Assembly: GCA_965205015.1 (NCBI GenBank)
Contig: OZ242029.1
Location: 5,504,001-5,568,000 of the forward strand
Reading direction: 5' to 3'
Origin: Candidatus Poribacteria bacterium
GTDB taxonomy: Bacteria > Poribacteria > WGA-4E > WGA-3G
Length of the DNA: 64,000 nucleotides
Shown: piece after piece, positions 1 to 64,000 of the stretch
Layout: every line of letters starts with the position of its first letter
Position numbering within the stretch: the stretch's first letter is position 1
Program-made: the position numbers and the translations under genes
Notes under the pieces: generated by a model
Told to the model about the DNA's origin: nothing
Database searches by the model: none
Seen by the model: the letters and a program-made list of their open reading frames with translations, nothing else

Positions 1-10
1 TGCTATGATG

Positions 11-1201
11 TTAGCGGCGTGGGAAGAACGTATCAATTCCCGCTTCAATGTCTTCAATCGGATGCCCATGTTGCTGCTGATAAGTTTCATGGGTGACGCG
101 CTCTGTTGCCGTTAGGTCGGTCAGAGGGAAAACGATGGCTTCTCTACTACGATTACCGGATTCGTTCATGGCAATGTTCATCTCTTGGTCCTGCCTGGCG
201 AGCACTGCGCCGTATTCTGGCTCGGTATCGTTAAGCACAGCCGTGGCGATGCTGAGGAGTTCATCTGCCACTGCCATTTGTCTTTCGGAAATGGCATAGT
301 CCTTGAGCGGGTTTTCCCATGTCACGGTCTGTTCAGGTAATTGCAACTCGATCTTCTCAATGACTTCGACTCCATCTACGTCAATTGTGGTTTGCTCGGG
401 GCGGTAAGCAATGCCCAAGGCGCCAGATTGTAGGTCCTCTGCGGGGGTTACGTAGATATCCCCACCGACAATGGTGCCTTTGCTGCCGTCGATCTGCGAG
501 ATTCCAGTTTGTCCGCGTCCCAAGGATCGGGCGTGGATAACGTTGGAATACACCATGAGGGCGGTCGCGTTGTTGTCGAATTCAATGAAGGCAAGGCTCC
601 AGTTGTCGCTTGTATGATGCCGTTTCATTCGGTCGATAATCGGAATTACAGGACTTGTTTGCGTGATACCGAGCATAGATTTCGGTTCACCCCCCGCACG
701 GAGGCGGAGCATGCTCATCCCATGATGACCGCCTTCATGGAAAATTCGGTAGATCCGAGCGACTTCGCCGATAACATCTGCTTCAATCACTTTCGACAAA
801 AACCGCTCACGCGGGACACGGTAATAGTTCTCAGCGATCTCAAGTTTGACATTATTCGCTTTGGCACGTTCAATCATCAGGTCCGCTGTAGGGAGTGTAA
901 CAGTAATAGGGGTTTCGCAAAGGATATGAACGCCGGCATCTGCCATAAAGCATGCAATCGCGTGATGTGCGAGTGCCGGAACAGTAATATCAACGACATC
1001 CAGTTCTTCATGGGCAACGAGATCCCGGACATTGGTGTACGGGGTCGCGCCATATTGTTTCGCGTAGTGCGTTGCCACTTCCTCGTCTATATCGCAAATT
1101 GCGACGAGATTGTAAATATCCTTGAGTTTCGCAATAACAGGCAGATGCGCACCACTGCCTCGCCTTCCTGCACCCACTAAAGCGATGTTGAGTTTGGACA
1201 T
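11..1201 (-). CDS. Gfo/Idh/MocA family oxidoreductase
   Basis: N-terminal Rossmann IALVGAGRRG; HILCETP resembles the family EKP motif; AENY motif. Confidence 0.85.
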   Translation of the reverse strand: MSKLNIALVGAGRRGSGAHLPVIAKLKDIYNLVAICDIDEEVATHYAKQYGATPYTNVRDLVAHEELDVVDITVPALAHHAIACFMADAGVHILCETPITVTLPTADLMIERAKANNVKLEIAENYYRVPRERFLSKVIEADVIGEVARIYRIFHEGGHHGMSMLRLRAGGEPKSMLGITQTSPVIPIIDRMKRHHTSDNWSLAFIEFDNNATALMVYSNVIHARSLGRGQTGISQIDGSKGTIVGGDIYVTPAEDLQSGALGIAYRPEQTTIDVDGVEVIEKIELQLPEQTVTWENPLKDYAISERQMAVADELLSIATAVLNDTEPEYGAVLARQDQEMNIAMNESGNRSREAIVFPLTDLTATERVTHETYQQQHGHPIEDIEAGIDTFFPRR

Positions 1202-1308
1202 AGGAATCTCCTTTTATTGGCTATCAGTCATCGATTGTCGGTATTTCGCTGTAATGAAGATAACAGTTCTACGGAAATGTGTCAACGGGAAACATTGGTT
1301 ATCTAAAT

Positions 1309-1431
1309 AAAGGTAGGCACAAGACCTGCCATAAGGGCAGGCACAAGACCTGTCATAAGGGCAGGCATAAGACCTGTCATAAGGGCAGGCATAAGACCTG
1401 TCATAAGGGCAGGCACAAGACCTGCCCCTAC
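1309..1431. repeat. Tandem array of five 24-bp REP-like palindromic units
   Basis: Unit AAGGGCAGGCA(C/T)AAGACCTG(T/C)CAT x5; each folds GGCAGG/CCTGYC; the last ends CCCCTAC (GTAG on the minus strand). Confidence 0.9.
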
Positions 1432-1479
1432 ATTGTTGTTCATAAAACAGCGGGATTTGCGGGAGTTCGATCAAAAATC

Positions 1480-2238
1480 ATGTTTGCCATCATCCTCAAA
1501 GAGCTCCATTGCTATTGTAATTCTACTAAATACCGACGTATTCAATTTCTGATTATATGTGCGCTCACCTTGCTGCTGTTTGTAGCCACAGTTGAATTCT
1601 ATGCCGACAGTCGGACGGGCAAATCGACTGACGTCGGGAAACAGACGTATATACTTTTTATCATCGCCCTTTTGATTGTGCAATTTTGGGTGCCAAGACA
1701 TGCTGTTGAGGTGTGGCATAGTGAAGGGGCGCCAAGGTCTTATCAACCACGCCTACAAGCATATGGACAGAATGGAGCACTCCTCGCGCTAACGCCATTG
1801 ACACATTGGAAAATCTTGGCGGGTAAACTCAGTGCTATTGTGATATGGGCACTGTGGAGTATTTGGCTCACTATTCCACTGTTGACCCTCTCAAACTACA
1901 TAGGCGGTTTGACAGCGGCGCAATTGGTGAGATGTGGGGCAGTATTATTGGTAAGTTGTATTTTTTACGCCCTTATCGGAATCAGTTTCGCGCTATGGAA
2001 TTCTCCCATTCGGGCACAGAGTATAAGTTACGGGCTTGTTTTGCTCACCGCTTTTCTCCCACTGGTTCCAGTCCGGCCATTTAACGCAATTCCGTTGTTC
2101 GCGGCGATGAGTCCACTATGCGCCCTATTGTCCATCTTCAAGGCGGATTCAACGGACTTGTGGGGGTGGAATATAGGGATGTTTTGTGCGTTATCGTTTC
2201 TAATTTTCTTTCTATTGGTTAAATGGATCGCCCGCTGA
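1480..2238 (+). CDS. Multi-TM membrane protein, ABC-2 permease-like
   Basis: Likely start MFAIILKEL at 1480 (the upstream ORF extension is translated repeat); motif LLALTPLTHWKILAGKL; about 6 TM segments. Confidence 0.65.
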   Translation: MFAIILKELHCYCNSTKYRRIQFLIICALTLLLFVATVEFYADSRTGKSTDVGKQTYILFIIALLIVQFWVPRHAVEVWHSEGAPRSYQPRLQAYGQNGALLALTPLTHWKILAGKLSAIVIWALWSIWLTIPLLTLSNYIGGLTAAQLVRCGAVLLVSCIFYALIGISFALWNSPIRAQSISYGLVLLTAFLPLVPVRPFNAIPLFAAMSPLCALLSIFKADSTDLWGWNIGMFCALSFLIFFLLVKWIAR

Positions 2239-2299
2239 TACTGGTGCGGGACCCTAAAACTGAAATACAAGTTTTTAAAGGGATTATAAGCCTTTTTCA

Positions 2300-4252
2300 A
2301 TGCATAAAACAAGCACACCAAAACACTCGACCCATTTGCAAGAAACACCGCAGCCTGCACACCCCGGTGTAACCTTCCGCGCGATTCTGATCGGCATCCT
2401 CCTCATACCGCCAAACACCTATTTTATCATGGCGAACCATCTCCGTTACTGGAGCACCTTACCCACAACGATGTCGCTGATTTACAACGTCGTGGTAACA
2501 TTGGTAGTGTTAACGTGCCTCAATTTCTTGCTGAAATTGTTGTTGCCCCGCTTCGCGCTCCGACAGGGAGAACTGCTCACTATCTACGTCATTCTCTCCA
2601 TTTCATCGGCGATCGCGGGACACGATATGATGCAGACCGTTGTGCCTGTCATTCCGAACGGTTTTTGGTTTGCGACACCCGAAAATGAATGGCAACAACT
2701 CTTCTGGCGGCATCTACCGAACTGGATGACACTCAGTGAGTTGTCCGTCTTGCAAGATTTCTACGATGGCGATACAACTTTTTATACACAAAGGTATCTG
2801 GTCGCGTGGTGGGAACCGATTTTATGGTGGACTATTTTTCTCTCCGTGCTGATTTGGGTGATGATTTGTATCGATCTGCTCCTGCGGAAGCAGTGGATTG
2901 AACGGGAGCGGCTCAGCTACCCGATCGTCCGTCTGCCGATAGAAATGACATACTCAGATGGACGACTCTTCAAAAACAGGATGTTATGGGTGGGCTTCGC
3001 GATTGCGGGAGGTATCGACTTAATCAACGGTATCCACGCCTTTTTTCCAACATTTCCAGAGATACCGGTCCGTAAGGCAGACCTCGGCATCTATTTCACT
3101 GAAAAACCGTGGGATGCAATGGGCTGGACGCCTGTCTATATCCTCTCATTCGGTGTAGGACTTGCTTTTTTAATGCCGCTGGAGATGTCGTTTTCGCTCT
3201 GGTTTTTCTATCTATTTTGGAAGGGGGAACGCATTTTGGGACGGGCGATGGGACTTCAAGTTTTACCGGGTTTCCCTTACGATGGACCGCAAGGCGTAGG
3301 CGCGTATTTGGCTATCGCCTGCTTTGGACTCTACGGTGGACGCAAACATTTTTACGCCATCTTCAGAAACCTGATGGGTCAAAAAGATACAAATCTTCCA
3401 CCGGAGATGCAAGATTCAACGAACTATCGATGGCCACTGGCGGGGTTAATCGGCGGGGTTCTCTTTCTCTTCATCTTTTCACACCGCGGCGGGATGGCGA
3501 TCTGGATGATAGCATTGTATTTCGCTATTTATTACTTGCTTGCATTGGGAATCACACGCGTCCGTGCTGAGGTTGGACCCCCGACGCATGAGATGTTCGT
3601 AGCGAACCCGCGACAATTTATCATAGATTCGTTGGGTTCGCGTATGATTCCGCCACCGAGTTTAACGATGATGTCGCTCTATTTCGCGTTCAATCGTGGA
3701 TACCGTGCGCATCCGATGCCGCATACACTGGAAGGTTTTAAACTCGCGGAAGTGTCGAATATGCGTGCAGGACGGATGGTCGTGGCTCTGATGTGCGGTG
3801 TCTTTTTCGGGATTCTCGCCTCGTTTTGGGCATACTTGGTGGTTTCCTACAAGATAGGTGCGAACCCCGGGTTGGGAAGCGGGGGTTACAATATGCTCCG
3901 CTCGTGGCTGTACTATCCGACGGAAACGAACATCCCCGCAGTGACGTTTATGGGGGTCGGATTCCTATTTACGGGACTTCTGTGGTGGATGCGTACCCGT
4001 TTTCCGATGTTCCCGTTTCATCCCACCGGTTATGCAGTGGCAAGTAGCATGTGGACCTTCGGTTGGCTTTGGTTTTCCGTGTTAATTAGTTGGGCGATCA
4101 AAAACCTCATTTTGCGGTTCGGTGGGATTCGGCTTTATCACCGCGTGCTACCGCTCTTTTTGGGACTCATCCTCGGGCAGTTCATTGTCGGCGGCACGTG
4201 GGTACTGATTCGGCTTATCTGGGGTGTGTCCGTTTATTCGTTTTATCGGTAA
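2300..4252 (+). CDS. Large polytopic membrane protein (DUF6785/DUF6784-like, putative transporter)
   Basis: 650 aa; GVTFRAILIG, QWIERERLSYPI, RVRAEVGPP, PFHPTGY motifs shared with paralog 20417..22378. Confidence 0.7.
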   Translation: MHKTSTPKHSTHLQETPQPAHPGVTFRAILIGILLIPPNTYFIMANHLRYWSTLPTTMSLIYNVVVTLVVLTCLNFLLKLLLPRFALRQGELLTIYVILSISSAIAGHDMMQTVVPVIPNGFWFATPENEWQQLFWRHLPNWMTLSELSVLQDFYDGDTTFYTQRYLVAWWEPILWWTIFLSVLIWVMICIDLLLRKQWIERERLSYPIVRLPIEMTYSDGRLFKNRMLWVGFAIAGGIDLINGIHAFFPTFPEIPVRKADLGIYFTEKPWDAMGWTPVYILSFGVGLAFLMPLEMSFSLWFFYLFWKGERILGRAMGLQVLPGFPYDGPQGVGAYLAIACFGLYGGRKHFYAIFRNLMGQKDTNLPPEMQDSTNYRWPLAGLIGGVLFLFIFSHRGGMAIWMIALYFAIYYLLALGITRVRAEVGPPTHEMFVANPRQFIIDSLGSRMIPPPSLTMMSLYFAFNRGYRAHPMPHTLEGFKLAEVSNMRAGRMVVALMCGVFFGILASFWAYLVVSYKIGANPGLGSGGYNMLRSWLYYPTETNIPAVTFMGVGFLFTGLLWWMRTRFPMFPFHPTGYAVASSMWTFGWLWFSVLISWAIKNLILRFGGIRLYHRVLPLFLGLILGQFIVGGTWVLIRLIWGVSVYSFYR

Positions 4253-4423
4253 ATTGTCTGAATCAAAATTTTCAGGATTTTGGGATTACCGGGATAAGCA
4301 AGGATTTGATGTGCCTCAAACGCGATTGCAGCGAATATCAAATGAAATTTACTATTTTTTGATTATGATTTCTTCTTGCACAAAGCCTGCGTTTGAAGGT
4401 ATACTATATGGCGGTGTTAACTG

Positions 4424-4651
4424 ATGGCGTATATTGATAAGGTTAAGGAAGAAATTGGCTGGTTAAAGGTGGTTTTTGCCATTTTGCTTGCGGCGGACCT
4501 TTCTCTTGTCGCATGGGGAGTTCAGAATTATGGAAAAGCCAGTCCACGTTTTCTTACAATTGGAGTAATTGCAGCATTCTTGGTTACATTGACAATTACT
4601 TGGGTTAACAAGGTTGCCTATCGTAAGATTAACAAATTGGAGGACTTATAA
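4424..4651 (+). CDS. Small two-TM hypothetical protein
   Basis: 75 aa ORF with two hydrophobic helices; TTGCAC-N18-TATACT upstream. Confidence 0.7.
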   Translation: MAYIDKVKEEIGWLKVVFAILLAADLSLVAWGVQNYGKASPRFLTIGVIAAFLVTLTITWVNKVAYRKINKLEDL

Positions 4652-4743
4652 TGGAATGGTTTGCAATTTCCATGCTGGTCATATTCCTCACGGGTCTCGG
4701 CATAGTCGCAGGAACTGCGATAAGAAACGCCTATAAAGACTAA
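4651..4743 (+). CDS. 30-aa single-TM peptide MEWFAISMLVIFLTGLGIVAGTAIRNAYKD
   Basis: ATG overlaps the upstream TAA (TAATG); GGAGGA RBS at about 4639; one hydrophobic helix; too short for the ORF track. Confidence 0.55.
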   Translation: MEWFAISMLVIFLTGLGIVAGTAIRNAYKD

Positions 4744-4897
4744 CTTCTGTGATTCGCGCTGCTCTGCTTTTCGTAGCACGAGCACTTCGTAGTGGAAAAT
4801 GGAGAACTGAATGTCCGTATCAAGCGAAAGGTTGCCCTTATAGAAGAAAAGAGCAGAGCACCCATCCCCAACAAGGTATTTAGCAAGGAGAACAGGC

Positions 4898-5100
4898 ATG
4901 GCGATGTCCGAAAAGGGTGGGCACCTCGGTTATGCCCTGACCCAAGAAAGCAGTCTTTATCCAGACACGGATGGTCAACCCATGGCAGCGCAGACCAAGA
5001 GGTCATCGCACGCCAACAGGCAGAAACCCGCGCAGAGGCGGCGGAAATGGAAGCTGCACGCCTGCGCGCTGAGCTAGACCGCTTGCGGGGAAATCACTAA
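4898..5100 (+). pseudogene. Internally deleted Uma2 (DUF820) endonuclease remnant
   Basis: AAGGAG RBS, then MAMSEK...LYPDTDGQPMAA (Uma2-type N-terminus) joined out of frame to ARQQAETRAEAAEMEAARLRAELDRLRG (Uma2-type coiled-coil tail); nuclease core absent. Confidence 0.7.
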
Positions 5101-5139
5101 GTCATCACACAACACAGTGTCACGATCAGGAGACGGTTC

Positions 5140-5937
5140 TCACAAGTACTCAGCAAATTCATCTCGGATCCGCACTTTATCACCATCATCTCCGAAACCG
5201 AGGCTAAACCACCCCTCATAACCGTGTCCATTCAACTGCGCAAATAGATCCCCAAAATCAATCGTCCCTTCCCCGGGAATGAGATGGATTTCATACGCAC
5301 CGGTATTGTCGTTGAGACGGACCTGACCGATGTTCTCCACACCGAAGGCATCCAAAAACCCTTGCCATCCCTCCGGAACGAGATGCCCGTGTGCGACATT
5401 AAACGCCCACTTGAGATACGGCGAACGAAGAGCATCGAAAAACCAGCGTGTCTCTTCAACATTATGGGGGATGTAATGGATTTCGGCGTGCTCCGGTTCC
5501 CGGTTGTGGTTCTCAAAGAAGATGACGATTCCTGCCTGTTCTGCTCGTTCGACCAATCGCTGGATACGTTCAATCGCAGCACTACGACGTTGCGCGACAT
5601 CTCCGAAATGATAACCACCGTGTCCGATGAGCCAGCCACACCCAAGCCGATGAGCCAGTTCTAAATTCGCAAAAAGGTAGTCATCGATCGCTTCAGACAT
5701 AATCGGCACGTACTCAGCATTGTTGATCGCCGACGAAGGGTGAATACCAATAGCGATTTCGTATGTTTCACAGAGATCTCGGACCCTGTGAACGCGCGTC
5801 GCATCAAACGAAGCGATGTCATTTGGCGGGACATCGGCTTGGAAGTCGATATATCCAAACCCATTTTCCGCCGCCCATTGGATCGATGCTTCGATCGGTC
5901 TGTTTTTTGGGGCATCAAAACCAAAACGTTCCTTCAT
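5140..5937 (-). CDS. Sugar phosphate isomerase/epimerase (AP endonuclease 2 TIM barrel)
   Basis: FENH, NVAHGH, LNDN...HLIPGEGTIDF motifs; likely start MKERF. Confidence 0.8.
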   Translation of the reverse strand: MKERFGFDAPKNRPIEASIQWAAENGFGYIDFQADVPPNDIASFDATRVHRVRDLCETYEIAIGIHPSSAINNAEYVPIMSEAIDDYLFANLELAHRLGCGWLIGHGGYHFGDVAQRRSAAIERIQRLVERAEQAGIVIFFENHNREPEHAEIHYIPHNVEETRWFFDALRSPYLKWAFNVAHGHLVPEGWQGFLDAFGVENIGQVRLNDNTGAYEIHLIPGEGTIDFGDLFAQLNGHGYEGWFSLGFGDDGDKVRIRDEFAEYL

Positions 5938-5938
5938 A

Positions 5939-7174
5939 TCATTCTCCAAATTCTCTGCCCTCCCGTTGGGCGGTCTCCCATTTTCGGTGTGTTGCAAAGA
6001 GTTTAACCTCAAAAGGGCGCATTCGCGTCACGAACGACCCATCGGATACAGTGGTTTTCTCGTCTCCGTAGAGTTCTACAAATTCGGTGCCGTTGAGGGC
6101 ATCCAACCCATTGACTTCCACCCCCATGTAGGAATGCTCATCTTCATTGACGAGCACAATGAGCCAGTCGCGTCCGATCCTACGAGCCGTGAGGCTCACA
6201 CCGCGCAGCGAAGTTGGGACAGATATATCGGTGCGTCCGTCATCAATCACTTGCACTGTGACATATCGCTCAATCGGCGCTGTGAGAAAAGATTGGAGCT
6301 CGGCGAGTTCGCTCGTCAAGGCGTAAAGCGATTTCCGAAAAGCCTCTTTTCCCTCGGATTTGAGATAACTGGATCCCCAATACAAAATGCCTCTCGCCCC
6401 ATGTGTAACGCAAGCATACGCCATCAGACGCGATTCAGCAAACGTGGGAAACGCGATGATGTCGGTGTCGCCATCATCCAAATCGTTCCATGTAAATCCC
6501 TGAAGCACCATCCATACAGGTCTCCCTTTGCCGACCTGTCCCCAACGGTCCGTGGAATCGGCAAGACGGATAGCCGGACGTCCGTCCGCCCGAACCGGAT
6601 AATCATCGCAACCCGTAATGTCTACAAAGTCAATGTACTGTCGGACAAATTTCAGATCGCTATCGCGCGCTTCATTTATCCAAATCTGTCGATTCTGTGA
6701 ATCAATACTGCGGATGAATTCAATGGCTTCGCGCATATTGGGCATAATCTCCGCCGCCTGTTCCTCAGAATACTGTATAGCAAGCGGTGTTTGCATCCAC
6801 CATTCACCTTTATTCGGGAACACCGCCAATTGATCCTGTTTCCAGAGACCACTATATGCGGTGAAGCTCCAGACCACCTCATCTGGACCTTCCCACACAG
6901 CAAGGGCGGGATGCTCCGCGAGGGAGCGGACCTGTTCCTGAAATTCGGGCGTTGCCCCCGATCGAAGCCCCAAGGGTACCCACCCCATCATTCCGTGTGC
7001 CTGTGCGCGATCCAGTGAATCCGTGTTCCCACATCGAATGAGATTGACACCCGCGTCCGCCATATCTCTGAGTGCGTCATCGTCAGCAGGATGTTCATAA
7101 AACCCGATCGGAAAGAGCCGTCGTCCATCCTGAGTGAGAAACCCATCGCCATGTCCATAGAGAATATCGCTCAT
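5939..7174 (-). CDS. Hypothetical glycoside-hydrolase-like TIM-barrel protein
   Basis: HPALAVWEGPDE, DITGCDDYP, PVWMVLQGF, HGARGILYW motifs. Confidence 0.55.
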   Translation of the reverse strand: MSDILYGHGDGFLTQDGRRLFPIGFYEHPADDDALRDMADAGVNLIRCGNTDSLDRAQAHGMMGWVPLGLRSGATPEFQEQVRSLAEHPALAVWEGPDEVVWSFTAYSGLWKQDQLAVFPNKGEWWMQTPLAIQYSEEQAAEIMPNMREAIEFIRSIDSQNRQIWINEARDSDLKFVRQYIDFVDITGCDDYPVRADGRPAIRLADSTDRWGQVGKGRPVWMVLQGFTWNDLDDGDTDIIAFPTFAESRLMAYACVTHGARGILYWGSSYLKSEGKEAFRKSLYALTSELAELQSFLTAPIERYVTVQVIDDGRTDISVPTSLRGVSLTARRIGRDWLIVLVNEDEHSYMGVEVNGLDALNGTEFVELYGDEKTTVSDGSFVTRMRPFEVKLFATHRKWETAQREGREFGE

Positions 7175-7198
7175 TCGGAACCTCCATCTCGTATATCC

Positions 7199-8578
7199 TT
7201 ATGCTAATAGGTGGTTTTCCCACCATGCGACGTAATCCACATCGCTTATATCGTGTGAGAGTCCTCGTTTTTCCATGTCCTGCCTGAATCTTTCTGCCAT
7301 ATTTTCGTCCCAATACGTGGTGACCTCTGAAGATTCAGGTATGTCTCCCATATCCCCCGTCTCCATCATCCACTTGTCGAGCCGCGCGGCGAGTTTGTTT
7401 CGCACGGCGTTATAGTCTGGATCCGCGGCGAGGTTATTAATTTCATAGGGGTCCGTTTCCAAATCATACAATTCTTCGGGGGACCGCGTCTGTTTCATAA
7501 AATGCTGTTGCGCATCGGATAACTTACCTTTTGCGGATAACAACGGCATCAAGGTCCAGAGTGGATACTGCTGTTTCTTGTAACCGTTGAATTGCATATA
7601 GGGACGCTCAGGGTGATAATTGCGAATGAGTTTATAGCGGTGCGTTCGGATACATCGAATTCTGTCATCCGTCCCGTCACACCGATCCCTCGCTGCGAAG
7701 ATTGCGTCGCGCGATGTTGCATCGACTCCGAGGAAAATTTGTCCTTGCATGAAGTCAGGAATGTCAACGCCCGCGAGGGATAACGTTGTCGGTGCGAAAT
7801 CAACACCACTGATGAGTTTGTCATCAACAGTCCCCGACGCAACACGTCCGGGCCATCGAACGATGAGCGGAATATGGATACCACCGTCATAGAGGAACTG
7901 CTTGCAACGGATATGTGCGCGGCCGTGATCGCTCATAAAGAAGATGATCGTGTTGTCCGAGAGGCCTTCATCATCCAACCGTCTGAGAATCTGTCCGACC
8001 TTTTTATCTAAAATCTGGATGCTCTCAAGATAGAGTGCCCAATCCTTTCGGACAAGCGGATGGTCAGGATAGTAAGGTGGTAACTCGACCTCCTCCGGGG
8101 AAATCGGACGTTCTCGATCCGGTTTGAAGACGCGATGTGTATCAGGGATGTTAATCTGTGCGTAAAAGGGTTGTCCTTCGGCGCGTTCGGTCCAGTCAAT
8201 GCCGTCAAAGGGGTGTTCCTGCTGAAAGTTGAAATCGGTTTTTCCGGGACGATCATAAGGGGGTCCTGGACTGTTGCAAGTAAAATAGCCTGCTTCTCGG
8301 AAACAATCGGTGATAAGGTTCATATCCGCCCGTAACGGCTTATTACGATTGCTGCGATGGTTGTGCGCGTCAAAGTGTGTCTGATAGGTCCCTGTGATCA
8401 GCGCAGAGCGACTTGGTGAACAGACTGGACATGTGACGAAAGCATTCGTATAGCGAACACCTTCGGATGCGAATCGATCAATATTTGGTGTTGCAACCGC
8501 AGGTGTGCCGTAACAGCCGAGGTCTGGCGAGAGGTCTTCGCCATAAATCCAGAGGACATTCGGTTGTGTTGTGGGCAT
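7199..8578 (-). CDS. Sulfatase (Cys-type, formylglycine-dependent)
   Basis: PNVLWI, CSPSRSALITG (CxPxR), SDHG, EELYDLETDPYE. Confidence 0.92.
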   Translation of the reverse strand: MPTTQPNVLWIYGEDLSPDLGCYGTPAVATPNIDRFASEGVRYTNAFVTCPVCSPSRSALITGTYQTHFDAHNHRSNRNKPLRADMNLITDCFREAGYFTCNSPGPPYDRPGKTDFNFQQEHPFDGIDWTERAEGQPFYAQINIPDTHRVFKPDRERPISPEEVELPPYYPDHPLVRKDWALYLESIQILDKKVGQILRRLDDEGLSDNTIIFFMSDHGRAHIRCKQFLYDGGIHIPLIVRWPGRVASGTVDDKLISGVDFAPTTLSLAGVDIPDFMQGQIFLGVDATSRDAIFAARDRCDGTDDRIRCIRTHRYKLIRNYHPERPYMQFNGYKKQQYPLWTLMPLLSAKGKLSDAQQHFMKQTRSPEELYDLETDPYEINNLAADPDYNAVRNKLAARLDKWMMETGDMGDIPESSEVTTYWDENMAERFRQDMEKRGLSHDISDVDYVAWWENHLLA

Positions 8579-8610
8579 GATTACCTCATTTTTATATCAG
8601 CGCGTACGTA

Positions 8611-9072
8611 TCAAAACAGTTTTAGAAGAGCAATAAGAACACCCATGGCGGCTAATCCAACACCCAGCACCCATTTGAAGGTTCCAATCTCGCTTTCGAT
8701 CCGGTCAAGGCGACTCTCGACACCGCCAAGACGATTTTCGACGTTGTCAAGGCGTTGTTCAAGAGGTTTGATATCCGCCTTATCGGCTTTCTCATCAAGC
8801 TTCGCCTCCAAGACTTTCAGGTCCGCCTTATCGGCTTTCTCATCAAGCTTCGCCTCCAAGACTTTCAGGTCCGCCTTATCGGCTTTCTCATCAAGCTTCA
8901 CCTCCAAGACTTTCAGGTCCGCCTTATCGGCTTTCTCATCAAGCTTCGCCTCCAAGACTTTCAGATCCGCCTTATCGGCTTTCTCATCGACCTTCGCCTC
9001 TAATCGATCCAAGCGGATGTGGATCTGTTTTAGGGTATGAATGAGGAGTTCATTGAAATTATTCTCAGCCAC
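8611..9072 (-). CDS. Coiled-coil repeat protein with C-terminal TM anchor
   Basis: GTG start after AAGGAA; 16-aa repeat KADKADLKVLEAKLDE; ends KWVLGVGLAAMGVLIALLKLF. Confidence 0.75.
   Translation of the reverse strand: MAENNFNELLIHTLKQIHIRLDRLEAKVDEKADKADLKVLEAKLDEKADKADLKVLEVKLDEKADKADLKVLEAKLDEKADKADLKVLEAKLDEKADKADIKPLEQRLDNVENRLGGVESRLDRIESEIGTFKWVLGVGLAAMGVLIALLKLF
8775..9000. repeat. Coding tandem repeat, 48-bp unit, about 4.5 copies
   Basis: TCCGCCTTATCGGCTTTCTCATCAAGCTTCGCCTCCAAGACTTTCAGG repeated nearly perfectly. Confidence 0.9.
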
Positions 9073-9091
9073 TGGTTTTTCCTTTGCTTTA

Positions 9092-9961
9092 CTATGGTGC
9101 GCCGTTAACGTTATCCACCACGTACCGATTCCGGAACAGTGTCCGTCGCAGCGGTGGCATTTCAGCAAGGAGTTTCGGATGGGGTTGGTAAACCTTCGCG
9201 AAACCGCTATCGACAGGACTATACAGATTAAAAACGGCGATCCTGTCGTTTTCAGTATTCGTCCACTCAGTGGCACTATGGGTCAGTGCTTCTGTGAAAA
9301 AGAGGAGTGAACCTCCCGGACAGCCGTAAGTCGTCCAAATATCGGAATCAGGATTTTGGATATCCGGCGGTGCTGTATAAACCGATTTGTGGCTACCGGT
9401 CACCAAAAGCGTTCCCCCCTGTCCTTTCTTCACCTCGTTTAACTCCCATACAATACGGGTGTGCGGACTGTAGCCTTTGCCGGGGAAAGCGTTATAGTAG
9501 TGGACATCGCCGGGAAAACGGAGTAAGCCGTTGCCGTTGTGCGGTCCAAACCGTCCCATGCCGGGCGCGCGATAAAAAAGACTTGCACTTTCAACGGAGA
9601 AACCGTAGCACTCCGGACTTGTTACAGCTGGATGCGCCGTGAATTCGTTGAGCAGTGATACAACCAGCGGATGATCGATGAGTTTCTGGAGCGGACCCCC
9701 GACGGGACTCCGTTCATGCTCTGGAATAGATTCCGGGTCGTGGTGGAGGCGGTAGCCGAAATCGCGCATCTCTTTGAGTTCCGATCCGGTAAATACCTCC
9801 GGGACCAGAAACCAACCGTGCGTATCAAAGGCATATCGCTGTTCCGGAGTCAGCTCAGGAACCGCTAAACCGTCGGCGTTTCGGGTCGGAAATTCATAAG
9901 TATCCGGTGGCAATAATGCGCCGAGCCAAGGTTGCTGATTTTTGTCTGTCTGTTTTTCCAT
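9092..9961 (-). CDS. PhyH-like Fe(II)/2OG oxygenase (HxG variant)
   Basis: FDTHGWFLVPEV, PHNG, GSHKS, FTEALTHS. Confidence 0.8.
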   Translation of the reverse strand: MEKQTDKNQQPWLGALLPPDTYEFPTRNADGLAVPELTPEQRYAFDTHGWFLVPEVFTGSELKEMRDFGYRLHHDPESIPEHERSPVGGPLQKLIDHPLVVSLLNEFTAHPAVTSPECYGFSVESASLFYRAPGMGRFGPHNGNGLLRFPGDVHYYNAFPGKGYSPHTRIVWELNEVKKGQGGTLLVTGSHKSVYTAPPDIQNPDSDIWTTYGCPGGSLLFFTEALTHSATEWTNTENDRIAVFNLYSPVDSGFAKVYQPHPKLLAEMPPLRRTLFRNRYVVDNVNGAP

Positions 9962-9990
9962 CAGATTTCCCTCCTCATGGCTTTAGGTGA

Positions 9991-20347: not shown

Positions 20348-20416
20348 GATTTTAATTTATTCTACCCGCTCTTCTTCCCTGTTACGGCACAGCGGAGTGT
20401 GCCTACTACTATCATT

Positions 20417-22378
20417 CTAACCCGGTGCGAAGTCGTAGATAGGTTCACGAATAATAACACTCAAGACGCTCCAGAATGCACCAACACAGTATTCACCGAG
20501 AATTACGCCGAAAAAGAAGAAAACCATCGTTCGATAGGTCCCGGGTCCCCCGAATCGGAGTGCCAACCACTTCAGAAAACTACTGATAACGAGACAACTC
20601 CAAAAATAGCCAACGCCACCCGTCATAGAGATAGGATAGCCTGCTGGATGAAGGGGCCACCAAATAAAGCGCATCCGCATAATCATGAGGAAGAAGGTGA
20701 GCCCCATGCCACCCGCCATGAAGGAGATTGCGGGAATGTCAGGGTCACGCGGGAAGGCGAACAACCCCGCAAGCCACCCAAATTGCCCGATATGTCCAAC
20801 CGAGGGTCCAATACCTCCACCTGCACCTGTAATTGCACCACCGAGACGGTAGAGCTCGCTGAGCGTTGCCCAAAACGATGCCAGTGAACCCAACACAACA
20901 GCAATCACCATCGCAAGCACCAAGCGTTTTGTGTTCATATTTGCCCGTTCTGCCATCTTGAACGCTTCCAGCTGATGGGGCATGATGTGTTCGCGGTATC
21001 CGCGTCCACTGAAAAACCAAAAATAAGGGAAAACCGTTAAGTTATTGGGTCCGATGCGGCGTGTCCCCAGAATATTGACTAAAAATTGTTGGGCGTTACA
21101 CATCCCTGCCATCTCATGTGCGGGAGGACCGAGTTCCGCACGGACGCGCGTAATCGCAATCGAAATAGCAGAGAAGAAGGCAAAGAAGGGGAGAATAATT
21201 GGGAGCGTCATTCCCGCCTTCAGGCAGAACCAGATAATATAGAGACTGGCAATAACGATCAGTAGGAGCGATGTACGGTAACGGATCGGTTCTTGTGAGT
21301 CATCAATACCACCGGGCATGCCCAAGATTGTGCGCACGACATTTGCAATGTGTCTACGCGTTACAAGGAGGGCAATCACAAAGATCGCCATCCAACCGCC
21401 AATTGACTGTTCACTCCCATACGGAAAAGGGGCTGGGATTGCAAGGGCACTGCCAAAAACACGTTGGGCTTTCTCAAACAGGTAGAAAAACCACATAGAA
21501 AAGGAGAGATCCAGCGGTAAAAGGAACCCCAAGCCGATTACAAACGGATAGAGCGGGACGGGGATATTGCCGACAGCGTTCCACGGTTTTTCAGTGAAGG
21601 CTCTGCCCCAATTTCGAGCGTTATGTCGGACACTAAAATCCGGCAGCACCGGGAAAAAGTGTGCCAAACCGTGCCAGACATTTATCACTGCGGCGATGAT
21701 AAACCCATACCATAGGATACGACTTCGGAAAAGTTGCGCGGCTCCCCCTCTTTCTGTAATTGCCATCGGAAGTTGGATAATTGGATACGCTAATTTTTCG
21801 TGTTCCGTCCACTGTTTCCGAATCAACACATTTACACAAATCATGATGGTGCCGAGTGCAACAATAAGGGAGGTCCACCACACAGTCGGCATTATCCAAG
21901 CACCACCAATTTTAGCATTATAGAAGGGTGTATTGCCCTCGTAAAACCCGCGGATAATCTCTCTATCTGCAACAACGAGATGTTGTGGAATGTAACTATG
22001 GAACATGTCAGCCCAATCATTCTCAATTGTTGCGAACCAGAATGCGTGCGGGAGTGCCGGAATTGTTAGAGCCAAAGTATCATGACCCGCCAAACCAGAT
22101 GCAATAGAGAGCATGGCGTAAATGGTAATCATCTCACCTTGCGTTAGCGCAGATCGGGGGGCGACACGCTTCAGGAAAAGATTTATCAAGATCAGGAAAA
22201 AGATGTTGAGAACGACATTCCAAAACAGGGAGATGGTCGTTGGATGTCCAGAGTGCCAGACACACTCAACTTCGATGACCCAAAAGACGTTAGGGGGAAT
22301 TAAGAAGATAGCGATGAGGATAGCGCGCCATGTAACACCAGACGCACGGCGTTGGTTCTGTTTGTCTAAATTTTCCAT
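20417..22378 (-). CDS. Large polytopic membrane protein (DUF6785/DUF6784-like)
   Basis: 653 aa paralog of 2300..4252 (GVTWRAIL, QWTEHEKLAYPI, RVRAELGPP, PLHPAGY). Confidence 0.7.
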   Translation of the reverse strand: MENLDKQNQRRASGVTWRAILIAIFLIPPNVFWVIEVECVWHSGHPTTISLFWNVVLNIFFLILINLFLKRVAPRSALTQGEMITIYAMLSIASGLAGHDTLALTIPALPHAFWFATIENDWADMFHSYIPQHLVVADREIIRGFYEGNTPFYNAKIGGAWIMPTVWWTSLIVALGTIMICVNVLIRKQWTEHEKLAYPIIQLPMAITERGGAAQLFRSRILWYGFIIAAVINVWHGLAHFFPVLPDFSVRHNARNWGRAFTEKPWNAVGNIPVPLYPFVIGLGFLLPLDLSFSMWFFYLFEKAQRVFGSALAIPAPFPYGSEQSIGGWMAIFVIALLVTRRHIANVVRTILGMPGGIDDSQEPIRYRTSLLLIVIASLYIIWFCLKAGMTLPIILPFFAFFSAISIAITRVRAELGPPAHEMAGMCNAQQFLVNILGTRRIGPNNLTVFPYFWFFSGRGYREHIMPHQLEAFKMAERANMNTKRLVLAMVIAVVLGSLASFWATLSELYRLGGAITGAGGGIGPSVGHIGQFGWLAGLFAFPRDPDIPAISFMAGGMGLTFFLMIMRMRFIWWPLHPAGYPISMTGGVGYFWSCLVISSFLKWLALRFGGPGTYRTMVFFFFGVILGEYCVGAFWSVLSVIIREPIYDFAPG

Positions 22379-22380
22379 AG

Positions 22381-23895
22381 TTAAAAATGTGTAGGCGGTT
22401 CGAGTTCCTTCAACTCCCAGAGGATATGACCAAATTCAAACGCACCAGCGGCATTTCCGCGGATAAGTTCTCCGTCAATCCCCCAAGCCAACTTGTAAGC
22501 TGCGAGAATTTGCGTCAGCGAATTTTCGACATTACCGTGACATAGCAAGGCAACAGTGCCACCGCCACCCCCACCGGTAATCTTGGCACCGTAGATCCCC
22601 CCTTGTTCTCCAATCTTCCGAGCGATGTTCACAAGTCCATCAACTTCACGGGAACCGAGTCCTGCGAAATCACGGTAACTGGCATTGGATTCGTACATGA
22701 GATTTCCTGCTTCGCTGAGATAGTCTTGGATACGCTCGGAATCTGTATCGGCGTTTTTTAGAGCGGCAATAAATTGCCTAACACGTGCGTTTTCGTAAAT
22801 TGCATGTTGTACCCGACTCCTAACAGAATATAACTTCTCCGGATCCACCTGTGTCACGGTATCAACTGTTTCGCCGTACGTGTCAAGAAATTCTGCGCCG
22901 GGCATCTGCTCAGGCAATAGGTGCTCACACTGCTCGCGAAAATCCTGGACAGAAAGGTTACACAGATAGTTATCTGCCAATGCCTCGGATATTTTTCGAG
23001 CGATGCTGCCTTCCTCCGTTTCTGATGAAAACGCCGCTTTGAGGATAGTCAACCCCATAAAGGTTCCAGTGCGTGTGTCAATATAAGCGGTACTGGTTGT
23101 GCTTCTGCGCACCTTCGTATAGATACCGACAAAACTCACGTTTACCGGACACGAAACGAATTCGAGGATCTGGTCGGGCTGACAAAGAATTGAGAGAATC
23201 TTTGTTGACATGCCAGCGGCAGCAGTCACCTGATCCATAATCCCACAAGGCGCGCCAACGATCCGATTTTCAACGATTTGCGCGAGGCGCGCGATCTCGA
23301 TCGCCTCCAATTCTAAACCATAGAGTCGGTCGATCGCCATCAATGTAGCGACTTCAATAGCCGCCGAGGAGGCAACACCCCCACCGATTGGAATATCGCT
23401 TTTGATAACTATCGTGGCACCATGCGGGAATTGATCGATTTTACCCTCTTTGAGTAGCACATAAAAAGCCCCGAGTATATACCCCGTCCACGCTGCGCTG
23501 GGTTCCTCACTGAAACGCTCCCGAATCTGTGAATACGTTTTGAGAGTGCCATTCGCATAGAAACTATCAAGCGAGAGATGAAAGTTGGGTTTGAATTGAT
23601 CTCCCGCGTGGAGTGTGATAGCACAGAGGTTTCTATCTTCCCTCGCTTGGCAGGCGGCGATTACGGTGCGGTTAACGGTCATCTCAAAAACATTCGCGCC
23701 GCAGTAATCAGCGATACCGCCCATGATGTCAAGTCTGGCAGGCGCACGGGTGAGAATCACATGCCCACCCCTTTGCAAGCCAAACGAAAAGAAGAGCTCA
23801 GGAGAATCTTCCTGTAAAAGATACTCCAACTCAAGGACCTGAAAGGATTTCACTCTGGGACCGTGGAGTTGTTCAACTTTCATTTGTCTTCTCAA
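22381..23895 (-). CDS. GHMP sugar kinase (galactokinase/arabinokinase-like)
   Basis: RAPARLDIMGGIADY, PIGGGVASSAA, CGIMDQ, GAKITGGGGGG. Confidence 0.88.
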   Translation of the reverse strand: MRRQMKVEQLHGPRVKSFQVLELEYLLQEDSPELFFSFGLQRGGHVILTRAPARLDIMGGIADYCGANVFEMTVNRTVIAACQAREDRNLCAITLHAGDQFKPNFHLSLDSFYANGTLKTYSQIRERFSEEPSAAWTGYILGAFYVLLKEGKIDQFPHGATIVIKSDIPIGGGVASSAAIEVATLMAIDRLYGLELEAIEIARLAQIVENRIVGAPCGIMDQVTAAAGMSTKILSILCQPDQILEFVSCPVNVSFVGIYTKVRRSTTSTAYIDTRTGTFMGLTILKAAFSSETEEGSIARKISEALADNYLCNLSVQDFREQCEHLLPEQMPGAEFLDTYGETVDTVTQVDPEKLYSVRSRVQHAIYENARVRQFIAALKNADTDSERIQDYLSEAGNLMYESNASYRDFAGLGSREVDGLVNIARKIGEQGGIYGAKITGGGGGGTVALLCHGNVENSLTQILAAYKLAWGIDGELIRGNAAGAFEFGHILWELKELEPPTHF

Positions 23896-24081
23896 CCAGA
23901 CATCATTGTACGAATGCCGTTGGCAACCCCTTTCTCGAACTCAGAACGGAAATTGTGCTAATTGCTGATTGCCAATTCATGCTACACCTATCCCGTTAAT
24001 TTATCAAGTCCTTTTTTCAAATAAAACGTGCGATAAATCGCACGACTACAAACGCATCCATTCGGAGCAATGGTGAAACAT

Positions 24082-25689
24082 CTACGGATTAACGACCCGA
24101 ACCCTTTCGCCCTGTTTTAGAGAATGTTGTCCAGCAGTGACAACCGCCTCGCCTTCGGTAAGTCCATTCAGAACTTCAGCTTCACCAGCACGCAAAAGCC
24201 CTATTTCTACAACACGCCGCTGACTCACCCCATCCTCAATAACGAAGACAGTCTGTGTGTTCGCATTAGCATCTTCAACGAGTGAGGCACGCGAGATGAG
24301 AATCGCATCGGTATGGACTTTGATAGGGACGGTAACCTTCGCGAACATCCCCGGTCTAAGCGCTCCCTTTGGGTTATCAATATCGACTTCAACGATAGCT
24401 GTGCGACGCGCCGGCGTTAAAGTGGGACTAATAAAAGCAACCCTACCGGACATCTCGGCATCTATGCCATCAATCCGTATGGATGCTTGCTGATTGAGTG
24501 CCAATTGGCTCAACTGGACTTCAATCACCTCAACAGTGGCTTTGACGGTACTAATATTAACGATCTCAAAGAGCGGTGAGGCAGGAAGTGCCATGCCCCC
24601 TAAATCCAAGGTGCGTCTGGAGATAACCCCAGAAATTGGGGCGCGAATTGTGGCATCGTTTAGACGTTTTTGAGCGAGCTTAAGGGCAACCTCTGCCTGC
24701 GTGCGCGCGGTTTTCGCTGACGTAATTTCGGCTTCCCAACTTTTCGCTGTCTTTAAGGCTTCCGCGGAAATGAGTCCAGCCCGTGCAGTTTCGACTTGGG
24801 AACGCGCAAGCGCAATATCTTTCTCCCATGTCCTCGTAGAGGCTTGCGTCTGGGCAAGTCGTAAAGAGGCTTTCGCCTGCTCAACTTGCGCCTCCATGGC
24901 TTGAATATCCTCAGCACGCGCGCCGTTATCGATAAGTTGAAGTTGTTCAGAAGCGATTTTATGCTGGGCAGCGGCAATGTCTAACTGCGTCTTTGCACTT
25001 TCAAGGGCTTGCTGGCTAATTGCGCCATTTTGGAAGAGTTGCGCCATACGTTCGTGATTGCTTCTGGCATTCGCGAGATTTGCGTCGGCTTGACTCAATC
25101 CTGCCTCCGCTTGTCGTCGGTCTTCGTCACGAGCACCGCTTTTAATTTTCTGGAGATTCGCGACAAGAGACCCCAATGCCGCTTGTGCCTGCTCTATTTG
25201 CGTGACGGTTCGGATTTCAGAGAGGTCCACTACCTGTTGTAATGCAATCTCTGCAGCCCGAAACTGCGCCTTCGCCTGTGCAATCTGTGAGTTTACACGC
25301 ACTTCTGCGAGCTGTTTTGTCTGTTCATAAGCAGTTTTCGCCGCTTTCAGGGTTGCCTCTGTCTGTTGCACAGCGAGTTCGAGCTCCTCATGCTCCACAA
25401 CAGCAAGAGATGCGCCTTTTTCTACACTGTCCCCCTCATCTACATTTAAGACAACCAGACGCCCAGCGACTTTCGGAAAGACGCTGACTTGTGATTCCGC
25501 TTGAATAGTGCCGGACAATTCGAGTTCTGAACGAATCTCCCCGCGCTTTGCTTTCATAATTTCTACGGGTTTAAGGACTGTCGCTTGGGCTTGTTGAATT
25601 TCAGATTTTTCCGGCTTTAGAAACCGCGGCAGACCAATAATCGCTGCTATTGCTAATATTATGAGAATACCAATCAGTACTTTCTTCAA
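24082..25689 (-). CDS. Efflux periplasmic adaptor (MFP) subunit with long coiled coil
   Basis: N-terminal anchor; VDEGDSVEKG; IRAPISGVI; LRPGMFA. Confidence 0.88.
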   Translation of the reverse strand: MKKVLIGILIILAIAAIIGLPRFLKPEKSEIQQAQATVLKPVEIMKAKRGEIRSELELSGTIQAESQVSVFPKVAGRLVVLNVDEGDSVEKGASLAVVEHEELELAVQQTEATLKAAKTAYEQTKQLAEVRVNSQIAQAKAQFRAAEIALQQVVDLSEIRTVTQIEQAQAALGSLVANLQKIKSGARDEDRRQAEAGLSQADANLANARSNHERMAQLFQNGAISQQALESAKTQLDIAAAQHKIASEQLQLIDNGARAEDIQAMEAQVEQAKASLRLAQTQASTRTWEKDIALARSQVETARAGLISAEALKTAKSWEAEITSAKTARTQAEVALKLAQKRLNDATIRAPISGVISRRTLDLGGMALPASPLFEIVNISTVKATVEVIEVQLSQLALNQQASIRIDGIDAEMSGRVAFISPTLTPARRTAIVEVDIDNPKGALRPGMFAKVTVPIKVHTDAILISRASLVEDANANTQTVFVIEDGVSQRRVVEIGLLRAGEAEVLNGLTEGEAVVTAGQHSLKQGERVRVVNP

Positions 25690-25732
25690 TTTCTTTTCTC
25701 CTTATTAACCGACATCGTTAAGAACTTTTTGT

Positions 25733-27133
25733 TTATTGTAGTTTTTGTCCTATCGCTTTTTCGAGTCTCACTAAGCCAACAATGTAATCATGATATGCCT
25801 GAAGGCGGTTAACCTCTGCCTGTGCCAGTGCAAGCTGTGTGTCAGTCAACACGACTGTGGTAATAATTCCGTTCTGAAATTGGAGATTCGCAATGCGTAC
25901 ACTCTCGCGTGCTTGGGCAACTGACTCACGCTGGACCTCAATGATTGTTTCCGCCCCACGGAGGTTGAGATACGCCGATCGTACTTCAAATTCAACCCCG
26001 ACTTTCATTTGAGATCCGCCTAACTGGACCTGCTTTAGAACCGTCTCAGTTTGTTGCACGGCGGCGCGCGTCGCAAATCCATCAAAAATTGGAATATTGA
26101 TTTGAAATCCAAGACTCCAAATCCTATTCATTGCGGTGAGCCTTTCATTCTGTGAAATTTGATAGTTACTGAAGAATCCGAGATCCGGACGGCTTCGTGT
26201 TTTGGCGATGTCAATCTGTTTACGGGCAGCATCTTCTGCAAATTGTGTACGATGCACTTCGGGACGATTTTCAAGTGCCTGCTGAATAAGCACCTCAAGG
26301 TTTAACGCCGGTATTTTATGATTTTCTGGGATTTCAAGTGTGCCTTTCACCGATACATTCTCAGAGAGAGGTATATTAAGGACTGTTTTATAGGCATTTT
26401 TAGCGGTTTGAACACCGTTCTGCGCCCGAATGAGTTGTGATTCGGCATTTGCGAGCTGGACCTTGGCGCGAAGGACATCGAAATTGGTTGCAGCCCCCGC
26501 ATTCAGCGATGCTTCTGCGATTTTGAGTTGCTCTTCAACCAAAGAAACGCTTTGTTGTGCGACTCGTACAAATTCCTGTGCGACCAGCGCACCATAGAAC
26601 GCTTCGGCAACATCTAAGCGGAGTTGATTATAAGCGGCATCAACATCACGTTGCATCGCCTGATAGTTTAGCTGGGCGGCTTGATACCCGTAATAATAGC
26701 GTCCCCAAGCGAAGATAGGTTGTGTTAAACTGACTGTGCCTTGAACATTGTGATGGGCACCGAATTCCAACTCAATCAACTCGGATTCGTTATCCCCACT
26801 GGGGGGTGTCGGACCGCCCATTTCTCTGTTTGGCATAGGGGGCCCAAACCCGCCCTCGGCTTGAATTACTGATTTTTGTATGTCTTTATAATAGGTGTAA
26901 TTACCACTGGCTGTGATTCTTGGCAAGAGTCCTGCGCGTGCTGCACGAACTTCTGCCTCGGCGACTTTGAGGTTCTGCTCAGCCGTCTGAAGGGTCAGAT
27001 TGCTCTGTTTGGCAATCTCAATACTTTCCTCTAAGGTCAAAACCTGTGGTTCTTGCGCTACAACGGGAAGGTTAATGAGAAGGAAGAGAAAGGTTCCAAC
27101 ACCAACGAAGTGGCAGAACCGTAATATATTCAT
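25733..27133 (-). CDS. TolC-family outer membrane protein
   Basis: LTLEESIEIA, LPRI, RPEV, IPIFDG, LEKAIG motifs. Confidence 0.88.
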   Translation of the reverse strand: MNILRFCHFVGVGTFLFLLINLPVVAQEPQVLTLEESIEIAKQSNLTLQTAEQNLKVAEAEVRAARAGLLPRITASGNYTYYKDIQKSVIQAEGGFGPPMPNREMGGPTPPSGDNESELIELEFGAHHNVQGTVSLTQPIFAWGRYYYGYQAAQLNYQAMQRDVDAAYNQLRLDVAEAFYGALVAQEFVRVAQQSVSLVEEQLKIAEASLNAGAATNFDVLRAKVQLANAESQLIRAQNGVQTAKNAYKTVLNIPLSENVSVKGTLEIPENHKIPALNLEVLIQQALENRPEVHRTQFAEDAARKQIDIAKTRSRPDLGFFSNYQISQNERLTAMNRIWSLGFQINIPIFDGFATRAAVQQTETVLKQVQLGGSQMKVGVEFEVRSAYLNLRGAETIIEVQRESVAQARESVRIANLQFQNGIITTVVLTDTQLALAQAEVNRLQAYHDYIVGLVRLEKAIGQKLQ

Positions 27134-27160
27134 CGCGGTTGCATCCTCCAATTTTAATCG

Positions 27161-27305
27161 TTGTCGGTTGTCAGTTCAGATTTTTTACTCCATAAAAAAT
27201 CCTTTCGGTTTTCAGTTAAAAAGAGACTTGTGGCAGGTTACGTTTACTTTAATAACCACAAGGTTCCCTTAACTGATAACCGACAACTGACAACCGATAA
27301 CTATT
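27161..27305. repeat. Intergenic inverted-repeat element with heptamer-repeat arms
   Basis: TTGTCGGTTGTCAGTT ... AACTGATAACCGACAACTGACAACCGATAAC; internal CTTGTGG/CCACAAG stem. Confidence 0.6.
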
Positions 27306-27307
27306 CC

Positions 27308-29203
27308 TTAATAGCGGATGATTGTTGTCGAATCGCCAACTGCCCAGACCTGACCACTTGGTGTTTGGACGAGATCCCACAGATGGCTCATCGTGGGCGA
27401 TTCCTGCATCAACCACGTGACACCACCATCGGATGTGTAAAGAATTGTTCCACCGTCTCCAGCTGCCCACCCCTCGTTGGCATCTCGGAAGAGAATCGCA
27501 TTCAGGTTAGCATCCGTTGGGACTGTCTGATCGACCCATGTTGCGCCCCCGTCCGTAGTTGCCATGATAGCACCCTGGTCGCCAGCGATCCACGCGGTCT
27601 GTTCGTTAATGGCATAGACATCATTCAATTTCGGTCCTTGTAAGATAGATGCCCAAGTTAACCCACCATCCATCGTCTTCGCGATCGTTCCAGCATCACC
27701 GACGATCCAGCCAATACTTTCATTTATGAAGTGAACACCATAGAGGTTGTTGAAGCCTGCGCCTGTCATCATGGGATCCATGTCTTGACCGATCCACGTT
27801 TGCCCTGCATCGTTCGTGTGCATAACCCGTCCGGTTTCTCCGACTGCCCAGGCATGTGTTGGTGTACCAAAACTCATCGCATAGGATCCCATAGCACTCC
27901 GCCAACTCATTATGCCTTCAAACTGGATTCGCTGGGCAGTGCCGTGCCCCTCATCGCCTGGGTCACTAACCCCATGCCATGTCATTCCACCATCAAGTGT
28001 TTCGACTAACGCGGCGTTGCTACCGACGATATATCCTCTGCTTTCATCAACAAACCCGACGCCGAAGAGTTCAAAGACATCCCCACTATTCTGAGGTTTC
28101 CATGTTTCGCCGCCATCGTTGGTGTGCAAAACACTCCCCGACAAGCCGACTGCCCACCCCAGTGTATCCCCATGAAAATGGGCAGCGCGAAGTTCACTCG
28201 TGCTGGAAACGACATCCCAAGTATCCCCACCATCGGTTGTGTGCAGGATAGTAGCGTCTTTACCGACGATCCATGCTTCGGTTGGACTGAGCATGTGAAC
28301 ACCCTCGAGGCGAGCCGCAACCGGACGCGGTTCAAGCGGTGCCCAAGTCGTACCACCATCGGTTGTCCGAAGAATCACGCCGAATTCTGCGGCAGCGATA
28401 CCTACCTTTTCATCGGCAAAATGGACATCCCAAACGGGCTCAGGCATACCATTAGAATGCGGGACTTTACTCTCTTGCACAACCCATTCGGCACCGTCAA
28501 CTGTGGCAACGACAGCCCCACCGGCACCAACTGCCCAACCGACTTTGTCATTTAGCATGGAAATAGCATCAAGCGTGTTGACTGTGGCACTGGTCTGGAA
28601 TTCCCATGTCTGTCCCCCATCTTTGGTGTGAAGGAGGGTGCCACCGCCGCCTGCCGCCCAACCGACCATCGCACTCACAAAGTCGATGCCTTCAATTGTG
28701 TTATTGGTATCAATCTCCTGTTTTGCCCAGGTTGTGCCACCGTTTTTTGTGCTAATGATGAGCCCGCCATCTCCACTTGCCCATCCATGTTGGTCATCAG
28801 CAAAGGAGACTGCTAAGAGCGCAGTGCGGGTACCTGTATTCTTTTTCATCCAAGTCTGCCCGCCATCCGTGGTTTTCAGGACCATACCATCGTCTCCGAC
28901 AACCCAGCCAGTTTGCGGATCGATAAAGCGGACTTTCTTTAGCATGATGTCAAACGGCAGGGGTTGACTCGGTTGTCTATTCCAGGTCATGCCCCCATCT
29001 GTGGTATGCAGAATTGTTGAATTGCTACCAACGATCCAGCCATGTTGTGCATCTACAAAAAAGACATCTGAAAAGCCCGCCCGCCACTCAGATTCGCTCA
29101 CTTTCACCCACGATTTTTGTGCAAACGCGAACTGCACGGTGCAAAGCAAGAGCAGGACTATCAGAATAGAAAATATGTGTTTTCTCGATTTCATCAGATT
29201 CAT
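27308..29203 (-). CDS. YCF48-related/BNR-repeat beta-propeller secreted protein
   Basis: Signal peptide; many GW.VG..G.ILHT.DGG.TW repeats. Confidence 0.88.
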   Translation of the reverse strand: MNLMKSRKHIFSILIVLLLLCTVQFAFAQKSWVKVSESEWRAGFSDVFFVDAQHGWIVGSNSTILHTTDGGMTWNRQPSQPLPFDIMLKKVRFIDPQTGWVVGDDGMVLKTTDGGQTWMKKNTGTRTALLAVSFADDQHGWASGDGGLIISTKNGGTTWAKQEIDTNNTIEGIDFVSAMVGWAAGGGGTLLHTKDGGQTWEFQTSATVNTLDAISMLNDKVGWAVGAGGAVVATVDGAEWVVQESKVPHSNGMPEPVWDVHFADEKVGIAAAEFGVILRTTDGGTTWAPLEPRPVAARLEGVHMLSPTEAWIVGKDATILHTTDGGDTWDVVSSTSELRAAHFHGDTLGWAVGLSGSVLHTNDGGETWKPQNSGDVFELFGVGFVDESRGYIVGSNAALVETLDGGMTWHGVSDPGDEGHGTAQRIQFEGIMSWRSAMGSYAMSFGTPTHAWAVGETGRVMHTNDAGQTWIGQDMDPMMTGAGFNNLYGVHFINESIGWIVGDAGTIAKTMDGGLTWASILQGPKLNDVYAINEQTAWIAGDQGAIMATTDGGATWVDQTVPTDANLNAILFRDANEGWAAGDGGTILYTSDGGVTWLMQESPTMSHLWDLVQTPSGQVWAVGDSTTIIRY

Positions 29204-29488
29204 AGCGTTGGAACCCACGCCTTTTAGGTGTGGAGTGAACGCCAACCTCCTTACATATCAAGATGGGCTTGTAAACAATGCCCTTCGTTTTAGGTCGTGT
29301 CTTATACTGTTCAAGAACTGTGAACTGAAGTCTATACGCTTCATTCTATGGTTATATAATATCACGAGATAACAATTCCTGTCAATTGAAAAATACAGGG
29401 GGTTTGGTTTCCAGTTTGCTGACCTGATGGATAGAATGCCGAGAAGAAACGGCGATGGAAGCGTGGTCTGACGCCTTGCAAATTTGGA

Positions 29489-29517
29489 TTGACACCCGTT
29501 AAATTCCGTGCCATAAT
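29489..29517 (+). promoter_or_regulatory. sigma70 promoter of the LamG gene
   Basis: TTGACA-N17-CATAAT. Confidence 0.55.
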
Positions 29518-29609
29518 AATTTAGACCGATGTGAAGTCAAAAAGTTCTCACAAACTTGTCTAATTCAGTTTGTGCAGACATAAACATCTAAATAGATTAG
29601 GAGATTTCG

Positions 29610-30413
29610 ATGAAATTTATGACGCGATTAACCTTTGTAGGACTCAGCTTAATATTGAGCGCCTGTCTGCTGGCTAACCCCGCATTCGCGCAACTTGGGA
29701 TGAAAAACTTGACGGGTCTCTGGTTGTTCGATGAAGGGAGTGGTGACGTTGCTGCAGATTCTTCAGATAGCGCGCTGGATGCTACGGTGGTAGGCAACTC
29801 GACGTGGGTTAGCGGCGTATTCGGTTCCGGATTGGAACTCAATGGCTCAGATGCTTACGTTGAAGTTCCTGCACACGTGAACCCGACGGATGCTATTACT
29901 GTTTCGATCTGGGTTAAAAGCATGACGGATAACTGGAATCAGCACGGTTGGATGGTCGAGAAACGAAATGCGTATATTATTCATCCTAACGCCGATACCA
30001 AAAACGTCTCGTGGCCGATTTGTAACGGTGGCTGCTGGAATAAACCCGGTGGCTGGCGCGATGGAGAAATCGGACCCGATGACATCACTGAATGGCATCT
30101 CTATACCACCACTTTCGACAGTGCAACGGGTGAGTGGAATATCTATATTGATGGTGTAGCAGAGAGCACAATGGAAATCAACACCGATCCAATTGATGCT
30201 GACGATGGTGAACTTTATATTGGTCGAGACACGTGTTGTGACGGTAGATTCGGCGATGCCGTCATTGATGAGGTTGCCATTTTCAACGTCGCACTCAGTG
30301 CCGCTGAGATCAAATTGATGATGGATAAAGGGCTGTCGGCGTTGCTACTGACACCCGTTGAACCCGAGGGCAAACTCTCAACGACTTGGGCGAGCGTTAA
30401 ACAGCAGTATTAA
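29610..30413 (+). CDS. Secreted LamG-like jellyroll protein with C-terminal TTW motif
   Basis: WLFDEGSG, WHLYTTTFD, IDEVAIFN; ends PVEPEGKLSTTWASVK. Confidence 0.85.
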   Translation: MKFMTRLTFVGLSLILSACLLANPAFAQLGMKNLTGLWLFDEGSGDVAADSSDSALDATVVGNSTWVSGVFGSGLELNGSDAYVEVPAHVNPTDAITVSIWVKSMTDNWNQHGWMVEKRNAYIIHPNADTKNVSWPICNGGCWNKPGGWRDGEIGPDDITEWHLYTTTFDSATGEWNIYIDGVAESTMEINTDPIDADDGELYIGRDTCCDGRFGDAVIDEVAIFNVALSAAEIKLMMDKGLSALLLTPVEPEGKLSTTWASVKQQY

Positions 30414-30423
30414 TTCCAATCAA

Positions 30424-30458
30424 GAGGCGGGTGATGCTTGCCATACCCGCCTTCTTCT
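30424..30458 (+). terminator. Probable intrinsic terminator
   Basis: AGGCGGGT...ACCCGCCT stem followed by a pyrimidine tract. Confidence 0.5.
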
Positions 30459-30521
30459 CACTTACGACTATCTCTCCGTGGGCAAATTTTGCTGTCTTGT
30501 GTGAGCCTTTTCACAATTTCT

Positions 30522-30550
30522 TTGACAGCAATTCGCTTCTATGCCATACT
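30522..30550 (+). promoter_or_regulatory. sigma70 promoter
   Basis: TTGACA-N17-CATACT with TG extension. Confidence 0.5.
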
Positions 30551-30691
30551 AACCAAATAAGTTCGGGCTTAATTTCAAGCGTGCGTAGTGAGCAAGAGTC
30601 GCTCCTGTCGCTTAGTCTTCATTTTTAGTCTTCATTTCCAGAAAGGAACCGTTCGGCAGAGTTTGTAAGCCGAAAATTTGCCACCAAAATT

Positions 30692-31750
30692 ATGAAACCT
30701 GTAAAAGTAGGTGTAATCGGATGCGGTGTGATTGGCAGCAGACACCTCAGTATCGCATCAGAGGCATCACATATTGAGTTAGTTGCTGCAGCGGACCTCA
30801 TCGAGGAAAACAGAACACGTGCTGCAGAACGTTTCAACCCACCCAAAATGTATAGTAACGACGCTGATTTGCTCGACGATGATGATGTCGAAGCAGTTGT
30901 TCTTGCATTTCCGACGCAATACCGAACAGCCGTAGCCCTACGCGCATTTGAAAGGGGCAAGCATGTACTGATTGAAAAGCCGATCGCGATGAACGCCGCT
31001 GAGGTTGAACAACTCATCGCTGGACGGGGCGATTTAATCTCAGGGTGCTGTTCCTCACGGAAGCGTTTCACGGCATCCGCTCGGCTTGCAACACAACTCA
31101 TCACAAGCGGGGGTTTAGGAGAGCTCCGTACCGTTCACTGCCGCGCCATTGTCGGGGCAGGAAAAAAGCCGGACACTCCGCGTCCTGCCTGGCGGTTGAT
31201 TAAGGCTCTCAACGGTGGCGGGATCCTTGTTAACTGGGGATGCTACGACCTCGACTACCTACTCGGCATCACAGGATGGCAACTCAAGCCACAGACTGTA
31301 TTTGCGCAAACGTGGACCGTGCCTCAAGTATTTGAATCGCATATCGCTTCCGGTTCCGATGCTGAAACGCACTATACCGCAATTATCCGTTGTGAGGACG
31401 GTATTGTGCTAAGCGTGGAACGCGGTGAATTCATGACGATGCATTCGCACGCAGAATGGGAAATTATCGGCACGGACGGCTCCCTTAAACTGAATATGCA
31501 GGACGGGAAACCGGAAAGCGTCCTCCATAACCGCACCACAACAGAAGGGGGTGTGGCGTCTACATCTCTCACGGAAGCGGACAAAACTGCCGAAACGGAA
31601 CACAGCACACCGTTGTCTGACTTCGCTGCCGCTATCCGCGAGAACCGACAACCCTCGACCAGTCTGGAAAAAGCCCTTGTTGTCCAGAAAATAACCGATG
31701 CAATCTACGCTTCCGCAGAAACAGGAAATGCTGCGGAAATAGGGGGATAA
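30692..31750 (+). CDS. Gfo/Idh/MocA family oxidoreductase
   Basis: VGVIGCGVIG, GKHVLIEKP, GGGILVNWGCY. Confidence 0.9.
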   Translation: MKPVKVGVIGCGVIGSRHLSIASEASHIELVAAADLIEENRTRAAERFNPPKMYSNDADLLDDDDVEAVVLAFPTQYRTAVALRAFERGKHVLIEKPIAMNAAEVEQLIAGRGDLISGCCSSRKRFTASARLATQLITSGGLGELRTVHCRAIVGAGKKPDTPRPAWRLIKALNGGGILVNWGCYDLDYLLGITGWQLKPQTVFAQTWTVPQVFESHIASGSDAETHYTAIIRCEDGIVLSVERGEFMTMHSHAEWEIIGTDGSLKLNMQDGKPESVLHNRTTTEGGVASTSLTEADKTAETEHSTPLSDFAAAIRENRQPSTSLEKALVVQKITDAIYASAETGNAAEIGG

Positions 31751-31751
31751 T

Positions 31752-32510
31752 ATGAAATTCCGTGGATTCACAATATTATGCAGTATTTGCTGCAGTCTCA
31801 TTGTCATCTCAGTTGGCAATGCCGAAATTAACATCGACGACTTTGCTGGCATCTGGCTCTTTGATGAAGGTAAAGGATCAGTTGTTAAAGATTTCACCGA
31901 GAACGGGAACGATGGGGAATTTGATGGACCTAAATGGATCAATGGAAAGTTCGGCAAAGCACTGGAATTTGATGGAAGCCCGAAATATGTTATTATTGAG
32001 CATAACGACCTCTTCAACTTTGAAGATGATGATTTTACCGTCGGATGTTGGATGAACTCGGAAAATAAAGATGCCTATGTCGTGATTAAACGGAACGGCG
32101 GTGCTGGGTTCTGGGCAATGAGTTCAAGTATTGACAGAGACACCGGTTTCTTTATCTTCGAGGGGGGTGGAAACCACATTGACGACGGTAAAACCGATAT
32201 CGTTGGAAACGGTTGGCATCACACTGTCGCCGTTCGCAAGAAAGGCGTTATCTCTTTGTATGTGAACGGCAAAAAGGAAACAGAACGGAACGTCGGCGCA
32301 AACATGGATAATCCTGCTATTCTGAAGTTCGGCGGTTGGGGTAGTGAAAACCTCGTTGGCGGATTAGATGAGGTCTTTATCACGAAAAAAGGCGTGGCGT
32401 TAGAAGAGGAGGACATCCAGCTCCTCGCCGAGGAAGGTTGGGAGACGGCATTAGATGTTTCGGCGAAAGGTAAGTTAGCGACGACTTGGGCGACCTTGAA
32501 AGCCCAATAG
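31752..32510 (+). CDS. Secreted LamG-like protein with TTW motif
   Basis: WLFDEGKG, GKFGKALEFDG, WHHTVAV; ends VSAKGKLATTWATLK. Confidence 0.85.
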   Translation: MKFRGFTILCSICCSLIVISVGNAEINIDDFAGIWLFDEGKGSVVKDFTENGNDGEFDGPKWINGKFGKALEFDGSPKYVIIEHNDLFNFEDDDFTVGCWMNSENKDAYVVIKRNGGAGFWAMSSSIDRDTGFFIFEGGGNHIDDGKTDIVGNGWHHTVAVRKKGVISLYVNGKKETERNVGANMDNPAILKFGGWGSENLVGGLDEVFITKKGVALEEEDIQLLAEEGWETALDVSAKGKLATTWATLKAQ

Positions 32511-32557
32511 ATGCCGGTCCGTTCTCAACGGGGCACACAACATAGAAATAGCACAAA

Positions 32558-33037
32558 ATGCAGACAAATTCCAGTGTCCACCTCTCTGAAAGCCACCTTC
32601 TGACGCAAGCGTTTCAAGAAAACCGGAACCTCGTGGTACTGGTCACCTATGCTGGCAAACGATATGTTAGGATTCGCAAGGTGACCCAGTACAATCTCTT
32701 GATTCAAGACGAGTTACCGATCTCCAAATTAGAGGTTGTTATGGCTTACCCTACCGACGCCCAGACGCTTATGAAGTCTGATCACCTGATTGACGATCAG
32801 GTAAAAACCCTAAACCAGAAACCGATCAAAAAAATCCGTGACCGGAAAATCGTTAACATGGTCGCGGCTGTTGGTGATCCGGTTAGGATCGTCCTGCGGA
32901 CTGGCGATGTTATCACAGGGTTCTGTAGATGGGTTTCGCGATACAATATCTTGCTGAACGTTAGAGGTGCCTTTGTGCTGATCTATAAGCACGGCATTCA
33001 TGAATTGAAGAATTACAGAACACCACCCTCCAATTAG
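32558..33037 (+). CDS. Hypothetical protein with Hfq/Sm-like domain(s)
   Basis: C-half VRIVLRTGDVITG...YNILL...LIYKHGI resembles Hfq Sm1/Sm2 (VYKHAI). Confidence 0.6.
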   Translation: MQTNSSVHLSESHLLTQAFQENRNLVVLVTYAGKRYVRIRKVTQYNLLIQDELPISKLEVVMAYPTDAQTLMKSDHLIDDQVKTLNQKPIKKIRDRKIVNMVAAVGDPVRIVLRTGDVITGFCRWVSRYNILLNVRGAFVLIYKHGIHELKNYRTPPSN

Positions 33038-33080
33038 AAAGACCCACTCTATTCTTTCACCTCTGTCCCGTGAGGATATT

Positions 33081-33106
33081 GGCGGGAACATGTTCCCGCC
33101 CTTTTT
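33081..33106 (+). terminator. Intrinsic terminator
   Basis: GGCGGGAAC/GTTCCCGCC stem + CTTTTT between convergent genes. Confidence 0.65.
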
Positions 33107-33108
33107 AT

Positions 33109-34095
33109 TTATACGAAAAATTTCTCAGCCACCTCGGTTTTAAAATTCTTGCCCATCACTCGGTAGCCCTCCGCATCTGGGTGTAGGGCATCTGGGAGCA
33201 GATGCTCGTAATCCGTCCCAAACACACGCAACCCGTCAATGTAATGGACGTGTCGATCACCGTGTGATTGAAGTGCCTCGGCAGCGGCTTGTACCTCTTC
33301 ACGCATCCCCTTGAGATGAAATCCTACGGCGTTTGGATTCTCCTCCCTCGGCGGAGAATAGATAGGAGACATCAGAACGAGCGGTATATCTGGATGTTTC
33401 TCACGGACAATTTGGACGGCTCCGATAATTGCGGGACGAAACGCTCGCGGTCCCAAACTGGAGGCACCTTGGATGTTAATGCCGAGACACATCGAGATAT
33501 AATCGGCAGGCAGATCGCGGATCATCCGTGCCACCATGGCATCGAGATGGCACTGTCCACCGTAACCGAGACAGGTTAAATTCAAGCCGTGTTGACGTGC
33601 GACAATCGCGGGCCACGTCTGTGTCGGCGATGCCGCCGTCCGGCACTGTGTGATAGAACTCCCATACGTCACCCACCGAGGTCGAGCGTCGGCGAACGGG
33701 TGCAGCGTCGCGCTATCCTCTATTTCCAAGTTGCGAAGTTGAAAACTTCCGAATTGCGGTAGCCACACCTCAATCAATTTTTCCTTATCGGACAACCCCT
33801 CAAAAGTGAAGGTATCTTTTTGCGTCAGGTCAAGCGAGGCTACGATTTCACCATCACAACAGAGATCCAGCATCCCACTCTCTTTCTGTGGCACGATATT
33901 GCCCGAAATCCGCGTCGTATTGCTCCGAAAACTGATACGAACCCCCGCGGGCATCGCTGAGCGTTCCAGTAACGGCTTTGGGAATAAGACATGCATCGGG
34001 TGCGGTGTGCGCCACGGCATCACCCACTCCTCAGTCTTGTGTAGGGAGACAGCACCCTGCCAAGTTAATTGCGGTGCATCCGGCTTCAGTTGCAT
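33109..34095 (-). CDS. SGNH/GDSL hydrolase
   Basis: YGSSITQ, LGIN, DALHP motifs. Confidence 0.88.
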   Translation of the reverse strand: MQLKPDAPQLTWQGAVSLHKTEEWVMPWRTPHPMHVLFPKPLLERSAMPAGVRISFRSNTTRISGNIVPQKESGMLDLCCDGEIVASLDLTQKDTFTFEGLSDKEKLIEVWLPQFGSFQLRNLEIEDSATLHPFADARPRWVTYGSSITQCRTAASPTQTWPAIVARQHGLNLTCLGYGGQCHLDAMVARMIRDLPADYISMCLGINIQGASSLGPRAFRPAIIGAVQIVREKHPDIPLVLMSPIYSPPREENPNAVGFHLKGMREEVQAAAEALQSHGDRHVHYIDGLRVFGTDYEHLLPDALHPDAEGYRVMGKNFKTEVAEKFFV

Positions 34096-34121
34096 CGTAT
34101 TTCTCCTTCACCTATAAGTAG

Positions 34122-34934
34122 CTACATGGCATCAACTAAGGTGCGCAGTTGCTGCACACCCTTCAACATATCCTCTGGTTGCCCCCAATGTTCAATGCTT
34201 GCTGCACCCGTGAATCCATCAGCGACAAGCGTTTCCAATAACTGTTTATAGTGCAGTCCTGTGTCGCCAATCGGATCCAGGTTTTTCTCACTGTTGGGTT
34301 TCACATGGACGTGCCGCACCAGTCCCTTAATATGGGAGTACCCATCCGGCAAGGGATTTTCTCCACAGTGTAGTCCGTTATTGACATCCCAGCACGAGGT
34401 GAGAGCGGGACTATTGCCGAGCGCCGTGATGACGGCACGGGTCTCCTCACAGGTTCCGGCGAGACAGGCACTTTCGTTTTCAAAGCACAGCGTAACGTTC
34501 CCGCTCTCTGCAACCGGAACGACAAGAGAGAGTTTCTCGACAATGCGTTCCATATAGTCGTTAATATCCGGGCGCGGTGCCCCTTTCGTTCGACGATTTG
34601 GGTTCCAAAACGTAAATCCTCGAATGACTTGGGTATCAAATGCGTGTGCCAATGTCACCATCCGGTCAAAGTGTCGTCGATGCTGCTCATACTCCTCCGA
34701 ATCGTCAATGGCGCATTTACCGAAGGGGGATCCGACACTCGCAACACGTACGTTATAAGTGCTGAGTACATCCTGAATACGTTTGACATCGTCATCATCA
34801 ATCTCGGTCACGTGTTTTCCCCAAACACCGCCGCGGATTTCGACGGTATTTGCGCCGGCTTCAACACCGAGTTTAATGGCTTCCTCGAAATCGGTTTTAG
34901 AAACCTCGTCCGCAAAATAGCAAACATCAATCAT
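34122..34934 (-). CDS. Sugar phosphate isomerase/epimerase (TIM barrel)
   Basis: FADE, GSPFGK, FENE, WDVNN, HVHVK. Confidence 0.85.
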   Translation of the reverse strand: MIDVCYFADEVSKTDFEEAIKLGVEAGANTVEIRGGVWGKHVTEIDDDDVKRIQDVLSTYNVRVASVGSPFGKCAIDDSEEYEQHRRHFDRMVTLAHAFDTQVIRGFTFWNPNRRTKGAPRPDINDYMERIVEKLSLVVPVAESGNVTLCFENESACLAGTCEETRAVITALGNSPALTSCWDVNNGLHCGENPLPDGYSHIKGLVRHVHVKPNSEKNLDPIGDTGLHYKQLLETLVADGFTGAASIEHWGQPEDMLKGVQQLRTLVDAM

Positions 34935-34950
34935 TTTATAAAGATTCCTC

Positions 34951-35580
34951 CTAAAATTTCTTTAATTGTGCCAGTATTGGCTCAGCACCGATACGTTTAC
35001 CATTCTTGACATCAAGGTATTTCCACGCGATGTTACCATCCTGATTAACAATATAGGTCGTTGGACGTGCCACCTCGACCTCACTCGGATCAACCACATT
35101 ATAAGCCTCAATCGTCTTCGTGTTTTCATCCGAGAGCAAGAGATAGGTGATTTGAAGCATCTGCTGCGTTGAATTAGCATCCGCTATAGGATCGGAACTG
35201 ATAGCGATAAGTTCGGCACCTTCGGCTTGAATCTCTTCATAACCTTCCTGCAACTCACCGAGTTGCGTTCGACAGTCGCCTCATGTGCCGGTCCGGTAGA
35301 AAACAATAACGAGTTTCTGCCCGCGATACTCCGAAAGCGTATGGAATTCCCCATCACCATCTGGAAGTGAGAAGTCGGGTGCGAGTGCTCCGAGGTCCAA
35401 CCCTTCGCCCATTGGGAGTTTTTTCGCTGCGTCCTCTGGGGCTGTTACAACGTGGGTCGCCCGTTCTGCGTTGTCACAAGCGAGGCATAAGAAAATAATC
35501 ACAGTACACAGAACTGAGAAACCCGCTAAAGTCGCCTTCCTCGAAAATGGCGATCTCAGTTTTATAATCCAATTGTCCAT
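34951..35580 (-). CDS. Peroxiredoxin-like (AhpC/TSA) selenoprotein, predicted lipoprotein; UGA at 35283-35281 = Sec
   Basis: ORFs 35281..35595 and 34951..35253 are in frame across one TGA: APDFSLPD...VIVFYRTGT-U-GDCRTQLGELQ...LIAISSD...ARPTTYIV; hairpin downstream; LAC lipobox; ATG overlaps the sulfatase stop (TGATG). Confidence 0.85.
35250..35266 (-). promoter_or_regulatory. SECIS-like hairpin
   Basis: GCAACTC-GGT-GAGTTGC perfect 7-bp stem beginning after a 14-nt spacer 3' of the UGA. Confidence 0.75.
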
Positions 35581-36911
35581 CAGTTTCGATTGCATGTTTC
35601 AGGTCTCCCTTCATCGGCTTGTGCGTGCATCCAGTGCCGGACATCGGCGCGCATCTCTTCAAGAATTGGACGCATTTCCGCACTGAACGCCAAATTGTTG
35701 AACTCATACGGATCCGTCGTCACATCATATAATTCCTCTACCGGGTGATGCTGCGTGAGATAAACGAGTTCTGCCGTTTGCGGATCGGTCTCGGCTTTCT
35801 CTACCCAACTGTTCCACACCTCGGCGTGGCTTTCTGGAATGCCTGCAACCTCAGTGAAGTGGGTTGTCCATCTGTTTTCGGGCATCAGGTTCAAGATGTA
35901 TTTATAGCGGGTAGTGCGAACACAGCGCTGTGGGAATACATTCATATCTCCGTCGCGGGTATGCGTGCCATAGATTTTATCGCGGAAAGTCGTTTGTCGT
36001 CCGAGCAGGACATTCTTAAAACTGCTGCCGTCCAAACCGTCCAAGGGTTCACCACCAGCGATCTCTATAAGCGTCGGAAAGAAATCAACGTGTGAAACCA
36101 TCGCGTCCGAGACAGTGTCGGCTGGGATCTCGCCGCGCCATTTGGCGAGAAAGGGTAGACGGATACCGGTGTCATATAAAGTCCATTTGCAGTGGGGCCA
36201 CTCGGCACCGTGATCGGTCGTGTAGATGAAGAGTGTATTGTCGGCATATCCGTGTGTCTCTAACATTTTATTTACTGCGCCGATGCGGGCATCCATTGTT
36301 GTGATGTCTTGATAGTAATTGGCAAGCGCATTTCGAGCGATGGGCGTATCAGCGATATAGGGCGGTAGCGGCAAAGTGTCTGGATTATAAATTTTGTTCG
36401 GTTCCCATGTGACATGCGGATTGCTATCACCGAGGATGAGACAGATGGGTTGATCCGGATTCTCCCGTCGATGGCTTGAAAGAAAACGTTCAACCGGGGC
36501 GGTATCAAGTCCTTCTGCCCGATACTTCCGATCATGCTCGGCACGCTTTGGCAGGAAACCCCCGATATACTCAAAATCGAAGAGAGGCTCCGGTTTCACA
36601 TGCGTTTTACCGGCGATCGCCACGCGATAACCGAGCTCTCGAAGTGTCCGTGGTAAGGCTTTAAGATGAGCGTGGCACTCCGTATGATTGCCCATTGCAC
36701 CGTGTCGAGCTGGATATAACCCCGTATACAGGGTGGAACGAGACGGCGCACATGTCGGTGTCGGTGTGAAAGCGTGTGTAAAACGGACTCCTTCCTCGGC
36801 GAGACGATCTAAATGTGGCGTTTGGATCTGGGCATTTCCGTAACAACCGAGGTATTCCCAGCCGTGATCATCGGACAGGTAGACAACGATATTTGGCTTC
36901 TTTGATGGCAT
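35580..36911 (-). CDS. Sulfatase (sulfamidase-like)
   Basis: PNIVVYLSDD, CAPSRSTLYTG, TDHG, EELYD. Confidence 0.9.
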   Translation of the reverse strand: MPSKKPNIVVYLSDDHGWEYLGCYGNAQIQTPHLDRLAEEGVRFTHAFTPTPTCAPSRSTLYTGLYPARHGAMGNHTECHAHLKALPRTLRELGYRVAIAGKTHVKPEPLFDFEYIGGFLPKRAEHDRKYRAEGLDTAPVERFLSSHRRENPDQPICLILGDSNPHVTWEPNKIYNPDTLPLPPYIADTPIARNALANYYQDITTMDARIGAVNKMLETHGYADNTLFIYTTDHGAEWPHCKWTLYDTGIRLPFLAKWRGEIPADTVSDAMVSHVDFFPTLIEIAGGEPLDGLDGSSFKNVLLGRQTTFRDKIYGTHTRDGDMNVFPQRCVRTTRYKYILNLMPENRWTTHFTEVAGIPESHAEVWNSWVEKAETDPQTAELVYLTQHHPVEELYDVTTDPYEFNNLAFSAEMRPILEEMRADVRHWMHAQADEGRPETCNRN

Positions 36912-36915
36912 TATG

Positions 36916-37773
36916 TTAGTCGTCCTTAGCAGATGGAAACGGTTTCGGTTTTTCAGGATCTTCGATTTTCATCTCGACGGTTTCCGGTGGAAATTGTGTG
37001 CAGACCGCGCCGTCTTTCATTACCCATCGGAAATTGTGCCAGAAGCGTTTGCTTGTCTTGACGATTTCTGGATTCGTATAGACACCTGCGATAGCAATAC
37101 GGCTCTTTTCACTCTTGTTCGGCGGACTATAGTGCCACATACTACTGTGCCAAATGACGGCATCCCCGGTACCCAATTCAATATGGTGTATGCCCCGCTT
37201 TTCGATCATCTCATGAACGGCTTCCCTTGGCAATTCACCGTGTATGCTATCGGGATACAAGACGTGTTCAACAATCTCGGTTTTGTGGCTGCCAGGAATG
37301 AATTGCATGCACCCATTCTCTCGCGTCGCAGGTTCAAGCGGTATCCAGAAGTTGAAAGGCTCCGTTTCACCGTCCCGCCAGAGTCCGTTGTCTTGGTGCC
37401 ACGGCGTTGCAGCACCAGTGCGTGCTGGTTTGAGGAAGCAGCTATTGAACTTCATGATGATATCGTCGCCGAGGAAATAGCGTGCAATATTGAGAACTGT
37501 CGGCGCAGCATGCACGTTGTGCCATATCAGCGGCGATTCGACACAGAAGTTAGCGAGTTTTCGAAAGCGTGCGATGCGCCCTTGTGGTGAGTCGTCCATC
37601 GGATCCATAGGATCGTAATCGGCGAACTCGCCGGCGTTGGGCAGCATAAGGACGTTACGAATGACGCCGCGGAGTTGTGCTGCTAAATCTTCTGAGATAA
37701 TATTACGAAGGATAAAGTAGCCTTCGGTCTCGTATTGCGTTTTTTGTTCGACGGTTGGTTGCCATCGCTTCAT
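36916..37773 (-). CDS. Phytanoyl-CoA dioxygenase (PhyH) family protein
   Basis: TPWHQD, ENGCMQFIPGSHK, WHYSPPNKS. Confidence 0.9.
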   Translation of the reverse strand: MKRWQPTVEQKTQYETEGYFILRNIISEDLAAQLRGVIRNVLMLPNAGEFADYDPMDPMDDSPQGRIARFRKLANFCVESPLIWHNVHAAPTVLNIARYFLGDDIIMKFNSCFLKPARTGAATPWHQDNGLWRDGETEPFNFWIPLEPATRENGCMQFIPGSHKTEIVEHVLYPDSIHGELPREAVHEMIEKRGIHHIELGTGDAVIWHSSMWHYSPPNKSEKSRIAIAGVYTNPEIVKTSKRFWHNFRWVMKDGAVCTQFPPETVEMKIEDPEKPKPFPSAKDD

Positions 37774-37863
37774 TGGAATGTTCCTTCTCCCGTTGTTGAC
37801 CGGTGGACGTGTGATGAATCGCACGACTACAAACCTACTCTCAAGCTCAAAGTGGACAAAACA

Positions 37864-38454
37864 CTACGCAAAGAGGTCTTGAACCTGACATTGAAACCCT
37901 TCGACAACGTCCCCGCCATCAAGGATGTCAGTTCCACGTAAAACGGTAAAATCCTCGTTGGAGCGATACACCTCCACTGTTTCCCGTCGTGGATTGATGA
38001 CCCATACCATTGCACAACCCGCAGTTAACCACTCTTCCACCTTTTCAGCAACCTCGGCGTAGGTATCGCCAGGGGAGATGACTTCAACAGCCAAATCCGG
38101 AGCCCCCTCCCAATAACCCTTGACGATACCTTGACCTTCAACCGAGGCTTGTCGAACAAAAGCGGCATCTGGTGCGCGCACTGTATCAGGATTTTGGGCA
38201 ATCTTAAAACCTGTTTCGGCACCGCAAACATATCCTAATTGATGTGCTCTCACATGCACGTTAAGTTTGCTTCCAATTTCAGCAGCGCAGATGCCATGCT
38301 CAAATCCAGCAGGTGGCATTTTTTGCAGTACTCCTTTCACGAGCTCATAGCGAGTGCCATCATCGGGCTGCTTGGCGAGATCATCAGCCGTTAAAAGATT
38401 GTGTTGCGCAGCTGGCAATGTAGGTTTGGGTTGATTCATCCGCGGGTCTGCCAC
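37864..38454 (-). CDS. Uma2 (DUF820) family endonuclease
   Basis: RYELVKG, VRAPDAAF, APDLAVEVISP; GTG start after AAGGAGG. Confidence 0.88.
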   Translation of the reverse strand: MADPRMNQPKPTLPAAQHNLLTADDLAKQPDDGTRYELVKGVLQKMPPAGFEHGICAAEIGSKLNVHVRAHQLGYVCGAETGFKIAQNPDTVRAPDAAFVRQASVEGQGIVKGYWEGAPDLAVEVISPGDTYAEVAEKVEEWLTAGCAMVWVINPRRETVEVYRSNEDFTVLRGTDILDGGDVVEGFQCQVQDLFA

Positions 38455-38532
38455 GATGCCCTCCTTAAGAGAATATTTAACAATCTTTGGCTTCTTATAT
38501 GATAACACTTGCAAGCACATCTATCAACTGCC

Positions 38533-39279
38533 TCAGCGACTCTTGAGGCGTCCCCAAGTGGTCGTGAGCAGACCGTTTGGAGAGACGGGTAGGACGGCTT
38601 CCACGCCTTTCATCAACTCAGCAATTTCTGCCTCCGTGATACCGCGGTCAAAGAAGATGACCTCGTCCAATCTACCGATAAACTTCTCACCGCCGAAGGT
38701 GCCAAACAGCAGTTCACCTGCCTGGTCTACATCACCGCCCTGTTTGACGGCAGATTCAAGCGCGCCGTCTACATAAAGTTTCATCTCACTGCCGTCGTAA
38801 AGTCCAACGATGTGATACCATTTTTCGGGGTCGATGACGGATGTTCCCCAGACACCGCCGGTAAATCCACCGCCCGACCAGATGCCAAAGACATAGCCGC
38901 CCGGTACTCGTTCAGTCGCTGATTGGACCTCCAATAGATAAGAACCGTTTCGTCGAATAGCGGTATCGGAAACGCCTTTATTCATATAGACCCACGTTGC
39001 GATAGTCATCTGGTCCTTGAAATTGATGCTATCGGAAGGTTCAACAGTCACAACATGCGGTGGTTCAAATTCCAACGCACCGCCGAATTTACCTTCTGCC
39101 CACTTCGCACCAGTGATTGCACCGTCGTTCCCGTTGCCCGAGGTATCCGCTGCAGTATTGCCGTTCCCTTCATCAAAAAGCCAGATGCCGACTGCATCGT
39201 CCAGCAGCTCAGCCGAAAGTTGACTTGTTGCCATACACAACAAGCCTCCAATGATCACAAACCAAAATATTCGTTTCAT
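38533..39279 (-). CDS. Secreted LamG-like protein with TTW motif
   Basis: WLFDEGNG, WYHIVGLYDG, LDEV; ends PVSPNGLLTTTWGRLK. Confidence 0.85.
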   Translation of the reverse strand: MKRIFWFVIIGGLLCMATSQLSAELLDDAVGIWLFDEGNGNTAADTSGNGNDGAITGAKWAEGKFGGALEFEPPHVVTVEPSDSINFKDQMTIATWVYMNKGVSDTAIRRNGSYLLEVQSATERVPGGYVFGIWSGGGFTGGVWGTSVIDPEKWYHIVGLYDGSEMKLYVDGALESAVKQGGDVDQAGELLFGTFGGEKFIGRLDEVIFFDRGITEAEIAELMKGVEAVLPVSPNGLLTTTWGRLKSR

Positions 39280-39535
39280 TTTCTTTCCCCCTGATATACG
39301 AGTTTAGCAGAAAGGGGAAAATGTGTCAAGGGATAGCGATCACCTGAATCAGGATTTTAGGATTGGTAGGACAAACTCGTCTGAATCGCGGATTGCACAG
39401 ATGAAGCAGATGACGCGGATTTAAGTATTTTTTATTCAATACCTATTCTTCCATAGAGGCAACATGATTTTCGGTTGAATTATTTAGGAAAGCGTGATAA
39501 ATTGAAAGAAACAGTATTGCTATGCGAATTGAAAA

Positions 39536-40276
39536 ATGCTAACGCAAGAAATGGTAGCCGATGTCCCTTCGGATCCGGGTGTTTATTTTTTTCGCGGGGC
39601 TTCGGGGAAAATCCTTTACATCGGCAAGGCGAAATGTCTACGAAAACGCGTCCGCTCCTATCTCCATAAGGTCAAAAGACGTCCAAACAAAATCAAACGG
39701 CTCATCCGGTGGACAACAGATGTCCGGTATCAGGTCTGTCGTTCGGAACAGGAAGCACTCTTCTTAGAATCGCGGCTCATCCAAGAGTATCAACCTTCCT
39801 ATAACACCGCGCTGAAGTTTGGACGGACCTCTTGGTATATTCGGATAGATATCGGAGAGGCTTTTCCGCGCCTTGAAAGAGTCCCCGAAACACAGCCAGA
39901 TGGTGCGAGATATTTCGGTCCGTTGTCGAGTCGGCGATGGACAGATGAAGCCATTGACGTTTTACAGCGGATCTTTCCGGTGCGGACCTGCGAAGGTGAG
40001 ATTACACCGATACCGGGATTTCGTGCCTGTTTTCAGTATCACCTAAAACGCTGCGATGCGCCTTGTGCTGCACGCATCACGCGTGAGCTTTATGGAGAAA
40101 TGATAACGGATATCGTCAATTTGCTGGATGGGGAGTATGAAGCAGTACAAACAAGTCTGGTCTCGAAACGAGATGGAGCATCAGAGACACTGCAATTTGA
40201 GCGGGCTGCTGCGTTTCAAAAGCAGTTGCAGCGGATTCAGAAGGTCTTTACGTTTTTAGATGTCCACCGGAGGTAG
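39536..40276 (+). CDS. GIY-YIG nuclease with UVR domain (UvrC N-terminal/Cho-like)
   Basis: PGVYFF..ILYIGKAKCLRKRVRSY, EALFLE, PSYN, YFGP, Cys cluster, LQFERAA; lacks the RNase H and HhH half. Confidence 0.85.
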   Translation: MLTQEMVADVPSDPGVYFFRGASGKILYIGKAKCLRKRVRSYLHKVKRRPNKIKRLIRWTTDVRYQVCRSEQEALFLESRLIQEYQPSYNTALKFGRTSWYIRIDIGEAFPRLERVPETQPDGARYFGPLSSRRWTDEAIDVLQRIFPVRTCEGEITPIPGFRACFQYHLKRCDAPCAARITRELYGEMITDIVNLLDGEYEAVQTSLVSKRDGASETLQFERAAAFQKQLQRIQKVFTFLDVHRR

Positions 40277-40333
40277 ATTTTGGGGTATTTGGTGTGCAAT
40301 TTGGACGGATTTGTATTAATTTGAAAAAAAATC

Positions 40334-40362
40334 TTGCCTAAAAAATTAATACGTGTTAGAAT
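40334..40362 (+). promoter_or_regulatory. sigma70 promoter of the first HMA gene
   Basis: TTGCCT-N17-TAGAAT with TG extension; AAGGAGG RBS downstream. Confidence 0.55.
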
Positions 40363-40392
40363 AACGAATAAGTAATTCAAGGAGGTTAACCC

Positions 40393-40779
40393 ATGCATAT
40401 CGCAAGATTATCGCTTATTTGTCTTATTGCTTTCGTATTCATGGTAGGCTGTGGTCTGATTGGGAAAGAAGCAGAGATGCCTGAAACCACCACAGCTGCT
40501 ATGGACGGTGCTGAAATGAAATCCGACATGAAGACGGATGGCGACATGATGGAAGCCGCCGTTGAAGAAGTTACACTGAACGTTACAGGGATGACGTGAG
40601 GCGCGTGTACCAGCAAGGTGCAGGATGCACTCAGTAAAGTCGTCGGGGTTTCTGAAGTGGTCAGTGTTTCTTCAACGGATAACACGGCTGTTGTGAAGGT
40701 TGAGAAAGGTAAAGTTAAGTCTGCCGATCTCACGACAGCAGTTCAAGGTGCCGGCTTCAGTGCCGAAGTCGCTCAATAA
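40393..40779 (+). CDS. HMA (CopZ/MerP-like) selenoprotein lipoprotein 1; UGA 40597-40599 = Sec
   Basis: VTLNVTGMT-U-GACTSKVQDALSKVVGVSEV...AVQGAGFSAEVAQ; frame open to TAA 40777-79; MVGC lipobox; Met-rich linker. Confidence 0.88.
40617..40631 (+). promoter_or_regulatory. SECIS-like hairpin
   Basis: GGTGCA-GGA-TGCACT after a 17-nt spacer 3' of the UGA. Confidence 0.7.
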
Positions 40780-40793
40780 GGCTGAATCGGAGG

Positions 40794-40818
40794 GGGTGGG
40801 GTGACCCACCCTTTCTTT
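40794..40818 (+). terminator. Intrinsic terminator
   Basis: GGGTGGG-GTGA-CCCACCC-TTTCTTT. Confidence 0.65.
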
Positions 40819-40944
40819 CTATAGGAACAGGTTGCAAACCACAACTCTCTTGCAGCCTTAATTCAAATAAAGTTTCAACCATCAGCGTTGAAGTTGAAGA
40901 GGCGCGATCGAGAGATCGTCCCTACACATAAGGGGATTAAACTT

Positions 40945-41289
40945 ATGCGTCAGTTAAACGTGAGCCTGCTATTCGTTTGCTTGGCAGCACTGCTGTTTGT
41001 GTTCGCGTGCGCAGACACAGCAAAGAAAGAGGCAGAAGAGGCAGCACCCGCGCAAACAGCAGCACCAGCCATTGAAGAAGTAACGCTGGCTGTGACCGGT
41101 ATGACATGAGGCGCGTGTACCAGCAAAGTGCAGGATGCACTCACAAAGCTTACCGGTGTGACTGAGGTCGTCAGTGTTTCTATGGAAGAAAATAAGGCTG
41201 TGGTGAAAATTGAGAAGGACAAGGTTGAGAAAGACGCGCTCGTGAAAGCGGTTACAGACGTAGGTTTCAGCGCGCAAGTCGCTAACTAA
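40945..41289 (+). CDS. HMA selenoprotein lipoprotein 2; UGA 41107-41109 = Sec
   Basis: VTLAVTGMT-U-GACTSKVQDALTKLTGVTEV...AVTDVGFSAQVAN; frame open to TAA 41287-89; VFAC lipobox. Confidence 0.88.
41127..41141 (+). promoter_or_regulatory. SECIS-like hairpin
   Basis: AGTGCA-GGA-TGCACT, same offset as in the paralog. Confidence 0.7.
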
Positions 41290-41324
41290 TTTTAATTTTA
41301 CCTTAGCTTAAAACCCTATTAGAG

Positions 41325-41357
41325 AAAAAAAATGCGAGGTTGTACCTCGCATTTTTT
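41325..41357. terminator. Bidirectional intrinsic terminator
   Basis: A-run-TGCGAGGT-TGT-ACCTCGCA-T-run between convergent genes. Confidence 0.8.
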
Positions 41358-41387
41358 GTTTTCTCCAGAAATTATCCGATGTCTCAA

Positions 41388-42251
41388 CTACTGTCCCTTA
41401 TTCGCATAAAGCGGATCATCCAGCAGGGACTGCACCTCGTAGATGGAGCCTTTCAACTCTGCGTAGGGTTCCGGCATACGCACAGGTGCAGCGACCATCC
41501 GTGGCTGATTCGTCGGCTCGCCACGGATAATCGTGTCGTTGAAAGTCTCCCAATCCGGAATGCCCTTCAGGGGCCACGCATCTACAGCACAGTATTGGGC
41601 AAGCATCAAGCGGCGCGGTTTGTCTGAGGTATTCGGGGCAGAGCCGTGCAGTGCCCGAACGTGATGGATCGTGATACCACCCGCCTTCAACTCAACAGGT
41701 TCAGCACCTTCCGGTGTGAAATCGGGGTCAGTAACCGCACCGATAAAAGCACCGTCCTGGTGATGGTCTAACGTCGGTCCCTTGTGGGAACCGGGAAGTA
41801 TCATCAACGCCCCGTTCTCTACAGTCATATCGTCAATCACGACCCCGACTGCAAGCAGATCGTCGTTGGTGTGCGGATAGAACGCCCAGTCCTGATGCCA
41901 TTCAACCGGACTTCCGAACTCCGGATACTTCATGTTCAATTTATGTCCATTATACCGAACCCCCGGTCCGATGAGTTGCTCCACAATATCCAAAATATTG
42001 GGGTGCCGTAAGGCGTAATCGTAAACGACGTGGTGTAGCCCCGGATTCTTGATACGCCGCACGCGCGGGTTCGCCGGCGTATGCCCCGGTTCCAAGTCGA
42101 AGATGTCGGTATGTTCGGTGACTTCTCTCGATTTTTCGACGAATTCATCGGTGACGCGTTGGAGATCGGCGACCTCTTCTGCTGTCAACACCGCTTCAAC
42201 GCCGAGGTAACCCTTCTCGTCGTAAAAATCACGTTGTTCTTGTGTGAGCAT
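41388..42251 (-). CDS. PhyH family dioxygenase
   Basis: VEWHQD, ENGALMILPGSHK, LHGSAPNTS. Confidence 0.9.
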   Translation of the reverse strand: MLTQEQRDFYDEKGYLGVEAVLTAEEVADLQRVTDEFVEKSREVTEHTDIFDLEPGHTPANPRVRRIKNPGLHHVVYDYALRHPNILDIVEQLIGPGVRYNGHKLNMKYPEFGSPVEWHQDWAFYPHTNDDLLAVGVVIDDMTVENGALMILPGSHKGPTLDHHQDGAFIGAVTDPDFTPEGAEPVELKAGGITIHHVRALHGSAPNTSDKPRRLMLAQYCAVDAWPLKGIPDWETFNDTIIRGEPTNQPRMVAAPVRMPEPYAELKGSIYEVQSLLDDPLYANKGQ

Positions 42252-42308
42252 TATCCTGCTCCTCCTAAGGAAGTGATATTGTTATTATACGTCAAAACGA
42301 TAAAAATT

Positions 42309-43475
42309 TCAACCCTTAATTAACAATTTCTCATAAACATTTTGTACCTTCCGGACATGCATTTCAACGCCGAACGCTGCTTCAGCATATTTTCTTGCCT
42401 GTTGCCCCATACGTACGCTTCGGGTCGGATTCTTGACGAGTTCAACAATTTTATCTGCAATTCCGTCTATGGGGTCTAACGGCACAATGTATCCTGTTTT
42501 ACCGTGAACAATCATTTCAGGCAGGCTCGGAGACTGCCATTCCAGTTGCAGATCTACAACGTATCCTGTTTCACCGTGGACAATCATTTCAGCAGTACTG
42601 CCAACCGGGGTTCCGATGACAGGCTTACCTGCCGCCATCGCCTCGGCGATGACACTCCCCGCTGAAAGGGTTACGAGTAGATCGAGCTCTTGCATCGCCT
42701 TGGGCATATCGGTGCGGTGCCCTGTGAAGCGAACACGTTCCTGTAACCCATATTTGGCTATCAATTGACGGACCTCTTGTTCATAGGTTCGATGCTCCGG
42801 TGTCCCCAGCGTGCCCCCGATAATACGAAACCTAACCCCCTTGCACTGTGCCGCGACCTTGGCGGCTATCTCAACGAACGCTTTCTGACGTTTGAAGGGT
42901 TCAATCCTACCGACAATACCGACGACATATTCCGCCGAGTGAACGGGATCAGAAACGGGTTGAAAAGCCGATACGTCAACACAATTATGGACGACCTCAA
43001 TTTTTTGGGGGGCAATCCCTGCTTGAATCAGTGGAACACTGCTCTGCTCCGAGATAGCGATGATACTGTCCATCCGGGCGAATTTGTATTTTCGGACTTG
43101 GGTCAGCGTAAGGAGATTCCGCACATGCGAAACGACAGGAATTTTCAACTGTTTTCTAACCGACCATAGATACGGGTTGAACCACGAGTCGGACGTATGG
43201 ATTAGGCATGTGTTGTGCGTTTCGGCAAGTGAAACTAACTTTCTGACGGCACTGTACCTCGCTACCCATGATTTCGCCTTTCGCCACGGCGGAAGATCGA
43301 GAATCACCGTCGGAATATCTATCCCCCTTAAGTGTTCAGCGAAAACACCATCATCAGGGCAAACAACAAGCGGACGATAGCGCGTTCGATCCATATTTTC
43401 GACGAGATAAGCAAGTTGCTTCTCACCGCCACCGATGCTCGAACCACAATGGCTGAGGTAAAGTATCGAAATCAT
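42309..43475 (-). CDS. Glycosyltransferase family 4
   Basis: GGGEKQ, VGRIEPFKRQ, EAMAAGKPVI. Confidence 0.88.
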   Translation of the reverse strand: MISILYLSHCGSSIGGGEKQLAYLVENMDRTRYRPLVVCPDDGVFAEHLRGIDIPTVILDLPPWRKAKSWVARYSAVRKLVSLAETHNTCLIHTSDSWFNPYLWSVRKQLKIPVVSHVRNLLTLTQVRKYKFARMDSIIAISEQSSVPLIQAGIAPQKIEVVHNCVDVSAFQPVSDPVHSAEYVVGIVGRIEPFKRQKAFVEIAAKVAAQCKGVRFRIIGGTLGTPEHRTYEQEVRQLIAKYGLQERVRFTGHRTDMPKAMQELDLLVTLSAGSVIAEAMAAGKPVIGTPVGSTAEMIVHGETGYVVDLQLEWQSPSLPEMIVHGKTGYIVPLDPIDGIADKIVELVKNPTRSVRMGQQARKYAEAAFGVEMHVRKVQNVYEKLLIKG

Positions 43476-43487
43476 CCCTTCAAAGGT

Positions 43488-44063
43488 TCATACGTCAAAT
43501 TTGACGCGTCTATAAATAGCATGCAAGGGCAGTTCACAATGGATTGAAACAAGTGGCAATACCTGTTCTAACAAACAAAATTCGGTCTCTATCCACTGGA
43601 GTCCTTGGCGAAGATAGTGCTCAACACACACCCTGTCTTGTGAGATAAGGAGATACTCTTGCAAGGACGTAAGTTGCTTATAACGCTCAAATTTTTCATT
43701 TCTGTCATACGCTGCGGTGGAAGGAGAAAGCACCTCCACAACGACAGTCGGATTGAGTAATGTGTCGAACTCGTCATCTTCAAAGCGCGGTTCATCACAC
43801 ACAACGACAACATCTGGGTAAATGTAAGATGCTGGTTGGTGAGTCCGGACCCGCATGTCGCTGGCATAAACCTCACATTCCTGATTTATTAATTGATTGT
43901 AAAACTGGTTCGCCGTATTCATCGTGATAAGATTATGCGAGCGACTTGCTCCAGGCATTGCGATCCTCTTTCCACTCAAGTATTCACTTTTCGTAGCTGC
44001 CTTGCGTTCCAAAATGAGGTATTGTTCAGGTGTCAGGCGAGTCTGGACTGCGACAGATGACAT
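43488..44063 (-). CDS. Uma2 family endonuclease
   Basis: YPDVVVVC, LLNPTVVVEVLSPST, LQEYLLISQD. Confidence 0.88.
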   Translation of the reverse strand: MSSVAVQTRLTPEQYLILERKAATKSEYLSGKRIAMPGASRSHNLITMNTANQFYNQLINQECEVYASDMRVRTHQPASYIYPDVVVVCDEPRFEDDEFDTLLNPTVVVEVLSPSTAAYDRNEKFERYKQLTSLQEYLLISQDRVCVEHYLRQGLQWIETEFCLLEQVLPLVSIHCELPLHAIYRRVKFDV

Positions 44064-44136
44064 GATGCTCTCCGTGAATTTGTCTTTGCTTTAAGCACAA
44101 CTGAAAACCAAACTTATGAAAAGAACGCTGTAAACG

Positions 44137-45132
44137 CTACACAGGAAAATCAAGGTGCTGATCCCGGAAAACCTGACTCACCGATCGGTGTTGATGGACT
44201 CTCAGTATGGCTTGGGAGAGGAGGGGTGCGATAGAAAGCACTTTAACCTTCCCATCAAGTTGCTTTTCAGCAGGAACAGGAATCGTATTGGTGGTAACCA
44301 CTTCGCGAATTGCGGGATGACTGAGCCGTTCCAACGCTGGACCCACCAATATAGGGTGTGCGATACACACATAAGCGGGTTCCGCCCCCGCCTCTGCCAA
44401 GGCGATGGCTTGTTGACGAATCGTTCCCCCTGTTTGTATTTCATCGTCGGTAATAATTGGGGTTTTGCCTTTGACATCTCCAACAAGCTCGACGAACTTA
44501 ACGCCCTGTCCATCAATGCCGGTTCGCCGCTTGTGCATGATGGCTAACGGGAGTCCAAGAATATCCGCATATTTTTCTGCTAATTTGGCGCGACCTGCAT
44601 CAGGGGCAACAATTACACCATTTTCAACCTGCTTCTCGCGGAAGTAATTCGTCAAGGTCGTTAGGGCAGTCAAGTGATCCATAGGGATATCAAAGAAGCC
44701 CTGTATCTGCGGTACGTGTAGATCGATAGCCATGACGCGACTCGCCCCAGCGGTGGTCAAGAGATTCGCCACGAGTTTTGCACTGATCGGTTCGCGCCCT
44801 GTCGTTTTGTGATCTTGGCGTGAGTATCCAAAGTATGGAATAATCGCGGTAATCTGCCGGGCTGATGCGCGTTTCATGGCATCGATCGTGATGAGCAGTT
44901 CCATCAGATTTTCGTTGGCAGGTTGACTCGTTGGCTGCACAACATAAATATCGGTGCCTCGGATACTTTCCTCAATCTGAACGCGAGTCTCCAGGTTGGG
45001 AAACGGCTCAATTGTAATTTTACCGAGCTCAACACCTAACATCGCAGCGATATCTTTTGCCAACGCCGGGTTCGCGCTGCCAGCGAATAGCCTGAAATCG
45101 TCGTTAACTTGCTGATCAATCAGTGGGGACAT
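44137..45132 (-). CDS. prs: Ribose-phosphate pyrophosphokinase
   Basis: PYFGYSRQD, DLHVPQIQGFFD, VAPDAG, VTTNTIP. Confidence 0.95.
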   Translation of the reverse strand: MSPLIDQQVNDDFRLFAGSANPALAKDIAAMLGVELGKITIEPFPNLETRVQIEESIRGTDIYVVQPTSQPANENLMELLITIDAMKRASARQITAIIPYFGYSRQDHKTTGREPISAKLVANLLTTAGASRVMAIDLHVPQIQGFFDIPMDHLTALTTLTNYFREKQVENGVIVAPDAGRAKLAEKYADILGLPLAIMHKRRTGIDGQGVKFVELVGDVKGKTPIITDDEIQTGGTIRQQAIALAEAGAEPAYVCIAHPILVGPALERLSHPAIREVVTTNTIPVPAEKQLDGKVKVLSIAPLLSQAILRVHQHRSVSQVFRDQHLDFPV

Positions 45133-45230
45133 GCCAAAACCTCCTTATACCCAATTATTTTATTTTTCACATATTGCTCCGCTCGAGCATAAACCGTAAA
45201 TCCTCTACATTTTGTCAGGTTGTGTGTATC

Positions 45231-45548
45231 CTATGTAAAGATACCCATCAAGATCCACCCGATCATGAAGCCAACCGGAACAACACAACCGATTATAGAC
45301 TGCCGTATTTGAATTTTTCGACTCTTCGCTTTGTAACTATCCGTATACAAAGCCGCGTGTTCAGGTGATTCCCCAAGGAGCCGTGAGGCAGGTGGGGTAG
45401 GTTCATAGATAGATGCGATAATAATACCGAGTATGTTCCCCAAAAAACCGATGAAAAACCATGTCACCTTTTTGGCATCGGATTCCGCATCTCGTTCAGC
45501 CGTTAGATAGGCTTGTGCTGTGGTGGGTTGTAGTTGTTGGTCATTCAT
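45231..45548 (-). CDS. Small two-TM hypothetical protein
   Basis: 105 aa ORF; GGAGG RBS; two hydrophobic segments. Confidence 0.6.
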   Translation of the reverse strand: MNDQQLQPTTAQAYLTAERDAESDAKKVTWFFIGFLGNILGIIIASIYEPTPPASRLLGESPEHAALYTDSYKAKSRKIQIRQSIIGCVVPVGFMIGWILMGIFT

Positions 45549-45581
45549 TGAGAGCCTCCGCTTTACAATGTGTGAACGCTA

Positions 45582-47204
45582 CTATGGCACTAAGGATTCA
45601 CCTGTCATTTCAGAGGGTTGTGCCAATCCGAGGAGGTGGAGCGTTGTTGGTGCAATGTCGGCAAGCCGCCCGCCTTCACGGAGTTGCTGTCCTTTGCGTT
45701 GATTATCAACAACGATGAGGTCTACGTCGTATGTAGTATGTGCGGTATGAATACCACCGGTCTCTGGATCAACCATCTGCTCACAATTCCCGTGGTCGGC
45801 GGTGACGATGAGCGCACCGTCCTTTTTAAGCACGGCATCAACGATTTTTCCGACCCCTATATCAACTGCTTCAACCGCTTTGATAGCAGCCGAAAGTGAG
45901 CCTGTATGCCCAACCATGTCGCCGTTGGCGTAGTTGAGGACCATCAAATCATACGTATCGGCAGCGATTCGACGCAACATCTCCGTCGTCACCCCCGGTG
46001 CGGACATCTCCGGTTTTTGATCGTAGGTCGTCACATCGCGTGGAGAAGCGATGATTTGACGATCTTCGCCTGTATACGGTTCATCTCGGTAATCGTTGAA
46101 AAAGAAGGTAACGTGTGGAAATTTCTCAGTCTCTGCACATCGGAACTGTGTGAGTCCCATCTCGCTGACGTAAGCACCGAGTGTGTTCCGCATTTTGGGA
46201 GGCTTTTTGACAGCCGCTTCAACCGGCATCCCCCGCTCATACTCGGTCATTGTGACAAATTTAACGTCAGGTTTGTGATTCCGTTTAAAGCCCATTTGTC
46301 GTGTAACACCGTCTTTTCCTTCTGCCTGAAATGGGAATTCATCCAGACAAAAGGCTTTCGTAAGTTCTCGAGGGCGGTCCCCCCGGAAGTTATAGAAAAC
46401 GACAGCATCGCCGTTAATGATACGCGGAAGCGGTTTACCGTCGCTCCCTACAACGACCGACGGACGGACGAATTCATCGCCTTTACGGTTGGTGTCATCA
46501 GGAGTGTTGTAATAGTCACGATAGGCATCTGTAGCGGCAGCGACGCGGTTGTCACACCCCTCAGTTAAAAGGCGATACGCCACCTCAACCCGTTCCCACC
46601 GATCATCTCGATCCATTGCGTAATAGCGCCCGATAACCGAGGCTATTTGTCCAATACCTATCTCTTTCAATTTCGCTTCAATCTGCTCACAGAATTGGAT
46701 ACCGAGGTCGGGCTGACAGTCGCGCCCGTCACTGAAATTGTGAATTAAAACTTGGTTAGATTCGAGTCCGTTTGTCTTGGCGAGCGTGAGCAGTCCATAG
46801 AGGTGTTCAAGTGAACTGTGAACGCCGGCATCGCTTGCTAACCCTATGAGATGGAGATGTGTTCCGTGCTTTTTGGCATGGGCGATTGCGTCCAAAAGCA
46901 CTTGATTCTGAGCAAACTCGCCGGAGCGGATCATGGTGCTGATACGGAGGAGTTCTTGGTTCACGATGCGTCCTGCCCCGATGTTCTGATGTCCGACTTC
47001 ACTGTTGCCGATGACACCCGCGGGTAAACCGACATTTTCGCCGGAGGTATGGATTTGGACGTTCGGATAGTTCTGGTGCAGCCAGTCATCTACGGGTGTT
47101 TTTGCGAGATGAACGGCGTTCGCGTGCTGAAATTCGGGATACGGATTATTGCCCCAGCCGTCTCGAATGATGAGAACGACGGGGCGTTTCTGCTGGGATG
47201 TCAT
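45582..47204 (-). CDS. gpmI: 2,3-bisphosphoglycerate-independent phosphoglycerate mutase
   Basis: GNSEVGH, GRYYAMDRD, AETEKFPHVTFF, DMVGHTG, TADHGN. Confidence 0.97.
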   Translation of the reverse strand: MTSQQKRPVVLIIRDGWGNNPYPEFQHANAVHLAKTPVDDWLHQNYPNVQIHTSGENVGLPAGVIGNSEVGHQNIGAGRIVNQELLRISTMIRSGEFAQNQVLLDAIAHAKKHGTHLHLIGLASDAGVHSSLEHLYGLLTLAKTNGLESNQVLIHNFSDGRDCQPDLGIQFCEQIEAKLKEIGIGQIASVIGRYYAMDRDDRWERVEVAYRLLTEGCDNRVAAATDAYRDYYNTPDDTNRKGDEFVRPSVVVGSDGKPLPRIINGDAVVFYNFRGDRPRELTKAFCLDEFPFQAEGKDGVTRQMGFKRNHKPDVKFVTMTEYERGMPVEAAVKKPPKMRNTLGAYVSEMGLTQFRCAETEKFPHVTFFFNDYRDEPYTGEDRQIIASPRDVTTYDQKPEMSAPGVTTEMLRRIAADTYDLMVLNYANGDMVGHTGSLSAAIKAVEAVDIGVGKIVDAVLKKDGALIVTADHGNCEQMVDPETGGIHTAHTTYDVDLIVVDNQRKGQQLREGGRLADIAPTTLHLLGLAQPSEMTGESLVP

Positions 47205-47264
47205 GTAAATTCCTTCTTAATTGCCAATAGATGTGAAATTCCGTTTTAATCATGCTATACTGTT

Positions 47265-47843
47265 TTATGAGGCGTTGAACATGACGCGTCTGTAGATGGC
47301 ACGCAAGGGCAGCGTGCATTCAATTGAAGCAAGTGGTAGCATATCTTCAAGATGTTCAAAGGTATTGTGGATCCATTGGGAACCTTGGCGACGGTAGTGT
47401 TCAACACGCACGTTGTTCTGTGAAACGAGGATATATTCTTGCAAAGATGCGATCTGCTTATAATGTTCAAATTTTTCACCGCGGTCAAACGCTGCGGTTG
47501 AGGGAGACAGCACTTCTATGACAAGCATCGGATTGAGGAGCGTATCAAAGGTGTTATCCTCAAAACGGGGTTCACCACAAACAACAATAACATCCGGATA
47601 GAAGTAGGATATCTCCGGGCTCGTCCGCACACGCATCTCGCTGGCGAAGACTTCACACTCACTATTCATTAATTGGTTGCCCAGTTGGATTGTTATGTCT
47701 ACCGTAATGCGGTTATGCGAGCGACTTGCCCCAGACATCGCGATTATCTGTCCATTGTAGTATTCGTTTTTAAAGGGCTGCTTGCGTTCCCAAGCGAGGT
47801 ATTCCTCGGAAGTTAGATGTGTTTGTGCAGTAAGTGTTGACAT
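47265..47843 (-). CDS. Uma2 family endonuclease
   Basis: Close paralog of 43488..44063 (GASRSHN, FDTLLNP, EVLSPSTAA). Confidence 0.88.
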   Translation of the reverse strand: MSTLTAQTHLTSEEYLAWERKQPFKNEYYNGQIIAMSGASRSHNRITVDITIQLGNQLMNSECEVFASEMRVRTSPEISYFYPDVIVVCGEPRFEDNTFDTLLNPMLVIEVLSPSTAAFDRGEKFEHYKQIASLQEYILVSQNNVRVEHYRRQGSQWIHNTFEHLEDMLPLASIECTLPLRAIYRRVMFNAS

Positions 47844-47907
47844 GCGTGTCTCCGTAAATCTACCTTTTTGTCAAATTATTTTAACAAATTTTTAAGGAAA
47901 AATCAAG

Positions 47908-49173
47908 ATGTCATTCAAATCTATCTTCATTTCTGTTTTTTTGGGGACATCCCTGATTGTCGTCGCCCTGATTTTCAATGCGAAACGTCCGATTACGGAA
48001 ACCAGTCAACCCAGTGCCGATTTTGTGCGAGCGACAGGAAAGTGTGCAGCGTGCCACCGCCGCGAGACAGCGGCAATTATTCACCAATTTGAACGCAGTG
48101 AGCACGCAAAAGAGGGTGTCACCTGCTTAGATTGCCACAGAGCCGTCGAAAATCAAGAAACACAAGCACACAAAGGGTTTACTATCGCCAAACATCTGAC
48201 GGCGAAGAATTGCAGTGAATGCCACGCAACGGAGTATACGCAATTTCTCCGAAGTCGGCACGCGGCACCGGCTTGGGCAGCGGTGTCAGGCGCGAGAGAC
48301 TTCACTGCAGAACAGATCGCCTTCGCTGAGAAATACCATAAAGGCGCCGTAAATCGTCCTGCAAATCAACTGGCGGTCACGGAAGGCGAAAGTGCAATTA
48401 ACGTCGGATGTTTGGGATGCCATGATATAGGTAAACCAAACGCTGATGGCTCTATCGGCACTTGTACAGCATGCCATGCCCGTCACTCCAGCTCTATCGC
48501 TTTGGCACGGGAACCGGAAACTTGCGGACAATGCCACATGGGACCAGACCACGCACAAATTGAAATCTATCACGAATCTAAGCACGGGGTGCTTTACAAC
48601 GCCCAGAAAGCGGATATGAATCTCAAAGCACCTCCGAAAACACTCACCACAGCGGATATGTCGGTCCCAACATGTGTGACATGCCACTTAAGCGGTTTAG
48701 ACGGATTGAATGTGACGCACGATACAACCGAAAGACTCTCATATTGGCTATTTGCAGCTGTCTCCGACAAACGCCCGACCTATCAACAGGGACAAGATAC
48801 AATGCAGGAGACCTGTTTAAAGTGCCATGCGCGGTCGCAAGTCGAAAAATTTTATCAGGAAGCTGAAGGTGTTGTCGCGGATACCAACGAAAAAATTAGA
48901 GAAGCGACAGCGTTGATGAAATCTCTTCGTGAAGATGGATTACTGACCGAAACCCCTTTTGATGAACCCATCGAATTCCTCTACTTTGATCTTTGGCACT
49001 ACTATGGTCGAACCGCCAAACACGGTGCATTTATGGGAGGTGCCGACTTTGTTCAATGGCACGGGAATTATGAACTTTTGCTAAAAATGACGGAGTTGAA
49101 AAAAATTGCCGGAGAACTTAGGGAATCGCGATTCGGAGATCGCTCCTACCGAGGGGACAATGAAAAACCGTAA
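47908..49173 (+). CDS. Octaheme c-type cytochrome, hydroxylamine oxidoreductase-like
   Basis: Eight CxxCH motifs; CGQCHMGPDH...IYHESKHG; N-terminal anchor. Confidence 0.85.
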   Translation: MSFKSIFISVFLGTSLIVVALIFNAKRPITETSQPSADFVRATGKCAACHRRETAAIIHQFERSEHAKEGVTCLDCHRAVENQETQAHKGFTIAKHLTAKNCSECHATEYTQFLRSRHAAPAWAAVSGARDFTAEQIAFAEKYHKGAVNRPANQLAVTEGESAINVGCLGCHDIGKPNADGSIGTCTACHARHSSSIALAREPETCGQCHMGPDHAQIEIYHESKHGVLYNAQKADMNLKAPPKTLTTADMSVPTCVTCHLSGLDGLNVTHDTTERLSYWLFAAVSDKRPTYQQGQDTMQETCLKCHARSQVEKFYQEAEGVVADTNEKIREATALMKSLREDGLLTETPFDEPIEFLYFDLWHYYGRTAKHGAFMGGADFVQWHGNYELLLKMTELKKIAGELRESRFGDRSYRGDNEKP

Positions 49174-49948
49174 GGGGTTGGCTGCTAAATTACTCGACAT
49201 TTTCATTATCGCGAACCTCGCCTTTTTGGCACTTGACGTGTTCATTGCTCACGCCATAAACGCATTTGACCACTCCGCGGAATGGATCCCCTTCTACTTC
49301 TCATTAGGTGCGCCCGGACTCCTTGCATTCACTGTATTTACGAAAAAGAAACGGTGGCAACACTGGTGCAGGATCAGCGTTGGAGGGTGCTCTATTTGCA
49401 TCGGGGTTGCCGGAATGCTCTTTCATCTCAGCAGTCATTTTTTTTCCGACATGACCCTTAAAAACCTCGTTTATACAGCCCCTTTTGTAGCCCCGCTCGC
49501 TTTTACAGGGATAGGACTCCTTTTAATCATGAATAGTATGATCCACGATGGAAATTTAGAATGGGCACACTGGGTTGTATTTATGGCAGGATGCGGATGG
49601 TGCGGAAATTTCATCCTCTCCGTTTTCGATCATGCGCAAAACGGGTTCTTCAATCCAGCAGAGTGGTTACCCGTTTTCACAAGTGCCGTTGCTATTGGAT
49701 GTTTAACAACACTTTTTTTCGTCCCTCACCACCTCTTTTTCTTTAAATTCTGCGGCGTTGTATTAGGGATTAATTTCATCGTCGGGGTCGCTGGGTTCTT
49801 CTTTCACTTCGTAGCAGATTTGCAGGTGCCAGCGGTGGAGCGAATAGACAGATTCCTCTATGGAGCCCCTCTATTCGCTCCACTCCTGTTTCCAAACCTC
49901 TCGCTGCTCGCCACATTGGGTATTTGGAAATGGTCCAGCAGAAATTGA
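49160..49948 (+). CDS. Polytopic membrane partner of the octaheme cytochrome
   Basis: About 8 TM in two repeats (H..N.F....EW.P; G.AG..FH; AP..APL.F); start overlaps the cytochrome gene end. Confidence 0.7.
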   Translation: MKNRKGLAAKLLDIFIIANLAFLALDVFIAHAINAFDHSAEWIPFYFSLGAPGLLAFTVFTKKKRWQHWCRISVGGCSICIGVAGMLFHLSSHFFSDMTLKNLVYTAPFVAPLAFTGIGLLLIMNSMIHDGNLEWAHWVVFMAGCGWCGNFILSVFDHAQNGFFNPAEWLPVFTSAVAIGCLTTLFFVPHHLFFFKFCGVVLGINFIVGVAGFFFHFVADLQVPAVERIDRFLYGAPLFAPLLFPNLSLLATLGIWKWSSRN

Positions 49949-49955
49949 GGAGTTG

Positions 49956-50708
49956 CTATCTGAGTCCTCCCTTGAGTTTACCCCATGTTGTGGTGAGTTT
50001 TCCACGCGCTTCCACATCTTGCGGAGTTTCCATGACTTTTTGGATGTCGTCTTCACTCAGGGTTTTCTCATAGAGTCGGACTTCATCAATTTTACCGGGG
50101 AAGTGGTCGGTGGCGTTGCCGAGATCATCGCCGCCAATCCAGAGATCTAAACCGGAGGGCGCGATTGGGACATCATTCGCAGCGTCGCCTTCAAGTTCGC
50201 CGTTTATGTAGACCTTCATTGTCTTTCCATCAAATGTCCCTGCGAAGTGATACCATTCGCCGACTTTCCAATCCGTTGTTGTGGATTGCGCGAAGGTATT
50301 GTTCGGTTTGACGAGAAAGTCGATGCTGTCTTTGTTGCCGAAGTCGAAGATGACGAAGATGGAGTTATTTTTACTCATTAAGCGGTGACCGGTGAGTGCG
50401 TCGTTTGGACTGAACCACGCCATGAGGGTAATATTTTCCTCGATTGCGAAGTCGGGATCGTCTGCGACGATGACATGGTCGTCGACACCGTTAAATTCGA
50501 GGGCGGTCCCGAACTTTCCCTCCACCCATTTCGGCTTACCGTGAAATTCTCCATCGTGTCCGTTGCCGGTGATGTCTATGGCTTCTTTACCCTTGCCCTC
50601 GTCAAAGGGCCAGTAAGCGACGAGTCCGTCTTCTGCTACGTTGGCGACACTAAAGTTGGCAATCATTAAAAGCAAACAGAGCGACAATACAAAGGTAACT
50701 TTAGGCAT
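49956..50708 (-). CDS. Secreted LamG-like protein with TTW motif
   Basis: YWPFDEGKG, WYHFAGTFDG, IDEVRLY; ends VEARGKLTTTWGKLK. Confidence 0.85.
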   Translation of the reverse strand: MPKVTFVLSLCLLLMIANFSVANVAEDGLVAYWPFDEGKGKEAIDITGNGHDGEFHGKPKWVEGKFGTALEFNGVDDHVIVADDPDFAIEENITLMAWFSPNDALTGHRLMSKNNSIFVIFDFGNKDSIDFLVKPNNTFAQSTTTDWKVGEWYHFAGTFDGKTMKVYINGELEGDAANDVPIAPSGLDLWIGGDDLGNATDHFPGKIDEVRLYEKTLSEDDIQKVMETPQDVEARGKLTTTWGKLKGGLR

Positions 50709-50917
50709 TGCGATTTCTCCTATGCAAAAGCAGAATTTTAGATTTGTATCCTGGGGAACTTATAGATATTATAACATATTTGTGAAAAGGAAGTGTAGAA
50801 AAAATTAAGATTGGGTAGGAAAATTCGATGGGTGAACGAAACGCGTTAATCGCCTGAATGCGCGTCGCATTTCGGCGAAAAAACACACTTCGCCTCTAAC
50901 ATTTTGCACTTATAGCA

Positions 50918-51616
50918 CTAAGTGCTCTCAAGACGAATATCTTCCATAGCGCTTTTAAGTTGTTCTACTGAGGGAAGCGAGACCTTCGACCGTTTCCGAA
51001 CGATTGCTTTGAATAGATGCTCAAATTCAACGCGCAGGAAAATAGATGGATCTTTCTGTTTGAACATGCGGCGCAGCCACTTTGGGTTCACCTTTTCATT
51101 AATTTCCGTGAGTATGGATTCAAACTCACCTTCTGTGAGCATATATTCAGATGAAAGCCGTTCGATCTCTTTCTGCAAGATTGCAATCAAACGTTCCAAG
51201 TCGTCCTTAACAAACTTATCCGCGAGAAATTTGGCTGCGGTAGTTCCTCCAATGCCCGCTCCCAATGAGCACACGACTCCTCCGACCAGTCCGCCAATCA
51301 CTGTGCCGACACCGGGAAATACACTCCCAATCGCTGCGCCGCCAATCCACCCAGCGGTGCCTGTTATAACACCAGCAGCGTTAATTGCGGTATTTTTTGC
51401 GAACTGTTGCCACGAAATTGAACGTTTGAAAACGGCTCGGTAGAAATCAGGCGTGCTTGTCACAATTGCTGCGACTGCCGCTGTGATAGCATTCGTGCGA
51501 AGTAGTCTTGATACTTGGTAAATTGCCCGTTGCCGAGCGTCTAATTCCGGTACGCGGCTCGTAATCTCGTGTAGAGGCTGCGATACGTCTTGTTCGTCGT
51601 CAAAGCTGTCATTCAC
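50918..51616 (-). CDS. Hypothetical protein with glycine-zipper-like segment
   Basis: GGAAIGSVFPGVGTVIGGLVGG; own promoter and GGAGG RBS. Confidence 0.65.
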   Translation of the reverse strand: MNDSFDDEQDVSQPLHEITSRVPELDARQRAIYQVSRLLRTNAITAAVAAIVTSTPDFYRAVFKRSISWQQFAKNTAINAAGVITGTAGWIGGAAIGSVFPGVGTVIGGLVGGVVCSLGAGIGGTTAAKFLADKFVKDDLERLIAILQKEIERLSSEYMLTEGEFESILTEINEKVNPKWLRRMFKQKDPSIFLRVEFEHLFKAIVRKRSKVSLPSVEQLKSAMEDIRLEST

Positions 51617-51655
51617 TTTCTCTTTGCCTCCTCTACTTCAAAGTTTAATAATCAC

Positions 51656-51684
51656 ATATTAACATATTCCACAGCGAATGTCAA
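51656..51684 (-). promoter_or_regulatory. sigma70 promoter (copy B of the duplicated unit)
   Basis: TTGACA-N17-TAATAT on the minus strand; paralogous to 53200-53228. Confidence 0.65.
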
Positions 51685-51825
51685 GCCATTTTTCAAGACA
51701 CATGTCGCCCTGCTGAGGCTTTATTTGGTGGGGTACCATGTTACTATAAACATATCGCCCCGCTGGGACCAAAGACCATCACTATAAACACAAAAGTTTC
51801 ACTCAAATACAAGAAGCAGGGGGAC

Positions 51826-52277
51826 AGGATTTACGCAATTTTGATCTTAGCACGCGCTGTCAGATGAGAATCGTGAAAAAATGCAGCCGGTCCCATCGCA
51901 CAACCTAACAGGTTATGCTACAAAAGAGAACCATAGGTGTCAATTTTAGAAAAACCGCTTCATAACATCGTAGGTTGGGTTGAATGGGTTCCATCGAACC
52001 TTCGGAAAGTCAGAAAGAGTGAAGTCCGTCAAGACACACTACATCAAACAGAAACCGAGTGAAACCCAACACTTTTGTTGTGAAGTTTCCATGATTCTGT
52101 CGGTATAAAGTTGGGTTTCGCTGCAGTGTTGAGCGGGTATGACGATAGATTGGATTTCAGGCGTATTTGGACTACCATATTCCGCTTTTAGGTTCCGCTC
52201 AACCCAACCTACGGGACCCGGAAACCCTAAATTGACACCTATGGCTATGCTACAAAAGAGCACCGTGCGTAAATCCT
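51826..52277. mobile_element. Nested MITE/REP-like non-autonomous elements
   Basis: Four concentric inverted-repeat pairs; 15-bp direct repeat flanking the second layer. Confidence 0.75.
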
Positions 52278-52285
52278 ATGGGATA

Positions 52286-52421
52286 TTAAACCGCACATTC
52301 AATCGACCAATGCCGATCTGTGCTTTGGACGACAACGGCACCCGGCATGTCCATCTGTGTCAGCATCTCACTGACTTCGGTAATAGTGAACGCGGCGAGG
52401 AAGGAATTCATAATAGAACTT
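52286..52421 (-). pseudogene. Diverged duplicate of the methyltransferase 3' end
   Basis: Encodes SFLAAFTITEVSEMLTQMDMPGAVVVQSTDRHWSIECAV*; compare the end of 53339..53992. Confidence 0.85.
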
Positions 52422-52462
52422 CTAACGAAACTTGGTGAGGCTGACAATCAAACGGCTTTTTA

Positions 52463-52669
52463 TCATGCCACGTGGTTAGAAGTCCGTGCAATTTTGAGAA
52501 TTAACCCACCTTTTTTGTCCTTTACAAAGTTCCCATTTTCGTCAGTTAAAAAGTCTTGACGTTTTTTTTCTTCGATGTCTTCAAGTAATGCTTTTGCATC
52601 ATAGTTGAACTTTGCCGCCCATTCTTCTCGAATTTGATGGATTTCCTCAACAAACGGATCTTTCCACAT
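52463..52669 (-). CDS. Small PIN-associated protein (putative antitoxin)
   Basis: MWKDPFVEEIHQIREEWAAKFNYD; starts 1 nt after the PIN gene stop. Confidence 0.7.
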   Translation of the reverse strand: MWKDPFVEEIHQIREEWAAKFNYDAKALLEDIEEKKRQDFLTDENGNFVKDKKGGLILKIARTSNHVA

Positions 52670-52670
52670 A

Positions 52671-53162
52671 CTAAAGATCCTCCATTAGAAGTTGTTGCGG
52701 TGTGCAAAGGATTGGTGGTTGATACCCTGACCTTCTACACACTTGCTGTATCAAGGGAATTTTGTTAATATTGGCGATATGCTTAAAATTCCACGTAGCC
52801 AAATATTGTACGTTATTTATCGCGGCAATCGCTATATGAAAGGAATCAATTCGCGCTTTTAAGGGTAAAGCTCCAGCATTTATCAAATTATCACTAAGAG
52901 AATCCAATGTTTCTTTTGGTGCATCTAACAAAGTCAGTTTTCCTAAGACATCAAGACGCTTTTGAGAAGCCTCTCTATCACCTAAGCTTACTTCTTGTTG
53001 GACAATCGGTGAAGAAACAAGATCAAATTGCTGTTCGGCAAAATTCTCCCACCAATAACGAGTGAAATATTGGCACCCACGAATCCCTTCGTTGCTACTC
53101 GGTCTGGAAGTCAGATAACTAATAACCGAAGTCTCAATATAAATGCGAGGTTTAGATAGCAT
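52671..53162 (-). CDS. PIN-domain (VapC-like) protein
   Basis: IYIETSVISYL, DSFHIAIA, LATWNFKHIAN, ILCTP. Confidence 0.85.
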   Translation of the reverse strand: MLSKPRIYIETSVISYLTSRPSSNEGIRGCQYFTRYWWENFAEQQFDLVSSPIVQQEVSLGDREASQKRLDVLGKLTLLDAPKETLDSLSDNLINAGALPLKARIDSFHIAIAAINNVQYLATWNFKHIANINKIPLIQQVCRRSGYQPPILCTPQQLLMEDL

Positions 53163-53199
53163 ACATTTCCTTCTGCCGCTTCAAAGTTTCAACAATCAC

Positions 53200-53228
53200 A
53201 TATTAGCATGTTCCAAAAGGAATGTCAA
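53200..53228 (-). promoter_or_regulatory. sigma70 promoter (copy A of the duplicated unit)
   Basis: TTGACA-N17-TAATAT on the minus strand. Confidence 0.65.
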
Positions 53229-53338
53229 GTCCTTTTTACGATATACATCTCGCCCCGCTGAGGCTAAAGAACCGAAGGCATCGTATTACTATAAACATAA
53301 CGCCCTTACAGGACTTTGGGTATTCGCAAGGGTAGGAT

Positions 53339-53992
53339 TTAAACAGCGCGCTCAATAGACCAATGCCGATCTGTGCTCTGGACGACAATGGCACCCAGCA
53401 TGTCCATCTGTGTCAGCATCTCGTTGACTTCGGCAAGGGTGAACGCGGCGAGGAAGGAGTCGTAGTAGAGTTTTTGTTGGTAAGGGGTATCATCCGCGGC
53501 ATACTTGTCTACAAAGGCTTGTGCAGCCGCTGGGGTTTCAGGACGGATGAGGTCGCGGATCAGAACTGTCCCTTGCGGACGGGCAACCCTGCCCATCTCT
53601 TTGAGTGCCGACATCGCATCGTGGATGTGATGCACAATGCTGTTGGAGATGAGTCCATCAAAGGTGTTGTCGGGGTAGGGGAGGGTTTTGGCATCGATGC
53701 ATTCGAGGGTTATCCGATCGGTGAGACCGGCATCTGCGATGTGATGTTTCGCTATCTTTAGCATTTCTTCGGACAGGTCAAGGGCGGTGATGTGGATATC
53801 TGGACAACGTTGGGCGAGGAGGATCGGAATCTGTGCGGGACCGGTGCCGACATCGAGAAAATGCCCAGTGCTCGCACCGAGTGCGACAACGCGGTCTACA
53901 AAAGCCTGATCAACCTCACCGTGCTCCATCGCATCGTAGGCTTCGGCGGCTTCCGCTGTATCCATGACTTCTGGTTCTACAATTCGTTTCAT
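53339..53992 (-). CDS. Class I SAM-dependent methyltransferase
   Basis: FLDVGTGPA, DLSEEML, LPYPDNTFD, SNSIVHH. Confidence 0.9.
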   Translation of the reverse strand: MKRIVEPEVMDTAEAAEAYDAMEHGEVDQAFVDRVVALGASTGHFLDVGTGPAQIPILLAQRCPDIHITALDLSEEMLKIAKHHIADAGLTDRITLECIDAKTLPYPDNTFDGLISNSIVHHIHDAMSALKEMGRVARPQGTVLIRDLIRPETPAAAQAFVDKYAADDTPYQQKLYYDSFLAAFTLAEVNEMLTQMDMLGAIVVQSTDRHWSIERAV

Positions 53993-54776
53993 TCTCTGAT
54001 TCTCTGATGATTTGAGTGACAGTCAACGCGTTTTGACGAATTTGATCGGGTTGAAATTGCGTGTACATGCCGACCGCCATTGCGTCTGTTGGCTTGATAT
54101 TCTCAAGCGCGAGTTCAAAGGCTTCATGTGGCTCGTTCCGACCCGCGGCTAATACCTTTATGGCGATTATCGGCATCGGTATTGCCTGTATCGTAGCGAA
54201 TGCTGCATATCGATCGTCGGGCAGATAGAGCTCCCTGTGTTTCGTATGATTATACAACGCGCAGACATAAAAGTCAACATCATAACCTTCAGTGTAGCAG
54301 TACTTGAGCACCTGCGGATCATGCGTGCCGAGTCCGACCGCACAACCGAGGTCTCGGATCCGTTTGAGTCCATCGCGTAAGGACCCGAGTTGTCCTTCTG
54401 CATATAACTTATCCGTTGTCCCACCGTGGTGATAGATCGCGATCGGTCTATAGCGAGCGATAATCTGTAGGTAATCGTCAAGGTTGGCGTATTCTGTATC
54501 TTTGGGTGTCTGAGCGATCCACTGAATAGTGCCACCGGTGTTCCAGTACTCGTTGAGCGTCCGCATGATATGCCTATCGGCGCGAGCGAGGACGGTGTTA
54601 ATTCCGCTCTCCTCTGCTTGCCGGAGGTCCGACATAATTCGGTGCGCCGTATAGTAATCCTCCATAGCTTTTGATGCCGCGGCGGAGCGGTGTGAGATGC
54701 CACTATACGGATTACCGCCGATGATAAGTCGTGTGACGCGATGCGATGCGATAGAAATTGTGGGTAGTTTCATCAT
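53916..54776 (-). CDS. Aldo/keto reductase-like TIM-barrel protein
   Basis: VTRLIIGGNP, GLGTH, IAIKVLAAGR; the 3' end overlaps the methyltransferase start by 77 nt. Confidence 0.6.
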   Translation of the reverse strand: MMKLPTISIASHRVTRLIIGGNPYSGISHRSAAASKAMEDYYTAHRIMSDLRQAEESGINTVLARADRHIMRTLNEYWNTGGTIQWIAQTPKDTEYANLDDYLQIIARYRPIAIYHHGGTTDKLYAEGQLGSLRDGLKRIRDLGCAVGLGTHDPQVLKYCYTEGYDVDFYVCALYNHTKHRELYLPDDRYAAFATIQAIPMPIIAIKVLAAGRNEPHEAFELALENIKPTDAMAVGMYTQFQPDQIRQNALTVTQIIRESENETNCRTRSHGYSGSRRSLRCDGAR

Positions 54777-54777
54777 G

Positions 54778-55263
54778 TTATCTTGTGATTCCAAGCTCCT
54801 CTGGAGAAAAGTGAGGAATCCGGGAACCCGCACTGGGGTTCAGATCCCTTTCTGCGGAAATTTTGTAAATTGCACCCTTTGTGTCTGTATGAAACATAAG
54901 TTGATACATTTCAACTGTTGTCTCCGGAGCCTGTGCTATGCGCTGTCCCATGTTAACTGATTGTCTGCTGGAAATGATTTCGTGGTGTGCCAGCTGTAGA
55001 AAGGTCACCGATGGGATCTGATAGATGTAAATTTTTGAACCTGTGTCGGTGTTACTGATTCCATGGGGTGTTCCCCATTCCCGAATCGCCTTTGAAATGT
55101 GCCTTCCGTGCCACACTTCCAGAAGTTGCTGTATTTCTGCCCGCTGTATTTCTTTCTCTGGTGAGGGTTCGGGGGCATTCATCAAATACTTCGATGCCGT
55201 ACACCCTGCCAGTAAAACGCTTGCGATAAACGCTAAGTATAAAGGGAACGCAAATCTGTTCAT
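54778..55263 (-). CDS. Hypothetical lipoprotein
   Basis: LAGC lipobox; WGTP motif. Confidence 0.6.
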   Translation of the reverse strand: MNRFAFPLYLAFIASVLLAGCTASKYLMNAPEPSPEKEIQRAEIQQLLEVWHGRHISKAIREWGTPHGISNTDTGSKIYIYQIPSVTFLQLAHHEIISSRQSVNMGQRIAQAPETTVEMYQLMFHTDTKGAIYKISAERDLNPSAGSRIPHFSPEELGITR

Positions 55264-56240
55264 TTTCGATCCTCACTTTTGACGTCACCCCATGTGGTCG
55301 TGAGTAACTGCGGTTGCGGTGAAACCGGTAAAGCCGATGGGTCAAACCAATCGCCTACATAATTGCTGCCATCGTGCGTAAGTTGCGTGATGGCACGCGT
55401 CACCACATTGATTTTGTAAATCTGAGATGCCTCCCCAACCCATTGGGAATAGACAAGTTCATCACCAGACGGCGACCAAGCGACCACTTTTCCTCCCATG
55501 AGAAAAACCCCGTTAACAATCCGTTGAAGTCCACTACCACCGCGGTTGGCGATAAATATCGACAGCTGCGGCGGTTCTCGTCTATACAAGGCAAAGGCGA
55601 TTTTGTTGTGAACAGGCGACCACGCCGGTTGCCACCTTCGCGCGTTATCATCCGGCAGAAGGGTCTCCTGTTTGCGGGTCTTTAGATTGATAAATCGGAT
55701 TTGGTAACTCGCCCAATGAATCTCCCCATGTACAACATACGCAATTTCCGTTCCATCCGGAGACCAAACGGGCTGTTTACCATCCGCTTTTTCCATTTCA
55801 ACAACGCGATTGACCGACGTTCCATCCGCTCTGGCAGTGTAGATGCTGAAAAATTTAGTATCCTCGTCACGTTGAGAATACGCAATTTTTTTCCCATCCG
55901 GGGACCAGGCAGGATGGTCTCTATATGCAGGATCGGTTCGAAACACGGGTCGCTCACCCCCGCCATCAGCCCGCATCATATAGAGATCACGCTCCCCACT
56001 TCGGTCAGAAACAAAAAGAATCTCCTCCCCCGTCGGCGAGCAGACCGGATAGAAATCGCGTGCGCGGTGATTGGTTAACCTAACCTGTTGACTGCCATCG
56101 GGATTCATCATATAAATTTCATAGTTGCCATTCCGCTTTGATGTAAAGATAATTTTTTCGGTTCTGAGCGGTTTCGCAGAGACAGAACACAGGAGTCCTA
56201 AACCTAAGCAACAGAAAAAGAAAACACGAAGCACTTTCAT
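55260..56240 (-). CDS. TolB-like (PD40) beta-propeller with C-terminal TTW motif
   Basis: EIYMMNPDGS, PAWSPDG repeats; ends PVSPQPQLLTTTWGDVK. Confidence 0.85.
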   Translation of the reverse strand: MKVLRVFFFCCLGLGLLCSVSAKPLRTEKIIFTSKRNGNYEIYMMNPDGSQQVRLTNHRARDFYPVCSPTGEEILFVSDRSGERDLYMMRADGGGERPVFRTDPAYRDHPAWSPDGKKIAYSQRDEDTKFFSIYTARADGTSVNRVVEMEKADGKQPVWSPDGTEIAYVVHGEIHWASYQIRFINLKTRKQETLLPDDNARRWQPAWSPVHNKIAFALYRREPPQLSIFIANRGGSGLQRIVNGVFLMGGKVVAWSPSGDELVYSQWVGEASQIYKINVVTRAITQLTHDGSNYVGDWFDPSALPVSPQPQLLTTTWGDVKSEDRK

Positions 56241-56471
56241 AGACAATCCCCTCCTTAACCTTGTCAAGTAAATAGCAATTTCTATGCCAATATAAAACAA
56301 TCAAAAAAACAGGAAATACTACGGATTTAGTGGGTTTGGTATAGGTACAGGCTGCACGAAACGGGGCAAATAGAAAGATACCTGCACGGATTTGTGCAGA
56401 TGTGAAAAATCGGACGGGTTGCCGAGGAACAAGCGTGTTGTGCTGAAAGAATTAGCACATAGCTTGAAACC

Positions 56472-56498
56472 GTAGGGGCGAGGTAACCTCGCCCGTAC
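56472..56498. repeat. GTAG-type REP palindrome
   Basis: GTAGGGGCGAGGTAACCTCGCCCGTAC. Confidence 0.7.
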
Positions 56499-56563
56499 AG
56501 AAGGTGGGTCTACGGAAAGGCACATCATCACCTAAACCCGCCTGAACGAACCGCAAGGAAAAT

Positions 56564-57520
56564 TTAAAAAATGGCGATCGGATTGCCCGGAGACCCCGTC
56601 GCACCTTTGAGACGTAGCGGTGCGAAACAGAAGGCGAATTCATACACCTTCGCTGCCGCTAACTCCTCTGTAATAATGTTCTCAAGGTTGTAAATGCCGT
56701 GTTTGACAATAAACAGCTGATGTACCGGAAACGCAAGGGTTTCATCAGGATTCGGGACGACCTCGATTCCCCAGTTATCGGCACACAACATCACAATCTT
56801 CTGGTCGACGAGGTATTGCCCCGCCTCCAGTCCGATACCGGGTTCTGTGGCCCCGTAACGATCGTTATCCGTCATCCAGAATTTACCCCAACCGGTGTGG
56901 ATAATAACGACATCGCCGGGCGTAATCTGGACGCCTTGCTTTTTCATGGCACCCTCCAGATCAGCACGCGTAATTTCATAACTGTCGCCGAGGTGTTCAA
57001 CGCCTTTATAGCCAGCGACATCAATCAGGACCCCGCGCGTCACGATCGGTCCCACATTCTCAACACCGAGTTCCGTGAGGCCTTCGGCTTTGGCGAAATC
57101 GCGCTGGTTCAACCCGTTGTAGTAGAGGTCGCCGATACCGATGTGACCGAGTCCGTCAAACTGCGTGCCGATCTGACCGATCTCGCCGCTGAAGATCTCC
57201 TCAAACCACGTCGTTTTGTTCTCACCGAGTGGACCCGACATCGCTGGAATCCGTAGGCTATAATGCCGTGTTCCGAAGACGGGGATACCGCTCTCATAGA
57301 CTCTGCCGAGTTGATAGACTTCACCCGTTTTAATTAAACTCGTGGCTTCCAAGACTTTCTCTGGCGTTAATCGGTTAACAGCACCCCGCCGATCATCGGC
57401 ACCCCACTCGGAGGGAAACCATGATTCTTGTGTGAGCGTAACGGTTGCCGTGAGGGCAAGTCCACCAAAGATAAGCCCAAATAGAATAAAAATCTTGTGT
57501 TTTTTCGATTTTTTGAACAT
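56564..57520 (-). CDS. Cyclase (kynurenine formamidase-like) family protein, exported
   Basis: GTQFDGLGH, TRGVLID, HTGW, GATGSPGNPIA; N-terminal signal or anchor. Confidence 0.85.
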   Translation of the reverse strand: MFKKSKKHKIFILFGLIFGGLALTATVTLTQESWFPSEWGADDRRGAVNRLTPEKVLEATSLIKTGEVYQLGRVYESGIPVFGTRHYSLRIPAMSGPLGENKTTWFEEIFSGEIGQIGTQFDGLGHIGIGDLYYNGLNQRDFAKAEGLTELGVENVGPIVTRGVLIDVAGYKGVEHLGDSYEITRADLEGAMKKQGVQITPGDVVIIHTGWGKFWMTDNDRYGATEPGIGLEAGQYLVDQKIVMLCADNWGIEVVPNPDETLAFPVHQLFIVKHGIYNLENIITEELAAAKVYEFAFCFAPLRLKGATGSPGNPIAIF

Positions 57521-57664
57521 AATTGCCTCCTGAAATAGTCATCAGCAGTCAGTCGCAAGAGGTTAATACCAAACAAAAATCCTCTTAACGGATTACCGAT
57601 CCCTGACCACTGACAGTCATTAACAAACAGATACAGACCCTGCATACAAATGACGAGGGTGCCC

Positions 57665-58555
57665 ATGGATTTTACTTCAATTGCTTTAATTCTACTGTCA
57701 GCATTTTGCCACGCCCTATGGAATTTCTACAGCAAATCCAGCAGAGATACACGCATCCTCTTTTTTTGGTGTGGATTTTATACCGTAGTCATAGCGTTCA
57801 TCGCATTTAGTATCAAGCATCCGGTAGTTCCGAAACCGGTATGGGGCTATATTATTGCTTCCGCTGTCGTCCATCTATTATACAAACTGTTTTTGACACA
57901 CGCTTATACCGTTGGCGAGATTTCTTTCGTCTATCCGATAGCGCGCGCCGCCCCCGCTTTCCTACCCCTCTTTGCCTTTCTTTTCTTAAACGAACGAGTT
58001 TCCGCGCAAGGCTTGATAGGTATCCTCTGTGTGATGGCTTCCATACTCCTCTATCAACAACGCGAAGCACACATCGGTTTCAAAGCGTTCTTTCGCTTCC
58101 TACGTCAACCCGATGCCCTATGGGCTTATGCTACTCTCGCCAGCGTCATTGGATACTCGCTCATAGACAAGCAAGGGATGTTTGAATTTCATCGCTACGC
58201 AATAGAGGTCCCGCTGTGGCGAGCCGTGACCTATTACTTAATGGAGAACAGCATCTCGCAAGTTTTTTACGGGCTGTCCTGCCTCGTCCGATTTCCACAC
58301 CAGCGGATTGTCGAGATTGGACAAACGGAATGGAAGCGGACTCTCGCCATTGTCGGTCTTTCGTTGATATCCTATTCGCTCATCCTCTACGTCTTGATGA
58401 CAGAAAAGGTCAGCTACGTGACCGCGGTTCGGCAGTGTTCCGTCATTTTCGTTGTTCTGCTCGGCGGATATGCGCTGAAAGAGACCTATACAAAACGCCG
58501 TTTGATCGCAGCTGTGATGATGGTATTCGGCATTTTTTTGATGACAAAGCAATAG
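57665..58555 (+). CDS. EamA/DMT family transporter
   Basis: HALWNF, AYTVGEISFVYPIAR, VTAVRQCSVIF. Confidence 0.88.
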   Translation: MDFTSIALILLSAFCHALWNFYSKSSRDTRILFFWCGFYTVVIAFIAFSIKHPVVPKPVWGYIIASAVVHLLYKLFLTHAYTVGEISFVYPIARAAPAFLPLFAFLFLNERVSAQGLIGILCVMASILLYQQREAHIGFKAFFRFLRQPDALWAYATLASVIGYSLIDKQGMFEFHRYAIEVPLWRAVTYYLMENSISQVFYGLSCLVRFPHQRIVEIGQTEWKRTLAIVGLSLISYSLILYVLMTEKVSYVTAVRQCSVIFVVLLGGYALKETYTKRRLIAAVMMVFGIFLMTKQ

Positions 58556-58564
58556 GCTAAAGGA

Positions 58565-59539
58565 CTACCCAAAGGAGACCCCCAACTTAACGCTCCGTTC
58601 CGGGTGATTGTCCATCTCTATGTAGGCTTCGACTGAATCTTCAAACGGCACAACCGGATCAACGACGCCTTCACAGTCAAATCGTCCTTGAACAAGCCAC
58701 TTCCAACAGGTATCAATAATCCGCTTAAAATTCCAACGCGGATGATCGCGGTTCGGATCGCTGTTGGCGCGTGCAAAGATGATGTTCGGAATATTGACAT
58801 GCGCGACTGCACCGAGGTCAAGTCCGCCCGTACATGCCTTCGCGCGTCCCGCATAGACGATTGTTCCTTCAAAAGTGACGCTGCGGAGGGCATCATCGAG
58901 TGCCTCGTAGATTGCACTCGTTTCTACAGCCACATCAACGCCGAGCCCGCCGGTCGCTGCTTTGAGTACTTCGCCCGTATTACTGGCAGTTGGATCAATG
59001 ACAAGCTCCGCACCCGTTTTTTCAGCGACTTTTCGCCGTCTTTCAATCGGGTCTACGGCAGCGACGAAGTCGGCCCCCGCGATCCGCGCCATCTGCACCG
59101 TCATCAACCCAATCGCACCCAGCCCGAAGACAGCAACCCGCTCGCCAACGCGAACTTTTCCATCACGAATCGCTGACATCGCAAAATGTGCTGGATCGTA
59201 ACAGACTGCCTCCTTCCAAGTCATCTGATCGGGCATCTTGAGAAGGCGATTTGCATTCCAGGTGTGGGTCTCTTTGAGGTGCCCGTGACTCGTGACGCGT
59301 TCTCCAATCTCAAACCCTTCAACCTCGTCCCCGATCTCAATGATCTTTCCGACACACATATTCCCAAGTCCCAATGGAAAATTTGGGTTGTTGTATCCGT
59401 AGTACGCCGTCAGCTCGGTGCCGCGCTTAGGTGCCCCGAATTCGACTTGAACCCGGACGCTATCCGCGGGAACGGGACCCTCTTCATATTCCCTGAGAAC
59501 GGGTTGCCGAGGGGCAACCGCGACTAATTCTTTTGGCAT
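58565..59539 (-). CDS. MDR-family (zinc-binding-type) alcohol dehydrogenase
   Basis: RGTE, VAVFGLGAIG, GVDVAVETS. Confidence 0.8.
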   Translation of the reverse strand: MPKELVAVAPRQPVLREYEEGPVPADSVRVQVEFGAPKRGTELTAYYGYNNPNFPLGLGNMCVGKIIEIGDEVEGFEIGERVTSHGHLKETHTWNANRLLKMPDQMTWKEAVCYDPAHFAMSAIRDGKVRVGERVAVFGLGAIGLMTVQMARIAGADFVAAVDPIERRRKVAEKTGAELVIDPTASNTGEVLKAATGGLGVDVAVETSAIYEALDDALRSVTFEGTIVYAGRAKACTGGLDLGAVAHVNIPNIIFARANSDPNRDHPRWNFKRIIDTCWKWLVQGRFDCEGVVDPVVPFEDSVEAYIEMDNHPERSVKLGVSFG

Positions 59540-59561
59540 TTTTTCACCTTCAAAAATATAA

Positions 59562-59733
59562 GTGAAACCCAACATTAAGTTGGATTGTTGGGTTTCGCTG
59601 TAGCCTTTTTCATGAACAGTTCATTAGAAAACAGTATTTCCATTGAGATTTGATGGCTCTCGGTCTTTCACCGCTCACCCCAACCTACGGTGACCCCCTT
59701 ACTGGTGAACGGCACACGGAGTGTGCCGACTAC
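59562..59733. repeat. Partial copy of the 51969-52213 element plus a REP palindrome
   Basis: GTGAAACCCAAC...GTTGGGTTTCGCTG...CGCTCACCCCAACCTACGG; ACGGCACACGGAGTGTGCCGACTAC. Confidence 0.7.
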
Positions 59734-59734
59734 C

Positions 59735-62230
59735 TTAGTGTGGGATACCCAATTGATGCATCCGCCGGTGAATCGCCTCTCGTGCCTCTTGGAAGGGACG
59801 AGAGAGAAATTCCAGATGATCATCCTCACCGTGATGGTGTGTTACAGTGCCGGGTTCATGGTGACGCGCCGTCTCTTGAATATAGGACAATCCGCCCTCA
59901 ATCAAAGTCAGCATGTAGTTCGCCGTTTCCGGATCAAACATCCACCACTCACCGCCGACGGCTATGTAGACAGGAGAGGTATGGGCAATGATACCGCGTC
60001 CCCATCCATCGTGGTGGGGAACGGCTTGTGCGTAGTTCGGTCCGCCGCACCGCGCTGCAATCCACGAATGCTTGTCCACCTTCAGATTTGCTTTCAGGTG
60101 CAGATGGGCTTTGCCCGCTTTGTCTTCAGTTGAAGCGACGACGTGTCCCGCTTGAAGAATCTGTAAGGTGTGGATCGGGAAGATGGAATCCGCGGAGGCT
60201 TCAACCTCGACAGTGCCACCGTTACCGGGCAGATTGATCGTACTACCGATCGGTTGCCCATCGACGGTCAGACGGATCATGGGACCGCCGCTGAGGAACG
60301 TGTTGCCAGCACTCATGTATTTGCACCAGTTATCGTAATTGAATTCCTCGTTATCAGGGATGTGGACATAGGTACGATAAACACCGACGGGGACATCGCT
60401 ACTCATCTTATCCGTCCCCCCAACGAGTGGCAATTTATAGCCACAGTTGAGATAACGGTAATACTCAAGGTGTCCATACATAGCATTGGTGAGGTACTCG
60501 ACGGCATCAACCCGTCCGGTAGCGATGAGCGTCGCCGGTTCACAATTCGGATTTGGGATGTGTGGTAACACAACGGTGCCCCCCTGCGCGTGGCACGCAT
60601 CTGCCCAATGCGAAAGTGTGACCTCCATATTTCCGCCGAGTTCGGCTTCTCCCGGACCGTCTGAACACCACGGCGCGACCTGCTCCTTTAAACCGAGGAG
60701 CGTGAGATGCCCGAGGAGATGCTGGCGATTCTCCTGCGTCGCATAGACAATACTCCGTCCATCGGCAGACGTTGTGGGTCTTCCGATGAACTCTTCCGTA
60801 TTTGTAAAGAGATGCCCCCACTGGGATAGGAGAAGGTTGACAACGCCGAGGTCCTCGCCTTGTGCCTCGGTATGTGCGCCCTGTGTAGACAGAAAATGAA
60901 CGTGCGTATCGCCACTGAAATAGCGTTCGGCGTTCATATCGCACCACCGCTTTAAGCGCAACGTCAACTCGCGTTGTCCCGGTTTTATGTTGACGGTGGT
61001 TCGTAAGGGGGTATATTCAAAGCCACGCGCGACATCAACGATAACATCTCCACGCGGCAGCCATCCCTGACACGTGCCGTCAATGTAGGCGTAACTAATC
61101 TGTCCTAACCGGACATCCCCCCCGACATCCACGTGCCATGTCCCCATGTTTGAATTGACGTGGGCATGGTGACCATGTGGTGCATACGGCACGCCGTGCG
61201 GGGAACGGAAATGGATGCGACACGGCACCGGTCTATTCGTATCCTCGTCAATCACGGTGGTATGCACCCAGTTTCTGCCGGAATCGATGACCTCTACCTT
61301 AACCCGTTCGTTGGGTTGCACGACACCTTTTTCCTCGACTTCCCCCCAATTGACAGTGCCGAGCGTCTCGCCTTGATTTTTGACTTCAACACTGGCAGAG
61401 GGAGTCGCGGATACTTCAACGTACGCCGGACTGCTTTTGTTGTTTTGGGATTCACCCCAGCCTTTGAAATCGTCATTGATAAACGCATCGGGCGCGTTTT
61501 CCGGTAACGGATACGGATAGGTCGCAACGCCACGGTCGACAGTGACGTCCATATCAAAAGGTTTCTCGGCATCCTCAGATTGGGGTAGCGTGATTTTGAC
61601 TTCACGGCGGGGATGACGCGGGATCGGACTCTCGTCGAGGTAACCGAGTGTGATCGCTGCCACAATAAAACGCCGTTCCTGCGGCTGAATTTCGATGGAA
61701 GCGACTTCAACGCCGTCTCTCGGATTTTTCCACACCCACAAATAGTAGTCACGCGGTGTCCCTTGGCTCACTTCGGTTTGTCGGTTGCCCGCGGATCCCC
61801 AAGGTCCCTCGTGGCGTGGCGATAAACTTTCCTGCCGGTCAGGGATAGCAAGGAAGGTCTGTTGCCCCCACCCCTGTGGCACACCGCCGATCTCAAAGCG
61901 TTCGCGAATCGGCACACTCACCGTTTCACCATCAGTGTAATGGAAAACGTAATTGGCAATCAACTTGGCGATCGGTTCGCCTTCAGGGATACGTGACTCA
62001 AGCAAACGATGCACGAAGATCACTCGCTTCGGGCTTGCACCGACAGGAACCTGGATAGGGTCGGTGTTAACGTCCTCACCGAAACCCAAGAAACAGGTTG
62101 TGCCTTCAGCGATGTCGAAAGGAAGTCCGTGGAACGTCTGCGCTCCGAGGGTGGGCGTTGCGTTCTCGCCGAGAATCTCTGTGCCGACATTGCACAAAGC
62201 GGAAAGTGAAATAGATTGGTAGTCTCTCAT
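59735..62230 (-). CDS. CehA/McbA-like PHP-fold metallohydrolase
   Basis: RGFEY, SGDTHVH, LNCGYKLPLVGGTD, AHTSPVY. Confidence 0.75.
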   Translation of the reverse strand: MRDYQSISLSALCNVGTEILGENATPTLGAQTFHGLPFDIAEGTTCFLGFGEDVNTDPIQVPVGASPKRVIFVHRLLESRIPEGEPIAKLIANYVFHYTDGETVSVPIRERFEIGGVPQGWGQQTFLAIPDRQESLSPRHEGPWGSAGNRQTEVSQGTPRDYYLWVWKNPRDGVEVASIEIQPQERRFIVAAITLGYLDESPIPRHPRREVKITLPQSEDAEKPFDMDVTVDRGVATYPYPLPENAPDAFINDDFKGWGESQNNKSSPAYVEVSATPSASVEVKNQGETLGTVNWGEVEEKGVVQPNERVKVEVIDSGRNWVHTTVIDEDTNRPVPCRIHFRSPHGVPYAPHGHHAHVNSNMGTWHVDVGGDVRLGQISYAYIDGTCQGWLPRGDVIVDVARGFEYTPLRTTVNIKPGQRELTLRLKRWCDMNAERYFSGDTHVHFLSTQGAHTEAQGEDLGVVNLLLSQWGHLFTNTEEFIGRPTTSADGRSIVYATQENRQHLLGHLTLLGLKEQVAPWCSDGPGEAELGGNMEVTLSHWADACHAQGGTVVLPHIPNPNCEPATLIATGRVDAVEYLTNAMYGHLEYYRYLNCGYKLPLVGGTDKMSSDVPVGVYRTYVHIPDNEEFNYDNWCKYMSAGNTFLSGGPMIRLTVDGQPIGSTINLPGNGGTVEVEASADSIFPIHTLQILQAGHVVASTEDKAGKAHLHLKANLKVDKHSWIAARCGGPNYAQAVPHHDGWGRGIIAHTSPVYIAVGGEWWMFDPETANYMLTLIEGGLSYIQETARHHEPGTVTHHHGEDDHLEFLSRPFQEAREAIHRRMHQLGIPH

Positions 62231-62272
62231 TTTTTCTAATCTTCCTTTTAAAGCCCCAGCGGGGCGACATGT

Positions 62273-63268
62273 CTATAGAGGAAAATCAATTGACTGTCCC
62301 TGCTCAGAGGACATATAGAACGCCTGCATCAACTCTGTGAGGTTACGTCCATCTTGGATCGTAATGGTCATCGGTTCATCGCGAAGAATAGCGTTAATCC
62401 ACTGCTGTATCGGTTCAGGGGGTGCTGCGGGAGCGTTAGCGACGTATTCCGCTTTCTCCGCATCGGAAAGCTTGCGGGTTTCAAAATGCATCTCGCCGTG
62501 TCCCGCGGCGAATGAACCCTCCGTGCCGTAGATTTCAAGTAGGTTCGGACCGGAACGGTGCGTCCACGCCACATCAATCACGCCGAGCGCTTTGTTCGCG
62601 AACTCAACGACGGAAACGCTGTTATCATCAATCGGGAAGTTGCCAGTGAAGTTGTTAATCTTAGCGATAGCACTCTTCGGTTCTCCCATCAACCACCGAA
62701 TAACATCGACCCGGTGACACCCTAAGTCAAAAAGGGCACCGCCGCCTGCACGCTCAGCATCGGCGAACCAAGCACTCGTCCCGCTGAACCAACTATCCAG
62801 TGCGGCAGAATGCGCAATCCGTCCCCTACCGAACGTGATATCCCCAAGCAGTCCATCGTCAATCGCCTTTTTCGCAAACAGGATTTCAGGGTTCGCCCGG
62901 GAAGGCAGCGAAATCATGAACTTTACACCCGCCTTCTCGACGGCATCAATAATGGGATCACATTCGGCGACGGTAATCGCGAGTGCCTTCTCGGTGAAGA
63001 TGTGTTTTCCGGCTTCAGCGGCAGCGATCATTACCCGCGGATGGTCGGACGTAATCGCGTCAACGGCGACTGCGTCTACATCGTCGCGGCTGAGGACTTC
63101 ATCGAGATCGGTGTAAAAAGGTACTTCGTACTGTTCTGCTGCTTCTCTTCCACCGTATTCCTCCTCGTCCCAGACGGCAACGAGTTCGGTTTCAGGGTTT
63201 TCGTTAATTTTTCGGGCATAACCACCGGCGTGGACATGTGCCATACTAATCTTTGCGACCCTAATCAT
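62273..63268 (-). CDS. Gfo/Idh/MocA family oxidoreductase
   Basis: AGKHIFTEK, GGGALFDLGCH, IYGTEG. Confidence 0.9.
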   Translation of the reverse strand: MIRVAKISMAHVHAGGYARKINENPETELVAVWDEEEYGGREAAEQYEVPFYTDLDEVLSRDDVDAVAVDAITSDHPRVMIAAAEAGKHIFTEKALAITVAECDPIIDAVEKAGVKFMISLPSRANPEILFAKKAIDDGLLGDITFGRGRIAHSAALDSWFSGTSAWFADAERAGGGALFDLGCHRVDVIRWLMGEPKSAIAKINNFTGNFPIDDNSVSVVEFANKALGVIDVAWTHRSGPNLLEIYGTEGSFAAGHGEMHFETRKLSDAEKAEYVANAPAAPPEPIQQWINAILRDEPMTITIQDGRNLTELMQAFYMSSEQGQSIDFPL

Positions 63269-63300
63269 GTAATACTCCTTTTAGGCGAAACTTGCTAAAA

Positions 63301-63393
63301 TAGAACTTACGCAATTTCTATGGAAGACCTACGGCCCACACACCGCTGGCGAGGTTTCAAACCTCGTCAGCAAAGGATGCTGCGTAAGTCCTG
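63301..63393. mobile_element. Short MITE-like element
   Basis: AGAACTTACGCA...TGCGTAAGTCCT ends, internal hairpin 63345-63371, TAAAA on both flanks. Confidence 0.6.
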
Positions 63394-63398
63394 TAAAA

Positions 63399-64000
63399 TT
63401 ATATAATTCTTCCAACAGAAGAGCGGGTTGCGAGATGGTTCCAACCACGGAGGACCAATTGGACGTTGGTGTGGCGATTCTCGGATTCGATCTCATCATC
63501 ACCCGCAAGCATTTGGACGAGGACACTCTTTCGCGTCCGGTTCGAGCGGTTCGGCATTGAGCCGTGCAGGGTAAAGTAACTAAAGAAAAGCACATCGCCG
63601 GGTTCCGCTTCTAAAACGGTGGCTCCTTCAATAGGATATTTTTCGGTAACTTCAGCGTTCTTTCCGCTGCCCATCATACCATCTGTGCGTCCGAGCTGCT
63701 TGTGGGATCCCGGATAGACACGAACACACCCCATTTCATCGGTAGCCTCTGAAACGTAGATGATGGCAGCTATCATCGTGTCTTTGACGGACGGAAAATA
63801 CTGCCAATCTTGGTGCATCGGAAAGGGAGCACCTTGCTCCGGTGGTTTGCAAAAAAGTTTGGAATGATGCAGCATAATATCGGGTCCGAGGATGGCTTCG
63901 GTAACATCAAGAAACTTTTCCTGCATGAACGCCTGCAACCAGATCCCAGAGAAACTCTGGATATTGTGCGTATGGATGATCACAGATTCACCGCCATCAA
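63399..64000 (-). CDS. PhyH family dioxygenase (5' end beyond the window)
   Basis: PMHQD, VYPGSHK, LHGSMPNRS; frame open to the window edge. Confidence 0.88.
   Translation of the reverse strand, partial: DGGESVIIHTHNIQSFSGIWLQAFMQEKFLDVTEAILGPDIMLHHSKLFCKPPEQGAPFPMHQDWQYFPSVKDTMIAAIIYVSEATDEMGCVRVYPGSHKQLGRTDGMMGSGKNAEVTEKYPIEGATVLEAEPGDVLFFSYFTLHGSMPNRSNRTRKSVLVQMLAGDDEIESENRHTNVQLVLRGWNHLATRSSVGRII

Follow-up and report, generated by a model that had tools for sequence, protein, structure and literature searches.

Comparison with known selenocysteine-containing metal-binding proteins

Heavy-metal-binding (HMA) domains that carry selenocysteine (Sec, U) are already known, from the NCBIfam families NF041115 and NF045683 and from P1B-type ATPases. 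In the accessible text of the respective sources, Sec is reported in MerP, in a mercuric transport protein and in a cation ATPase with a UxxC motif (PMC2398784, PMC1976440, PMC9312934), the ATPase being a cation-transporting P1B-ATPase (TIGR01525/COG2217) whose Sec lies in this motif (PMC9312934, PMC13188914); a UxxU protein of the NF041115 type is listed under the name "putative mercuric reductase" (PMC9312934, PMC13188914), and a case for Sec as a heavy-metal ligand has been argued (10.1101/2022.07.06.499078). The accessible description of CopL of Staphylococcus aureus presents it as a membrane-anchored, extracytoplasmic Cu(I)-binding lipoprotein with a novel Cu(I)-binding architecture (PMC11672702), and by that description alone it is a functional precedent for the lipoproteins reported here.

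The locus compared with these systems lies in a window of 64,000 nucleotides, the whole stretch of DNA analysed, and consists of two tandem genes. Its closest relatives by sequence belong to Candidatus Poribacteria, bacteria mainly known as sponge symbionts, and the nearest of them, L017, is 88.8% identical across 2.9 kb. With U read as C, both predicted proteins score above the cut-off of the Pfam HMA family PF00403 (36.5 and 43.4 bits against 24.8) but below every NCBIfam cut-off tested. Like the pair, NF041115 (UxxU_metal_bind), the best NCBIfam match of gene 2, describes an HMA domain with Sec in the metal loop; its model of 74 positions has two Sec in a UxxU motif absent from both proteins, whereas the pair combines UxxC with a lipoprotein signal and a tether, and genes 1 and 2 reach 47.7 and 63.5 bits against a cut-off of 95. 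NF045683 (MerT_CopZ_Se), known here by model name and scores alone, is likewise a Sec family with a CopZ-like domain, but has a MerT-like part that the window proteins lack (37.9 and 47.4 bits against 375). The Sec-containing P1B-ATPases share the UxxC motif, which presumably sits in their HMA domain, but are parts of a membrane pump, whereas the window proteins are stand-alone and predicted to be exported. MerP (TIGR02052; PDB 1osd, 1afi) and Gram-positive MerP (NF033553) resemble the pair as exported single HMA domains but have a Cys-Cys site and a mer-operon context, neither of which is seen in the window; the scores are 47.7 bits against 92.55 for TIGR02052 and 31.3 bits against 110 for NF033553, the latter aligned to residues 9-109 of gene 2. 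CopZ chaperones (NF033794, NF033795, NF047957) have the same fold and loop and score 53-57 bits for gene 2, below their cut-offs, but are cytoplasmic, Cys-only and devoid of a signal, and the related genomes hold separate Cys CopZ-like genes. A five-repeat array of the wider family exceeds the NF041115 and other cut-offs only by summing its repeats.

Gene pair and domain layout

Gene 1 (40393..40779) and gene 2 (40945..41289), both on the forward strand, each read GMT-TGA-GAC. As the original prediction had it, under genetic code table 11 both frames halt at GMT, and read-through yields a complete HMA domain that passes the Pfam cut-off, in proteins of 128 and 114 aa, each terminated by TAA. 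Gene 1 would encode a lipoprotein with the lipobox MVGC (40441..40452, +; Cys20), the most frequent one in the family, followed by a Met-rich linker (40453..40563, +; six Met in 37 aa) and a Sec-HMA domain, in which the conserved in-frame UGA at 40597..40599 (+) specifies the putative Sec, U69, the first ligand of UxxC. Gene 2 has the lipobox VFAC (40999..41010, +; Cys22), an Ala/Glu/Pro linker of 21 residues with no Met, and a Sec-HMA domain with the conserved UGA at 41107..41109 (+; putative Sec, U55). By pattern and hydropathy only, both N-termini consist of a basic residue, a hydrophobic stretch (mean hydropathy 2.8 and 2.9) and the lipobox, so that the two lipoprotein signals of the original prediction, and likewise its Met-rich linker in copy 1, are found again here. 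A lipobox-type motif occurs in 111/111 domains classed as lipoprotein, a class itself set by a similar pattern. Linkers like that of copy 1 contain at least three Met in 45 of 50 cases, 55 of 61 other linkers contain none, and the largest count is 18. In copy 1 of L019 the Met-rich linker is enlarged by repeats of a 14-residue unit.

An AlphaFold model has the strand-helix-strand-strand-helix-strand order of the HMA topology, with the CxxC-type loop before helix 1 and a pLDDT of about 90 over the domain. The best Foldseek match is MerP (1osd; E 2.2e-7, 1.1 Å rmsd), followed by Cu(I)-binding domains. Contigs of run X21 (pieces 13-15) show no difference from the window over both TGAs; since X21 may be the source sample, this identity counts against sequence error only. 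Contigs from three RNA libraries of relatives (X1, X5, X6) span parts of both genes, which says nothing on transcription, level or strand. Both are almost certainly intact selenoprotein genes, predicted to encode whole, membrane-anchored, copper-chaperone-like products with Sec at the metal site.

Conservation of the UGA codons and Sec machinery

Both genes of a tandem pair have TGA in 27 of the 30 closest loci; of the other three, two hold a five-repeat array and L030 a pair with Cys. The pattern GM[T/V/A]-TGA-x-x-Cys followed by a hairpin was present in 117 of 150 sampled Poribacteria genomes, a lower bound since the pattern presupposes the hairpin, and its reversed form in none; three genomes negative for it hold variant forms. 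No Cys form of the single-domain lipoprotein was found among 21 of the 54 public protein matches. Genes for selA, selB, selD and tRNA-Sec all score above cut-off in 5/5 related genomes, including the closest relative (about 89% identical over the locus), and selA is found in 143 of the 150 sampled Poribacteria genomes.

SelD itself has an in-frame TGA in 5/5 genomes (L235-L239), followed by short G-loop hairpins, of which the strict pattern matched 2/5.

In public protein records the products either break off at GMT or show W at this site, as would be expected if the TGAs were true stops, leaving pseudogenes or short lipopeptides, or if TGA were read as Trp. Either is extremely improbable: in every TGA copy examined the downstream domain is conserved to its own stop, the TGA aligns with an invariant Cys of the homologues, domains with a Cys codon have lost the hairpin described below, even when Sec domains lie in the same gene, and in the window long ordinary genes end in TGA (e.g. 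35580-36911 and 42309-43475). Reading as Trp was ruled out by this use of TGA as an ordinary stop together with the comparison of public records. From the comparative evidence, it is close to certain that Sec would be inserted at both UGAs. The selenoprotein reading of the original prediction is thus well supported by the conserved TGA, the hairpin under selection and the Sec machinery of relatives, and of the checks that it proposed, those on alignment of TGA with Cys and on conservation of TGA in relatives returned what it anticipated; selA, selB, selD and tRNA-Sec were found in the related genomes searched.

A conserved hairpin downstream of the UGA codons

Each UGA is followed by a putative SECIS hairpin, identified by conservation and covariation, with a 6-bp stem and a GGA loop at +24 to +26 (gene 1, 40617..40631, +; gene 2, 41127..41141, +). 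The 34 nt 3' of the TGA differ between the genes at a single position, +18. The count of 33/34 in the original prediction was right, but the stretch encodes 11 identical amino acids in both copies, and the part fixed across the family is limited to +18 to +32, the preceding 17 nt being variable among orthologues. The stem of six pairs (+18 to +23 with +27 to +32) is complete in each of 68 TGA domains, drawn from 37 loci, and in 0/7 Cys domains. The codons within the hairpin are fixed for Val (68/68), Gln (66/66), Asp (57/57) and Ala (68/68), and Leu is always CTN; Val positions outside the hairpin use three or four codons. In a larger set of 180 distinct domains, selected manually and for similarity to the window, with a pattern that missed two WD40 fusions, one copy in L220, and L227, the six pairs are kept in 133/136 TGA domains and 0/44 Cys domains. 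Close exported Cys paralogues retain five pairs in 9/14 cases and the full hairpin in 0/14. Over 109 distinct sequences 99.1% of cells are paired, a value matched by 0/500 shuffles, although this control ignores relatedness, which inflates such tests. Compensatory changes are seen in two pairs, from G-C to A-U via a G-U intermediate and from A-U to G-C. That the hairpin is under selection and tracks the Sec codon is strongly supported by these alignments.

The change from G-U to A-U at +18, noted in the original prediction, was rejected as evidence for the hairpin, because it is a Lys AAG/AAA wobble in which both synonymous codons pair; the informative wobble cases are those with non-Lys codons, which still end in a purine (9/9).

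The hairpin has a 6-bp stem, a spacing of 23 nt from the UGA and a 3-nt loop with G as first base in 135/136 domains. Its loop, stem and spacing fall within the bacterial SECIS model given in the accessible text of PMC13188914, i.e. a loop of 3-9 nt, a stem of 4-16 bp, G in the first two loop positions and a distance of 16-37 nt from the UGA. The same text gives a consensus energy of -7.5 kcal/mol or lower (PMC13188914), of which the isolated hairpin with short flanks, at -5.5 to -7.0 kcal/mol, falls short; longer stretches fold at -13.8 and -18.2, but as an alternative fold that competes with the hairpin. The minimum-energy fold, which pairs the UGA itself, was considered as the conserved element and rejected (89.1% paired, no covariation above shuffles), and may form as an alternative. 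The conserved element is the hairpin that the original prediction had named, even though the predicted minimum-energy fold differs from it. In the window, 14 of 2307 TGA triplets have such a hairpin 3', and 3 of 102 TGA-x-x-Cys sites do, namely genes 1 and 2 and an AhpC/TSA-family gene.

This AhpC/TSA-family gene (34951-35595, -) has an in-frame TGA in TGT-U-GDC (U105; 214 aa when read through) and a perfect 7-bp hairpin with a GGT loop at +22. It is probably the third selenoprotein gene of the window and points to Sec use from within the stretch itself.

Arrays, fusions and Cys forms in the wider family

The pair belongs to an overlooked family of predicted selenoproteins that is widespread in Poribacteria and includes repeat proteins of up to four Sec. 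The original prediction correctly saw precedents for Sec-HMA domains; that the family is phylum-wide and forms multi-Sec arrays lay beyond its view. Secreted tandem HMA arrays without a lipobox occur in 8/175 genomes (L153 5356-6576, +; L174 from 1501, +; L154, L155, L156, L158, L023 and L024), with the layouts U-U-U-U-C (2), U-U-U-C (4), U-U-U-C-C (1) and U-U-C-C-C (1). Each Sec repeat carries the full hairpin, and the Cys repeats are invariably last, all 11 of them reading C-[D/E]-A-C-P. The arrays are not simple assembly duplicates, since the repeats of L153 are 74-97% identical and four arrays are on contigs of 5 Mb or more; the two four-Sec arrays sit on shorter contigs. According to the accessible text of the 2026 catalogue, which holds 119 prokaryotic selenoprotein families, a small subset has two to three Sec and none more than three (PMC13188914), so that the four-Sec arrays exceed any prokaryotic protein given there.

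In 5/5 genomes checked, an exported PSCyt1 cytochrome c-WD40 protein ends in the same module, with the same hairpin; such fusions are seen at L112 (7753-9348, -), L113, L114, L115, L117 and L234, near a DUF1549/DUF1553 gene. All 136 Sec domains counted belong to exported proteins, and the cytoplasmic forms are all Cys (ATPase domains 21/21, CopZ-like proteins 6/6). The second Cys of the motif is kept in 136/136 TGA domains (UxxC) under a search pattern that allowed C or U there. Exported Cys domains number 14, three in lipoproteins and 11 in array repeats, so that Sec is not required outside the cytoplasm; two MerT-like Cys fusions may also face outwards. The Cys versions of the lipoproteins have decayed hairpins (L030/L232 in G005, L159 in G036); both genomes have selA and other Sec-HMA genes, and the near relative L233 has Sec.

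In a tree from a quick search (109 domains, 67 columns, the U/C site masked, near-identical rows thinned from 166), which is weakly resolved, the exported domains form one clade with support of 95, except for one divergent domain of genome G140. Cys members are nested in this clade at four separate places, which suggests that Sec was ancestral in the exported clade and was repeatedly lost. The arrays fall into two separate groups, and with only about two independent origins the order with Cys last could be due to chance. The divergent exported Sec-HMA genes of G140 (L226 5969-6283, -; L227 733-1527, +) fall outside the main clade, in another subfamily, and have an 8-bp hairpin with a GGA loop at +33. 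One of them lies ahead of genes for cytochrome c and SCO1, and the other ahead of a Cus-like efflux cluster.

In G140, a MerT-like membrane part is fused to a Cys HMA domain at L203 and L206 (named by eye), so that mer-type transport exists in at least one Poribacteria genome. At L154, a 160-aa lipoprotein-like ORF (6885-7379, +) follows the pair; it has a degenerate HMA-like first strand without CxxC and no Pfam match, and similar ORFs are present in L153, L164 and L165.

Beyond Poribacteria, CxxC was found in 58/58 domains of 46 genome loci, and in a metagenome scan in 106/106 domains among the matches listed, none of them a close relative; both scans select Cys codons and show no absence of Sec. 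The literature searched describes neither this family nor a bacterial protein with four Sec, although Haft and Tolstoy 2025 (mSystems 10:e0141724) could describe related Sec-HMA families and the supplements of reviews could list Poribacteria entries. The main text of deep-Sep lacks terms for the family, and its supplement could list Poribacteria entries (PMC12013277). The selenoprotein literature on Poribacteria that was found is, in its accessible text, a hydrogenase study (PMC13582414).

Promoter, terminators and neighbouring genes

A sigma-70-type promoter upstream of gene 1 was identified by pattern and alignment (40334..40362, +; TTGCCT, 17 nt, TAGAAT, with TG before the -10 box and an A-tract upstream). 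The pattern is weak alone (one found against 1.2 expected in shuffles); in 29 aligned upstream regions the -35 box, -10 box and A-tract are conserved while the spacer varies, and by eye no conserved palindrome or metal-responsive operator was seen in them. Gene 1 has a strong ribosome-binding site, AAGGAGGT (40379..40386, +), which is conserved in the aligned upstream regions, and gene 2 a probable one assigned by eye, AAGGGGA (40930..40936, +). A terminator-like hairpin with a T-rich tail lies between the genes (40798..40812, +; pattern only), and a 14-bp terminator-like hairpin between gene 2 and a convergent PhyH gene (41327..41357; pattern). The functional pair of the original prediction gains no support from the terminator-like hairpin between the genes, nor from the presence, in the stretches fetched from several lineages, of one gene or an array instead of the pair.

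The original prediction found no MerT, MerA or P1B-ATPase gene adjacent, and no MerT or MerA gene lies next to the pair in the window or the closest loci; nor does any metal-handling gene recur beside the window-type pair in the window or L001-L030. The genes that do recur in L001-L030 encode a GIY-YIG/UVR nuclease, PhyH proteins, a glycosyltransferase and, as identified by eye, PRPP synthetase, LamG and sulfatase; the neighbours of distant loci are unrelated. Three further features of the window may be recorded: a multi-haem cytochrome c gene (421 aa) followed by one for a membrane protein without Pfam match (47908-49948, +); a short tandem repeat, probably intergenic, in which KGRHKTCH occurs several times in one frame (about 1310-1430, +); and a gene (32558-33037, +) whose 159-aa product has weak similarity to Hfq at its C-terminus, below cut-off.

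Possible functions

The account that we favour, from Sec insertion and export to a role as Cu(I)/Ag(I) buffer or chaperone, is one that we would give, taken as a whole, an even chance of being right. SelB would bind the short hairpin 23 nt after the UGA and insert Sec. The products would be exported and lipidated on the lipobox Cys, and would display the HMA domain extracytoplasmically at the end of a flexible tether, as the signals and the fold suggest. In E. coli, lipoproteins without Asp at +2 are sorted to the outer membrane; the window proteins have no Asp at this position and might follow the same route, although this is uncertain. The Sec-x-x-Cys loop would bind one soft metal ion in linear coordination through Se and S. 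The bound metal would most likely be Cu(I), incidentally Ag(I), and the proteins would act as a constitutive periplasmic buffer or chaperone. Met-rich stretches bind Cu(I)/Ag(I), and the tether of copy 1 would add low-affinity sites of this kind. A selenolate stays ionised and recovers from oxidation more readily than a thiol; Sec may have been kept in the exported domains because it suits an oxidising compartment, whereas the cytoplasmic CopZ and CopA manage with Cys.

The Cu/Hg/Ag role of the original prediction thus stands as soft-metal binding deduced from the domain, within which copper appears favoured and mercury is weakened by the absence of MerT, and of MerA over cut-off, from the five related genomes and by the lack of a conserved operator. 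Copper is preferred because of the Met-rich tether of copy 1, the copper genes of relatives (a Cu-type P1B-ATPase in the one tested, a CusA/CzcA-type pump in 4/5, COX1 in 5/5) and the SCO1 and Cus-like neighbours in one genome, G140, although these copper-context loci belong to a different subfamily from the window pair. The HMA motif does not tell Cu(I), Ag(I) and Hg(II) apart, and the closest structural match, MerP, is a protein that handles mercury. Scavenging of Hg(II) or methylmercury outside the cytoplasm, in the manner of MerP, would accord with that fold match, with the alignment of gene 2 over nearly the whole Gram-positive MerP model and with the very high affinity of Se for Hg. We nevertheless consider it improbable: both proteins score far below the MerP cut-offs, MerT and MerA over cut-off are each found in 0/5 related genomes, and the best MerA-like match checked lacks a Cys-Cys terminus and has its highest score as a FAD oxidoreductase of another kind. 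The 17-nt promoter spacer without conserved operator also differs from the architecture of MerR-type promoters. Sec-bearing MerP and MerT do feature in the accessible literature (PMC2398784, PMC9312934, PMC13188914).

A redox function, in which the HMA scaffold would carry UxxC as a redox centre that exchanges thiols and disulfides, scavenges oxidants or supplies reductant for cytochrome c maturation, is unlikely, though the most probable of the rivals. The accessible text of PMC13188914 regards the majority of predicted prokaryotic selenoproteins as redox proteins and gives UxxC as their commonest motif; a c-type cytochrome-WD40 protein carries the module as a fusion, the promoter looks constitutive, and one solved MerP structure is, by its title, the oxidised form. 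The fold is however that of HMA proteins rather than thioredoxin, with the GMT-x-x-x-C loop kept, and five-fold tandem arrays and Met-rich tethers fit binding capacity better than catalysis. It is very improbable that the proteins serve mainly to store or carry selenium, as selenoprotein P does in animals: the presence of up to four Sec in an array and the near-consensus promoter and ribosome-binding site would suit such a role, but the second Cys is kept in all TGA domains counted, one Sec per 70 residues makes a poor store, and the arrays end in Cys repeats.

Significance

Nearly all selenoproteins studied are redox enzymes, and the present family bears on why Sec might be kept as a plain metal ligand. 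The family offers matched natural controls, since one small domain exists with Sec and with Cys in the same genome, in sister lineages and inside the same polypeptide. It also provides a minimal SECIS candidate, supported by covariation, for a phylum whose selenoproteins have barely been described, and natural genes that would require three or four UGA read-throughs, of use for the study of processive Sec insertion in bacteria. Annotation is corrected where public calls give nameless fragments or Trp.

Under the preferred reading of a copper buffer or chaperone, a broader and clearly more speculative proposal, which we think rather unlikely to hold in full, is that Poribacteria possess a selenium-based extracytoplasmic copper layer, in which a portable Sec-HMA domain with its SECIS has been placed on lipoproteins, on the cytochrome c-WD40 protein and in arrays, the arrays acting as a translational rheostat set by selenium. 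Because the Cys repeats follow the Sec repeats, partial read-through of the UGAs would yield a product ladder, and both the binding capacity and the presence of the terminal thiol domain for hand-off would then depend on selenium supply.
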